NCBI RefSeq assembly: GCF_006345805.1
Contig: NC_043002.1
Span: forward strand, 83,514,001-83,578,000
Length of the DNA stretch: 64,000 nt
Source: Octopus sinensis
Lineage: Eukaryota
Direction of reading: 5' to 3'
This document shows positions 1 through 64,000 of the stretch, piece by piece. The position numbers and the translations under genes were made by a program. The notes below the pieces were generated by a model. It did not search any database. It was not told the DNA's origin and saw nothing but the letters and a program-made list of their open reading frames with translations. Position 1 is the stretch's first letter, and every line of letters starts with the position of its first letter.

Positions 1-88
1 TCTATGCCAGTATGGAAAATAAACGTTAAAGGATGATTATTATTATTATTATTATTATTATTATTTAAATTTTTTCCTAGGTCTAGAG

Positions 89-324
89 CAGTGATTCTCA
101 AACAGGGTCCATATAAGATTTTGTTGTTAAAGCTTGTGCACAATAAATTGGTTATACTTCTACAATACACAAAATATTTTAATAATTTTTAAAAATACAA
201 TTCTTAATGGTATTTAATTATAAAAATATAATAGGATTTTGTAAACATCAAATGGCTATGAAAGTCTACCTGAGTAATATAGGAATCTAAGGGCGCACTG
301 GTAAAATATGGTTGAGAACCACTG
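89..324. mobile_element. hAT (Charlie-like) MITE
   Basis: TIRs CAGTGATTCTCAA / TTGAGAACCACTG; 8-bp TSD gtctagag/atctagag. Confidence 0.85.
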
Positions 325-1304
325 ATCTAGAGGGAAGGGCAATACTCATGGTTTTGAAGGCCCTCAGAGACTGGGTAAGAGGAAAGTGTGAGTGTAGTGG
401 TTAGTGCTGGGTCATAGGTAGTGGTGGACATAATAAAGGTGACAAGAGGTCGAGAGACAAATAGGTCAGAAGTGACTGTGTGGAGAAGGTACAAGACGAC
501 TTTGAGGTATAGAGGCCATTGTAGCAACATAGTAGTAGTTGAAAAAGGGAGAGAGAAGACAAAGCTCAACTGTGTTTCAGAGCCTGGGGAATGTCTGTGA
601 GTGTTTTGTTTAGATTTTGATCAAATGAATTCAGTTTAACCATTTGGATTTATAACACCTGGAAACTAATTATTAGCATTGGTTAAGGTGAGTTAATACT
701 TTTGTTATGGTTATCAATAAATTATGTAGGAGCGTATACTATTGAGGTTGAAGTACATTATTCATTTTCTTAGTTTAGGCAGTAGAACAAGAACAATGCT
801 CATGATCCTATTCAGAGTTTAGTTGGTGGATAGAAGGATGTTATACTCAATCTAGAGACCTGGTTGAATGCTTCTAATATAGAATGGTATTCATCTAAGA
901 GGAGTCTGGTGATTGACAATGTGTGCCCCATTTTAATAAAATTATTTTAGGTTCTCTTAATAGTTCACATTTTACCTTGCTTTGCAATCAACAGATCTCA
1001 GTTGTTAGCTAAAGAAGCCCCTAGGAAAGCATTTCTAATTTAAACTTATGCTTCCTGGAGCTGGTCAATGTAATATTTTAGGGCTTCTGTAGTTCACAAT
1101 AATTTTAGATATAATATTTTTCAAGTAAAATCTCTTAAAATTAGGAGGATGTTCTATGCATTAGGGCAAATCCAAAACTGAGGATGAAATACCTTCCAAT
1201 AATTCTCTGTTAATGATTTCTTTATAAATGATAGATAAAAATAATCTCCTGCTCCTTTGATTAAATAAAAGCAGTATTCTAAACTGAATATAACAAATAT
1301 TTAA

Positions 1305-1500
1305 CCTTTTAGCATTTAATTTGGCCATATCTGGTCCAAATATTCTACCTGTTTTATGTTTAAACTGACCTGATCCAACCTCTCACACTTATCCTACAAT
1401 GTCATTCTAAAAATATACAAGTACACCATTAAAATCTTGAAGCTACAAAGTAATGTGTGATTAATTCAAAACAATGTGAAGAAATTGAGCACTAAACGGG
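1305..1500 (-). mobile_element. piggyBac-like MITE (family 2)
   Basis: TTAA flanks; reverse-complement similarity to 13281-13499. Confidence 0.7.
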
Positions 1501-1920
1501 TTAAAGACTGTAATATCATTTCATAAAACCTTGAATTAATATTATCGCATCTTACTACTTTGAAATGTCTGTCAGTGAGTTTTAAATACAGATATTTTTT
1601 TTAAAAAATAATAGTGAAATAATAATTGGATTATCCTGGTTTGTAATTTCACTTTGAATCAGAAAATTGGCTGGATTTGGAAAACAATTTTCATTAATTT
1701 TTTATTATTAACTTTTCATTAATTAATATTTTAAACAGAAAATCATGCATTTAGAGAAAACCCAAAACAATGTATATATTCCAAAAATAGCTCTCTCTCT
1801 CTCTCATACACACACACACACACATACTATAATTACTTATTATAAGTTGTACCCTGGTGTTTTCCAATTTAAATCACGTATAAAATAGTGTGACTTAAAT
1901 ATGTGAAATATGGTATATGG

Positions 1921-2218
1921 GGTGGCTGTGCATTAAGAACCTTGGTTCCCAACCCCATGGTTCTGGGTTCAGTCCCACTGCGTGGCACTTTGGGCAAGTT
2001 TCTTATGAGTGGATTTGGTAGATGGAAACTGAAAGAAGCTTGTCATGTATGTATGTATTGGTGTGTTTACATCCCCATAACTTGGCAGTTTGGCAAAAGA
2101 GACCAATAAAATAAGTACTAGGCTTACGAAAGAATAAGTCCTGGGGTCGATTTGTTTGACTAAAGGTGGTGCTCCAGCATGGCCGCAGTCAAATGACTGA
2201 AATAAGTAAAAGAATAAA
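1921..2218 (+). mobile_element. SINE family A (degenerate)
   Basis: Head and tail motifs of family A with deletions. Confidence 0.75.
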
Positions 2219-2726
2219 ATATATTTTTACTTCCTTTTATATTACCATTGAAATATTTTTCATTATTTGTTAGTCAATTCTGGTTATTATTTTGAATTAT
2301 TTTCAGACCAGTATGAGATTAAATCATAATGATGGAAATAGTGTTTAAATGTCTATGAAACTAAAGGGGTATTGCTTTAATAATCTAGGTGGCTACAAGG
2401 GAGTAGGGGGAAAACTCTGAAGCCAACATTTTAATACCTCCAGAATAAAACAACTATGTCAGAAAAGCACCAGATCATCTGTTTGATGAGTCATTTTTCT
2501 CAAAGTAATAAGTCTATAATCGACCATAATAATTAGCATCTAGTGCGTCTAAGGTCACAGTTTACACTCTTACCATTGACCATGAAATCAGCAACATTCC
2601 TTAATGGATAGCCAGTGATCAGCTCTAGGTGCACGAGCAGCTGTGTGTTTGTGTGTGTGTTTCTATGTGTGTCTGTGTGTGCGTGATGAGGACTAATAGT
2701 GGCAGTGGTTCATAGGCCACCATTAA

Positions 2727-2947
2727 CCCTTTCATTACCATATTTATTTTGAGGTGCTCTGTGTTTCTTTCAATTATTTAAAATATAATAATGAATTTAG
2801 TAAAATAACTTAGTTATCATTAAGCTAGTGTTAGGAACATAAATTGTGACAAAGGTTTGGTGGCAGATTTTAATTCAGAACTTTTGAAAACAAGACATTT
2901 GTACTACAGAATCAGAGGCAGTTTCAGGCAGGTTGGTATCGAAAGGG
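2727..2947 (+). mobile_element. piggyBac-like MITE (family 1)
   Basis: TTAA|CCCTTTC...GAAAGGG|TTAA. Confidence 0.82.
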
Positions 2948-3261
2948 TTAAGTTTTACAAATAACCGATTGACCATTTCATGTCAAATGTAGTGGAAGAA
3001 AGATAGGTGCTCCAGTTGCTTTTGAGAAGTGCCTGTAGAGGTCGCTGTGCTTAATAGAACGAACCTATGGTGTACTGAACAAAGTCCAACAGGAATAAGG
3101 ACCTGATAATTTCAAACAACTTTGTTAAACTGTATCTCATTTTAAAATTCTTTTGCCACTGATGTTTGGAGGGTGTAACCAGATGAGTTAATGTAGGAGT
3201 TTTATCTTCTTTATCATCTTCAGCCCATTTAAAATAAAAGTTCCATATTCTCTCTGTCTCT

Positions 3262-3400
3262 TACACACACACTCATGCACACATACATATGTGTATATAT
3301 GTATGTATATAAGTATATGTATTATATATATATATATATATATATATGGAGAGAAAAATTACACACGCACATACATGTATATGTATGTATTATATATATA

Positions 3401-3444
<44 letters not shown>

Positions 3445-3728
3445 ATATATTTATATGTATGTGTATATATATATATATATGTATATATATATTTATATGT
3501 AATTTGTATATATATATATATATATGTATATAGTTATGTATATGTATGTATTGTGTGTGTGTGTATATATATATATATATGTATATAGTTATGCATATGT
3601 ATGTATTGTGTGTGTATATATATATATATAATATGTATTGTGCATATATATATATGTATGTATTGTGTATATATGTATATAAGTATGTGTATGTGTGTGT
3701 ATATATATAATTATATATATATATATAT
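3262..3728. repeat. Compound (TA)n/(TG)n microsatellite
   Basis: About 460 bp of nearly pure alternating purine-pyrimidine; source of several spurious ORFs. Confidence 0.95.
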
Positions 3729-4437
3729 CCCCAGAAAAAAATCGCACATACAGATCCAAATTGTTTTTGGATTATATTTGTCAATATTTCTTAATTTCCA
3801 TGTGTAGATTGCAGATTTAATCTTTGGAATAATATCTAAATTAATTGTATATATACTATTCTCAATAAAAGAAAATTATAGGTAAAACTTTAATTTCATT
3901 TCATGTTGGTTTAAAGGAAAACATTAATTCATACTAAATAATTTAGTTTTATGAACTAAATAAAAATACTCAATTTGAAAAAAATAAATATCTGTGAGGC
4001 ATTCATTTGATGATACTGAAAGTAGAACCTGTGCCCCAGATTTTTCTCTTGTCTAATAGATAATAATAACTAGGTGTATTTTAGTTAAAATTTTTTATGA
4101 TACTTATTATACTGTTCCATCTTGTCTGGGGAAATAGATTCCTAGTTTGGTTTGCTTTTAAAGACAACTCGGAACTCTGCATTCCTTATCCTTTTGATGT
4201 TGTTGCTTTTACTACTGTTGCTGTTGATAGTGTTGTGTGCCAATCAACCATAGCTGAACTCCCCCCCCTCTCTCACTCTCTCCTCTCACACACACACACG
4301 CGCATATAGAGAGAGTGAAGAGAAGAGAAACGGTGTATTTTCTCAACTCTTGTTTTGCACTATCACTGTCTACTGTATTGCACGCAAGTCACTAAAATCA
4401 TATACCACAGTATCCTCTCACAAATGCTTGCTCTCTT

Positions 4438-4499
<62 letters not shown>

Positions 4500-4524
4500 C
4501 TATCAATCTCTCTTTCTCTGAGAA

Positions 4525-4537
4525 ATGAGAAACAAGT
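4525..4537 (+). CDS. Candidate alternative first coding exon end (MRNK + T, phase 1)
   Basis: agaaATGAGAAACAAGT|gtaagt: A at -3 and a consensus donor. T + TG of exon 19776 restores the conserved Leu (LYQLQ). Lies in a TE-poor region. No homology support. Confidence 0.3.
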
Positions 4538-5212
4538 GTAAGTCGTCGTCGCTCTTGCAGTGAGAGATTTGATAAAATTATAACAGTCCAGCTGAAGCGA
4601 TACCAGATCAGCTTCACTTAAAATGACATCAATGGAATTGACGGATAGTTGTTGACATTCTGCGCTATTATTCTTTCATTTTACTCTCTCTCTCTCTCTT
4701 TCTCTATCCTCCCCACCACACACACACACACACACACTCTTCTCTCCTTCCCACCTTCCACACACACATACACACACAACACATACCATCCTCCACTCCT
4801 CACGCATTCTGCAATTCATACAGTGGTCAATATTTTATTTTCTTTGGTTGTTGCAGCAGGCTATCTCACTGCAGTAGCAGTACACACCACCACAACAACA
4901 ACAACAACAACAATAACTGTAGCTGTAGCAGTAACAACAACAACAGCACCAGCAACAGCAGCAACCACTCTCGGTACTCCTCCCGCTGCTGCTGCTGTAT
5001 AGTGGCAGCAGCAGAAGTGTAGCAGTGGCTTTGATATTTCTTCCTCAATAAAAACCTAGTAACTGTAGTTATCCCTTTCCTGTTGGGTTTCAATTTGCTA
5101 CTGCATTATACTTAGTGACCTAGTGAGAACACAGTTCTGCTAGTGGAAATGCGGAAATACTGAAAATAACGCTCTGTCACTGGACAACAATGTTTAGCCT
5201 TGACATTTCCAC

Positions 5213-5258
5213 ATTATTATTATCATTATTATTATCATTATTATTATCATCATCATCA

Positions 5259-5295
<37 letters not shown>

Positions 5296-5345
5296 CATCA
5301 TCATTATTATTATTATCATCACCACCACAATCACCACCATCATTA
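5213..5345. repeat. (TAT)n/(CAT)n trinucleotide microsatellite
   Basis: Direct reading. Confidence 0.9.
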
Positions 5346-6561
5346 TGAGCATTTTATTTTGCCCTCTTCCCCCCCACCTCCATCCCTTTCGATCTCACCT
5401 CTTCCTCCTTTTTTCTTCCTCCTCCTCCTCCTCCACCTCCACCACCTTCTTCTTCTTTCAACTGTGGAATCATAGGAATTTGATTGACAAAGCGACAGAG
5501 TGAAGAATGCAACATAATTCCTCTTGAACTATGTCTGTCAGCAATACATTCTGGAATTTCTTGGAGAGAGAGAAAGGGGGAGGGAGGGGAGAGAATATTG
5601 TTTTTGTTTTATTTATTTATTTATTTGTTTGATATATTTGTAGTTGGCACTGCACTCAATGATGCTTTTACAGGATATCTTTGATGAAAATAACAACAAT
5701 AACAAAACCAATCTGTGAATAAATGATTAATATTGTGATTGTTGGTGTTGTTGTTGACATTCTGGTTATTATCATCACCATCTTTATTGTTATTATTAGA
5801 ATATAAATAATGATGCATTTTATTTTATATAGGCCCTTTTTTTTCGTTCACACTTAATTAGAGTCTAGTAATTAAATATTTTTAATAGGTCTAATTTTTA
5901 GGACTATTATATATATATGTGTGTGTGTGTGTGTATATATTTGAAAATATATTTTTGAAGATTAAAATCCTTAACATGTTTACCATTTTTTTCTGATGTC
6001 ATATTTTTAGAATTATTTCTTTATTATTTTGGTAGCCTATTTTTTCTCACCTCACTCCACCCCCACTAAACTTTTTTTTTTTTTACTATCACATTGCTAA
6101 AAAAAAAATTTTTATAAAAATATACATAATTATTATTCCCTGCTGTTCAATGACTAAAATAACTAAAGGCATTTTTCATTTCAAATGGTATTTTATCGTT
6201 TTACTCTGGATACTACTAAGATCTTGTTTTGGAAGAGAAATCCTTACTTCCTTGTTTTCACTGTCAAGGTCAATTTGCTAGGAGAGCGGAATAATTATAC
6301 TAGCTGTAGTGGGCTTTTACGTTTGTTCAGTCAAAGCAAATATCTATAAATATGGAAACCCTTTTTCTTGACATTATTGTTTTGTTACTACCATTGATAT
6401 CATTATTATTATTATTATTATTGTTGTTGTTATAATTATTATTATTATTGTGTGTGTGCAGGTGTGTGGTTCTTTGGGGTTTTTTAAAAATTAATTCAGC
6501 AACTCCAGGAATTTCTTTTCACAGAAAATCCTCTGCCACATATAGTCAGACAATTGGAGTT

Positions 6562-6642
<81 letters not shown>

Positions 6643-7698
6643 CATTTCATTAAATGTATTAGTAGAAAAGAAGGGTATTTGGTTGGTTGGAGATGGAGAA
6701 CCAAACCCCCCCCCCACCTTTAGTAAACACATATTAGTAGTTCCCTATTATGACCATTTTCTAATGAACGCTATTAAATAAATAAATAAATAAAAAGAAA
6801 AGACAAACCTTTAGCCAACTTGCTCTTCATCTTATAGTATTTATTGGCTCATTGCATCCATTTTTCTGCCACAGAAATAATTAATATTCTCTAATTATAA
6901 AGGAAATAAGAATAGTGTTTTGCAGTCAAAATACTCTGTTCATGAGACAATCATAGATAGTGTAGATTTTTTTTTTCTTTGCTCAATTAGAGCTAATTTC
7001 TGTTTAGGCGTCCCCATTATCAACTCAAATTTTGCGTTTTCCAATAAATCTCTGCTATTGATAAATTGTATATCATTGATTACACACAGTTTTTTTTTCA
7101 CTCGCCTTATGAAATGAAATATAATCTGATAGAAAACTATATTTTCTTCTCATAAGACAGTTTGACATTTTTACTCCACACCTCATATTCTTCTTCAATT
7201 CTTCCAGTAAAATCTACTTCTCTAAAAATTAAGCGTTGGTTTACTTTGAACTATTTTGCCTTTGTATTTTCATTTGTTTTATGTAAAACAGATGGAAGTC
7301 ATTTTTTATTTTTATTTAAATCGAAATGCCCTGAAAAATCCTTTTATTAGATTTTGTTAAACTATGAAATGAAATTTTATTTGAAAATGCTATACAATAA
7401 TGAAATAATTTGACATATTTCTAATAGATTAGTATTTGGTGTTTGTATGAAAATATACCGGAACCTCCAGTTATACTACAGCATTCTATGAATTTAGTAC
7501 AACCTTATTTTATTTGTTTATTTTTCATTTATTTATTTACTTCGTTTGTTTAATCTTGGAGAAGAGACTGTGTCAGGGAATAGTCCTTTCCTCCAAATTA
7601 AACCAGTGGATAAATGGTACCTCTGAGACAGGTGAGATCGGCACAGTTTATGTTGGTAGCTGCAGTCAAAATAGGTGGAGGAAAGGAATTCCAGAGGG

Positions 7699-7732
7699 AT
7701 GATGTTCTGTGTGTGTGGAAGGACTAAAAGCA
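7699..7732 (+). CDS. Second candidate alternative first coding exon end (MMFCVCGRTKS + A, phase 1)
   Basis: ATGATG...AGCA|gtaagt with an in-frame upstream stop at 7672; phase compatible with exon 19776. No homology support. Confidence 0.22.
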
Positions 7733-9061
7733 GTAAGTGGTTAGTGCTAGATGGTGTGGGAGTGGTATGATGTGATATGGATAACAAGAGTAAAATAAAA
7801 ACAAGTGAGTCAGGAGCGCCTGAGTTGCGGGGTGGGGGTGGAGGTACACGAGCTGAACCAGAAAGAACAGAGGTCACTGTACTAACAGTAGGTTTAAAAA
7901 AGAAAAAAAAAAGAGAGGATGCAAGAGAGAGAGAGAGCAGGGAGACTGCATCTGTGCATCAGATACTGGAGTGTGTTGATGAGTGACTTAAAACGTAAGG
8001 GTCACTTACAAGGAGTGTGGATGGGGTGTGAGTGAAAAATCAGTTCTCTTTAAATCATAATTTGGTATACTGAATTGAAAGGCCTAGAACAAAAGTAAAA
8101 TAATTTGCCATGAATTTTTTTTTTTAAAGGATCCAGTTGCTTTGACTGAATGAACCTATAACAAGAGACACTCCAGTTGTGACTATCATGTCTTTTTAGT
8201 GACTTCTTGAACTATATTATGTTATGTCCCCTTACTGTTTCTAGATGGAGGAGTTATGGTTTTAGGGAAATTGAATTTTTTTTTTTTTGGTTTTCTTTTA
8301 AACAGAAAGTTGAGCTACCACATACCGAAAGGCTTTGTTTTGCCTTTGGTTTTCATGCTATTGTAATATGTAATTTGTCATTGGCATTTTCAAACCTGGC
8401 AGAGCCCATCTTTCTTTCTCCATGCTCATTCACAGCCAATTTCTTTCAGGAAGAAAGACAGTTGGACAGACAGAAAGAGTGAGTGAGTGAAAGGGTAGAA
8501 TCAACCCCACTGCAAGCCTAAAAGTATGAAGAGCAAAGTTGACTTAGATATGAACTAAGAGTGCAGGGAGCTGGATTAATTACTACAAAGCAATCTATCT
8601 GACACTGTAATGACCCTGCAAATTGGTTGCTTTATATACAGGATTGGTGGTGATGGAATTTTAATTGTCAAATATGAGGATATTTGGAAAACAAATTTTA
8701 ATCAACTTGTATGATATTATCTAAAAACAAAAATAGAAAAATGTCTGCTTTGTAGTAAAATAAAATAGAAATAAAAGAAAGAAACTGTTAATGCATCATG
8801 TAACAGTTTTATTCTTAAATATGTAATAAGTGGGACATGATTATTGTATGTGTTATGTTAGTATTATATTTCCTGAAACCCATTCCAAATCATCTCTTAT
8901 CATTTTGCTAATACTTCATTCTTTGCTCATCAAGCTTTTGAAATAGTTTAGCTCATTCTCTGACAAGCTTTGTGCAAAACAGTACAGATTGGCCAAATAA
9001 TAAGTTTAGTTCTTTTTTGGGGACAGTGGATATCGAAGTTGAAAAAGCTGTAAATAATGCT

Positions 9062-9276
9062 CTCTTTACTCTCTCACTTGTTTCAGTCATTTGACTGCAG
9101 CCATGCTGGAGCACCGCCTTTAATCGAGCAACTCGATCCCGGGACTTATTCTTTTGTAAGCTCAGTACTTATTCTATCGGTCTCTTTTGCCGAACCGCTA
9201 AGTAACGGGGACATAAACACACCAGCATCAGTTGTCAAGCAATGCCAGGGGGACAAACACAGACACACAAACACAT

Positions 9277-9317
<41 letters not shown>

Positions 9318-9358
9318 TACATATATACGAAGGGCTTCTTTCAGTTTCCGTCTACCAA
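9062..9358 (-). mobile_element. SINE family A (antisense, 5'-truncated)
   Basis: Reverse-complement similarity to the 3' two-thirds of family A. Confidence 0.8.
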
Positions 9359-10984
9359 GAGTTAAAAAGCCTGTTGGATAAAAGAAACCAAAGGCTGTCT
9401 GTGGGACGTTCTGATAAAACATGCATTTTAGCCTAATGTTTACATTGTATTATTTATAGCTTCATCTGCTTCGAGATTCACTGTTCCCCCCAAAAAAGGC
9501 GGGGGGGGGAATTATTTCACATTCTCTTGTGTATAAATTCATATGACATCAACAATAAGTTTAGTATTTTCTGAGTTATCTTATTCAGGTTTGGTGTGGT
9601 GGCAGGTGGAAAAATACAGGAGATAAAGATACGTGGTTGACATTAGAACTATTACTAAAATAGATATTGTCTTTGTGTTTGCTTTAAGTATGTAATGATT
9701 TCTAACTTGCTAATTAGGTGCATGAATGTTGTAATCATTCGTTTTCTGATAATTACGAAACCATGTTGGTTTTGTGGTGTGATACATGAAGTACACATAG
9801 TCAAGTGTAACATTAGAAATACTTCTGTCTAGACTCGGTACTTGATAGAAATACTGACTTCTCACTGACTTCTCACTCAAAATTTTCTCTATAATTTCAT
9901 GAAAACAACATTTAAAATCTTGTAGAAAGTTTGGCCTGAGGTTTCAGCCAACCTGTCAAATGAATTTCAGGAAAAAATAATTCAAAATTTTCTAAAGGTT
10001 GTTAATTGTTAGAAAGTAGCCCAAAATAAAGATGTTGTTAACCCATATATGCACATGTGTGTGTGTGTGTGTACATGTTGATATTCTATATCATAGCATG
10101 AGGAAGCCATTAGTCATGTTAACATTCCATGTTGAGATTATGACCAGTAGCTCTACACTTTCAAAGTCCTCTGGAATAAAATTGTCTTACTTGAAAATAG
10201 GCAAGGGTTGACAGATGGGAATGCCTCTGACCATAAAATCCCACCTTAAAATAACTCCCCATGTAAAAACTCTGCTAGCATGGAAAAAATGAATGTTAAA
10301 TAAATGAACAAACGATTGTTATGTTTACATTTTATCTATTAATTGTTTCAGTCATTGGACTGCAGCCATGTTGGGGCACCAACTTGAAGGGTTCCAGTTG
10401 AACTGATTGACTCCATTACTTATTGTTTTTCTTTTTTTTTTTAAGTCCGGTACTCATTTTGTTGGTCTCTTTTGTCAAACAGTAAAGTTACAGAGACATA
10501 GTTAAGTTAAGTTAATTTTTTGGCTCAAAAAGCAAAAAGCAAGACCAAAGAGTTCAGGCCATAGACAAACCAACACCAGTTATCATGTGGTGCCAGGGAT
10601 AAATAGAAACACATACTTACACATGCACACACACACAGACACACACACACATATATATGAGGTTCTATCAAAAGGTTCCCTGACTAGTTATGTTTAATGA
10701 AAGATAACTTAAGTGCCATGGATCCAGAGTCAGTTTCAAATGTTTTGGTATCAAAAGGGTAAAATAAAAAAAACAGTACATTATTAATGCAATTTAATAA
10801 AACTTGTTAAAAAGACCGGATAGTTATGATCAGAAATTATTTACTCATAGGTCTCTCAATTGCAGTTGACCTGTAGCTCAACAATAATACCATCATATAG
10901 TTGAGCTATTGCAGGACTCTTTGCATGACTGTTGGGACCTACTAGAAATATCAGCCAAATCTCCCAAAAATCCCATCTTAATAC

Positions 10985-11174
10985 CTTACTCTTTTACTTA
11001 TTTCAGTCATTTGACTGTGGCCATGCTGGAGCACCGCCCTTTAGTCGAGGAAATTGACCCCAGGACTTAGTCTTTGTAAGCCTAGTACTTATTATATCGG
11101 TCTCTTTGCCGAACTGCTAAGTTACGGGAACATAAACACACCAGCATCAGTTATCAAGCGATGTTAGAGGGACA

Positions 11175-11209
<35 letters not shown>

Positions 11210-11414
11210 TACATACATATATATATATACACACTCACACATACATACATATATACAATGGGCTTCTTTTAGTTTCCGTCCACCAAATCCACTCACAAGA
11301 CTTTGGTCAGCCTGAGGCTATAGTAGAAGACACTTGCCCAAGGTGCCATGCAGTGGGACTGAACCTGGAGCCATGTGGTTCGTAACCAAGCTACTTACCA
11401 CACAACCACTCCTC
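10985..11414 (-). mobile_element. SINE family A (antisense)
   Basis: Reverse complement of 32901-33288. Confidence 0.83.
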
Positions 11415-11752
11415 CACCTACTTTATATAAAGGTTTTTAATTTTGGCAGCAATTTTGGGGTGGAGAATAAGTCAGTTACATCGACCCTAGTGATCAATTG
11501 GTACTTATTTTATCAACCCCAAAAGGATGACAGGCAAAGTCAACCATAACAGAATTTGAGCTTCAGAATATAAAGATAGATGAAATGCCGCTGAGCATTT
11601 TGCCAGGCATGCTAACAATTCTGCCAGATCACCACCTTATATGCTTTACATCAAGACAGGACAGTTACATAATGTACTTTTACATACCCCATAATTAAAA
11701 GACAGATCAGGCATGGTTGGAGTGTCTTTGCACATAGGCTTGTCCAGTGTGA

Positions 11753-12264
11753 GTTGATCCAGTGCTCAGCAAAAACATCCTCCTTATGGAACCTATTTAA
11801 AGCTTGATGGACTGAGCCATTGTCAGTTGATCCAGGGCTCAGCAAAAACAACCTCCTTATGGCACCTATTTAAAGCTTGATGGACTGAGCCATTGACAGT
11901 TGATCCAGGGCTCAGCAAAAACAGCCTCCTTATGGAACCTATTTAAAGCTCGGTGGACTGAGCCATTGACAGTTGATCCAGGGTTCAGCAAAAACAGCCT
12001 CCTTATGGAACCTATTTAAAGCTTGATGGACTGAGCCATTGACAGTTGATCCAGGGCTCAGCAAAAACAGCCTCCTTATGGAACCTATTTAAAGCTTGAT
12101 AAACTGAGCCATTGACAGTTGATCCAGGGCTCAGCAAAAACAGCCTCCTTATGGAACCTATTTAAATCTTGATAAACTGAGCCATTGACAGTTGATCCAG
12201 GGCTCAGCAAAAACAGCCTTCTTCATGGAACCTATTTAAAGCTTGATGGACTGAGCCATTGACA
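11753..12264. repeat. Minisatellite, 7 x 73-bp units
   Basis: Unit GTTGATCCAGGGCTCAGCAAAAACAGCCTCCTTATGGAACCTATTTAAAGCTTGATGGACTGAGCCATTGACA starting at 11753, 11826, 11899, 11972, 12045, 12118 and 12191. Confidence 0.95.
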
Positions 12265-12676
12265 GATGTCTGGATCATGGACATAACATCATGGTATAAA
12301 CTACCAACCAATTTTTTGTCTGGCTATCATCAGGAATCCATCAACTCTGTTATTGTGCTCTTTTATAAGTAGATATTATTTGCAATGCAACAGCTGCATC
12401 TATTGAAACACTTGCATTGATACAAGCTTCTTCGCTAAATTAATGGTGATCAACAACTGTTTTTTTTTTTAAATACACAGAAGTGGCTATGTGGTAAGTA
12501 GCTTGCTTATCAACCATATGGTTCCAGGTTCAGTCCCACTGCATGGCACTTTGGGCAAGTGTCATCTACTTTAGCTTCAGGCTGACCAAAGCCTTGTGAG
12601 TGGATTTGGTAGACGGAAACTGAAAGACGCCTGTTGTATATATGTGTATATATGTATGTATATATATCCAAGTAAA

Positions 12677-12968
12677 TGACCGACCAGGCTATCAGATGTT
12701 GCTACACATCGCTGGTCACAATGCGCTTTGCATTGTTTTAGCCTTCAAGTGACGCCACCCTGCTGGCTAAGCGAACAGGCCAACAGAAGAAAGAGTGAGA
12801 GAAAGAGTGGTGAAAGAGTACAGCAAGGATCACCACCCCCTGCCGGAGCCTCGTGGAGCTTCTAGGTGTTTTCGCTCAATAAACACACACAACGCCCGGT
12901 CTGGGAATCGAAACCGTGATCCTACGACCGCGAGTCCGCTGCCCTAACCACTGGGCCATTGCTCCTCC
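12677..12968 (-). mobile_element. SINE family C (antisense)
   Basis: Reverse complement of 50938-51213; A-box TGGCCCAGTGG, B-box GTTTCGATTCC. Confidence 0.8.
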
Positions 12969-12970
12969 AC

Positions 12971-13006
<36 letters not shown>

Positions 13007-13224
13007 GGGGGGGAGTTGAGCACCTTCATATTTCATCACCAAATTCAAGCCATGAATTTTCCTGATTTTGTATATCTGAGACCACAATATCGTGTTGAAA
13101 TCTGAAGTAGACAAGATTACAAGGCACTCCCTCATTGACACACATTTTGCTGGGTAAAGTTGTTTCATTTTGTCTTGGTTTAAATACAGCCGAAGGAGCA
13201 AATTGAAAACATAAAGTGTTTTAA

Positions 13225-13667
13225 CCCTTTTGTTACTGTATTTATTTAGAGATGCTCTGTGTTTCTTTCAATTACTTTAACCCTTTAGTGTTCTGATTAT
13301 TCTATCAAACATAATGCTTATTGATTCACATTGATTTGAATTAATCATGCATTATCTCATATCTTCAAGATCTTGATGGTGTAATTACTTAATGTAGAAT
13401 AATATTGTAGGGTAGGTCTGAGAGGCTGGATTTGGTCAGTTTGAACATAAAACAGATTAAATATTTTGGCCGGATATGGCCGGTTTAAATACTAAAGGGT
13501 TAAATATAACAAAGAATTTAGTAAAATAACTTAGTTATCATTCAGCTAGTGTTAGGAACATAAATTGTGACTCAGGTTTGGTGGAAGATTTTAATTCAAA
13601 ACTTATGAAAACAAGACTTTTGTACTCAGAGCCAGAGCCGGTTTTAGCCGGGTTGGTAATGTAAGGG
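13225..13667 (+). mobile_element. piggyBac-like MITE (family 1) with a family-2 MITE nested at 13281-13499
   Basis: Outer and inner elements are both bounded by TTAA|CCC...GGG|TTAA. Removing the inner element restores the 2727-2947 sequence. Confidence 0.85.
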
Positions 13668-14917
13668 TTAAGGGTGAGAAGTTCATTTTGCGCTTACATG
13701 ATTTGTTCAGTTACCATTTACTGCTCACTGGTGTTATAGTTTCTGAATAGATTAATAATGATAAACATATATTTGAAAATGTTGACTTTCAATACATTTT
13801 TGTTTATGAGCCTTTCCTGGCCACTCAGTTTGCTAGATACTGCAGTCAGGTTTCTCTACTGTCACACTTCATAATCTGAAAACAAAGTACACATTGAATA
13901 ATGATAATATAGTCTTGAGATATACTATGTCAGAAAAAATGGGTTGGGCATGCAACTAGGTTTTTTTTCCTTGTAGGCTGATCTCAGTATCAGAAGAGGA
14001 CAAAAATTTGTACAATAAAAAAATAAAACAACACTCTCCTTCAAATTCTGTTATAATGGTCATTATTCTAATAACATTCACAGACTCTCTCTCTGTTAAT
14101 TATTTGGAGGAAAGCTTCACTATCAGAATCATTTGTTTTCTCTGCCACTCCAGGTCAATAGGTTTGGTCATTGTTTATAGATACATATGACCAGCTATGA
14201 CTCAAATGATTAATAAAAGTATCTCTGTTTACCAAAGTACCTACTTTACAAAATAGCCAAGAAATTGCATTCAGGTTTTGTGTTTTTAGCCCGAAGAAAC
14301 TTAATTTGATGACTAACAATAGTTAATCTGGCAAAATCCTGTTTTGGAAAGGATGTCAAACAAATTTTCTCTGTTTCCTTTTGTGTTTCATTTCTAGAGC
14401 ACCACCTCCTTTCTAGTGCATGACATTAGTATTACTGGATCTTTTAATACACTTAACTACTACTACTACTGCCATTTCCCCCACTCTCTGGTGAATATAT
14501 TTGTATATTAAATCTAAATATGTAAGAGATTGAAGTGGCTCAAGTGATATGTATATAGACAGCAGAGTTTGATGCAGTTTTCTGACTTGTCAGTTTCTGT
14601 CAAACTGTCCTAGCAAGCCAGTATAGAAAACAGATGTTGATGGTGATGATTATGATGATAATCATTAATAATTTAAAATGTCCATATTTCCATGTGTGTG
14701 TGTGTGTGCATGTGTCTGTATATATAGGTGCAGACATCACTGTGAAGTAAGAAGTTTGGTTCTCAATCACATGGTTCAGGGTTCAGTCCCACTGCATGGT
14801 ACCTTGGGCAAGTGTCTTCTCCTGTAACCCTGGGCTGACCAGAGCCTTGTGAGTGGATTTGGTAGACAGAAACCGATAGAAGCCCATTGTGTTTGTGTGT
14901 GTGTGTCTGTGTGTGTG

Positions 14918-14953
<36 letters not shown>

Positions 14954-15104
14954 TGTTATGAGAGGTAATGGTGTCAATAAGACCCAAAGGTGTCAGGTAA
15001 TGCTGAGTAAGTGCTATGGACAGACCATAGTTAAGCACCAGGTTCGGTGATTATGCAAATAAGGAGTCCAATAAGTAGGTCATATATCAGCATGTATATA
15101 TATA

Positions 15105-15490
15105 CTAAATTTTTTTTTCAGAATGAGATAAAAACCCAAGGCTGTGAAGATTTTAGAACATTTATAAATAGGTCTTACAGCTGTTTCCAGGATATTTATT
15201 ATATCCCTTCATCAGAGACAGTGTGAGAAAATGGTTAAGCAATAGTTATTCTAGATAAGATAAGAAATAGAGAGTGAAGTGGAGAAATGAAAACAGATGT
15301 GAGATATGCAGGGATATTGCATTTGTAGATCCATTATTTAGGCAGAATGGTATACATATAAGATTCCAATAGTATTTAAAATTTGTCATTCCAAGTACAG
15401 AGTTTGTACACAGTGCTATTGAATCGAGGGTTTTATTTAAAGTGACCTAAAAGTAGGGAGTGTATTTGTAAGGTCAAATCGAAAAAAAAT
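15105..15490 (-). mobile_element. Penelope-like element remnant between (TA)n tracts
   Basis: About 390 bp of unique sequence bounded by TA microsatellites and containing the hammerhead at 15172-15219. Confidence 0.55.
15172..15219 (-). ncRNA. Minimal hammerhead ribozyme motif (Penelope/retrozyme type), intact core
   Basis: Minus strand: GTCT-CTGATGA-A-GGGATAT-aataa-ATATCCT-G-GAA-ACAGCTGT-A^AGAC. Stem I GTCT/AGAC, core CUGAUGA and GAAA, palindromic stem III ACAGCTGT, GUA cleavage triplet. Confidence 0.85.
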
Positions 15491-16249
15491 TATATATATA
15501 TATATATATACATACATATATATATGTGACCGCATCAGTGGTCCTTTGCTTTCTTCTTTCTTTTAACTAAACATAGACGCACATAGAGATATACACATGC
15601 ACAAATGAAGACACATACAATAGAAATACAAAATGGCTGACGGTTAGTAAGGAGAGACAAAAATAAGAAAGAAAAAAGCAAAGGATCACTGATGCGGTGA
15701 CAGGAGTGTGACAAAAGAACTCTGGCCAAAAGAAGATTAAGATTAATGTAAAAAATAAATAACACTGAAGCAAAGTAACACCAAATATATAGTGCATGTG
15801 TTTTTATTGGCTAAACTGGCAAAATGACCATTCCGAAATACAACAATATATATGTATGTTTGTATATGTATATGTTTGTCTTTGTCATTGTCCCCCACAA
15901 ACGCTTGACAGCTAGTGTTAGTTTGTTTATATCCCTGTACCATAACAGACTGGATTATGAAAATCTATGTGGTGCTCTAAACATAACAGTAGCAGCCATG
16001 CAGTCATAGATCTCCTTGTCAACTCATGACCAATTAAAGCCACTTCCTAAACTCTAGCTCTGTGCAAGCATTCTGAGTGTCCAAGAAGTTGCTTTGTATG
16101 AGTTTGATTTGAGTGGATAAAGTGTCAGATGGCTTTGAGCCCACTTTTCGTGCAGTTAGCTACAAAATTAGCGACACAACAGAGGGTGGTGATACGACCA
16201 TAAGCAAACAACACTTTAAGTTTTTATACAAGTTTACCTTCTTCTAGAA

Positions 16250-16561
16250 CTTCTCAACCATTTTTTTTTCATCTATGGACCCTATTATTTTCTTCTGATG
16301 GACCCCCATAGCCATTCGATGTTAAAAAAACTAGTAAACTAGTTTTATAGAAACTTCTTTCAAAATTCCTAATTTGTTTTTCACATTAATTTGTGTAGGC
16401 TGAGCTATGTAAAATGTTAGAGAAAGAAACCTCAGTTTCTTGCAATACATACATTTAAAGCAAAATTTTTCCAGAAGCCCTTAAAATACTATTGTAGATC
16501 ACCAATTTATTTTGTTGTGAGGACCCCTGCCACAATGTATATAGACCCTCAGGGTCCACTG
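16250..16561 (-). mobile_element. hAT MITE, degenerate reverse-oriented relative of 61275-61624
   Basis: Internal similarity to 61275-61624 in reverse; flanked by ttctagaa on both sides. Confidence 0.65.
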
Positions 16562-17040
16562 TTCTAGAAGAAAGTTCTAATAAGAATGAGGGGTCCTTCA
16601 CTCCCAGTAGTTTACGTGCTAGTTAACCCAAATCTGGGACCCTCACAGGTGTTACTGCTCTGGGTCAGGGTAGACTTGGGAACATTTGTAGCTTGGAGAT
16701 GGTGCCAAACTGCCTAAAACCATGGAACTCCCATACCAGTGCCCCACTTTTGGATGCTGTTTAAAGTCACACCCAGGACATATATACATATGTGTGTGTG
16801 TGTGTGTGTGTATGTGCGTGACATTCAGGAGAGTGATGATTCTGATCTCTGTTGTTGTTAATGTTGTGTGTGTGTAGTAAACTTTGTAAGACACCTGCTA
16901 TCTGCTGTGATTTCACCATATTGATTATAGAATATTAACACTCTGTTAAAAAAAAAATTTTCATTCATTCATACTATACATTGTTCATATACATTCATTC
17001 TGCAAATGTAATGAGCCATACATTTGCATAACTGATTAAG

Positions 17041-17760
17041 TATTGGGTCGTCCCATAAATAATATGGTTTTTTTTCAATTGCATGAACTAAAAGTTGGCG
17101 GGGGACAGGATAAACTACCTGCATCGACTTGCTACGAAAGCAGGTGGTAATTTTACCTTGTACTTGTTCTTAGTGCAAGTTTTGAAGAGTGCAGTTCGAT
17201 TTTAACAGTTATTTTCACAAAGCTATAATGGAAATGACAAAGGAGCATATTTGGCTTATGAATTCAATAAAGGAAACAATGCAATGGAAAGTGTGAGGAA
17301 TATTAATGCAGTATATGGGGATCAGACAATAAGCATAAACCAGTGTCAATGGTGGTTCCAGAAATTCCAAGCTGGAAACTACAACCTAGATGAGCCTTGT
17401 CCTGGAAGATCTGTAGTGCTTGACGAGGATGTCCTGCAAACCCTGGTGAAACAAAATCCCATTGTAACTGTTGAGGAACTAACAGAGAAGCTTGGATTTG
17501 GTCATTCAACCAGTCATTCAAATCAACACTAGAGGAAAAACAACCACCTTTGGTTTCAAAATGAAAGGTGTTTTTACATCATGATAATGCTTGGTCACAT
17601 ACAGCGAGGATAACATTCTAAAAGTTGGAGCAGTTTGAATGGGAAACAATGCCTCATATTTGCCAGACATTGACCCATCTGATTACCATTTGTTCTATCC
17701 ACAGTCTTCAAAATCATTTGGATGGAAAAAAAGTGGAGTATGGAGGAATACTTTATGCAA
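17041..17760 (+). mobile_element. Decayed, internally deleted mariner transposon (transposase pseudogene)
   Basis: TIR-like TATTGGGTCGTCCCATAA; ORF 17251-17532 with mariner HTH motifs (WFQKFQAGNYNLDEPCPGR); downstream fragments LHHDNAWSHTA and PDIDPSDYHLF of the DD34D domain; frameshifts and stops. Confidence 0.9.
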
Positions 17761-18483
17761 ACTCATAATAGAAGATTGAAATGTTTTATTTTTGTAGTGC
17801 AAAACTTAGTATTTCTTGTGTTGAAATAAGGATGTAGTGTACCAAGTTACTTTATTACTAGAGTGAATACTTTACAATATATAAGTTTGTAATCCTAAAT
17901 TTGTGTTCAGATTCCACCAAATTTACTTTAATCTACTTTACTTTCATCTTACCAAGTTGTAGGGCTGTCCTGGTCTCGACAAGGTCTTTTGTTTTTCCTT
18001 GTTAAATGAAAAACCAGCTGTTGCCTATGCTTGTAAAGTCTTCCTGTCTCCTGCCACATATGATATTCAGGAGAATGGGAAGGGTCAACAAAGCTTGGAA
18101 CCAGTTTTACTGCAGGCATTACTCTCAGAACATGGTGAGCCAGAATGGATGACATAAGGCATCACACTTGACTCTCTGAGTATTCTGACATTCCATTGCT
18201 CTGAATTGGTGGTGCCTAGCTCATTAAATTTGCAAGGATGAGACTAGAGAGTTAACTTTGGCAGGATTTGAACTTACAACACAGAGAGACAGAACAAATA
18301 ACTAAAGCATTCTAGCACAGTAAAGATTTTTGCCAACATAACATGGCAGTCCTGGTTTAGGACGAACGTTGCTGTAATTTAGCCCCAGGTGACATCGTCT
18401 CCAGCTGGCTATATGACATGATCTGTGTCCTTATATTTTTGAACAAGGGAATCTAGCACCCCCACTCAGCCCAAAACAATATC

Positions 18484-18524
18484 TGTGTATCGTGATTTCC
18501 GGGTTATTTCCCTTCATCAGCACA
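18484..18524 (-). ncRNA. Minimal hammerhead ribozyme motif, intact core, in the left arm of the fold-back element
   Basis: Minus strand: TGTG-CTGATGA-A-GGG-aaataa-CCC-G-GAA-ATCACGAT-A^CACA. Stem I TGTG/CACA, near-palindromic stem III, AUA triplet. Confidence 0.8.
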
Positions 18525-18647
18525 TAATAATTGTTCGGCTATGCAACACAATCTGTGTCCTTATATTTTCAAACAAGGGAATCTAGCACCCCCATTATAT
18601 ATTTCGAATGGGAATTTGGCAGCGCCACCTCTAGCCGAACAATTATC

Positions 18648-18690
18648 CTGTGCTGATAAAAGGAAATAACCCAGAAATCACGATACACAG
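18648..18690 (+). ncRNA. Hammerhead ribozyme motif with mutated core (CTGATAA, G8>A), in the right arm of the fold-back element
   Basis: CTGTG-CTGATAA-AAGG-aaataa-CCCA-GAA-ATCACGAT-A-CACAG; inverted paralog of 18484-18524. Confidence 0.7.
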
Positions 18691-19695
18691 ATATTGTTTT
18701 GGGCTGAGTTGGGGTGCTGGATTCCCTTGTTCGAAAATATAAAGACATAGATCATGTCATATAGCTAGCTGGAGATGATGTCTCCTGGGGCTAAGTTACA
18801 GCAACATTTGTCCTAAACCAGGACTGCCATGTTATGTTGGCAAAAATCTTTACTCCAAAGTACTGTTGTGGAATATCTCTTGTTGTGAGATTTAAAAATA
18901 GTAATTTTCTAACATTCTAACACACTTCTAACTGGACCAAACCACCATCTTACTATTGGTAATGTACTGAAATTTAAAATTGATTGCCCCTTCTTCAGTA
19001 TAAAATATCCTTGTGCACATCATCATCATAATTTAACATCTGTTTTCATGTTGGCATGGGTTGGATGGCTTGATAGGAGCTGGTGCGGCCGAGTTTCCAG
19101 TGTCTGTTTTGACTTGGCTTCTAAGGCTGGATGCCCTTCCTAACACTAACCACCAGGATGTTTTGTTTTTGTATACCGTCATCAGTGCTTTCTTCATGGC
19201 AGCAGTAGCAGTGCACAGTTAAAGTAATCAATGTCTCTTATCAGAAATAGAACACTGGATTCAGTACTTTTCAATATTTTGTTTATGGTCCTGCTTGGGT
19301 TGACCTTTGTCTTTTTATCTACCAGATGACAAAATAAGTAAATCAATACTAGCCAGTCCAATGAGGGGGCTTTTGTATTACAAATAGCAATTATATCAAC
19401 CCCCTTTAAATCATATCCCACTGCCTTAACAAAACAAAAAAAAAAGATACATATATAATGTAATTCATATTTGCTGTGTCTGGAAAAAAAATCCCAGGGA
19501 TTTATGGCTGCAACATATTTGGTCCCAAACATATTCAGTCAGGGAGGACCAATGCCAAAATGATGAATAAATAAACTGGAGAGATTTAATTTCTTTTACA
19601 AAATTTGACTTTGTGGCTAGTTAAAAGATGTCAAAATTGCCAAATGGTTTCTTTGGGATTCTGTGATTATTATTATTATTATTATTATTTTATTA

Positions 19696-19729
<34 letters not shown>

Positions 19730-19775
19730 CATCATCATCATTATTATCATCATTATTTTTTTTTCCTTTGCACAG

Positions 19776-19831
19776 TGTATCAGTTGCAGAAAGAAGCACC
19801 GCATCCTCGGCGGATCATTTGTCACAGAGAA
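19776..19831 (+). CDS. CHN1: Chimaerin coding exon (56 nt): (L)[18 protein letters not shown]
   Basis: Polypyrimidine tract + cacag acceptor, gtatgt donor; matches the chimaerin N-terminal motif LYQLQQEAPHPRR. Confidence 0.93.
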
Positions 19832-22800
19832 GTATGTATCATTTGACATTTATATGTTTGTCCATACCTGTAAACACTTATCTGTGTCTTAGTTGACATT
19901 TGGCTTTTATACATACACTCACAAACTCACACTTGCATGTACATACACATTTGCACACACATACATATTTGAAGATATATGTTTATCTAATTATATTTTT
20001 TTACTTTATAAAAAGAAAAAAATAAATGTGCCCATAGATAGTTTGAATATTAATTCTTTGAATTTAAAATTGGGTCACCCACACTAAGTGAAGATATGCT
20101 ATCAAAACTTTATATGGCTTCTAAAGTAAATTTATCACATAGTCTTCTAAATTGCCATAGAAATGCAATAATTTAAGATTCTTATGAGCTATATTTTCTT
20201 ATGCTTATACTGTCTTTAATGCTCTCTTAATGCCTTTATCATACAAATTATGGTTTCTTCATTTTCATTCTGTATTCTGTTTCCACTTAATTGACTTTAA
20301 AATCTTTCCACTTCTTTTTAAGTATCAGTTTTTTTTAATGCCTAGCCACCTACATGACCTGTATAGAATGAGGAGTTCATTATTATTGCAATACTAATTT
20401 CATATGCTCTCTAAATCTAATATTATAGTATATATTATATATATACATACACACATTAATTTCATGGTACCTTCGACAAGTGTTCAACTGTAAACTCCAA
20501 CCAAAGCCTTATGAGTGGCTCTAGTTGATGGAGACTGATAGAAATCAGTCACAGAGCAAATAATTCTTGAGAAAAATAATTTGCAAAGATATCATGGACT
20601 TTGTTATTATCTAGTGTAACTAATAACAGAATCAATAATATAGGCGATTTCAGGCACCCCCAAAGTATTAAAATAGCTGAAGGATTAAAATTAATCAAAA
20701 GACAATTTAAATAAAATTTTTGCCTGTTATTTCCAGCAGGTAGACATACTTAGTATGTCCTTTGATTAATTTTAATCTTTCAGCTATATATATGTGTGTG
20801 TGTCTTTGTATTTGTTCTTCACTACCACTTCACAATTGGTGTTGGTTTGTTTACATTCTTGTAAGAATGAGTACTAGGCTTAAAGTATAAAATAAGTACT
20901 ATGGTTATTTGTTCAAACAATGCCTTTACAAAGTTATTCTTTTACTTGTTTCAGTCATTTGACTGCAGCCATGCTGGAGCTAAAGCCTAGTACTTATCCT
21001 GTTGGTCTCTTTTGCTGAACCGCTAAGTTACGGGGGCATGAATACACCAACACCAGTTGTTAAGCAGTGATGAGGGGAAAAGCACAAACACAATCACACA
21101 CACATACATATATATGACGGGCTTCTTTCAGTTTCTATCTGCTAAATCCACTCACAAGGCTTTGGTTGGCCCATGGCTATAGTAGAAGACACTTGCCCAA
21201 GGTGCCATGCAGTGGGACTGAACTTAGAACCATGTGGTTAGGAAGCAAGCTTCTTACCACCTAGCCACGCCTAAATATCTTTTTTTAAATAGGTAATAGT
21301 GTGAATTTTATTAGTGTATTTGGTGTATATTGCTTTACTATATTCTTGCCTCAATATTTATAGAGTTAAATAGACTTGAACTTATAATGAAGGAAAAGAT
21401 TGTATTCCTTCAGCACTTAATAGCCTTCAATTTATTACTCATTTCGTTAGGAAACAATCTAGAGAGGTTAACTTATAAGAAGAAGTGAATTTTCATTTTC
21501 TTCTTATCCTCATCTGTGTTTCGTTTTTTAACAACATTACAATGGTTGCATTTTCCAAACATCATGTAAAAGATACAGAGTATGGCACTGAAAGATGGTC
21601 GAAGCACATAATGATAACAAAATGGCTGGGAATGGGGTGTAGGTGGGGGTGGAGGAAGAGAAAGAAAAAGAAAAAAAGAAAGGTGAAAACGATAAGAGTC
21701 TGAAACTCAAACTATTGATCATATCAATTCCACATCTGAAAACTGCAGAACTACTCTAATCTTAGTTACAGATTAAATTGATTTTAGCTAATATTGCTTT
21801 GGTTTGTTCAATGTTGTTATCTGAGTTATGAAAGTATTAAGAAATAATGTTTTTCTTCAGCAGTCTTGGAGAGGGAAAGAAAAAAAAATCCTACCTGTGA
21901 AGCAAAGTGTTTAAGTTTCCCATTTATAGACACCTTTTAGTTCACTTAGTTTAGTATATTGAGGAGGAATTGCTGCAAGATTTATTTCATGGACAAGACT
22001 AAAGTCTAGCTTAGATTTTATTCACTTGTTTTTTAATTCCTTCTGTGACCCAAAACATTGTAAAGGTTTTCATGTGGGCATATGTGTTTGTTAAGGGTGA
22101 ATAGACTTGCTCATTGAATTATGTTTTGCATAAAGATTTTTTTCCCTTTGAAAACAATGCATTTTGGGGTCTACCATTCAATGGGTGTCTGGTTTAAACA
22201 TTTACTTCACAACTGTATGAAACTGGTAACAATCCCTCTGCATGGCACCTTGGGCAAGTATCTTCTATAACCTTAAACCAATGAAAGATGTCTGAATGAA
22301 ATTTGTTGCATAGAAGCATTGGGTCTTTTACCCATTCTAATTCTTGTTACATCTTTATTTGTTGCCCTCTTTATTACCTTCTCATCCATCACTCGCTCTC
22401 CCTCCTGTTCACTGCACTCTGTGACCTATGTAACAAGCGATAACATTCACTCGCTACACCATCTCCTTTTATCACTCTTTATCGCTCTGCTTCTCTTCCA
22501 CTGTCACCCATCCATCACTCTACTCCTCTTCCATAACCAATAATAGCATTTGGTCTGCCCATATCTAGTACCCCATTGCACCACTTTCTACTATTACTAT
22601 CATTTTCTCTCTTTCCCTATGTTCATCCTTCCATATGTCTTCTCCAGCCACTGTTCCTGGAAGAGTTGTTAGGCTAGAGTCCTTGGACACCTCCTCTTTT
22701 GGGTCCCATCAGAAGCAATAGTCATAGACTGGATTGCTAAGCTTGTCCAGCTGAGACTATGGATATTATCTAAACATCTCATTCTTGGTTTACCCCTAGG

Positions 22801-24105
22801 TCTCCGACTAGTTGGCTCAGCTTGAAGAATCTAACTTGTGATTCTTTCCTGCAACTAATGATTTGACCTGGAGAGACTCCCTCATTTCTGAACTAGGTAC
22901 TCTGTTGAGTAGCGTTACTCCATGTATCTTTTGGAGGAACCCCATTTTGGTCATTTGAACTCTCCCTCATGTGACTCCTGACAGCTCTTAGCCATATCTA
23001 CTATAGACCTAATCTATTGCTCTCTCTCTCTCAGGTCATCCTGTCCATATTGTGGTCATCCACATAATAAAATGAACATCCAGTCTATACTGTGAGTGTC
23101 CCTTACTGCAATGTTGTGGTCAAGTGGCCATACCTCTTTGTGAAAATTTATAGTTGTTATAGTTGTTGGATAATGGATTTGATCTACTGTCCAATAGCTT
23201 AGAATGCAAAGAGCTGGAACAAATATCACAAATAAAGTAATAGTGCTTTAACATTTCTACCATTCTGGACTGGTACTTGATCCTATTGATCCTTAAAGGT
23301 TGACCTTGAAAGGATTTGAATTCAAAGCACAGTAAACCAGAATAAATGCAGCCAGGCATGTTGTCTTCCAGTCTAATGACTCTGCCAAAATCTAGTGTAT
23401 TTAGACAAGCATTTCTAAAATTATCTTTGACTTACTTTATCTAAGTAGTACACATCTAAGTCCATCTTTTTATTTTCTCTGGATGATGTGTGCAAGAATG
23501 TCAGAAAGGTGTTTAACGTTCTTTGAAATTAATTCTACTAGCATAATTCCAATTAGTGCAGGGGATAGGTGTCAGATTATCCCTTGTATTAATCCTCATC
23601 ATATTTTCAAATGATTAATGCATTTTATATACCCTAGCATACAATATTACAAATTTTTTAAGGGTAAAGACCCCTTTGGGCCTTGAATGACCATGGGATT
23701 GCACCTAGAAAGTTACCCTTGAGGTACAAGTCTGGACAAGGTTGTTTATGGAAGACCAGCAGTTGCCCATGCATGCCAACCTTCCCTTTCCATGCCACCA
23801 ATGTTATCCAGGCCAAGGCTGATACAGCTTGGCACCTGTGATGTCACAGCTCATTTCTACAGTTGAGTGAACTGGAGCAACATGAAATAAAGTATCTTGC
23901 TCAAGAACACAACTCACAGCCTGGTCTAGGAATCGAACTCACTACCTCATGATTGTGAGCTGGATGCTCTAACCATTGCGCCATGCACTTAAAAATATAC
24001 AGAAGTAATAAAAGGAGTTATACTTTTGGTTTCTAGTTGAGTGACTCAAGATTTTGAATTCTTAACTAGTGGAGTAACTGAGCTGTAGTGTTACAATGTT
24101 TTATA

Positions 24106-24158
<53 letters not shown>

Positions 24159-24387
24159 GGAGATGTACTCGCATATGTATATATATATATAGTTAATCCA
24201 AACATGAAAACACAAAGAGAAAACACAACAACGCGAGGACGTGGAACAAGTATAGTGTTATTGGACGCTCAGGAAAGAAGGAGGGTTTAACGCTTCAAGC
24301 GGAGCTCTTCGTCAGAAACATAGGAAAAGGAAAGATCCAAAGAAAGGAAGACGGAGGAAAAAAAATCGCCAACAGTACACACGCGGT

Positions 24388-24438
<51 letters not shown>

Positions 24439-24853
24439 TGGTGCTAAGTATCTTCTATAGAATCTCTCACATAAGTATAAAACTTTTATAGACTCAATTT
24501 TGATATTCATATACAAGCCAACATTCAGTATTAGATACTCTTGATTAAATCTGATATTCATTATTATTACACTGGATCATTGAACTAGCATTGCCTGTTT
24601 GCAGCTACTGTAAGATTTCTTGGCAAGATAATGAATTAACTTGATGAACTATGGCTTTCTGCGAAGGACTAGTGGGTTTTATGATGACCTGTTAGTATTC
24701 TTAACCTTAACTACATCTGCAGCTCTTAGGGGTCAAGCACAAGCATTTAACACATTTTATTTTCTTCTTCTGTTCTCTATCCAATATTTAATATTATTTA
24801 TAGTTATAAATGTAAAAGAAAAACAAAGGAAGTATGTTTTAGAAATCACTACC

Positions 24854-24900
<47 letters not shown>

Positions 24901-26773
24901 CAGTACAATGCTTCATAGTATGGAGTAGAGAGTGTGTATGACTTGTATTCACTCCTGCCATCCTATGTTCTGGTTTTGAGAGTGATCAGCCAAAATATTT
25001 GGACACAGGTCTAAGGGCTTCCCTTGCTTACTAAGGTTTTTGCTGGTTTCTAAAGGCTCTTTGTTTTTATACCTGGATCAGGAGGTGGGATTTAGACACA
25101 GAATATACATAGAGCTAAAACAGATAATCATCATCATCATCGTTTAGCGTCCGTTTTCCATGCTAGCATGGGTTGGACGGTTCTACTGGGGTCTGTGAAG
25201 CCAGAAGGCTTCATCAGGCCCAGTCAAATCTGGCAGTGTTTCTACGGCTGGATGCCCTTCCTAACGCCAACCACTCCGTGAGTGTAGTGGGTGCTTTTTA
25301 CGTGCCACCCGCACAGGTGCCAAACAGAGCTGGCAAACGGCCACGAACGGATGGTGCTTTTTATGTGCCACCGGCACGAGGGCCAGGCGAGGCTGGCAAC
25401 GGACACGAACGGATGGTGCTTTTTACATGCCACCGGCACGAGGCCAGTCGGGGCGGCGCTGGCAACGCTGATTTGCGGGAATTAGGCAGAGGCCACAGAA
25501 TAAAGAACAACAACAAAATGTGTCAAACCTTTGCCTGTTTCTCAGAATCGTCAGAAACGATCTTCTTTTCAGTAATTTGATTGACTTTCTGTAGGACATT
25601 CTGCAAACGAGCTTCCACCTGGTCAATTTGAGCCATAAGGCATATTTATCTGTTGCCAGCATTCTGTTAATCCACCATGATAAACTGATACTTTATTTAT
25701 TGATCCCTAAAGGCTGATTTGAACTTAAAGCTAGATCAGATACTGCAAGGCAATGCATTTATGATTCTGCCAGGTGAACGACTATGTATGTATGTATGTA
25801 TGGATGTATGGATGGATGGATGCATGCATGCATGCATGCATTGTCTGAAATATTACTTTGCTTGGAAATAGGTGAGAGTTGTTGACAGAAACTGCATCTA
25901 GTCATGGAAAATGGACATTATAATAATAATAATAATGATTATGCATGCATGCATAATCATTATTATTATTATTATAATGTCCATTTTCCATGACTAGATG
26001 CAGTTTCTGTCAACAACTCTCACCTATTTCCAAGCAAAGTAATATTTTCCCATGCCCTCACATATTTTCATGGCAGAATAAGAACAAAGGACACCACTTG
26101 TTTTGAAAGCAGTGGCAATTGTTTACAATTATCACACAATGTCAAGAAAAGGATACACAACCATGCACACATACACGTGTATCATGTTCCAGCATGACCA
26201 CAGCTACAGGACTGAATCGAATAAAAGAATATAAATATATATATATATATATAAATAAATAAATACACATACATATGCACACACATATGACAGGTTTCTT
26301 TGAGGTTCTGTCTACTAAATCCACTCACAAGGCTTTTGCTAGAAGTCACTTGCCCAAGGTACCATGTAGCAGTGCTGAACTCAAAAGAATGTAGCTGGAG
26401 AATGAACATGAACTTCTGAAGCACACAACTATGCCTCCAGTTATATATATATATATATATAAATTTATGTAAATAAGGATAAGATTGTTAATTAAATTAT
26501 CTATCTTATCAAGTGGCCAGCATGGGAATAAAAACCTTCAAAGGTAATAATTATTATTAAAATTATAATTTAGAGTATCTAAGAGATACCTCCACGCTGG
26601 AAATAGCAGCCAAATCTTGACTCTAAAACCACATTAAAATGTTCATACTGCACCATGAGAGAAGACAAAAGGACAAGATGAACTAGCAGAAAAATTACTG
26701 GATAATTACTGGTTTTGGAGTCAAAATTTGGCTGCTATTTCCAGCGTGGAGGTATCTCTTAGATACTCTAAAT

Positions 26774-26813
<40 letters not shown>

Positions 26814-29800
26814 CACACACTTCAACATCCATTTTTCCATGCTTGAACGTGGATCAGATGGAATTTGTTGAGACAGAATATCTATGGCCAGATGCCTTTC
26901 TTGCCACTGACCCTCACCTGTTTACAAGCATGGTAATAATTCCCCATGGCCTGAAAGATTGGAAATGAAGACCATCGCTTGTATGATAGTGACACTCATT
27001 TACAACTGCTGTGTGATGTCAAAACAAGGAGACACATACATGGACACGGACGGGGACACACACAAACACATGTGCATCATGGACACATGCCTTATATAGT
27101 GCATATTGATGAAATAAATACCAAAGATGCTTTACTCCATGCAGAAACTACAGAGGCTAGTTACAGGTATTGCAAAATCTTATGGTGATGACTAAAACCA
27201 TCATAGTGTTGGAAACCCTTCTATATCATCAGCAGGTATCTCAGGGTTGTAAGCATTTTTGCTTGAGTGGAGTAGTAAGGACTGCATTTAGTTTTGCTTG
27301 CATAAGAGTTCCAGCTGTGTTACCTATCCCCTTGGTGTTTTTTTTTTTTTTTTGGTCAGTTGTTTGGGTCCTGAAATAATCTCCACCAGAAAATAGGGAA
27401 CAAGATTGTATGCCATCCCTTGACAATTGCTTCACCACACACACACACATGCTCTCTCTCTCTCTGAAAAGTGGTTGGCATTAGGTGACCCATCCTGCTG
27501 TAGGGACCATGCCAAAACAAACATTTGAGCACTATGCAGTCCTCTGACTTGTTGGATCTTGTCTGAGCATCCTGTCCATACTGGCCTGGAAGTCAGATAT
27601 TTAATAATGATATATATCTATATTATAAAGGCGGCGAGCTGGCAGAATTGTTAGCACGCCAGGCAAAATGCTTAGCAGTGTTTTGTCCATTTTTATGTTC
27701 TTAGTTCAAATTCTGCTGGGGTTGACTTTGCCTTTCAGCCTTTGGGGGGAGGGTCAATAAAATAAGTACCAACTGAATACTAGGGTCAATTTAAGTGACT
27801 TGTCCCCACTCCTGAACTTGCTGGCCTTGTGCCAAAATTTGAAACAAATATATATATTATAGTGCAGTGGCCAAGTAATGGTGACTAACAAATGAGTATT
27901 TCATTGGAATCACTGCTGTAGCCCTGGGCCAACCAATACCTTAGGAGTGAAGTCAGAAGACAGAAATAATAGTAACCCTGTTGTATATGTACATATCATC
28001 ATCATCATTGTCATTTAATGTTCATTCTCCCTGCTGGCATGCGGTGGACAGTTTGGTTGGAGCTGGCAAGCCAGAGGGTTGTACCAGACCCAGTCATCTG
28101 TTTTGGCATGGCTTCTATGGCTGGATGCCCTTCCTAACACCGAGCACTGAGTGATTTTACATGGCACCAGCACAGGTGCTCTTTATGAGGCACCAGCACA
28201 CACACACATATACACACACACACACACTCACACACACATACACACACACACACACACACAAGTGTGTATGAATGTTGATATTTTGCATGCCACCATTTGA
28301 ACAAAATGTTTATATTCTTTATTGCCATTAATGTCCAAAAATGGACATCACTGACCTGGAAAACAGCTGAGGGTTGGCAACGGGAAGATCATGCAGCCAT
28401 AAAATCCTTCTTTAAAATCAGAGCCCACCAGAACCATGCCAGCATTGAACGACATGTTAAATAAATGATGTCAGCTGTCATACTTACATCTCCTTTCTAT
28501 TATTACTGTAACAGACTTCTGTGAATTTTATTGCCTTCAGTCTAACTGACCCATTGCACACATCACTCTTCTTACAACCTTGTACTCATTTTCTATTAAC
28601 TTTGCATCAGACTTTGTATGTCATATTTTGTCCCAAACTCTCACTGTTCTATAGCACTAGATTCCATCCTGTTCTGATAGCAAAATCAACATTAGCAGCC
28701 TCCTTTTATTTCTCTGATTCATAAAAGAGGGGAGGTGTGCAAAGGAAATGACCCAATAACTTAAACACAACAATTACAAATAAACAACAAAAATATTTTA
28801 ATAAAGAAAAACAAAACAAATTAACACACTTTTTCGTTTGTTTTCATTTCAGATTCCAAACAAACCCTATTTTTATGGGAAAGAGTAAGTAAAATATGAA
28901 ATTTTTTTTTCTCATATGTATTTTGTAAGTTCTGTGGCGTGACTTTTGTTGTATTGTTTGTGTCAGATTGTTAACATTTTCTGCTGTATCCTGGTTATGT
29001 TGTGTCTTTTATTAAAAAACATGACAAGAATTTTTAGAATTCCATTGATGATACTTTTAAAAATCCCAACTGTGGCTATAAAATGAAAGCATTTCTCATT
29101 TACTCTTTTATATACCCTCTCTCATGCGCGCTTACATACATATACACACATTCTGTCTATCTGTCTGTCTGTCTCTTTCTCTCTCTCTCTCTCTCTCTCC
29201 TCTTCACGGCTTTTGAAATCTAATGGTAAGCCATTGATCAGGTTGGTTTGCTAAGTTCATTGTCTGAAATATTTTTATGAGGATCTTTTCGGTTTGAACG
29301 GCAGTTTTTTCTATCAGTGTCATATGAAATTGTCACCCATAATTATGATCCTAGTATCGATCTATTGCATTTCAATGTTTTAGGGTTAGGGTTGGGGGAA
29401 GGGTATCTTTTTTTCTTCACAAATGTAAATAAACCCAATCTGTTTCTTAAACGAGGGACATATTCATACGGCACAGAATGTTTTTCACCTCAATAGACGC
29501 CACTGATTGGTTGAATTTGCAGAAATTGAAGAAAAAAAACAACAAATATCTTACAAACCATAGAATTTTCTCAATAAAGCCAAGAGAAAAAGATGTTTTA
29601 TAAACACATTCTACCAGTATACGAAGTTTAAAAGTGTTTAGTTACGTGGAAATTATTTTAAAAAACTGCCGTTCAAACCGAAAAGATCCTTTTATGAAAT
29701 ATATCTAAAGGTCTTCATTGGTTACTCTCTATTTAACTAACCTTTCCTGTTACTCTCTCTCTTACAAGCAGTATTAATTAGTTATTTCCACTTTTAAGCG

Positions 29801-32800
29801 CTGTTAGAATAAAGGGAGGTAAATGTGACCATCTTAGAATTTATAGTCTTCATCATTGGTAATATGTTTTCCCGTGTTAGCATAGTTTGATTTCATTTTT
29901 TGTTTCAAAAATTACTTTAAAAATTGCGTTTGATCATAATATCAAGTTAAATATTATATATGTCTCAGTATTTTTTTTTATATATAAAACTGTCTTTTTA
30001 TATATTTTGATAATTTAAAGAAATTATTTTTGATAATTTTAACCCTTTAACTGCAAAATTAAACTTCCTAGTTCTTCTAAGTAATGACGTTAATTATCTA
30101 CCAGAAAGCTGAATTGCTATTTTCTAGAAGTCAGGTTACCTCAGTAAATTTTACATGTCTCAACAAAAGATAGATTAATATATAAAGTTGCTTTCCACAG
30201 TTAAAGAATAATGAAATTTTGATTGGGTATATCTGATTTCTGCAATGAAGAGGTTAAATATTATTCATATCTCAATTTTTTTTTTTTATTGTTGTTGTTT
30301 TATGTAAGGCAGTGCCTTCTTAGACATTTTAATAATTATCTTTGGTGTTTTAGGTATCATGGGCACATAAGTCGTGAAGATACAGATCGACTACTTGATG
30401 ACAAGGATGGTTCTTATCTTGTACGTAAGAGTGACCGAGCACCTGAGGCCTTCACTCTGGCCATCAGGTAAGAATCGCCATTAATTTATATATATATATA
30501 TATAATCTTAATCTTTATCCATTCTTCACTTCTAATATTAGACTTTTGCACTTTGAGATCAGATCACTTATAAATTCTTCCACAATTTGTAGGTATGCTA
30601 TTGTATATCATCATCATATTTTTACATTAATATTTTCATGTTGGCATGGGTTAGACCAGGGCTTTTCAAACTTTTTGCTGGAGCGGAACCCCAAGGAAAC
30701 ATTCCACTGGCTCGAGGAACCCCTGTGCAATAATTTAATAGTCTTATGCACACATATCTGCACAGGAGACTTAAAAATTACTGCCGATTTTAGTAGTTTT
30801 GTAACTTCTTGCGGAACCCCTGGACTGTACTGGCGGAACCCTGGTTGAAAACCACTGGGTTAGACTAAACTTATTTAGGCAGATTTTCTACAACCAGATA
30901 CTCTTCCCGTCACCAACACTTACTTGATTTTCAAGTAAAGTATTTTTCATTCCACCAGTCCTCATACATCTGCTGAGTTACAGGAGAAGGTAAACACTGT
31001 ATCCTGCTCTGATGGTGTTAATGATGATACAGGGAATTGATGTTTATGCTCACATGTGAAAAGCACAAGTACTGGTGCCTCATAAAAAGTTCCTGCATAA
31101 AAGTTGGCAAGTCCATAACCATATCCCCACCGACACACACACACACACACACAGACAGAGCTGTGCAGTTGAAAAGTTTGCTTCCCAGCCACATGGTTTC
31201 AGGTACAGTCCCAATGCACAACACCTCAGGCAAGTGGCCCGGGTCAGCCAAAACTTTGTGAATGGATGTGGTTGCTGGAAACTGAAAGAAGTCTGTTGTG
31301 TGTGTGTGAAGTATTTTGCTCTCTCACAAATTTACTTACCCACTTAAACTGTCCAGTCTCCTGTACCACTTCTCTTTATTCACCTCCCTGTATTTCAGGG
31401 GTATACCCTGACACAATCTTCACCACCCTCTCATCTCTTCCCTCTCCTCTCTTCTTTCCAACTGGAGTAATCATGTATCTCCTCTAAAGCAAGACACTTG
31501 TTTCTGTCCCTCTATCATACTTTAACCTCATGTCACATAGCACATACCCACCTCCCTCAATACTCCTCCCTCCCACTTGAATTGAGGGGTCTTGTTTTGC
31601 TAGTTATTTAGTGACCCCACTGATACTTATACCACATAAAAAGTACTCAGTACATACTGTAAAGTAGATGATGTTAGGAAGGGCATCCAGCTGTAGAAAC
31701 CATGCGAAGTAGACACTCCTCTGGCTCACCAGTTCTTGTCAAACCATCAAACCCATGCCAACCTGGAAAATGGATGTTGGATGGTGATGATGATGATGAT
31801 TGTGATATATCAAATGTTTCTGGAGTATCCCGTCTACATAGCAAACTTATTTTTGGAAGTATCTGTGCTCTCGTTTGTCCACTGAAATGTCAAAATAAAC
31901 ATTAATCTTGGGTAAGTAAAATTCACATTTTGCAAAATCATGAACAAGGCATAGGAGTGGCTGTGGGGTAAGTAGCTTGCTTACAAACCACATGGTTCCG
32001 GGTTCAGTCCCACTGCATGGCACCTTGGGCAAGTGTCTTCTACTATAGCCTCAGGCCGACCAAAGCCTTGTGAGTGGATTTTGGTAGCCGGAAACTGAAA
32101 GAAGCCTGTCGTATATATATATATGTATGTATATGTGTGTGTGTATATGTTTGTGTGTCTATGTTTGTCTCCCCAACATCGCTTGACAACTGATGCTGGT
32201 GTGTTTACGCCCCCATAACTTAGCGTTTCGGCAAAAGAGACCAATAGAGTAAGTACTAGGTTTACAAAGAATAAGTCCTGGGGTCGATTTGATCAACTAA
32301 AGGTGGTGCTCCAGAATGACCACAGTCTGAAACATGTAAAAGAGTAAAAGGTGTATTTGTTGTTCAGCTAAACAAACATGGGTAAAATTTCATGGGAAAT
32401 CTTATTAAATTTACTCAGAGTAGCAACTTTTAAATTGTTTCAATGAATGTTTCCATCATTTTCAATGTAAATAATATATTTAATGCTGGTAGTAATTACT
32501 CATAAATTTACTGGTCTTTTGCAGATTTGATGGACAGACCAAAAATTTTAAACTATACCATGATGGCCAGCACTATGTAGGTGAGAAGCGGTTCGACACC
32601 ATACATGATCTTGTTGCTGATGGACTAATTACATTTTACCTGGAGTCCCGGGCATCAGACTACATCGAATCCTTATCCATCTCAAACTATGCCGAGTCTC
32701 CATATCTTGCCTACAGTACCAAAAAGAAAAGGTTGGCCCGCTCAACCACTCGGAGGAGCTCTACCGGTACAAACAACCAAGTTACCACATCAAATTGTTC

Positions 32801-35800
32801 TGTTGACAATAACTCCTCTGATGAACAGGTGAGAATCAAGAGAAATATCATAAACATCATTTTTTGTTTCTAAATAACATGCATTCATAATTTTATCAAC
32901 AGGCGCAGGAGTGGCTGTGTGGTAAGTAGCTTGTTTACCAACCACATGGTTCCGGGTTCAGTCCCACTGCGTGGCATCTTGGGCAAGTGTCTTCTGCTAT
33001 AGCCCCGGGCTGACCAATGCCTTGTGAGTGGATCTGGTAGACAGAAACTGAAAGAAGCCTGTCGTGTATATGTATATATATATGTATGTATGTGCGTGTA
33101 TATGTTTGTGTGTCTGTGTTTGTCCCCCTAGCATTGCTTGACAACTGATGCTGGTGTGTTTACGTCCCCGTCACTTAGCGGTTCGGCAAAAAGAGACCGA
33201 TAGAATAAGTCCCGGGGTCAAATTGCTCAACTAAAGGCGGTGCCCCAGCATGGCCGCAGTCGAATGACTGAAACAAGTAAAAGAGTAAATTTATTTATTT
33301 AATATCCATTGTTAGGTTTTACAACATCAGACATTTGCTTGACTTGTTGTTTTTGCGGGTTGGCAGTGAAATGCAAGCAGTGAGATGCACCAGCCGTGTG
33401 GCTGTGAGTTGGCAGAATTGTTAGCATACCAGAAAAAATGCTTGGCAGTATTTCATCCATTTATACATTCTATGTTCAAATTCTGTCAAGGTTGACTTGG
33501 CCTTTCGTCCTTTCAGAGTTGATGAAATAAGTACCAGTTGAACACTGGGGTCAATGTAATTGACCAGCCCCCACCCCAAAATTTCAGGCCTTGTGCCTAT
33601 AATAGAAAGGGTTATTGTTAATAATAATAATAATAATTGCCCTGATGCAGTACCAGGCAGTGGCTCTCGTGGCTTCTGATTTTAACTGATTGGAAGTGTT
33701 ATCATGTACATTGTTTTGGCTTGGTATAAAAGAAGGGCCACAGCAAATATTCTGCTCAATACCACAGATTTGCTTGTCAGTTGTTTGACCTTAACCAGTT
33801 GACCATGTCCCTTAGTGGCTGATGATATGTGCATCTCTGATCACGAGCAGAAGTAGTGGGGGAGCATCATAGCCGTGTGTTGAGAGGGATTCTTTGGGGG
33901 TTTGAATAATTCACCTCTGGAAACATGAGTGTTTCATTCAAAATCCGTAAACAACCCTTATTCAGGAACCTTTTGAGTGGGATGGGTTACTCGACCAGAA
34001 GAAAATTCTAAGGTCATGTGCTGTTTATCTTGAAATGAGATCACCATGCCGCGCACATATGGTTGTGATGCATGTGCCTGATGTACCCTTATTAGACGGG
34101 TAGTCATGATGGGTATACTGGGCTACGTATATTTTATCCCAGTGTCACTTTGATGGCATGCACTGCTCTCTCACTCAATAATAATAATAATTATAAGCTA
34201 GTGAGCTTGCAGAATTGTTTGCACACCAGACAAACTACTTAGTGGCATGTCATTCTTCTTTGCATTCTGAGTTCAAGTTGTCCCAAGGCCAACTTCCATG
34301 GGATTGCAAAATAAGTACCAGTCAAATTCTGGAGTCAATGTAATTGACTAGCCCCTTTCCTTCAAAAATTTCAGGTCTTGTGCCTGTAGTAGAGAGGACT
34401 ATTGTTATTATTATTAAGGTTGTGAGTTGGCAGAATCTTTAGGATGCCAGGCAAAACGCTTAGTAGCATTTCATCCATCCTTACATTCTGAGTTCAAATT
34501 CCACCAAGGTCAGCTTTGCCTTTCATCCTTTTGGGGTCCATAAATTAAGTATCAGTGAAGCACTGGGGTCAGTGTAATCGATTACTCCCTTCCCTCAAAA
34601 TTTCAGGTCTTGTGCTTTTTGTAGAAAGGATTATTATTGTTGTTGTTATTTTAGCTTTGTTTTGTTTTAGATACTTCACATCCATTTTAATCATATCAGT
34701 TGTTGTGTTTGTTATTTAGTCCCAAATCGGACCTGTTTGAACAGATTTATAGTGAAAAGCATTTAAAATCATGACCACTACACCACTTTTCTCAATGAAA
34801 AGCTGCAACTACTGCTGTGTGGTTAAGAAGTTTGCTTTACAAACATTTGGCATAGGAGTGGCTGTGTGGTAAGTAGCTTGTTTACCAACCACATGGCTCC
34901 GGGTTCAGTCCCACTGCGTGGCACCTTGGGCAAGTGTCTTCTACTAAAGCCTCGGGTCGACCAAAACCTTGTGAATGGATTTGGTAGACGGAAACTGAAA
35001 GAAGCCCATCGTATCATCATCATCATCATCATCGTTTAGCGTCCGTTTTCCATATATATACATATTTGTGTGTCTGTGTTTGTCCCCCAAACATCGCTTG
35101 ACAACCAATGCTAGTGTGTTTACGTCGCTGTAACTTAGCAGTTCGGCAAAAGAGACCGATAGAATAAGTACTCGGCTTACAAAGAATAAGTCCTGGGGTC
35201 GATTTGCTCGACTAAAGGCGGTGCTCCAGCATGGCCACAGTCAAATGACTGAAACAAGTAAAAGAGTAATTTGGTTCCGCATTTGGTCCCACTCTGCAGC
35301 AACTTAGGCTAGTGTCTTCTATTGCAGTCCCAGGCCAACCAATGCCTTGTAAGTCAATCTGAATGATAGAAACTGTATAAAGCCTATTGTGTATGTCTGT
35401 GACTGTGTGAATGTTTTACGGTCTGCAATGCTTCGAAAAATTACTGAGCTATGGATGATGACATCAATAAAAAGCACCATCCACCGTAACTCAAGTGTCA
35501 CTCACTGTCTGACATTTTCATCATCATCATCATCATCCGCTTTCCATGCTAGCATGGGTTGGACGGTTCAACTGGGGTCTGAGAAGCCAGAAGGCTGCAC
35601 CAGGCCCAGTCTGATCTGGCAATGTTTCTACGGCTGGATGCCCTTCCTAACGCCAACCACTCCGTCAGTGTAGTGGGTGCTTTTTACGTGCCACCGGCAC
35701 AGGTGCCAGGCTAGGCTGGCAACGGCCATGAACGGATGGTGCTTTTTACGTGCCACCGGCACGAGGCCAGTCGGGGTGGCGCTATCAAAAAAAAAAAACA

Positions 35801-38800
35801 TTTGGTGACTCTGTGCTTTTAGATAGGAATGGAATGAACACTCTTTTACTCTAAAAGCAGGTAAGGATTAGCAACGTTTTAGTAATGGAAAAAACATGTA
35901 AAAGAAATGAATGAACACGTGTACTTTGGTCGTTATTTAATAGGTTACACTATCCTATGTGTCTTTACTTTTTTAAGATGGCAGGATGTGGTTTGAGACA
36001 GACTTGGCTGTTATTTCTAACTACTGGAGTGATCTCCTAGAAGTTTCCTTGTTGGCTTGTGTTGCTTTAATAATGTTTTTATTCATTTGATGACAAATGT
36101 TAGTCATCCATGAATGAATTTTGTGTATTTCCTCTGGAATTTACTTCCTCTTTTTACCTTTCCTACTACAACTCACTTTTGACATGGTTTTACAGTTGCT
36201 GTACCCCCCCCCCACACACACACACACACACTTCCTCAAATAAACAAAAAATAGTGAACTTTCAATTGTTTACTTCACTTTAGTTGTATGAAGGTACCAC
36301 AGGAGGTACCATTTGCTGAGGTAATTTTTGGAGAGGCAGTATTTGAGTTTCCAGTGCTTGTTTTAATAAAAAAAATAATAATGAAATTATTGTATACAGT
36401 GCTCAGGTGCACCACAATTTGTCAAAAGTGCGTATAAAGTCTGGAAAGTGAACAATGTATGAGTCAGATACATGCTTGTGTGTGTGTGTGTGTATGGAGG
36501 GGAGAAAATCAGGTGTAGTGTTGGCAAATCTCAGAAAGCATGGAAGTTTTGAAGGATGCAGTGCTCCGACAACTAACAACTGATGCCGGCAGTTTGTTCC
36601 ATGCTTCAGCAACTCTCAGCGTGAAAAAATGTTTCCTAAAGTCATGGGCCAACAAACCCTACCCTGTGTTGAGTGACAATAGTAGAAATGGATGGAATGT
36701 GTCCATAAGTATCTGCTTTGCTCTTGTACTTTCACCATGGGAAGTTTTGAACTCTTATGAAAACCTGATGTATGTTTTTTTCTTGGGTTCCTTCTTCATA
36801 GTCCAAACCCAAGACATCCTATATACTCATACTGTAATCTTCAAACTCAGAGTATTGAAACATTCCTCATTTTCCTCCTATAGTGTCTCAACAGGTCAGA
36901 CACTATGTCCTTTGTCATTATACAAATTCTAAGGAGGTGAACTAGCAGAACTGTTAACATGTTTGACAGAATGATTGGCAGCATTTTGTCTGTCTTTACA
37001 TTCTGAGCTCTAATTCCACCGAGGTTGACTTTGCCTTTTAATCATTTCAAGCTCAGTAAAATAAGTACTCAGGTTGATATAATTGGCGAGCTAGCAGAAA
37101 CGTTAGCATGCTGGGTGAAAAATGCCTAGCGGGATTTCGTCTGCCGTTACGTTCTGAGTTCAAATTCCGCTGAGGTCGACTTTGCTTTTCATCCTTTCGG
37201 GGTTGATAAATTAAGTACCAGTTACACACTGGGGTCGATCTAAACGACTTAATCCCTTTGTCTGTCCTTGTTTGTCCCCTCTATGTTTAGTCCCTTGTGG
37301 GCAATAAAGAAATAAGAAATAGGTGTTTTGCTATGGAGGAGGTACATGGTTACCCAGTGAGAGAGAAAGATAGAGAGAGAGAGAGAGAGAGGTACAAGAA
37401 AGAGACAGAAACGGGTGTGTTGGTTGCAGTTGTATTTCAGTGTAGATTGTAAACATTCATGCACACATACATACATATGATGGGCTTCTGGACTGTTTCT
37501 ATCTACCAAATTCTCTCACAAAGTATAGTGAGATCTAGGCTTTTTTTTTTATGATTTTTTTTTTTGTGGTCTTTACAAAACTCTTCTGAGGATTGAATAC
37601 TGGTACATTACTATAGTTTCCATCTACCAAATTCACTTACAAGGTATTGGTTAGTCAAGGCTCTAGTAGAAGACACTTGTCCAAGATGCTGCATGGTGGA
37701 ATTGAATTCAAAATTATGTGATTGCAGAGCAAACTTCTTAATCATCAAACATATTTGCACCGGCAAGGAAAAGTTAACAGAAAATGTTTAAAAAAAAAAC
37801 CCAAAAAGCAGTCAAAATAATCCTTATGCTATTTGTTAATTGTTTCACATTTATGTCACCAAAAAAATAAATAATAGTGAAATTGTTTTATAATTCTCTT
37901 ACTTATCTTAATGTAATACTAAAAACTTTTTCAAGGTAAATATAGAATGCTATATTTCATCTTTCTCATTACACTAAAAATGATGAATCCACAACACTTA
38001 AGATAGCTACAAGTGCCTCAAATAAGATGATCATGGCCAGAATGCCTTCTGCTATAGTTCTGTTCAGTGAAAGTTTATCTCAGACCAAACAACAACTCAA
38101 CAGCTATAAAATATTAATATTACAAAAATTTTTTTGAAAAAGCAGGATTCTAAGACTGTTTAGGTTTTTTATTGCTCTGATTATCTTAGTATTGAAATTG
38201 ACCCACAGGAAAATATTTTTCTTCTCATACATTCTATTTCATAATTTTAGTCATGTTGGATATGTACAGTAAACATCTCTATTTATTTATTCTTTCAATT
38301 TAAACAGTTATCACCAGATTCCGATTTTGCTACCAATGTGCAAGAATACGAAAAATCTCACTGCTTTAAGGTAAGATTATCATTAATATTTCTTATTGTC
38401 AACAGCAATACTCTTTGCATCTGTTGAGTTCACCTCCATTGGCTGTATGTAAATACATTTTATAATACGATTATTTACATATAGCGAGTGTTTTATATCT
38501 ATATATACAAGCAATTTAATAAAGAAATTGAAATATATCAAAGCTAAAAATATTTGATAATAAAGAAACACTAGTCCTTTTTAATAACTAAATATTTGTA
38601 ATTGTTTGATATCATTCCCTATCCAAAATATAATCGTTTGACTTCTTCTCAAAGCAATTTCTTCTCCCAAAGTAATTGTTTAACTTCTGCTTTTGCTCCA
38701 AGTAACTGTTGGTGTTATACATCTGACCAAAGTGATTACTTCATTCATTCTTCTTCTCAAAGTAATTGTTTTTGATTTCTTTCCGTCTCCAAAGTAATTG

Positions 38801-41800
38801 ATCTCTTCCCGCTTGAAAGGAATTGCTTTATCCCCCCCCCCCCCATAACTGTTTGGTTTCTTCCTCCTTCCCTGCCCCATTTAATTGTTTGATGTCATTC
38901 TCCACACAAACTACAATGCAAACGCAACCAAATGTCTGGTTGGTTTTTAATTAGTAAGATATATATATGTACACACACACACACATACACTATGATAGTT
39001 GCTGGTGTGCTGTTATTGCTAATTACGATGTTGGCTGTTTCTTTGTGTCCAAAGGTCATGAAGAAGAGTGGCACAGCCCCAAGTAAACAAACCCTTAATG
39101 TTGCAGGGCTTTTTCTTCTTCCCTGTACTTAGTAGTTTTAAAGTAAGCGTCAGTCTACGCAATCCAATCCCCACCCTTTGGACTAGGAGTTCTGACCACA
39201 GTGGCTTTGCAGGCTAAGATGGCAATGGTGACCAGCAAGTTATAGATTGTACCTTGGATTGGTCTTCTGTCATGTGAATTGCCTCATAGCGCCAGAGTGC
39301 TCCATGTTCCTTAAAGTTGTCAGAAGGGTATCAAAGAGGGCACCTGACCACCTGAGGGACTACACCTGTAAATGGTCAAAATTTATCGTAATAGTTAAAA
39401 ATACACTGTTATTCCTAAAGGTATACTGTAAATATTAATGGTGTGCTATAAATGGTAATGAGGTATTACAATTGCTAAAGGTATACAATAAATGATAAAT
39501 GTATGCTATAAAGATAACGGTATTGAGGTATGCTATAAATGCTAAAGGTATTCTGTAAATGGTAACGTTATGCTGTAATTGTTAAAGGTGTATTCTGAAA
39601 TTACTAGAGGTTTGCTATAAATGGTAAGACATTATGCTGTAATTATTAAAGGTATTCTGTAAATGGTAAAGTTATGCTGTAATTATTAAAGGTATATTCT
39701 GTAATTGCTAGAGCTATGCTGTAAAATGGTAAAGGTATGCTGTAAGTAGTAAAGGTATGCTGTAATTGTTAAAGGTATATACTGTAATTGCTAGAGAATG
39801 CTGTAAATGGTAAAGGTATGCTGTATTTGCTAAAGGTATATTCTGTAATTGCTATAGGTATACTGTAAATGTCAAAGGTATGCTGTAATTAATTGTGAAA
39901 GGTATAATCTGTAATTGCTAGAGAATGCTGTAAATAGTAAAGGTGTGCTGTAAATAGTAAAGGTATGCTGTCATTGGTAAAACTGAGTGAATTCTGAATT
40001 AATGGTCTCTGGTTTCTTTTTTTTTTTTTTGTTTTTTACTTTTTCTCTCTTCTAGCGACTATAACAGGGAACTTGTGTTTTTTGTAAAAAAGCTCTAGCA
40101 GAGCTCCAATTACTACTGCAAGAGGAAAATAGAGAAAGTAGATAATTTAAATATCTTACCCAAGCAGATGTTATCAACTGATCTAAATTTGTATTTCTCC
40201 AAATGGGAGCCGGTTAGTTGTAGTCTTTTTTTCATGTGCCTATTTGTTCAGCAATTCTACTAGATTCCTCTATTGATTTCTGTAAACTTGGAAATATAGC
40301 GTTATCCACGTATACTTACATTGAGAGAAAAGGAATACCTGAATTGCTAACTTTGTGGCATATGCATATATATATACATATATACATGCTTTTGCATCCA
40401 CCCATACAAAGATTCATACGAAAAGCTCTTTAATTCCAAGTTTCGGTATTTAAAAAGGTGCTAATATTCTAATTTACTTAGTGTCTGCTATTTATTTTAA
40501 TTTTGTATTGTATTATTATTATTATTATTATTATCCATCTGCTTGATTTTAGTTGATGTTTGCTTCAAATGTTCAGTTTTAATTGACCAGTATCTAAATA
40601 TGTTGATATTTTTGTGTCTTTCCAGTATTATGAATTAGATCGTATTTTTTTCACTAGATTTTTTTCATTTTACTTTCTTTACTTTCTTCTATAATGGCTT
40701 AGTCAGAAGAGAAATGGCCAGGACCATAGCCCTTTTTTTAGGACCTCCAGGGTTGGCGGGAAGAAGGGAGATAGTTATCATTCAACAGAGTGGGCTCCTC
40801 TAAAAGTAACCTTGCACCAAGTGGTGATGTTAACTTGGGAAACGGATTCTGTCATGCAAGAGCAAGAACCGTCCTTAAAATGGACTTCATCTTGGTTTTC
40901 ATCAACTAACTTTCACTCAAAAGACTTTTGTCAATCTGAGGCTATGAGAGAAAACACTTTGCTTGCAGTGTTACACATTAGGATTGAACCCTGAAACCAT
41001 TTAGTTGCAAAGCAAACCTCTTAACCATACAGCCATACCTATATCAATTATTCAGAAGTTAAATATTTCTTTGTTTTGAATATGTCATTTATAAATATAC
41101 TAAATTCCAGCTTTACTATTTTGTTATTTTCCCCAAAATATTATTCTAATATTCAAATACATACTATCTGAAGTCAGACATGTCTGTAAGAGCCAGAGAG
41201 GACCAGAACAATTACTGCAAAGTAATGTATTTGATGTTCTAAAACTCTGCCAATTAGCTGCCTTATAGATATGTTGTCTTACACCAAATCTTAAGATGAG
41301 AGCCTTTATTGAAAAAATAATTTTTCATCATCTGACTTTTAGATCTGATTGAATTACTACAGATCAAGCCAGCTTTATTCTCCCACAATATCTACCATAT
41401 ATTTTCCCAATTGTTCATAAAACTATTTTATATTGATTTCTAGCATTGGCACATGGCCAGATATTTTGAGGGTGAAGTGCATTGAACAGAACCTCAGTAT
41501 ATTACTGGTGCTTATTTTATTGACCCTAGTCTAATATGTTCACAATAATCTTGTAACATTTGTTTACAAAAATATGATTAAAGAGTTTGCTATACAAACA
41601 TGTGGTTTTAGATTTAATCTCAATCTGTGATACTTTTTGGCCAAGTGTGATCTAGCACAACCTTGGGTTGACTAATAAAATGTGAATGGAATTTGATTAT
41701 CTTTTGGAGAAGGATATAAGCATTGGCAAGTAAATCAAAAAGCTGATGCTTCATTGATAAAGTCTCCTGTGATGTTTGTTTTACACTGAGTTGCAGATAC

Positions 41801-41963
41801 TCATGCCATTCCTTGCCATGTCATACAGTGAAACACCGATTGGCCTGCTGGAAGCCTATAACAACATTATTCTTCATCATTTGCAATTATAAAATGCAAC
41901 TAAATAAACACAGATTGAATTATAAGAAATATTCTAAAACTTCCAGTAGGCTTTATATATATG

Positions 41964-42012
<49 letters not shown>

Positions 42013-42294
42013 GTCATACGATTTGTGTATATCTAAACACATAAGGAATCCACTTATAGGGATTCTACATGCTAGAAAGAACAGCTAAGTTCTATAACCA
42101 CAAAAATTTTATCCCCAATTTTTGTGGTTATAGAACCTAGCTGTTCTTTCTAGCGTGTAGAATCCTTATAAGTGGATTTCTTATGTGTTTAGGTATACAC
42201 TATATTGTATGACTAATATATAATCTTTTTGACTAAATTTTTTTACACGTTAGACCACTGGAAATGCAAATTTTAATTAATTTCCATTTCCCTT

Positions 42295-42341
<47 letters not shown>

Positions 42342-45300
42342 TACTTCATTATATATGTGTTTGTATTGTGCATACACATGTTCAGTAATTATATACAATC
42401 TTTAGTATAGATTATTACCAATTAATTTTCAGTAGATAGAGTTTTATAGCTTATGAATTTACTTATAGTTTGTTTTAATTTAATATTTTTTTCCACTTTT
42501 TTTTTTTTGATTCCATCAATAACACCATCAATCCATTTTGACAGTTTTGTAAAAAAAAAGAAATTTTTTCTTTACTTATTTCAGGTGCAAAATTTCATTG
42601 GACTACACTGGTGTGATTACTGTGCCAACTTTATGTGGGGACTAATTGCTCAAGGAGTTAAGTGCCAAGGTAAACAACTAGATCTGTTAATGTCCTTGTT
42701 TCTTGTCTGTTCATTTGTAAAGATTTTATTTCTCCTAAATATATGCTAGGAAGTTTAGAGTGTATCATTGTTTTGTTTAGAATATATTAACCCCTTTGTT
42801 ACCATTTTTATTTTATTTATGCGCCCTTTTCAAGCCTAGCCAGGCTCATGGGCCCAGTTTCCCCGGGTTTCTATGGCGTATGTGTTCCCCCCAGCTGGAC
42901 GGGATGCCAGTCCATCGTAGCGTTACTCAAGAAACTGGAAGAAAGAGTGAGAGAAAGTTGGGGCGAAAGAGTACAGCAGGGTTCGCCCTCCCCCCTCCCT
43001 GCCAGAGCCTCGTGAAGCTTGTAGGTGTTTTCACTCAATAAACACACACAACACCCGGTCTGGGAATTGAAACTGCGATCCTCCGAACACGAGTCTGCTG
43101 CCCTAACCACTGGGCCATTGCGCCTCCTTTTTGTTACCATATTTCTGTTGAAATATGTATTGTTTTACAACCTGGAAAGATCTTCATTAATTACACTAAT
43201 GTAACATATTCTTTTACCTTGTTGAGCCAGAAACCCTTTCAATATAAATTATTTCTGGTTACATCACATTGTAGGTGAGTTACAGATATTCTGATCATTA
43301 AATTGTTGGACTACTAGCCAAAGGGTTGCTGGTTCAGACCTCATTACTGGAAAATATCTGCCATCTCTATGTTCCAGATAGATGCTTAACTAAAACTAAG
43401 CTAGTCCATGCTGCTATACATGCTAGTCAGCATTATTCTGTTAATGTCTATGTTTCCATACTTGTATGGATTAGACGGTAACTTGGTTAAAGCAGATATT
43501 TCTACAGTTGGACACTCCTCTTGTTACCAACCCCTATATAAGGTAACATTTCCCTTAGTTTAATGAATAACAAACAGCTTGGACATACTTTGACCATGAC
43601 AAAGAAAGTTGTCATGGTGATACCTGCTCAGAAGCCTATGCAAGGTTGCAGCAGCTGTAGAAACGCTGCCAGATCAGACTGGGCCTGGCGCAGCCTTCGG
43701 GCTTCCCAGACCCCAGTTGAACCGTCCAACCTATGCTAGCATGGAAAACGGACGTTAAACGATGATGATGATGATGCAAACAATGTTTGTCATTATGTTT
43801 ACAATCATCACACATGTCAAGGCATGGCAGGTCATGCACAAATCTATATCCATCTGCTGTCTGTCTGTTTGTCTGTCTCTCATATGCATATATATGTATG
43901 TGTAAGGTGGTTGGTGTTAGGAAGGGCATCCAGCTTAAAAAAAAAAGCCCTGCCAAAACAGACAGTGAAGCCTCCCTATCAAACCTTCCAACTTATGCTA
44001 ACATTGTGAATGGATGTTAAATGACGATGATGATGATGATATATAAGTGTATATGTGTGTACACACAACAGGCTGCTTCTAGTCTCTTTCTATTGAATTC
44101 CTCTCAGGACATTAGATATAACAGAAGGTGCTTGCCTAAAGTGTTGCACTGTAGGAATGAATTCTAATGTTTGAAGTAGAACTTGTTTTTTTTTGAGAAT
44201 TGAAGAGAAGAGTGTTAGGCCCCTGAAATTCACATCTCACTTCATGATGCCCAAACTTATATTGTAAAATTCATTCCTTAATCTTTGTGTAAAGGTTAGG
44301 TGATGTACACAATAAGAACTTCATCATCATCATTCTAAAGCCCACTTTTCCATGTTTGCATGGGTCAAATAGAATCTTTTCAGGTGTGTTTTTAATGGCT
44401 GGATGCTTTTCCTGTTGCCAACTCTTACCTGTTTCCATGTAAAGAGATATTTCCCTATGACCAAAACGTGTTTGCAGGGAAGATTGGAAATAAAAGACAC
44501 CGCTTGCATGATGGTGACACTCTCTTACAATTACCACATGAAGTCAAGGCAGTGAGATGCTAATACACACACTCAATGTATACATGCATACACACACACA
44601 CACACACACACACAAAATGGGCTTCTTTCAGTTCCTGTCTCCCAAATCTGCTCATAAAGCTTTGGCTGACCCAGTACTATTATAGAAACCACAAAATGGG
44701 ACTGAACCCAAGTTATGTGCTTAAGAAACAAATTTCTTACCACGCAGCCATGCATACGCCTACAACACTGCATGGTTAACGTGTAATCCCCTAGCTTGCC
44801 GTGTTAATTCTTATTGGTCTGAAGAATTAAATAGGAACGCACAGTAGAGTTTTCTCCCCTGGATTTTACTTTACTTCTTCCTCAACAGATAATTTGAATT
44901 CTGTACTGCCTACTGTTGTACTGTAATGTTTTAAATGACGGCCGCAGCTGATGAATTAATCACCGATGTTGATTCTTACGTTGCAATTTGGGATCTTTTC
45001 GGTTTGAACGGCAGTTTTTAAAAATAATTTCCACGTAACTAAACTCTTTTAAACTTCGTATACTGGTAGAATGTGTTTATAAAACATCTTTTTCTTTTGG
45101 CTTTATTGAGAAAATTCTATAGTTTGTAAGATATTTGTTGTTGTTTTTTTCTGCAAATTCAACCAATCACTAACGTCTATTGAGGTAAAAAATATTCTGT
45201 GCCGTATGAATATGTCCCTCGTTTAAGAAACAGATTGGGTTTATTTACATTTCTGAAGGAAAAAAAAGATACCCTTCCCCCCTAACCCTAACCCTAAAAC

Positions 45301-48300
45301 AGATTGAAATGCAATAGATCGATACTAGGGTCATAATTATGTTTGACAATTTCATATGACACCACTAGAAAAAACTGCCGGTCAAACCGAAAAGATCCGG
45401 AATTTGAAATTTCTTCCATAATTTCTTGATGACTATTTATTTTTCAATACTTTACTACAATTTCGAATTTACATAGAATTATTGTTGGATTTGAGAAAAT
45501 GCCCTTCTTATCACTAATCACTTTATAGTGATCTGCCACCAACAATAGAGAAGTTGGTATGTCTCAGTTAAAGGAAAGAGTCTTCTCTGCCCCATGTTGT
45601 TTCTGTTTATTCTATTTTGGCAGGCATAGGTATAAGAGGGATGGGCCTTGCACTGGTAGCTAGAGACTATCTCCATGCTACAAGGTAAGAGAGTGGATGT
45701 TTAGCTCCCAAGGAAAGGGTGTTATGATGATGGAAGATTGTCTATGTTGGTAGGATGAATATTGGAGAGAAGGGCTAACAAGCTGATGTCTGCTGGATCC
45801 ATGTTTTTTTGTTTTTTTTTTTTGAAAATCAGTGCATGGTGCCTGAAAGGGTGTTTGTGAACCTAAGCAATAGGTTATAGAAATGGAACATCATATAGAA
45901 GTAAAATATGGACTTAGGGTCAATATCAGTTTGAAATAAAAATTATATATAATTTCTGTATCAGCTTATAGTTTTTTTGCTCATGAAATTTTATATATAT
46001 ATAAATTAAATTAGAGGTAAAACCACTATTAGGCAACTCAAACAGTGATAGACATTAACCAAAACATAAAAAACAAAAAAATAAATATAATTAATATAAT
46101 ATACAATATATATATAAAATTTAAAATTTGAATTTATATTTAAAAAATATAAAAATATAAACATTTATAAAAATAAATTTCAAAATTTCAAATTTTAATA
46201 ATTTAAATTTTAAATTTTATATTTTATATATATATTGTATATTATATTAATTATATTTATTTATTGTTTTTTTATGTTTTGGTTTATGTCTATCACTGTT
46301 TGAGTTGCCTAATAGTGGTTTTATCTCTAATTTAATTTATATTTATACTGTGAAATTTGATTTAATCCTAAATCTAATTTTTCCCTGTAAGTTTGGATAT
46401 ACTCCCTAATATTATATATATATATATATATAATCATTATTTTATCACTACTTTTTGCCGGTATACATTAGAAGATCACGTTTCTCCTGAAAGTTTCATT
46501 TTGGCTTGGTTTCTATGACCAGATGCCCTCTCTGTCGCTAGTCACTTACTAAAGTGTATTGAATGCACTTTTATCATGGCATTTGAGAAGTTAAAATGTG
46601 TTTACATTCATACATATCTACATATGCTTGTGTGTGTATGTATACACACACACATATGCAAACACATGCATATTGATATAAATCTGTTTTGACAGTTCAA
46701 CAATTTTGTAGTCTTTCTAGGAAGTATTTCTAACCTTTGGCTTAAAACAATTTATAAGCTATCAAGAAGGTATACAGCTTTAAGAATTAAAGAATTTTTA
46801 TTTCAACAAAGTTCAGTTTCAATGGTATGGTTATACAATTATTCCTGCTCCTTTTAATCCAGATGTTTTTATGTATATCATAGGAATTTTATGAGAAAAA
46901 ATCAAAGGAAAAAAATTAAATTTATTAGAAATAAACATGACAAATCCAATAATACAAAGTAAATATTTGAGGCTGTTGAAAAAGAAGAAAGTGGTATGAA
47001 TGCTTAAAACAATTTGTCCTTTGTCATACTAGATGAGTAGAAAACAAGAATTCTGGTCTTGATGGGAATATAAAAAAGATATTTGCATGATAACAAAATT
47101 GTATGGTGTTCCACTAGCTTTCTTTCTTTTTTTTTTTTTTTTGCTTCAGCAGAAGTGCTTTTCTTTTTATCTTTCTTGACAAAGGACAAATTGTCCAAAA
47201 CATTAAGATCTTTTTTTTTTTTTTCCTCATTGCTATACATTGACTTTGTACTGTTAATTCTTTGGAGGTTGAAAGTGATTTTATTCATAAAATTCTTCAA
47301 GACTACCATACTGGCACAAATTTAAACTCCTAGATTCTGCAGATACCAGATTGTTAATATATCACTGTCAGTACCCAGAATAAACCATCTGGTGTAGATT
47401 TGGCCATAAGTTGTAACAAAGTTATCTACTGCAATATGTCATCCCACATTGTTTCAGACACTTTGATCTTGAACTACTTTCTCTTGTATGTTTTTCCCTT
47501 TTCTAAGACATTTGGGTTTCATAGGAAGGAGATTTAGCTGCTGTTTCTAACATTAGCCTCATCACTTTGTAAATAATCTGATGTTGTTTAGCTTTTAGTC
47601 AATTCTGTGTGAGAAGGCCTATCATCAAAAGCATTCAAATGTGACCATTTCCTAAAACTATGTGAGATTTTGTAGTGTCTTACACAATTTACTTTATACA
47701 TTAATTGCCAAATCTATTTGCTGCTAGGTCGTTAGTCTTACTATTGACTCAGACATGTAGTGCTGTAACTGTGCCAAAGCTGATTCTACTTAGCTTGGTG
47801 AATGTCATGATCTTTTGGCTTTTAAACTTGTTTGTCTTCTCTTGGAGTGGGAAGGATGAGTTATAAACACCAAATCTTTTTGAAGGCAAGGCTAGAAAAT
47901 TAGTAAGCAGAGATCCACTCACAAGGTTTTGGTTGGCTCAGGGCTATTGTACAAGACACTTGCCCAAGGTACCACAAAATAAGACTGAGCCCAGAACCAT
48001 GTGTGCAGTATCTGTTTTAGTTGTTTGCATTTTTGACAGCAATGCTTACAATGATACTGGTCATTTGGATAAACATTAGTGGATGATGAGGAGAGACTTG
48101 CATGCATGGGCAACTGCCAACCCCCTTCCCTCAAAAAGTTTGTACTTTTTGTACATGCATTTGCTGATGAACAGTCAGCCCCTCTTCTCTAACAAGGGCA
48201 GGCAAGATATTGTAACCAGAGAAATTTGTCAGATCAAAGAGAAAGTGCATGCTACTAAACCACAGTACTACGAAACAGAAGCATATAGGCATCATGGGAA

Positions 48301-51300
48301 ATTACTGAGTAAAATAAGTTATCAGAGAATAGAACCAGTTGGGTTGAAATTCCTCCTGAGTTTAGTATTTGATGTGCTTCCATCTCCAATCAATGGTAAA
48401 CAGCAAGGCTGAAGTAACACTGGAAATTGTGTTTGGTGTGAAGGCTCTGCCTCATTGACAGTATATATTACACCTGTTCAAGAGCATGTCTGGATGTGTC
48501 TTGAATATCCTTGCTGATGCAGAAGAACAACTATGCATGCAACAGCATCAGTGCAGTCAGAACCAACATCAGGCTGCACCCTGTTGTTTTCCATGGGGGA
48601 ATGCATGAAAATGCAGAATGAGTAGGTATAGAGAATGCAAAACTCTGCCTCCTAAATGATGCTGTTGACTGAGAGGGGCATGTGGAGCTAGAAGAAATGC
48701 TCATCTTCTCATGCCATGTTGCAATAAACCAAGCAACGTCCTGTTCTTTCGTAAGAAAAGCCTTGTTCAGCTGGTGGTGCTTTAATAAAGCAATAGGTGA
48801 AATCGCTGTCTTCCACACATACAGGTATGTCCTTTCTGGTGCCAGTACCACTTAGAAAGCACCTGTGCCAGTGCTGTAATAATGTTCCCATGATACTGCT
48901 GCCGCTGCATAAACACATCCATGTTGGTGGCACATAAAAAGCATCCAGCACACTGTTGAGTGGTTGGTGTTAGGAAGGGCATCCGGCTGTTAAAACCATG
49001 CCTCAACAGATAACTGGAGTTTGGACAGCTCCGTGTCGAACTGTCAAACCCATGCCAGCATAGAAAGCAGTTGATGATGATGAAGGGAAGCACCTAGAGT
49101 ATGAAGGACTCAGGGAGTTGTGTAACACACAAAGATGGGAGTGTATGGTGCTTCCAGTGGAGGTGGAATATCTTTCTTGGTTGCCAATTAACTAAGGAAG
49201 GATAGCAGAACAGTGATTTGCAAACAGAAGGGAAAAAAAGCAGAGCAAGTAGTAAAACAAAATTGTGTTTGTTTAGTATGCTTATAGCTTTATTTGGTTT
49301 GATTACAGGGGAAATGGGAAAGAAACCATGCTAAAGTATAGGCCAAAATAACTGGGACACTTCGTGACAGATTCAAATTTGCTTAACATGAAAGGTGGAG
49401 TCAATACTGTCGCAAGTTACAAGGATCAAAAATCTTTGTGGTCGTCACACATGTATGCATATTTCAATCAGTACACACAATTAAAGAGGGCATGTTATAA
49501 GCTTGTGTCATGCTGTCATGAATGGTTTTAGGTGTCCATGAAGTTATGAGCAGCCTCAAGTACTCTCTCAGACATTCTGCTACACTCAATCCAGTAGAAC
49601 ATCCAGAATGGGAAGAGAGGGCAGGGAGAAAGGGCTGCACCAGAATGAGGCTGGTACTTTATTTACCAACCCCAAAAGGATCAAAGCTGACCGTGTTAGG
49701 TTCTGAACTCAGTTCACACACAACCAAAGTACATATTGCATCACATTCTATCTGCTGTCCTTATGACTCTGTCAGCCAGCCACTTAATATATATCACATG
49801 TGTAAGGGCAGCATGGTTGAATTGAGAAGTTGCTTCATGATCATAATATCCCATGTTCAATCCTGCTGCATGGTATCTTGAGCAAATGTCATTTTCTATA
49901 GCCTTGAAGGTGAAATCAGGTTGACAGAAACTGTATAGATGTCAGTCAAGTGGATTTTACCTGTAATTTACAAGGTACATCCATGTCATGCATCATGTTA
50001 TATGAATTCTGCCTGATAATTATGTTAAGAGTACATATATTTTTAGACTGCTTAACCACTTGTACATTATTACAGTAGCAGGTAATTCAGTTGATCAAAC
50101 AATTAAATCCTCATTGCTTAGCAACAAATCTGCTGCCATACTGTATGTGTGTGTGTAAATGTCTCTCTCTCTCTTCCATGTATGTGTGTGTGTGTGTTTA
50201 TAAAATAGTTGACTGAAAATGAAGACACTGGTTAATCACAAGTTTTCCTCCCACCCTTAGTAATCAGATAAAAAGCTTAACCCTTTAGCTTTCGGTTGTC
50301 ACTGTCGAATGTAATGCTTATCTATTCATACTGGAACCTGGTGCAGCTCCCCAGCTTACCAGTTCTCAGTCTAACTGTCCAACCCATGCCAGCATGGAAA
50401 ACAGACGTTAAATGATGATGATGATGATGATTGATTTGCATTAGACATACATTACCTTGTAGCTTAGAGATTTCAATGATGTGATTGCTTCTTTTCAGAA
50501 TGACTACGTAGGGTAGGTATAATATATTTATTGGCGGCGAGCTGGCAGAAACGTTAGCACGCCGGGCGAAATGCTTTACGGTATTTCGTCTGCGTTACGT
50601 TGTGAGTTCAAATTCCGCCGAGGTCGACTTTGCCTTTCATCCTTTCGGGGTTGATAAATTAAGTACCAGTTACGCACTGGGGTCGATATAATACCTATGT
50701 CTGTCCTTGTTTGTCCCCTCTGTGTTTAGCCCCTTGTGGGTAATAAAGAAATACGTATAATAGGCCAGATATGGTCAGTTTGAAGATAAAACAGGTAGAT
50801 TATTTTGGTTGGATATGGCCGGTTTAAATGCTAAAGGGTCAAGCTAATTACTTTATGTTTAATTGCTTATCAAAGTTCAGTTACTCAATTCTGTCCACAA
50901 CAATATAATGGCTTATAGTTGTATATAATATATGCGTGGAGGCGCAATGACCCAGTGGTTAGGGCAGTGGACTCACAGTCGTAGGATCGCGGTTTTGATT
51001 CCCAGACCGAGCGTTGTGTGTGTTTATTGAGCGAAAGCACCGAAAAGCTCCACAAGGCTCTGGCAGGGGGTGGTGATCTCTTTCTCTCTTTCTTCTGTTG
51101 GCCTGCTCACTTAGCCAGCGGGGTGGTGTCGTTCGAAGGCTAAAACCATGCGAACGCATTGTGACCAGCGATGTGTAGCAACATCTGATGGTCTGGTCGG
51201 TCATGTGATCACGCGATAATATATGCACACACAGACAGAACCCCATTGGCCTGCTCTAATTTGCATAATAGTGCAAGTGTTGGCAACATGTCTACAATTT

Positions 51301-54300
51301 TACCATTGAGGGTTTTTCATTATTCCATTACTGTGTAGTTCTTTTATTAATAAATATCTGTGTCACCATCATCATCCTATGTCCATCTTCCATGCTAGCA
51401 GAGGTCTAAAAAGTCATTCCTGAGTCTGTTTTTATTTGGATTTACTGCCATTCTTGTTGGGTCAGAGGACGTTTCTAATTTTGGTATGATTTCCATTGCT
51501 AGATACCAAACACTGTATAGAGTGCACTGTGTATGTTTCCTCATAGCAACAGGATTAAAGAATGTGTCTGTGTGCATATGTAGATATATCTGTATGTTTT
51601 ATATACATACACTTACATGCTTACTCGCATGTGTGTGTGTATAATGTATATGTATATATAAATTACTTCACATTGATCAAAATTTCAAAAGCCTTTGATA
51701 ATATGATGTAAGGAAAAACTTAATAAAACTTGCCACAATTATAAGTAATACACTTTTAATCAAATGGAAAAAATAAGTTCTGTCAAAGTGACTTACTCAA
51801 GTAATTACATGCCAGCAACTCATTAAAATAATTATATATTAGCAACCGAAATTAATGGAAAAGAAAAGGAAGTCAGTCTTGATTTGTTATTTAATACTTG
51901 TTTTCTCTCGTTATGATTAAATTTTAAATTAATAAACAGATTTAAATATAACAGATACCATGGTATTCTTTGATGCAAGATATTTAATTTGTGTTGAATA
52001 CTAGACAAAGAAGCTTTGAAGGTTAACTAAGTAGAAAATGCTTTCAGATATTTTGAGAAAATGCATTTTTTGTTTTTTTAACAGCTAGTTTCTGTAGCTT
52101 TTAACACAGGTTGTATTTCATAGTTTTATTTATCTATTAAGTTACTTTTTTTAACCCTTTGCCTGTCCAGAGCATATTCATAAGTTTGTCCCAAATGTCC
52201 ATACTTGTTTTCAGACTTTTAGTTATGAGTGATTAATTTACTTTATCTATCTATCTATCCGCTCAGTCGAAGTCGACTCTCGGTCACTCGTTGGATCAGT
52301 GTCCTCCTGTCAGTTCTATCCTGAGCCGCTTCTTTCAGATTGGCTATGTCCATTCCGATATCCCTCTTGATGGTATCAAGTCAGCGGGTTCTTGGTCGGC
52401 CTCTTCCTCTCTTGCCACTGACCATTCCGAGCATGATGTCCTTCTCCAGGGATTTTCTCTGCATAATATGACCGAAATATGCCAATCTATGCTTGGTGAT
52501 CCTAGCTTCTAGCGACATTTTCGGCCTGATCTGCTTAAGAACTTCTCCATTGAAGTTGATGGGTAATATGTGTTGATACTATTTTAGTTGGTAGATAAAG
52601 GTTTCTTGATGCCTTGTATTATCAGTCAAGTGTCCTGTGCGTCACATATGATGATTGTGATATTCAGGTAGTTAATATTTAGTTTGTAGTTTGAAGAAAA
52701 ACTGGGTAACTTGCTGGTTGATGAGGGGTGTAAGTCTGGAAATGAAGGATTTCAGCTTAGTGGGAACACTTTCACCTAACTGTAATGCAACCTTGTTGCC
52801 AACCATCTTGCTTTGTGTGTGTGTATGTGTATGTATCCATATATATACACACATACTTACGCACCCACAGACACACTCTGACCTTTGTTGTATATGTTCT
52901 AGGTAATATAAAGCTTTTCTTTCATAAGTCCCTAGTTACTGTGGTGGTTGTAAAAACTAGGAAACGTGTATCAAATTATGATGCCGGGGGAAATATGTCC
53001 TGTGTATCACTTGTAATACACAGGGCAGGTAAAGGGTTAATCTGAAGATTAGTCCCATGACCCTTTTTTAGGTTCTTCTTGACGTGGATTTGGAGATAGT
53101 TGGCTCACATTCTATTGCCCCAGAAACTACCAGATAAATTTATTAGCACATAAGCCATCAACAGACATCATATGAGATGACAAAACCTTGAACACCTTGT
53201 GACAACTGGGAAACAGAAAAAAGGAAACTGGAGAGGACAGAGTAAAGATACTTGATGACCTTACCAAAAGGCTACAGAAAGGCAGGACCATTAACTTGCT
53301 AACATATTAATGAGACAGGAGATGAAGACACATGAACATCAACACTTGTAGGCATGGAACAAGCTACCTGCATCAGTTGTTAGTTGCCGAGACCTTGCAT
53401 CCTTTAAAACCTCCATGCTTCCTGAAATTCGGCAACACTACACCTGATATACCCCTCTCCATATGCATGCACACATGTATATCATGATTCATACACTGTT
53501 CACTTTCTTGACTTTTGTACATAATTCTATGTCCTGTACATGCACCTTTGATGCGTTGTAGAGCAACTGAACACTATACAAAAAAATTTTATCATCATCA
53601 TTATTATAATTATTATTATTATTGTTATTATCATTATTATTATTAATGATGATGATGATGTAAGCTGGCAGAAATGTTAGCATGCCGGGTGAAATGCTTA
53701 GCAGTATTTCATCTGTCGCTATGTTCTGAGTTCAAATTCCGCTGAGGTCGACTTTGCCTTTCATCCTTTCGAGGACGATAAATTAAGTACCAGTTGCACA
53801 CTGGGGTCGATCTAAACGACTGGCCCCCGCCTCCAAAATTTCAGGCCTTGTGCCTAGAGTAGAAAAAGATTATTATTATCATTATTATTATTATTATTAT
53901 TGCTATTATAAAGAAATGTTCAGGCAGTTAATGTTTAGTTTGTAATTTGAAGGAAAACTGAGCAACTAGCTGGTTGCTGAGGGATGTAAGGTCTGTAAAT
54001 GAAGGATTTGTGTTTAGTGGGAACAGTTTCACCTAACCGTAATGCAACCTTGTTGCCAACCATTTTGCTTGATAGGTGAACTTTTTAGCTTTTGTTGTAG
54101 AAACACAACTGCAAAAAACCACGATGTTAATATACATGATATCCTTGATGTTTTTAAATGCAGTTCTTGTGTCACCTAAATAGAAATAAATTTCACCTTC
54201 CAGGCTTGTCTGACTGCAATGAGGTTACAGCCTCACTATCATTGGTGTCCCAATGTTTAAATTGTTAGTAAAGGATTGATGGATTCGTCTTTCAGTAATT

Positions 54301-57300
54301 ATAATTGAAGGAAGATTATTAGTTATTAATAAGATTGTAATGTGTGAAACTAGTGTCAAGATAATAGTAAGAATGAAGGTGGAGTAGTCACACAAAAAAA
54401 TTTTTCTATGAAGAGTGAATTTGCATCTTGAGATCCTAATTGTCCTTAAATAGATAGAGCACGATTCGGATCTTTTCCTTTTGATGGACGGAATTTTCTA
54501 GTTAACTAAACAATTTGAAACTTTGTATACTGGTAGAATGTGTCAAAAGAAAACATTATTTTCACTTGGCAAAACACAGAGGGGACAAAGCATGAGATAC
54601 AAAAGTATCTCACACACACATATATTCAGATACATACACACGTACACTTGCACACACACACTCTGTCACTCTCTCTCTCTCTCAAACACATGCATGTACA
54701 TTTGCACAAGCACATAGTAATTAATATATAAGTATACACACACATACAAACGGAGATATACATACACACACATATGCACACAAGCATACATACACGTTCG
54801 TGAGTTCGCACTGGTGTCGATAGAATCAACTTAATACTTTTGTATCTCATGCTTTGTCCCCTCTGTGTTTTGCCAAGTGAAAATAATGTTTTCTTTTGAC
54901 ACATTCTACCAGTATATGAAGTTTCAAATTGTTTAGTTAACTAGAAAATTCCGTCCATCAAAAGGAAAAGATCCCATGATTCTGTTTGATTATGAAAATC
55001 ACGTTGTAAATAATTATCTCACTCTAATAATGTATTGAAATAATTTGATCTAATAATGTATTGAAATGGTTTCATTGAGAAATTAGTCTTTCTCTTACAA
55101 TAAATGCTACTACAGTAGAATTTGAAAAGTGTTACAGATTCCTTATGATTACCAGAAAGAGTCATTATAAGTATTTGATGCACTGTTAAACTAATGAGTG
55201 TTTAGAAAATGTGTTAATGTGATTGAATATATTTTCTACATAGCATAAGAATATTTGCATTTGACTGAGTCCATTCTTAGGTGTTACCAATATTGTTGTA
55301 GCTGAATAAAATTAAACTCGTGTATCAGTCTTAAGAGGTATGGATTGTAACATCCAAAGTCTGGAATTTGATTTGTGTGTGTGTGTGAGAGAGAGATATA
55401 TATATATATAAAAGCAGTTAAAAAAACAGAAAAGGCAAAGTATGATGAATTAAGTTAAATATTAAAATGATATTAAAGTAGGCATAGGAGCGGCTGTGTG
55501 GTAAGTAGCTTGCTTACAAACCACATTGTTCCGGGTTCAGTCCCACTGCGTTGTACCTTGGGCAAGTGTCTTCTACTATAGCCTCAGCCCGACTAAAGCC
55601 TTGCGAGTGGATTTGGTAGACGGAAACTGAAAGAAGCCCGTCGTATATATATATATATATGTTTGTGTGTCTGTTTATGTCCTTGTAACTTAGGGGTTCA
55701 GCAAAAGAGACCAATAGAATAAGTACTAGGCTTACAAAGAATAAGTCCTGGGGGTCGATTTGTTTGACTAAAGGTGGTGCACCAGCATGGCCACAGTCAA
55801 ATGACTGAAACAAGTAAAAGAATAAAGAATAATGTTTGAGAAAAATTACTGAAATGAATAAATTTAAGGCTATAGGAACACTGTGTGTGTGTTTGTAATC
55901 CTGATAAATCGGGGTTGTTAGTTTGGTAAAGGTGAAAAGGTACCACAGTTTAATTAAGCCTTGTCTTTCATTGAGACTAGCTGAAGGATGTAGAATAATC
56001 CATTTCATATATAGCAACATGTGTAGAATGGAATGATCATCCAGTTGCAGCATATGTAAAAACCAAATCCTACCAATTAGCGGGGAGTACACATGTTGAT
56101 CTGTAGCATATTAGTTACTGATTTGTTGGTGAAAATTAATTCAGTTGTCCAGTAAAATCAACTTGCCAGATATTGCACCACAGCAATATCCATCTTACAA
56201 ACCATCTTACCATCTTACAAACAATAACTCTAAGCACCTTTTCAACTCTACCTGTCTAACACCCGTGGACATGTTTACAAAGTCAGAAAACAGCACAGCT
56301 CCCATGACTTTCGGAAACATTTTATCACGCTAAGAGTTGCTGAAGCATGGAACAGACTGCCGGCATCAGTTGTTAGTTGTTGGAGCACTGCATCCTTCAA
56401 AACTTCCATGCTTCCTGAGATTCGCCAATACTACACCTGATTTTCCCCCCTCCATACACACGCAAGCATGTATATGACTCATACACTGTTCACTTTCCAG
56501 ACATTTGTACATTACTGCATATGCTTTATATGCACTTTTGTCAAGCTGTGGTGCACCTGAGCACTGTATACAATAATTTCATTATACATTATATATATTA
56601 TATAGCTCTGCTGTTATAATACAAAATACACAAGATACAAGCTATAAATGCTTTGCTAACTTATAGTGTGCAATTAAGTTTCCTTTAGCGTTCAAATTAA
56701 TATGTCAAAAGTAATCTTTATTCATTTACATTTTAAAAAATTAATCTGGTATTATCTTGTAGCTTCAAGATTTAAAAGATGTAATTGTTTATTTTTAGAA
56801 TGACATTGCAGGGTAAGTGTGAGATACTGGTTCTGGCCAGTTTGAGCATAAAATGAGTAGAATATTTGGGCCGGATATAGCCGGTTTATACACTAATGGG
56901 TTAAGGCTATATCCAGCTTTAGGTGGATAGTATAAATCATAGGATTGACAAAAACTACATAGAAGTTTGTTGGTTGGATTGTACCTGGGATTTGGATGGT
57001 ACAGCGTTGTCATGCACTTTATCATGCTGATTCTGCGTAAGAATTATGTTAACGGTACATATATTTGTGTGGAGGTACATGGCCTAGTGGTTAGAGCAGC
57101 GGACTCGTGGTCGAGGGATCGTGGGTTCAAATCTCACACCGGGCGATGTGTGTGTTTATGAGCAAAACACCTAAGCTCCACATGGCTCCAGCAGAAGGTA
57201 ATGGCGAACTTCTGCTGACTCTTTCGCCACAACTTTCTCTCATTCTTTCCTCCTGCATCTTGCAGCTCACCTGCAACAGACTGGTGTCCCTTCCATGTGG

Positions 57301-58482
57301 GGAACCTATATGCCAAGGAAACTGGGAAACCAGCCCTTATGAGCCAGGCATAGCTCGAGAAGGAACAAACAAACATACATTTGTAGAATGCATAGCCACA
57401 TTATATTAACACTAGCACTATGACCCAGCAACGCCGGTTCATATGCTAGTGCATGCGTATAAAGCTGCGTGCATGTGCACATCTACGCAAGTACTGTCCA
57501 AATCCCTGACCAATCACATACGGCTAGCTGGCATTCAATTGGCATATCAAGTTTTGGGCATTTTGGTTGGGTTTTGGATAGAAAATTCACAAAAAAGTCA
57601 CTTCTATTGATTTTTTAATGGCTTTGTGGGGTGACTTGGGAAATGTAAAGATGTGCACGACCACCCTTGGACAGTTTTGAATGACCATAGATAGTGCAAG
57701 CCCTCTAAATGAAAAATTGTGGATTTGTATAAAGGACACACACACAGACATTTTGCCGTTTATATATATAGAGATGTTAATTGCCACATGCACCACCAAT
57801 GGTTCATCACAAACTTCATACAATTGCCATACACACCACCAGTGGTACATTTCCATAATTTGGGAAAATATTTTTATTTTGTATCTTTGACATGGTTTTG
57901 TGGATATTTAAATAACATGAGTGCTAAACATTAAAGTTTAATTATGAAACATTGTAAAAATGCAAATGGGAATACATGGCATCACTGGTAAGTTCCAGTA
58001 ACAGGCTGTGGTGGTTAACTTAATATAGTAGCAGGCAATTTGTAACCACAATGGAAAAGGAAACAGCTAACAAAATGAGACCTGTCAGAAAGTCTAGTAT
58101 GGAACCTCTGAGATGATATGGATGTGTGGCTAAGAAGTTTGCTTCACAATTGATTGTATGGTTTTGTACAATCACACTGTATGGTACCTTGAGCAAATTT
58201 GTTTTGATTTATGATAATATTGTTTGTTTTTTTTTTCTTTAATTACAGACTGTGGGTTTGAAGCACATAAAAAGTGTTCTGAAAGAGTCCCAAATGACTG
58301 CATGCCGGACATGAAATATGTTAAAAGACTGTTTGGCGCCGATTTGACAACAGTTGTTAAAGCTCAAAATACACCAATTCCTATTGTGGTGGAAAAATGT
58401 ATCAAAGAAATTGAACACAGAGGTAATTCTAATATTCTTTTTCTTAATTTCTCTTTAATAAAATGATTATTTCATGTGTGTG

Positions 58483-58527
<45 letters not shown>

Positions 58528-61500
58528 GCATACACAAACACACACACGCAATTTCTGAATTTACTACCTCTGCAATAGACACTAGATGAATTTTTTTTCT
58601 TTCCTTTGGTTATTAAATTGCTGCACTTATTTCTTATTTATTAAGTTTATTCAACCATTCATGCATATATATCATCAACATCATCGTTTAACGTCTGCCT
58701 TCCATGCTGGCATGGGTGTGTGTGTATAGTCGATACCATCAACCCCAGTGCTCAAGCGATGTCTATTTTATTGACCCTTAAAGGATGAAAGGCAAAGTTA
58801 ACCTCGGAATTTAAACTCAGAATGCAAAGCTGGAAGAAATGTTGCTAAGCAGTTTGTAAGGCATGCTTATGATTTGGCAGTTCGTCTTATATATATATGT
58901 ATGTATATAATGTCAGGTCACTTGTGAGGTCTTTCACGAGTGCTACTGGTAACATGTATTCCAGTACAATTTGTTGCATGGCTGGGTCTTCAGCAACTAA
59001 ACTGGCATCCCCACTAGGCTGTCTGTTAAGGAGGGTTTTTAGAAATCCAGCTGGACGAGAAAGAGGACCTGTCAAAAATGTAGGTTCAATGACTACCTAA
59101 CAATAGCACTGGCCCTCAGAAATTCTGGGTTGACGTCAAAAGTGTTGGTTCAATGACTACCTAACAATAGCACTGGCCCTCAGAAATTCTGGGTTGACGT
59201 CTGGTGTGCTGGAAGACCACTGGGAGTGAGGCACTAACCCCTCAGCTTTTGTTAAAGCTTGTTTCTAGGAGGCCACTCTGATATTAAACCAGATACATAA
59301 GGAATGGCATTGGACATTTTGGGGATCTTTTGCTTACACTTGAGATCTTGGTGCTATCACATTCCTGAGCTTGTGACCTATATTGGCACTAAAACCTTAC
59401 CCTGGTTTGTCTCTGGGTCATGTCCAGGATGGTGAAGCTCTATGAAGTATTGTGCAAGCTTTATTGAACCTAAAATTTTTCACAGGCATTGCTTTGTCAG
59501 TGATGCTCATACTTATCTACAAGTTCACAGCCAACATATCAACACACACACACACATATATATATATGTTTTTTTCTTACTTGTTTCAGTCATTTGACTG
59601 TGGCCATGCTGGAGCACCAACTTTAGTCGGTCCTATGTGTATATCAGTCAATAAATTTTACACTTGCACACACACACACACACATAATATTTAACTTTTG
59701 GTTTGTTTTTTTTTTTTGACACACACTGTCTGATTTAAAATACAGATAAGTGAAATTTAGCCCTGTTCATACTTTTCTAAGCCCTTAACAATGAAAGTGA
59801 TGTGTAAAAGCTTGCACCAGGAATGGAAACTGTTATGATGTCATCTTATTAACTACATAGTATTGGCCATAAAATATATGTAAATTAATTAACACTAGTT
59901 TTAAGCTCTTTTGTATTTGATTACTAATGTGTATTGTTTGCTATTGAATATTATAGGTGTAGATTTTGAAGGAATGTACAGAGTAGCAGGTTTCCATGAT
60001 GACATAGAAGCAGTTCGCATGGAATTTGATAGAGGTGAGTATTATTTCTCTTTTATTCTTTCAGCGTTTACAATCATTAGACTGTTTAAGTAAAAATTAT
60101 TATTATAGATTCAAGTTAGTTAGAAGAGAGTATCTGGCTTAAAATTAGCTTGTCGTAGTGAATGTCAGGGACAAAATTAGCTTATGGGTGGCTGAACTTT
60201 GCATATAGGATCCAGGGCAAATTTTTTGCAAAATTTCATGTTTTTTTTTAGAAAGTGCCTTTTATATGTTATCCACTATGGTACCATGCTTCCACTAAAT
60301 ATTTAAGTATCTGTGTAGTTACAAGGAGACATAATCACTGACTCAGCACTGTCGCCCTTGACTCAGTAAAATATCCAAAATGTGACAGAGAGAGGGAATG
60401 AGAGCTGCACCAACACTAGACTACTGGAAATCACTACGACTGAATTGATTGGAGCAAAGTGAAATGAAGTGCCTTGCTCAAGAACAGAACACTGCTTGTT
60501 TGAAGAATTTAATCTTTGACCTTATGTTCATGAGCCAAACACCCTAACCACTAAGCTATGTATTTTCTGTCCTCACTCACACAGCAGATAACTAGAGTTT
60601 TGTTTCCTTCTCCATCCCTAAACTCCATTAACCTCTTATTGAGTAAAATTGACATTAAATTCTACAAATATTTTAGTATTTCTATGGACATAGCTCTTTC
60701 TAATATTACTGTAGTTATTAGAGTGTCCTCTGTGTTTGCATTCCTTCAAGTATATATTTGATTTAAGGTAAAGACTTGGAAGAGAACATCAGTTACAATA
60801 CCTTGTGGTATTTGTTCCAGCTATGCTCTGAGGTCAAATCCTACCAAGGTCAACTTTGTCTTTCATCTTTTGGGAAGAGGTTGACTGTGTTTGAACATGA
60901 AGTCATGGACTTTCCAGATTTAAAATGCACAAGACATTATGCCACAGTGACATTCGTACAGCTCCATAAGGAGTTGAAGGCTTAAGAAAGAGATAGAATA
61001 TTTGATCTGCTCTTGCTTGGTGACCACATGATGAATGACTTTCTCGCTTTACTTTGGCAAGTATGGTGAAGCCTATGCTTTGCTGAGGAGGGCTAATAAA
61101 ATTGAAATATGTTTCAAGTTGTCTCCTGTCTTTTCTGACAATATTAAAATAATAATAATAATCATTGAGCAATAGAATTTTTATCATCTTTAATTATATT
61201 TGTTGATATTCACTACATTAAATATGTTAACACTAACTTAACTATTGTATTTCATGTAAATGGAGTGTTTACATCCATGGTTCTAAACTGGGGTCCATAT
61301 GGCTCCTGTGGGTTCACGTAAGATTTTTGGGAGTCCACATAGCAAAATAGTAAATTGAGGGTCCACAATAGTATTTTAAGGGTCCCTGAAAAAAACTTTG
61401 CTTAAGATGTATCTATTGGTATGTATTGCAAGAAGCAGCTAGGTTTCTTTCTCTAACATCTTAAATAGTTCGAACTACACAAGTTAGTGTGTGAAAAACA

Positions 61501-63976
61501 AAATAAGAATTTTGAAAGAAGCTTCTATAAAACTAGTTTTTAAACGTCGAATGGCTATGGGGGTCTGCCAGAATAAAATAGTAATCAAAGGGGTCTATAG
61601 ATAAAAAATGGTTGAGAACCCTTGGTTTACATAGTTATTCAACCTATTAGAAATAGCAGCTAAATCTCCCCAATTACATTTATACTATCATAAGTAAGGA
61701 GAAGACATGTTAGACAATGTCATCTTATATATAAAATGGTATAAACAATTCATCATAGGTTTGGTCAAAAACTGGGTATTCTTGATTTACAGATAAGTCA
61801 TGGTTATTAGAAAAGACATTTGGCTGTAAAATATTTTTAAATTGGAAATTTTGTAAAATTGTTTAAAATGAATACTAATTAATTTTTTTTCTTCCTTTCT
61901 TTTTTCTCTCTTTTTTTTTTTTTACCTTTCTTTCCCAGATGGTGAAAATACTGATATTAGTGAATCACGACTTGAAGATGTGAACACACTGACCAGTGTG
62001 TTAAAATTATATTTCCGATTACTGCCCATTCCACTTATTTCTTTCGAATCATATCCAAAGCTACTAGAGGCTGTCCGTATGTATTATTTCATTTACTACT
62101 TTATTATCATTGCCATTTTCTTCAGCATCCATTCTAGTTCCACCTTAGTTTGAATGGCACCATAGCTTTCTCTTCGATTAGTTATGAGCAAATTGCAGCT
62201 TGCCGAACTTTGTGAATGATATGCCAATGAAAAACAACTTTGAATGTTTTTAGTAGTGTTCCTTGTTTGATGATGAGCTAAGTCTTAGGCATTCTGCTTC
62301 TCAAAAAAGATTGCCCATACCTTTCTTAGACTGTCCTTTCAATAACTTAATTAGATCAAATTTGAGGCCAGAAATTAACAGATTCATCAAAGTGTCAGCT
62401 GGGATGCCTTGTAACTATTCTGGCTCTTTGTATTGTGATTTCAAATCTCACCAAGATTGGTTTTGCCTTTTATCCTTCTTGCAAGGTGAGGATCTTTCAA
62501 ATGGGGGGTCTAAGTGCCAGTCTAATGGGGGTGGACTGGTAGAAAGATTTAGGCATTGAATGGTATGCCTTGTGATATTTAGCATAGTAAGACAAGAGGG
62601 TAATGTTAGTAGGAGAGGTTAGGAAGGTAAAGGTGGCAGATGAAATACTGTAACTGAATAAATTAAGAGAAGTTAAATAAAGTTAAAAGAAGTTAAGAAC
62701 ATGACAAGGAAAGGTGAAAAGTGCTTTTTTAAAATATCTCAAAATCCTTTAAAGAAAATTTTTTTAAAAAGCTTAATGAACTTCAAAAAAAAACAAACAG
62801 TGTTGACTATCAGAATGAGCTCAATGTATTAAAATACATCTACTGCTTCAAGAGCCTTTAACTAGCACCAACACCAGCACATTATCCTTGTGGTATTTAT
62901 TCTGGCTTTTTGCATTGTGAATTCAAATTCTACTGTGCCATAAGTCATTGGTTGGTTAATTCTGCTGCCTGGTTTAACACCACCGCATAATGGTTAGGGT
63001 GCCTTTAATAGAAGGATCCACTCTGTTGCAAGTATTTGAGCAGGTCTCAGGTTTAAGAACACCTTTTTTGTCAGTCTTAGAGGTTCTGGAAAGAGTCATG
63101 GGCACTGTTCTTCTACCTAACTAATTGATGAAGGAAATTAATTTTCATTGTTAAAATGTATTTCTTTTGCTCAACCTATCAGAAATAGTAGCCAAATATC
63201 TCTCAAACCATGTGTAATCTTTATAGAAAAGTACATTTATTAATGTTGGTTGTTTAATATCGTTGTTGAAGAAAATACAGTACAGTGTTGGCTGGAATGG
63301 GATTTTATCATGGGTCTGTCTCTTCTGTCAGGGCTGACTCTAAGGTTAAAATAAGAGCTGTCTTACTTCATCACGCGGTCTTCAAAAAATGAAGGACGCT
63401 TTGGTTAATGTGGTCCTAGATTTACAGAAAGTTGGAGTAGTTATGAGCAGGCATGTTTTCAGAGCTGATATAGGGCTAAATAACAGCAACAGCCACTACT
63501 ATTCGGTAAGCTGAATAGTAAGGCCTTTAAGCAGTTCATAGAGTTCTTTGAAATAGCAGCTAAATTTCTATCAAATCACAGCCTACAGTTTTCTGTGAGG
63601 AAGAACATCTTTGAATATTGTAATCCAAGATACACCATGCTAGTAAAAATAATTAAAAAAATTGAAGTTTATAATTATGGTTGGGAAGTCAACCTAGAAC
63701 TAAAAAAACAACAACATTAAACCAGGCTCTACAGCAAGAGCCGGACGAGAAAAAAATGTTGACTTTGCTATCCTGGATAAATTAATAAAAAAAAGAAATA
63801 TATATATATATATATATATATATAGCTTAATGTTTAATCATTCTGCTGTCTGTTTAATTTCTAGAAAAACCTGGGTTGAAAGAAAAAGAAAAACTGCAAA
63901 TGATCAAAGAAGCTTTACATTTGTTACAACCAGCTCATTACCAAACTCTAAAATATTTAATGGCTCATCTAGATCG
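19776..63976 (+). CDS. CHN1: Chimaerin (SH2 + C1 + RhoGAP Rac-GAP), spliced, partial at both ends: join(19776..19831,28853..28884,30354..30467,32525..32828,38308..38370,42585..42669,58249..58422,59957..60034,61939..62076,63865..63976)
   Basis: Manual translation gives an uninterrupted frame across 10 GT-AG exons: [37 protein letters not shown]...SH2...[54 protein letters not shown] (C1)-...GMYRVAG...[13 protein letters not shown]...[10 protein letters not shown] (RhoGAP). Recognised as similar to vertebrate alpha2/beta2-chimaerin; probably the single co-ortholog of CHN1/CHN2. Confidence 0.95.
20936..21272 (-). mobile_element. SINE family A (antisense, internal deletion)
   Basis: Reverse-complement similarity to 32901-33288. 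Confidence 0.8.
24192..24390 (-). mobile_element. Penelope-like element remnant in a (TA)n/(CA)n tract
   Basis: About 200-bp CpG-containing insert between microsatellites, carrying the degenerate hammerhead at 24285-24319. Confidence 0.55.
24285..24319 (-). ncRNA. Degenerate minimal hammerhead ribozyme motif
   Basis: Minus strand: GTTT-CTGACGA-A-GAGC-tcc-GCTT-GAA-GCGT-T^AAAC. Stem I GTTT/AAAC; GAAG replaces GAAA; stem III likely derives from the palindrome ACGT. Confidence 0.65.
25128..25468 (-). mobile_element. (CAT)n-tailed SINE/LINE-tail repeat with internal tandem units; second copy 35517-35783, partial (+) copy about 43650-43776
   Basis: Near-identical blocks CCATGCTAGCATGGGTTGGACGG...GGCTGGATGCCCTTCCTAACGCCAACC and repeated GGTGCTTTTTACGTGCCACCGGCAC. 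Confidence 0.75.
25848..26047. repeat. Perfect 200-bp palindrome with no spacer, centred on (ATGC)n
   Basis: 25848-25947 reads as the exact reverse complement of 25948-26047. Confidence 0.92.
26558..26783. repeat. Inverted repeat with 74-bp arms and a 78-bp spacer, within a (TA)n-flanked insert
   Basis: 26558-26631 versus 26710-26783, 2 mismatches. Confidence 0.9.
28853..28884 (+). CDS. CHN1: Chimaerin coding micro-exon (32 nt): [10 protein letters not shown](E)
   Basis: tttcag acceptor, gtaagt donor; phase 0 to 2 fits both neighbours; similar to chimaerin VENRPKYYGRE. Confidence 0.92.
29281..29689 (+). mobile_element. Merlin-like MITE (copy 1)
   Basis: About 29-bp TIR GGATCTTTTCGGTTTGAACGGCAGTTTTT; 8-bp TSD ttttatga. 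GG...CC ends with an 8-bp TSD are typical of Merlin. Confidence 0.85.
30354..30467 (+). CDS. CHN1: Chimaerin coding exon (114 nt), SH2 N-half: (E)[37 protein letters not shown](R)
   Basis: ttttag acceptor, gtaag donor; SH2 GSYLVRKS (FLVRES-like) motif. Confidence 0.96.
30657..30857. mobile_element. hAT MITE
   Basis: TIRs CAGGGCTTTTCAA / TTGAAAACCACTG; perfect 8-bp TSD ggttagac; interrupts another repeat. Confidence 0.88.
31947..32350 (+). mobile_element. SINE family A
   Basis: High similarity to 32901-33288. Confidence 0.85.
32525..32828 (+). CDS. CHN1: Chimaerin coding exon (304 nt), SH2 C-half + linker: [40 protein letters not shown]...NNSSDEQ
   Basis: ttttgcag acceptor, gtgaga donor; open frame of 101 codons; chimaerin SH2 motif [15 protein letters not shown]. 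Missed by the ORF track. Confidence 0.95.
32901..33288 (+). mobile_element. tRNA-derived SINE, family A (full length)
   Basis: Head GGAGTGGCTGTGTGGTAAG...GGTTCAGTCCC (A/B-box like), internal TA/TG tract, tail GACTGAAACAAGTAAAAGAGTA; many copies in the window. Confidence 0.85.
34849..35268 (+). mobile_element. SINE family A with a short internal fragment of another repeat tail
   Basis: Similarity to 32901-33288; (CAT)n-CGTTTAGCGTCCGTTTTCCAT insert at about 35013-35053. Confidence 0.82.
37085..37318 (+). mobile_element. SINE family B
   Basis: High similarity to 50533-50751. Confidence 0.8.
38308..38370 (+). CDS. CHN1: Chimaerin coding exon (63 nt): [21 protein letters not shown]
   Basis: aaacag acceptor, gtaag donor, phase 0-0; supplies the first Zn-ligand His of the C1 domain (YEKxHxFK). 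Confidence 0.9.
38595..38900. repeat. Degenerate tandem repeat, about 30-bp unit (CAAAGTAATTGTTT...)
   Basis: Recurring AAGTAATTGTT / AAGTAACTGTT / AAGTGATTACT motif about every 30 bp. Confidence 0.65.
39395..39982. repeat. Degenerate minisatellite, 20/22-bp units (AAAGGTATGCTGTAAATGGT)
   Basis: More than 20 recognisable copies; 20- and 22-nt variants alternate. Confidence 0.85.
42011..42215. repeat. Hairpin with about 98-bp arms and an 8-nt loop, within a (TA)n-flanked insert
   Basis: TAGTCATACG...CAAAAATT ttatcccc AATTTTTG...GTATGACTA. Confidence 0.9.
42585..42669 (+). CDS. CHN1: Chimaerin coding exon (85 nt), C1 domain: [28 protein letters not shown](D)
   Basis: tttcag acceptor, gtaaac donor; near-identical to chimaerin [20 protein letters not shown]. 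Confidence 0.97.
42806..43127 (-). mobile_element. SINE with family C head and a different body, inserted in a piggyBac-like MITE end
   Basis: Flanked by direct repeat TTTGTTACCAT (42795-42805 and 43130-43140); related copy at 57071-57371 (+). Confidence 0.78.
44991..45398 (-). mobile_element. Merlin-like MITE (copy 2, inverted relative to copy 1)
   Basis: Same TIR; TSD gcaatttg/ggaatttg; body is the reverse complement of 29281-29689. Confidence 0.85.
45999..46342. repeat. AT-rich inverted repeat (arms over 120 bp) within a (TA)n-flanked insert
   Basis: AAACCACTATTAGGCAACTCAAACAGTGATAGACA versus TGTCTATCACTGTTTGAGTTGCCTAATAGTGGTTT. Confidence 0.9.
50281..50838 (+). mobile_element. piggyBac-like MITE (family 2) interrupted by two SINE insertions
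   Basis: TTAA|CCCTTTAGC...GCTAAAGGG|TCAA; inserts at about 50332-50430 and 50533-50751. Confidence 0.75.
50533..50751 (+). mobile_element. tRNA-derived SINE, family B (CpG-intact copy); others at about 27629, 33405, 34197, 34418, 37085, 53660 (+) and 11450, 58730 (-)
   Basis: GGCGGCGAGCTGGCAGAAACGTTAGC...GAGTTCAAATTCC (B-box)...GACTTTGCCTTTCATCCTTTCGGGG..GATAAATTAAGTACCAG repeated many times. Confidence 0.82.
50938..51213 (+). mobile_element. tRNA-derived SINE, family C
   Basis: Head GGAGGCGCAATGACCCAGTGGTTAGGGCAG...GGTTTTGATTCCC; reverse-complement copy at 12677-12968. Confidence 0.8.
52155..53036. mobile_element. piggyBac-like non-autonomous element with a nested LINE-like fragment (about 52245-52545)
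   Basis: TTAA|CCCTTTGCCTGTCC ... GGGCAGGTAAAGGG|TTAA; GC-richer insert ending in (CTAT)n. Confidence 0.7.
54468..54974. mobile_element. Merlin-like MITE with about 140-bp TIRs
   Basis: GGATCTTTTCC...GGAAAAGATCC; TSD cacgattc/catgattc; shares GTATACTGGTAGAATGTGT with the 409-bp family; CA-rich interior. Confidence 0.85.
55480..55830 (+). mobile_element. SINE family A
   Basis: Similarity to 32901-33288. Confidence 0.83.
56267..56583 (+). mobile_element. LINE 3'-end fragment; inverted copy at 36383-36645 and partial copy at about 53370-53580
   Basis: Three mutually similar copies; residual RT C-terminal-like frame (FxxRVAEAWNxLPASVV) followed by a 3' UTR. Confidence 0.65.
57412..57774 (-). 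mobile_element. Non-autonomous Helitron
   Basis: Minus strand starts A|TCTCTATATATATAAA and ends with a GC-rich hairpin (gaaccggcgttgctgggtc) followed by CTAG|T; no TSD. Confidence 0.82.
58249..58422 (+). CDS. CHN1: Chimaerin coding exon (174 nt), end of C1 / start of RhoGAP: (D)[57 protein letters not shown](G)
   Basis: ttacag acceptor, gtaatt donor, phase 1-1. Confidence 0.97.
59071..59201. repeat. Tandem duplication, 64-bp period
   Basis: GGTTCAATGACTACCTAACAATAGCACTGGCCCTCAGAAATTCTGGGTTGACGTC at 59083 and 59147. Confidence 0.85.
59957..60034 (+). CDS. CHN1: Chimaerin coding exon (78 nt), RhoGAP arginine finger: (G)[25 protein letters not shown](D)
   Basis: ttatag acceptor, gtgagt donor; EGMYRVAG matches the G-L/I-Y/F-R catalytic arginine motif. 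Confidence 0.96.
61275..61624. mobile_element. hAT MITE
   Basis: Ends ccatggttctaaac / gttgagaacccttg; perfect 8-bp TSD gtttacat; related to 89-324. Confidence 0.82.
61939..62076 (+). CDS. CHN1: Chimaerin coding exon (138 nt), RhoGAP: (D)[45 protein letters not shown](Q)
   Basis: Long polypyrimidine tract + cccag acceptor, gtatgt donor; LKLYFRxLPxPL RhoGAP motif. Confidence 0.96.
63865..63976 (+). CDS. CHN1: Chimaerin coding exon (112 nt), RhoGAP: (Q)[36 protein letters not shown](R)
   Basis: ttctag acceptor, gtaagt donor; LxPAHxxTLxYLMAHL motif. The gene continues beyond the window. Confidence 0.95.
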
Positions 63977-64000
63977 GTAAGTTCATTTCTTCTGTTTATT

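What the first reader, a model, noticed from the sequence alone, without database searches (positions are those of the whole stretch)
18319..18854. Fold-back element that looks like a MITE but has a hammerhead ribozyme in each 223-bp arm
Seen: long inverted arms with no TSD and no recognisable DNA-transposon terminus. Each arm carries a hammerhead pointing outward. A 130-bp-period direct repeat runs from the left arm into the spacer (18421 versus 18551). Established: Penelope-like elements often leave partial-tandem and inverted pseudo-LTRs. Inference: this is either an inverted pLTR pair or a self-contained non-autonomous ribozyme element. A transcript of either strand would contain one hammerhead and could fold into a 220-bp dsRNA that masks it, a likely ADAR substrate in a lineage known for heavy A-to-I editing.
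Basis: partly seen in the sequence, partly recalled or inferred. Interest (0 to 1): 0.8.

Follow-up and report, generated by a model that had tools for sequence, protein, structure and literature searches.

The report
Head-to-head Penelope-type ribozyme repeat insertion
This fold-back is one insertion of an abundant 353-base, non-coding repeat that carries a hammerhead-ribozyme motif; its two mirror-image arms were likely written at the moment of insertion by a Penelope-like reverse transcriptase copying the repeat's RNA twice, once from each cut strand of the target, so it is a known kind of element that offers an unusually large sample for testing how such elements insert.

Summary
The inverted arms (223 bp, 93%) and the 130-bp-period repeat are real. 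Two details are wrong. The element ends at 18912, not 18854, and with that end it is flanked by a 12-bp target-site duplication (11/12). Only the left hammerhead has an intact core; the right has G8>A. The locus is one copy of a 353-bp tandem-unit, non-coding family (at least 1274 exact 30-mer hits). 65 of 83 unselected loci are head-to-head, with fixed outer ends and variable inner junctions, so the fold-back is an insertion product, not a unit that moves. In 52 of 57 classed pairs, one arm ends about 173 nt and the other about 228 nt after the ribozyme cleavage site; 56 of 73 such insertions have a TSD, mostly 12-13 bp (control 0.65). This is the published Penelope architecture (inverted pseudo-LTR, one-sided tail, TSD) in a non-autonomous, retrozyme-type family. 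The best mechanism is priming of both target strands at two fixed RNA start sites, then microhomology joining of the two cDNAs. No ADAR footprint, circular RNA or autonomous partner was found. Verdict: new member of a known kind; the short-end/long-end pairing is the part worth following.

The parts
18308..18319 (.). Left copy of the target-site duplication (last base shared with the arm)
   Evidence: 11 of 12 match to 18913-18924; family-wide TSD test
18319..18541 (-). Left, short-ended arm: unit positions about c170-173 back through the cleavage site to c300 (c1 = first base after the hammerhead cleavage site)
   Evidence: 96.4% to the family's column majority
18483..18525 (-). Type I hammerhead motif with intact core; core starts at 18520, predicted cleavage between 18488 and 18487; short near-palindromic stem III
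   Evidence: cleavage activity not tested
18537..18594 (-). Templated junction insert (unit c81 to c24), in the orientation of the left arm; this is the 130-bp-period direct repeat. It begins at a 5-nt microhomology with the arm's inner end, a likely template jump
18596..18912 (+). Right, long-ended arm: unit c264 through the cleavage site to c228
   Evidence: 93.7% to column majority
18648..18690 (+). Second hammerhead motif with G8>A (18658) and a stem II change (18661); predicted inactive
   Evidence: that G8 changes abolish cleavage is stated for a PLE hammerhead in PMC11167929 (for G8C)
18855..18912 (+).
18913..18924 (.). Right copy of the target-site duplication

Best explanation
The locus is a single insertion of a 353-bp, non-coding, hammerhead-bearing tandem repeat, and its fold-back was likely made during insertion by a borrowed Penelope-like reverse transcriptase-endonuclease that would nick both target strands about 12-13 bp apart and prime one cDNA from each nick. 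Shown: the repeat family, two fixed outer ends (about c173 and c228), their one-short-one-long pairing, 12-13 bp TSDs, variable inner junctions with microhomology or inserts. Inferred: one nick primes at RNA position about c228 and the other at about c173, on an RNA that runs through the cleavage site (uncleaved tandem or circular). Each cDNA stops at a variable point, and the two 3' ends are joined through short homologies, at this locus after a template jump that produced the 130-bp repeat. The mobilising enzyme was not identified. After insertion the copy decayed neutrally (CpG loss, G8>A), and the fold-back likely has no function of its own.
For: Family size: 1274 exact 30-mer hits, control 0; 274 exact hammerhead-motif hits; period 353 in tandem copies. 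Head-to-head in 65 of 83 unselected loci; 147 of 159 segment 3' ends fall in two classes; pairs are 52 long+short, 4 long+long, 1 short+short, 8 with an unclassed end (52 of 57 vs one half, p=6e-11). TSD score >=8 in 56 of 73, shuffled control mean 0.65, max 2; modal length 12-13. TSD overlaps the element end by >=2 nt in 22 of 39 (right, null 24%) and 12 of 39 (left, null 13%), as target priming predicts. Inner ends are uncorrelated (rho 0.12, 54 pairs), and the short-ended arm reaches further upstream in 39 of 54, which snap-back of the long cDNA cannot give. Junctions: 51 of 108 rows carry inserts; >=3 nt microhomology in 32 of the other 57 vs 6% null. The two arms of an insertion share non-majority letters more than expected (35 vs 15.6, non-CpG, 60 pairs). 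Two sister families keep the 352-353 period and ends at c173/c234 and c169/c232. In vitro, a PLE protein cuts and extends both strands, starts at two internal RNA sites that bound the tail, and is predicted to be a dimer (PMC11167929).
Against: No autonomous partner was found: no DNA similarity between the unit and the termini of the RT+GIY-YIG elements in 35 fetched loci, apart from independent sister-family insertions, and no PLE frame within 10 kb on the inner side of 20 solo arms apart from one 42-aa hit. The three autonomous families whose ends I read finish in (TA)n, whereas this family inserts in ordinary AT-rich DNA. PMC11167929 saw no difference in start site between the two strands in vitro, which does not predict the pairing. 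The tail (about 55 nt) is longer than the 30-40 nt in print. At this locus the long arm reaches further upstream than the short arm, so snap-back is not excluded here. The microhomology walk tolerates mismatches and overstates the excess. 18 of the 83 loci have no adjacent inverted partner. The 83 loci come from the first 100 of 1274 hits (contigs C1 and C2 only).
Confidence: 0.75

Rival explanations
1. Same family and enzyme class, but the inverted arm arises by self-priming: one cDNA (or an antisense RNA template, as proposed for rotifer Penelope elements) folds back and copies itself, and the hairpin is then integrated or resolved.
For: Published proposal, based on palindromes at inverted junctions (PMC3846280, passages). 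Nine junction rows have overlaps of 8-47 nt, several at natural hairpins. Arms share variants. The window's own geometry allows it.
Against: Snap-back of the long-ended cDNA requires the long arm to reach further upstream; this holds in only 14 of 54 pairs. A short-start cDNA cannot supply the tail. Microhomology with the target at both outer ends points to priming at both.
Confidence: 0.12
2. The repeat is mobilised by a non-Penelope reverse transcriptase, for example a LINE protein doing twin priming, and the likeness to Penelope structure is convergent.
For: No autonomous PLE partner found; TSD length and target type differ from the autonomous PLE families read here.
Against: LINE twin priming (recalled, no call) gives non-overlapping inversions with a random second start and a poly(A) or repeat tail. 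Here the arms overlap, both starts are fixed and internal, there is no poly(A), and a type I hammerhead is present. An autonomous RT+GIY-YIG element in this genome (L148) is itself head-to-head with a shorter and a longer 3' end.
Confidence: 0.08
3. The fold-back is a MITE-like or self-contained ribozyme element that moves as a 536-bp unit.
For: Long inverted arms; four other loci align over most of the query; one locus holds an inverted unit twice side by side (L058).
Against: Those four loci have different inner ends. Junctions differ between insertions, the two ends are not mirror images (tail), and tandem head-to-tail copies exist. Only 4 of 54 pairs reach past the hammerhead in both arms.
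Confidence: 0.02
4. The structure is an assembly artefact or a later inversion-duplication of a single copy.
For: No listed read or contig spans the whole locus.
Against: The arms differ at 16 sites; there is a TSD; the architecture is the rule in the family; one contig of an independent assembly runs from the left flank into the arm with no difference (17900-18348; that run may be the source sample).
Confidence: 0.03

Closest known systems
Inverted pseudo-LTR insertions of endonuclease-bearing Penelope-like elements (PMC3846280, PMC8557442)
   Same: Head-to-head inverted 5'-truncated copy, tail on one end only, partial tandems, flanking TSD, hammerhead in the repeat.
   Different: No ORF; the whole element is the 353-bp repeat; tail about 55 nt rather than 30-40; TSD mostly 12-13 bp rather than the 8-10 bp cases described in the rotifer; no partner identified.
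Metazoan non-LTR retrozymes (PMC7229834; bioRxiv 10.64898/2026.07.22.740005)
   Same: Non-coding low-GC tandem unit with a type I hammerhead; size matches the 350-390 bp mussel repeats; unit folds better than shuffles (z -4.85); co-exists with autonomous PLEs.
   Different: Most insertions here are short head-to-head pairs rather than tandem arrays. The word 'inverted' occurs 0 times in PMC7229834 and once in the preprint, in a passage not shown. Circular RNA and self-cleavage are not shown here.
Minimal and small-helix-III type I hammerheads of metazoan PLEs (PMC4209133)
   Same: Extra base before stem II, G-C closing pair, short palindromic helix III suited to dimer folding; that paper already notes pairs of such motifs 100-700 bp apart on opposite strands in Schistosoma.
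   Different: Stem II is short (3 bp plus an A.G pair) and stem I extends past an internal loop; not assayed.
Poseidon of Anolis, in vitro (PMC11167929)
   Same: Two internal RT start sites downstream of the hammerhead that bound the tail; both target strands cut and extended; AT-rich targets; uncleaved RNA used as template.
   Different: That work reports no strand preference of start site and no model of inverted insertions in the sections read; here the two ends use different sites in 52 of 57 pairs.
MITEs
   Same: Short, non-coding, inverted arms, high copy number, TSD.
   Different: Asymmetric ends, variable inner junction and length, tandem copies, microhomology at the ends, ribozyme motif.

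Membership tests
Penelope-like element (non-autonomous) | Type I hammerhead motif inside the repeated unit | tested here: met
   Core intact in 58 of 70 arms that span it; 16 core mismatches vs 32 expected; compensatory stem I and II and a palindromic stem III in sister family 2
Penelope-like element (non-autonomous) | Partial-tandem copies and an inverted 5'-truncated copy | tested here: met
Penelope-like element (non-autonomous) | Tail on one end only (two fixed 3' ends) | tested here: met
   147 of 159 ends in two classes; length about 55 nt, longer than the published 30-40
Penelope-like element (non-autonomous) | Target-site duplication around the whole inverted insert | tested here: met
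   56 of 73 vs control 0.65
Penelope-like element (non-autonomous) | Sequence link to an autonomous RT+GIY-YIG element | tested here: inconclusive
   None in 35 GIY-YIG loci (15 from the search, 20 refetched wider; 150 of 5029 candidates were scored) or beside 20 solo arms
Penelope-like element (autonomous) | ORF with RT and GIY-YIG domains | tested here: not met
   No tblastn match of a PLE protein in the window; the unit is 353 bp and tandem copies have nothing between them
Non-LTR retrozyme | Tandem 170-400 bp low-GC non-coding unit with a type I hammerhead | tested here: met
   353-bp period; about 37% GC in non-CpG columns
Non-LTR retrozyme | Accumulates as circular or unit-length RNA | tested here: inconclusive
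   Two RNA-seq runs of one study, about 6% of each read: family reads in both directions equally, no start or end pile-up; library not suited to small circles
Non-LTR retrozyme | Self-cleavage | not testable with these tools
   Needs an in vitro assay; 5' truncations do not pile up at the cleavage site (p=0.72)
MITE | Mirror-image terminal inverted repeats at both ends | tested here: not met
   Ends differ by the tail
MITE | Copies homogeneous in length and inner structure | tested here: not met
   Inner ends vary over hundreds of bases and are uncorrelated

The most novel reading that the evidence does not exclude
Penelope-type insertion is a coordinated double priming event: one asymmetric RNP, probably a protein dimer on one RNA, nicks both strands 12-13 bp apart and assigns one nick to the RNA start site at about c228 and the other to the site at about c173. 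The tail is then simply the distance between the two active sites along the RNA, and the head-to-head inverted repeat is the default product. A ribozyme-only retrozyme RNA carries all the cis signals for this, with the spacing conserved across sister families only about 70-80% alike.
Probability: 0.5. Interest if true: 0.62.

Novelty: new member of a known kind. Interest (0 to 1): 0.4.

Why it matters
How Penelope-like elements make their inverted repeats and one-sided tails is described in print as unresolved (PMC8557442 passages), with self-priming as one proposal (PMC3846280). This family gives over a thousand short, similar-aged insertions whose ends, TSDs and junctions can be counted, and the counts favour priming from both target strands at two paired RNA sites. 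It also ties a retrozyme-type repeat to Penelope by insertion signature rather than by hammerhead similarity alone, and warns that such insertions look like MITEs. The single locus itself is an ordinary decayed copy.

Tried and rejected
Rfam: no hammerhead family up to E=5. Hammerhead cleavage as the 5' end of the RT template: looked plausible in the first loci, but stops in c1-60 (52 of 97 at risk) were no more frequent than in the 60 nt beyond the site (22 of 45), p=0.72, and 41 of 142 arms cross the site. A-to-I footprint in genomic copies: none. The G read at 18658 in nearly all RNA reads is not editing, since contigs of the two non-RNA-labelled runs show it too: it is the family's letter. 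Run search: no RNA holder listed on record. The related stretch beside the PLE frame in L136 looked like a partner's pseudo-LTR but is an independent insertion of sister family 2. Partner search beside 20 solo arms: none. TSD test in sister family 2 is uninformative because all 6 pairs sit in (TA)n; in family 3 only 1 of 5 pairs scored. Family 3 hammerhead comparison yielded only 1 motif. One search used a global alignment that misplaced end bases; its numbers are superseded. Empty orthologous site: not seen among the listed joints. Earlier findings of the scan: nothing returned. Paper searches for a published twin-priming or paired-start model of PLE inversions and for this family in cephalopods listed none by title or abstract; subscription journals and Repbase/Dfam were not searched, and supplements of PMC11167929 were not read and may bear on the pairing.

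Full report
Observation. The inverted arms are at 18319-18541 and 18632-18854, 223 nt, 93% complementary with 16 mismatches; a 58-nt direct repeat lies 130 bp apart. A scan of the whole window for type I hammerhead cores found the left-arm motif on the minus strand (core from 18520) and one unrelated motif at 15215. The right-arm copy fails because it reads CTGATAA, G8>A at 18658. Rfam gave no hammerhead match up to E=5.

The family. A search of the own genome (2.72 Gb) with the locus gave 3428 candidates, 40 scored. An exact 30-mer from the arm occurs 1274 times and the hammerhead motif 274 times, with reversed controls at 0. Tandem copies give a unit of 353 bp with nothing between units. I number the unit from the first base after the predicted cleavage site (c1). 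The unit folds better than shuffles (z -4.85). Copies average 94% identity to the column majority, with heavy CpG decay (CpG columns 72% conserved, others 96%). Public runs of five organism labels hold part of the sequence (only four runs were laid).

True extent of the locus. Mapped on the unit, the window holds a left arm (minus strand, about c170-173 back through the cleavage site to c300), a templated piece c81 to c24 in the same orientation, one extra base, and a right arm (plus strand, c264 to c228) ending at 18912. The stretch 18855-18912 is family sequence found on the right arm only. With this end, 18308-18319 is repeated at 18913-18924 (11 of 12). The 130-bp-period repeat is the templated piece; it starts at a 5-nt match between the arm's inner end and c77-81, which I read as a template jump.

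Architecture across copies. I took the first 100 of the 1274 hits (contigs C1 and C2), merged neighbours, and left out 4 duplicate loci and one locus already held, giving 83 loci not selected for structure. 65 of 83 are head-to-head and one locus had a tail-to-tail contact. Of 159 segment 3' ends, 75 fall near c228, 72 near c173 and 12 elsewhere. Pairs: 52 long+short, 4 long+long, 1 short+short, 8 with an unclassed end; 52 of 57 against one half gives p=6e-11. Among 73 insertions with one short and one long outer end (56 unselected, 17), 56 have a TSD scoring at least 8, against a mean of 0.65 in 20 shuffled pairings; lengths peak at 12-13. In 39 cleanly readable cases the TSD overlaps the element end by at least 2 nt in 22 (right) and 12 (left), against nulls of 24% and 13%. 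Inner ends vary and are uncorrelated (rho 0.12); the short-ended arm reaches further upstream in 39 of 54 pairs and the long-ended in 14; only 4 of 54 pass the hammerhead in both arms. Of 108 junction rows (a few loci counted twice) 51 have inserts, 5 are blunt, and 32 of the 57 without inserts overlap by at least 3 nt against 6% in the null; the walk tolerates mismatches, so the excess is overstated. None of the other insertions mapped repeats the window's junction.

The ribozyme. The core is intact in 58 of 70 arms that span it, with 16 core mismatches against 32 expected from base-matched background; the commonest stem III is a perfect palindrome and most variants are CpG decays. Sister family 2 has different but paired stems I and II and a palindromic stem III. 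This matches the PLE hammerheads with a small palindromic helix III that are proposed to work as dimers (PMC4209133, parts 1-2 of 4 read). 5' truncations do not pile up at the cleavage site (p=0.72) and 41 of 142 arms cross it, so the template was often uncleaved tandem RNA or a circle. Activity is untested.

Sister families and partners. Two related families (about 70% over 255 nt; 81% over 70 nt) have periods of 352-353 and ends at c173/c234 and c169/c232; long+short pairs were seen in 6 of 15 and 5 of 30 loci, most others not being head-to-head under that cruder mapping. The genome holds autonomous RT+GIY-YIG elements with open frames of 775-883 aa, one of them head-to-head with a shorter and a longer end (L148). 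None of those examined shares terminal sequence with the unit, the three families read end in (TA)n, and 10 kb on the inner side of 20 solo arms held no PLE frame beyond one 42-aa hit. The partner is unidentified.

RNA. Two RNA-seq runs of one study from organism label B (about 6% of each read) carry family reads in both directions about equally, deepest where genomic copies are most numerous, with no start or end pile-ups; depth on the unique flanks was zero apart from one bin in one run. This looks like passive transcription of scattered copies and says nothing for or against a small circle. Change classes in those reads are roughly symmetric (A>G 39, T>C 40, G>A 31, C>T 33 places in one run) and confounded by paralogues. 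Genomic copies show no sense-strand A>G excess. If this locus were transcribed it would form a very stable duplex, but that is a prediction only.

Mechanism. A TSD outside two outward-facing 3' ends is what staggered nicks with 12-13 nt 3' overhangs give if each 3' end primes a cDNA (inference). Fixed, paired start sites and end microhomology fit this. Snap-back of the long cDNA fails for 39 of 54 pairs, and a short-start cDNA cannot supply the tail. Shared variants between arms (35 vs 15.6; 4 of 8 at this locus vs 1.1) suggest one source RNA or locus, though later conversion between arms could do the same. The short arm's further reach is explained by its 55-nt head start (median inner ends c22 and c54) and does not by itself show that one RNA was used.

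Comparison with print. Inverted pseudo-LTR, one-sided tail and 8-10 bp TSD are described for rotifer Penelope elements, with self-priming proposed (PMC3846280, passages), and as general PLE features of unexplained origin (PMC8557442, passages; PMC8969392, passages). Hammerhead pairs on opposite strands 100-700 bp apart were noted in Schistosoma (PMC4209133). Mussel retrozymes are 350-390 bp (PMC7229834, passages and one section), and a 2026 preprint argues that animal retrozymes are non-autonomous PLEs (part 1 of 5 and passages). In vitro a PLE protein cuts and extends both strands and starts at two internal sites bounding the tail (PMC11167929, parts 1-2 of 4; supplements not read). Searches listed no paper that states the long/short pairing or describes this family, within an open-access library.

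Verdict. It works like a Penelope insertion and meets the structural tests for a non-autonomous PLE of the retrozyme type; partner, cleavage and circular RNA are open. It is not a MITE and not a mobile fold-back. New member of a known kind, interest 0.4, carried by the countable pairing of start sites rather than by the locus.

Noticed in passing
window 15170-15225, minus strand: A second, unrelated type I hammerhead motif with an 8-bp stem II and a palindromic stem III; probably another ribozyme repeat family.
   Followed up: no
window 15523-15705: A short element with about 45-bp inverted ends next to (TA)n, picked up only as weak plant miRNA-like hairpins; MITE-like.
   Followed up: no
L136:6950-7290 and L153-L167: Younger sister family (95-98% among top copies, 352-bp unit) with the same short end at c173 but inserting into (TA)n microsatellites, like the autonomous PLEs read here.
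   Followed up: partly
L152:1-500 and L198-L227: Older sister family (83-87% to the query copy), 352-353 bp unit, ends at c169 and c232.
   Followed up: partly
L150:6477-7251 and L135:6900-7300: A fourth hammerhead family, not alignable to the others, also head-to-head with ends near c166 and c243.
   Followed up: partly
L135:1674-5374, L141: Young autonomous PLE family (781-aa RT+GIY-YIG frame, about 99% among several copies) preceded by an overlapping 479-aa frame with no Pfam match.
   Followed up: no
L144:5627 and L136: Autonomous PLE family with a hammerhead motif in its 3' region, 166-169 nt before its 3' end, close to the short-end distance of the non-coding families.
   Followed up: partly
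L008:2030-3152: Seven head-to-tail repeats of unit c13-c173 behind a long-ended arm, either repeated re-initiation at the short site or later tandem expansion.
   Followed up: no
L173 and L178: Two unlinked insertions with almost the same inner junction (c36 to c270, 14-16 nt overlap) but short and long arms swapped: junctions recur at internal homologies.
   Followed up: no
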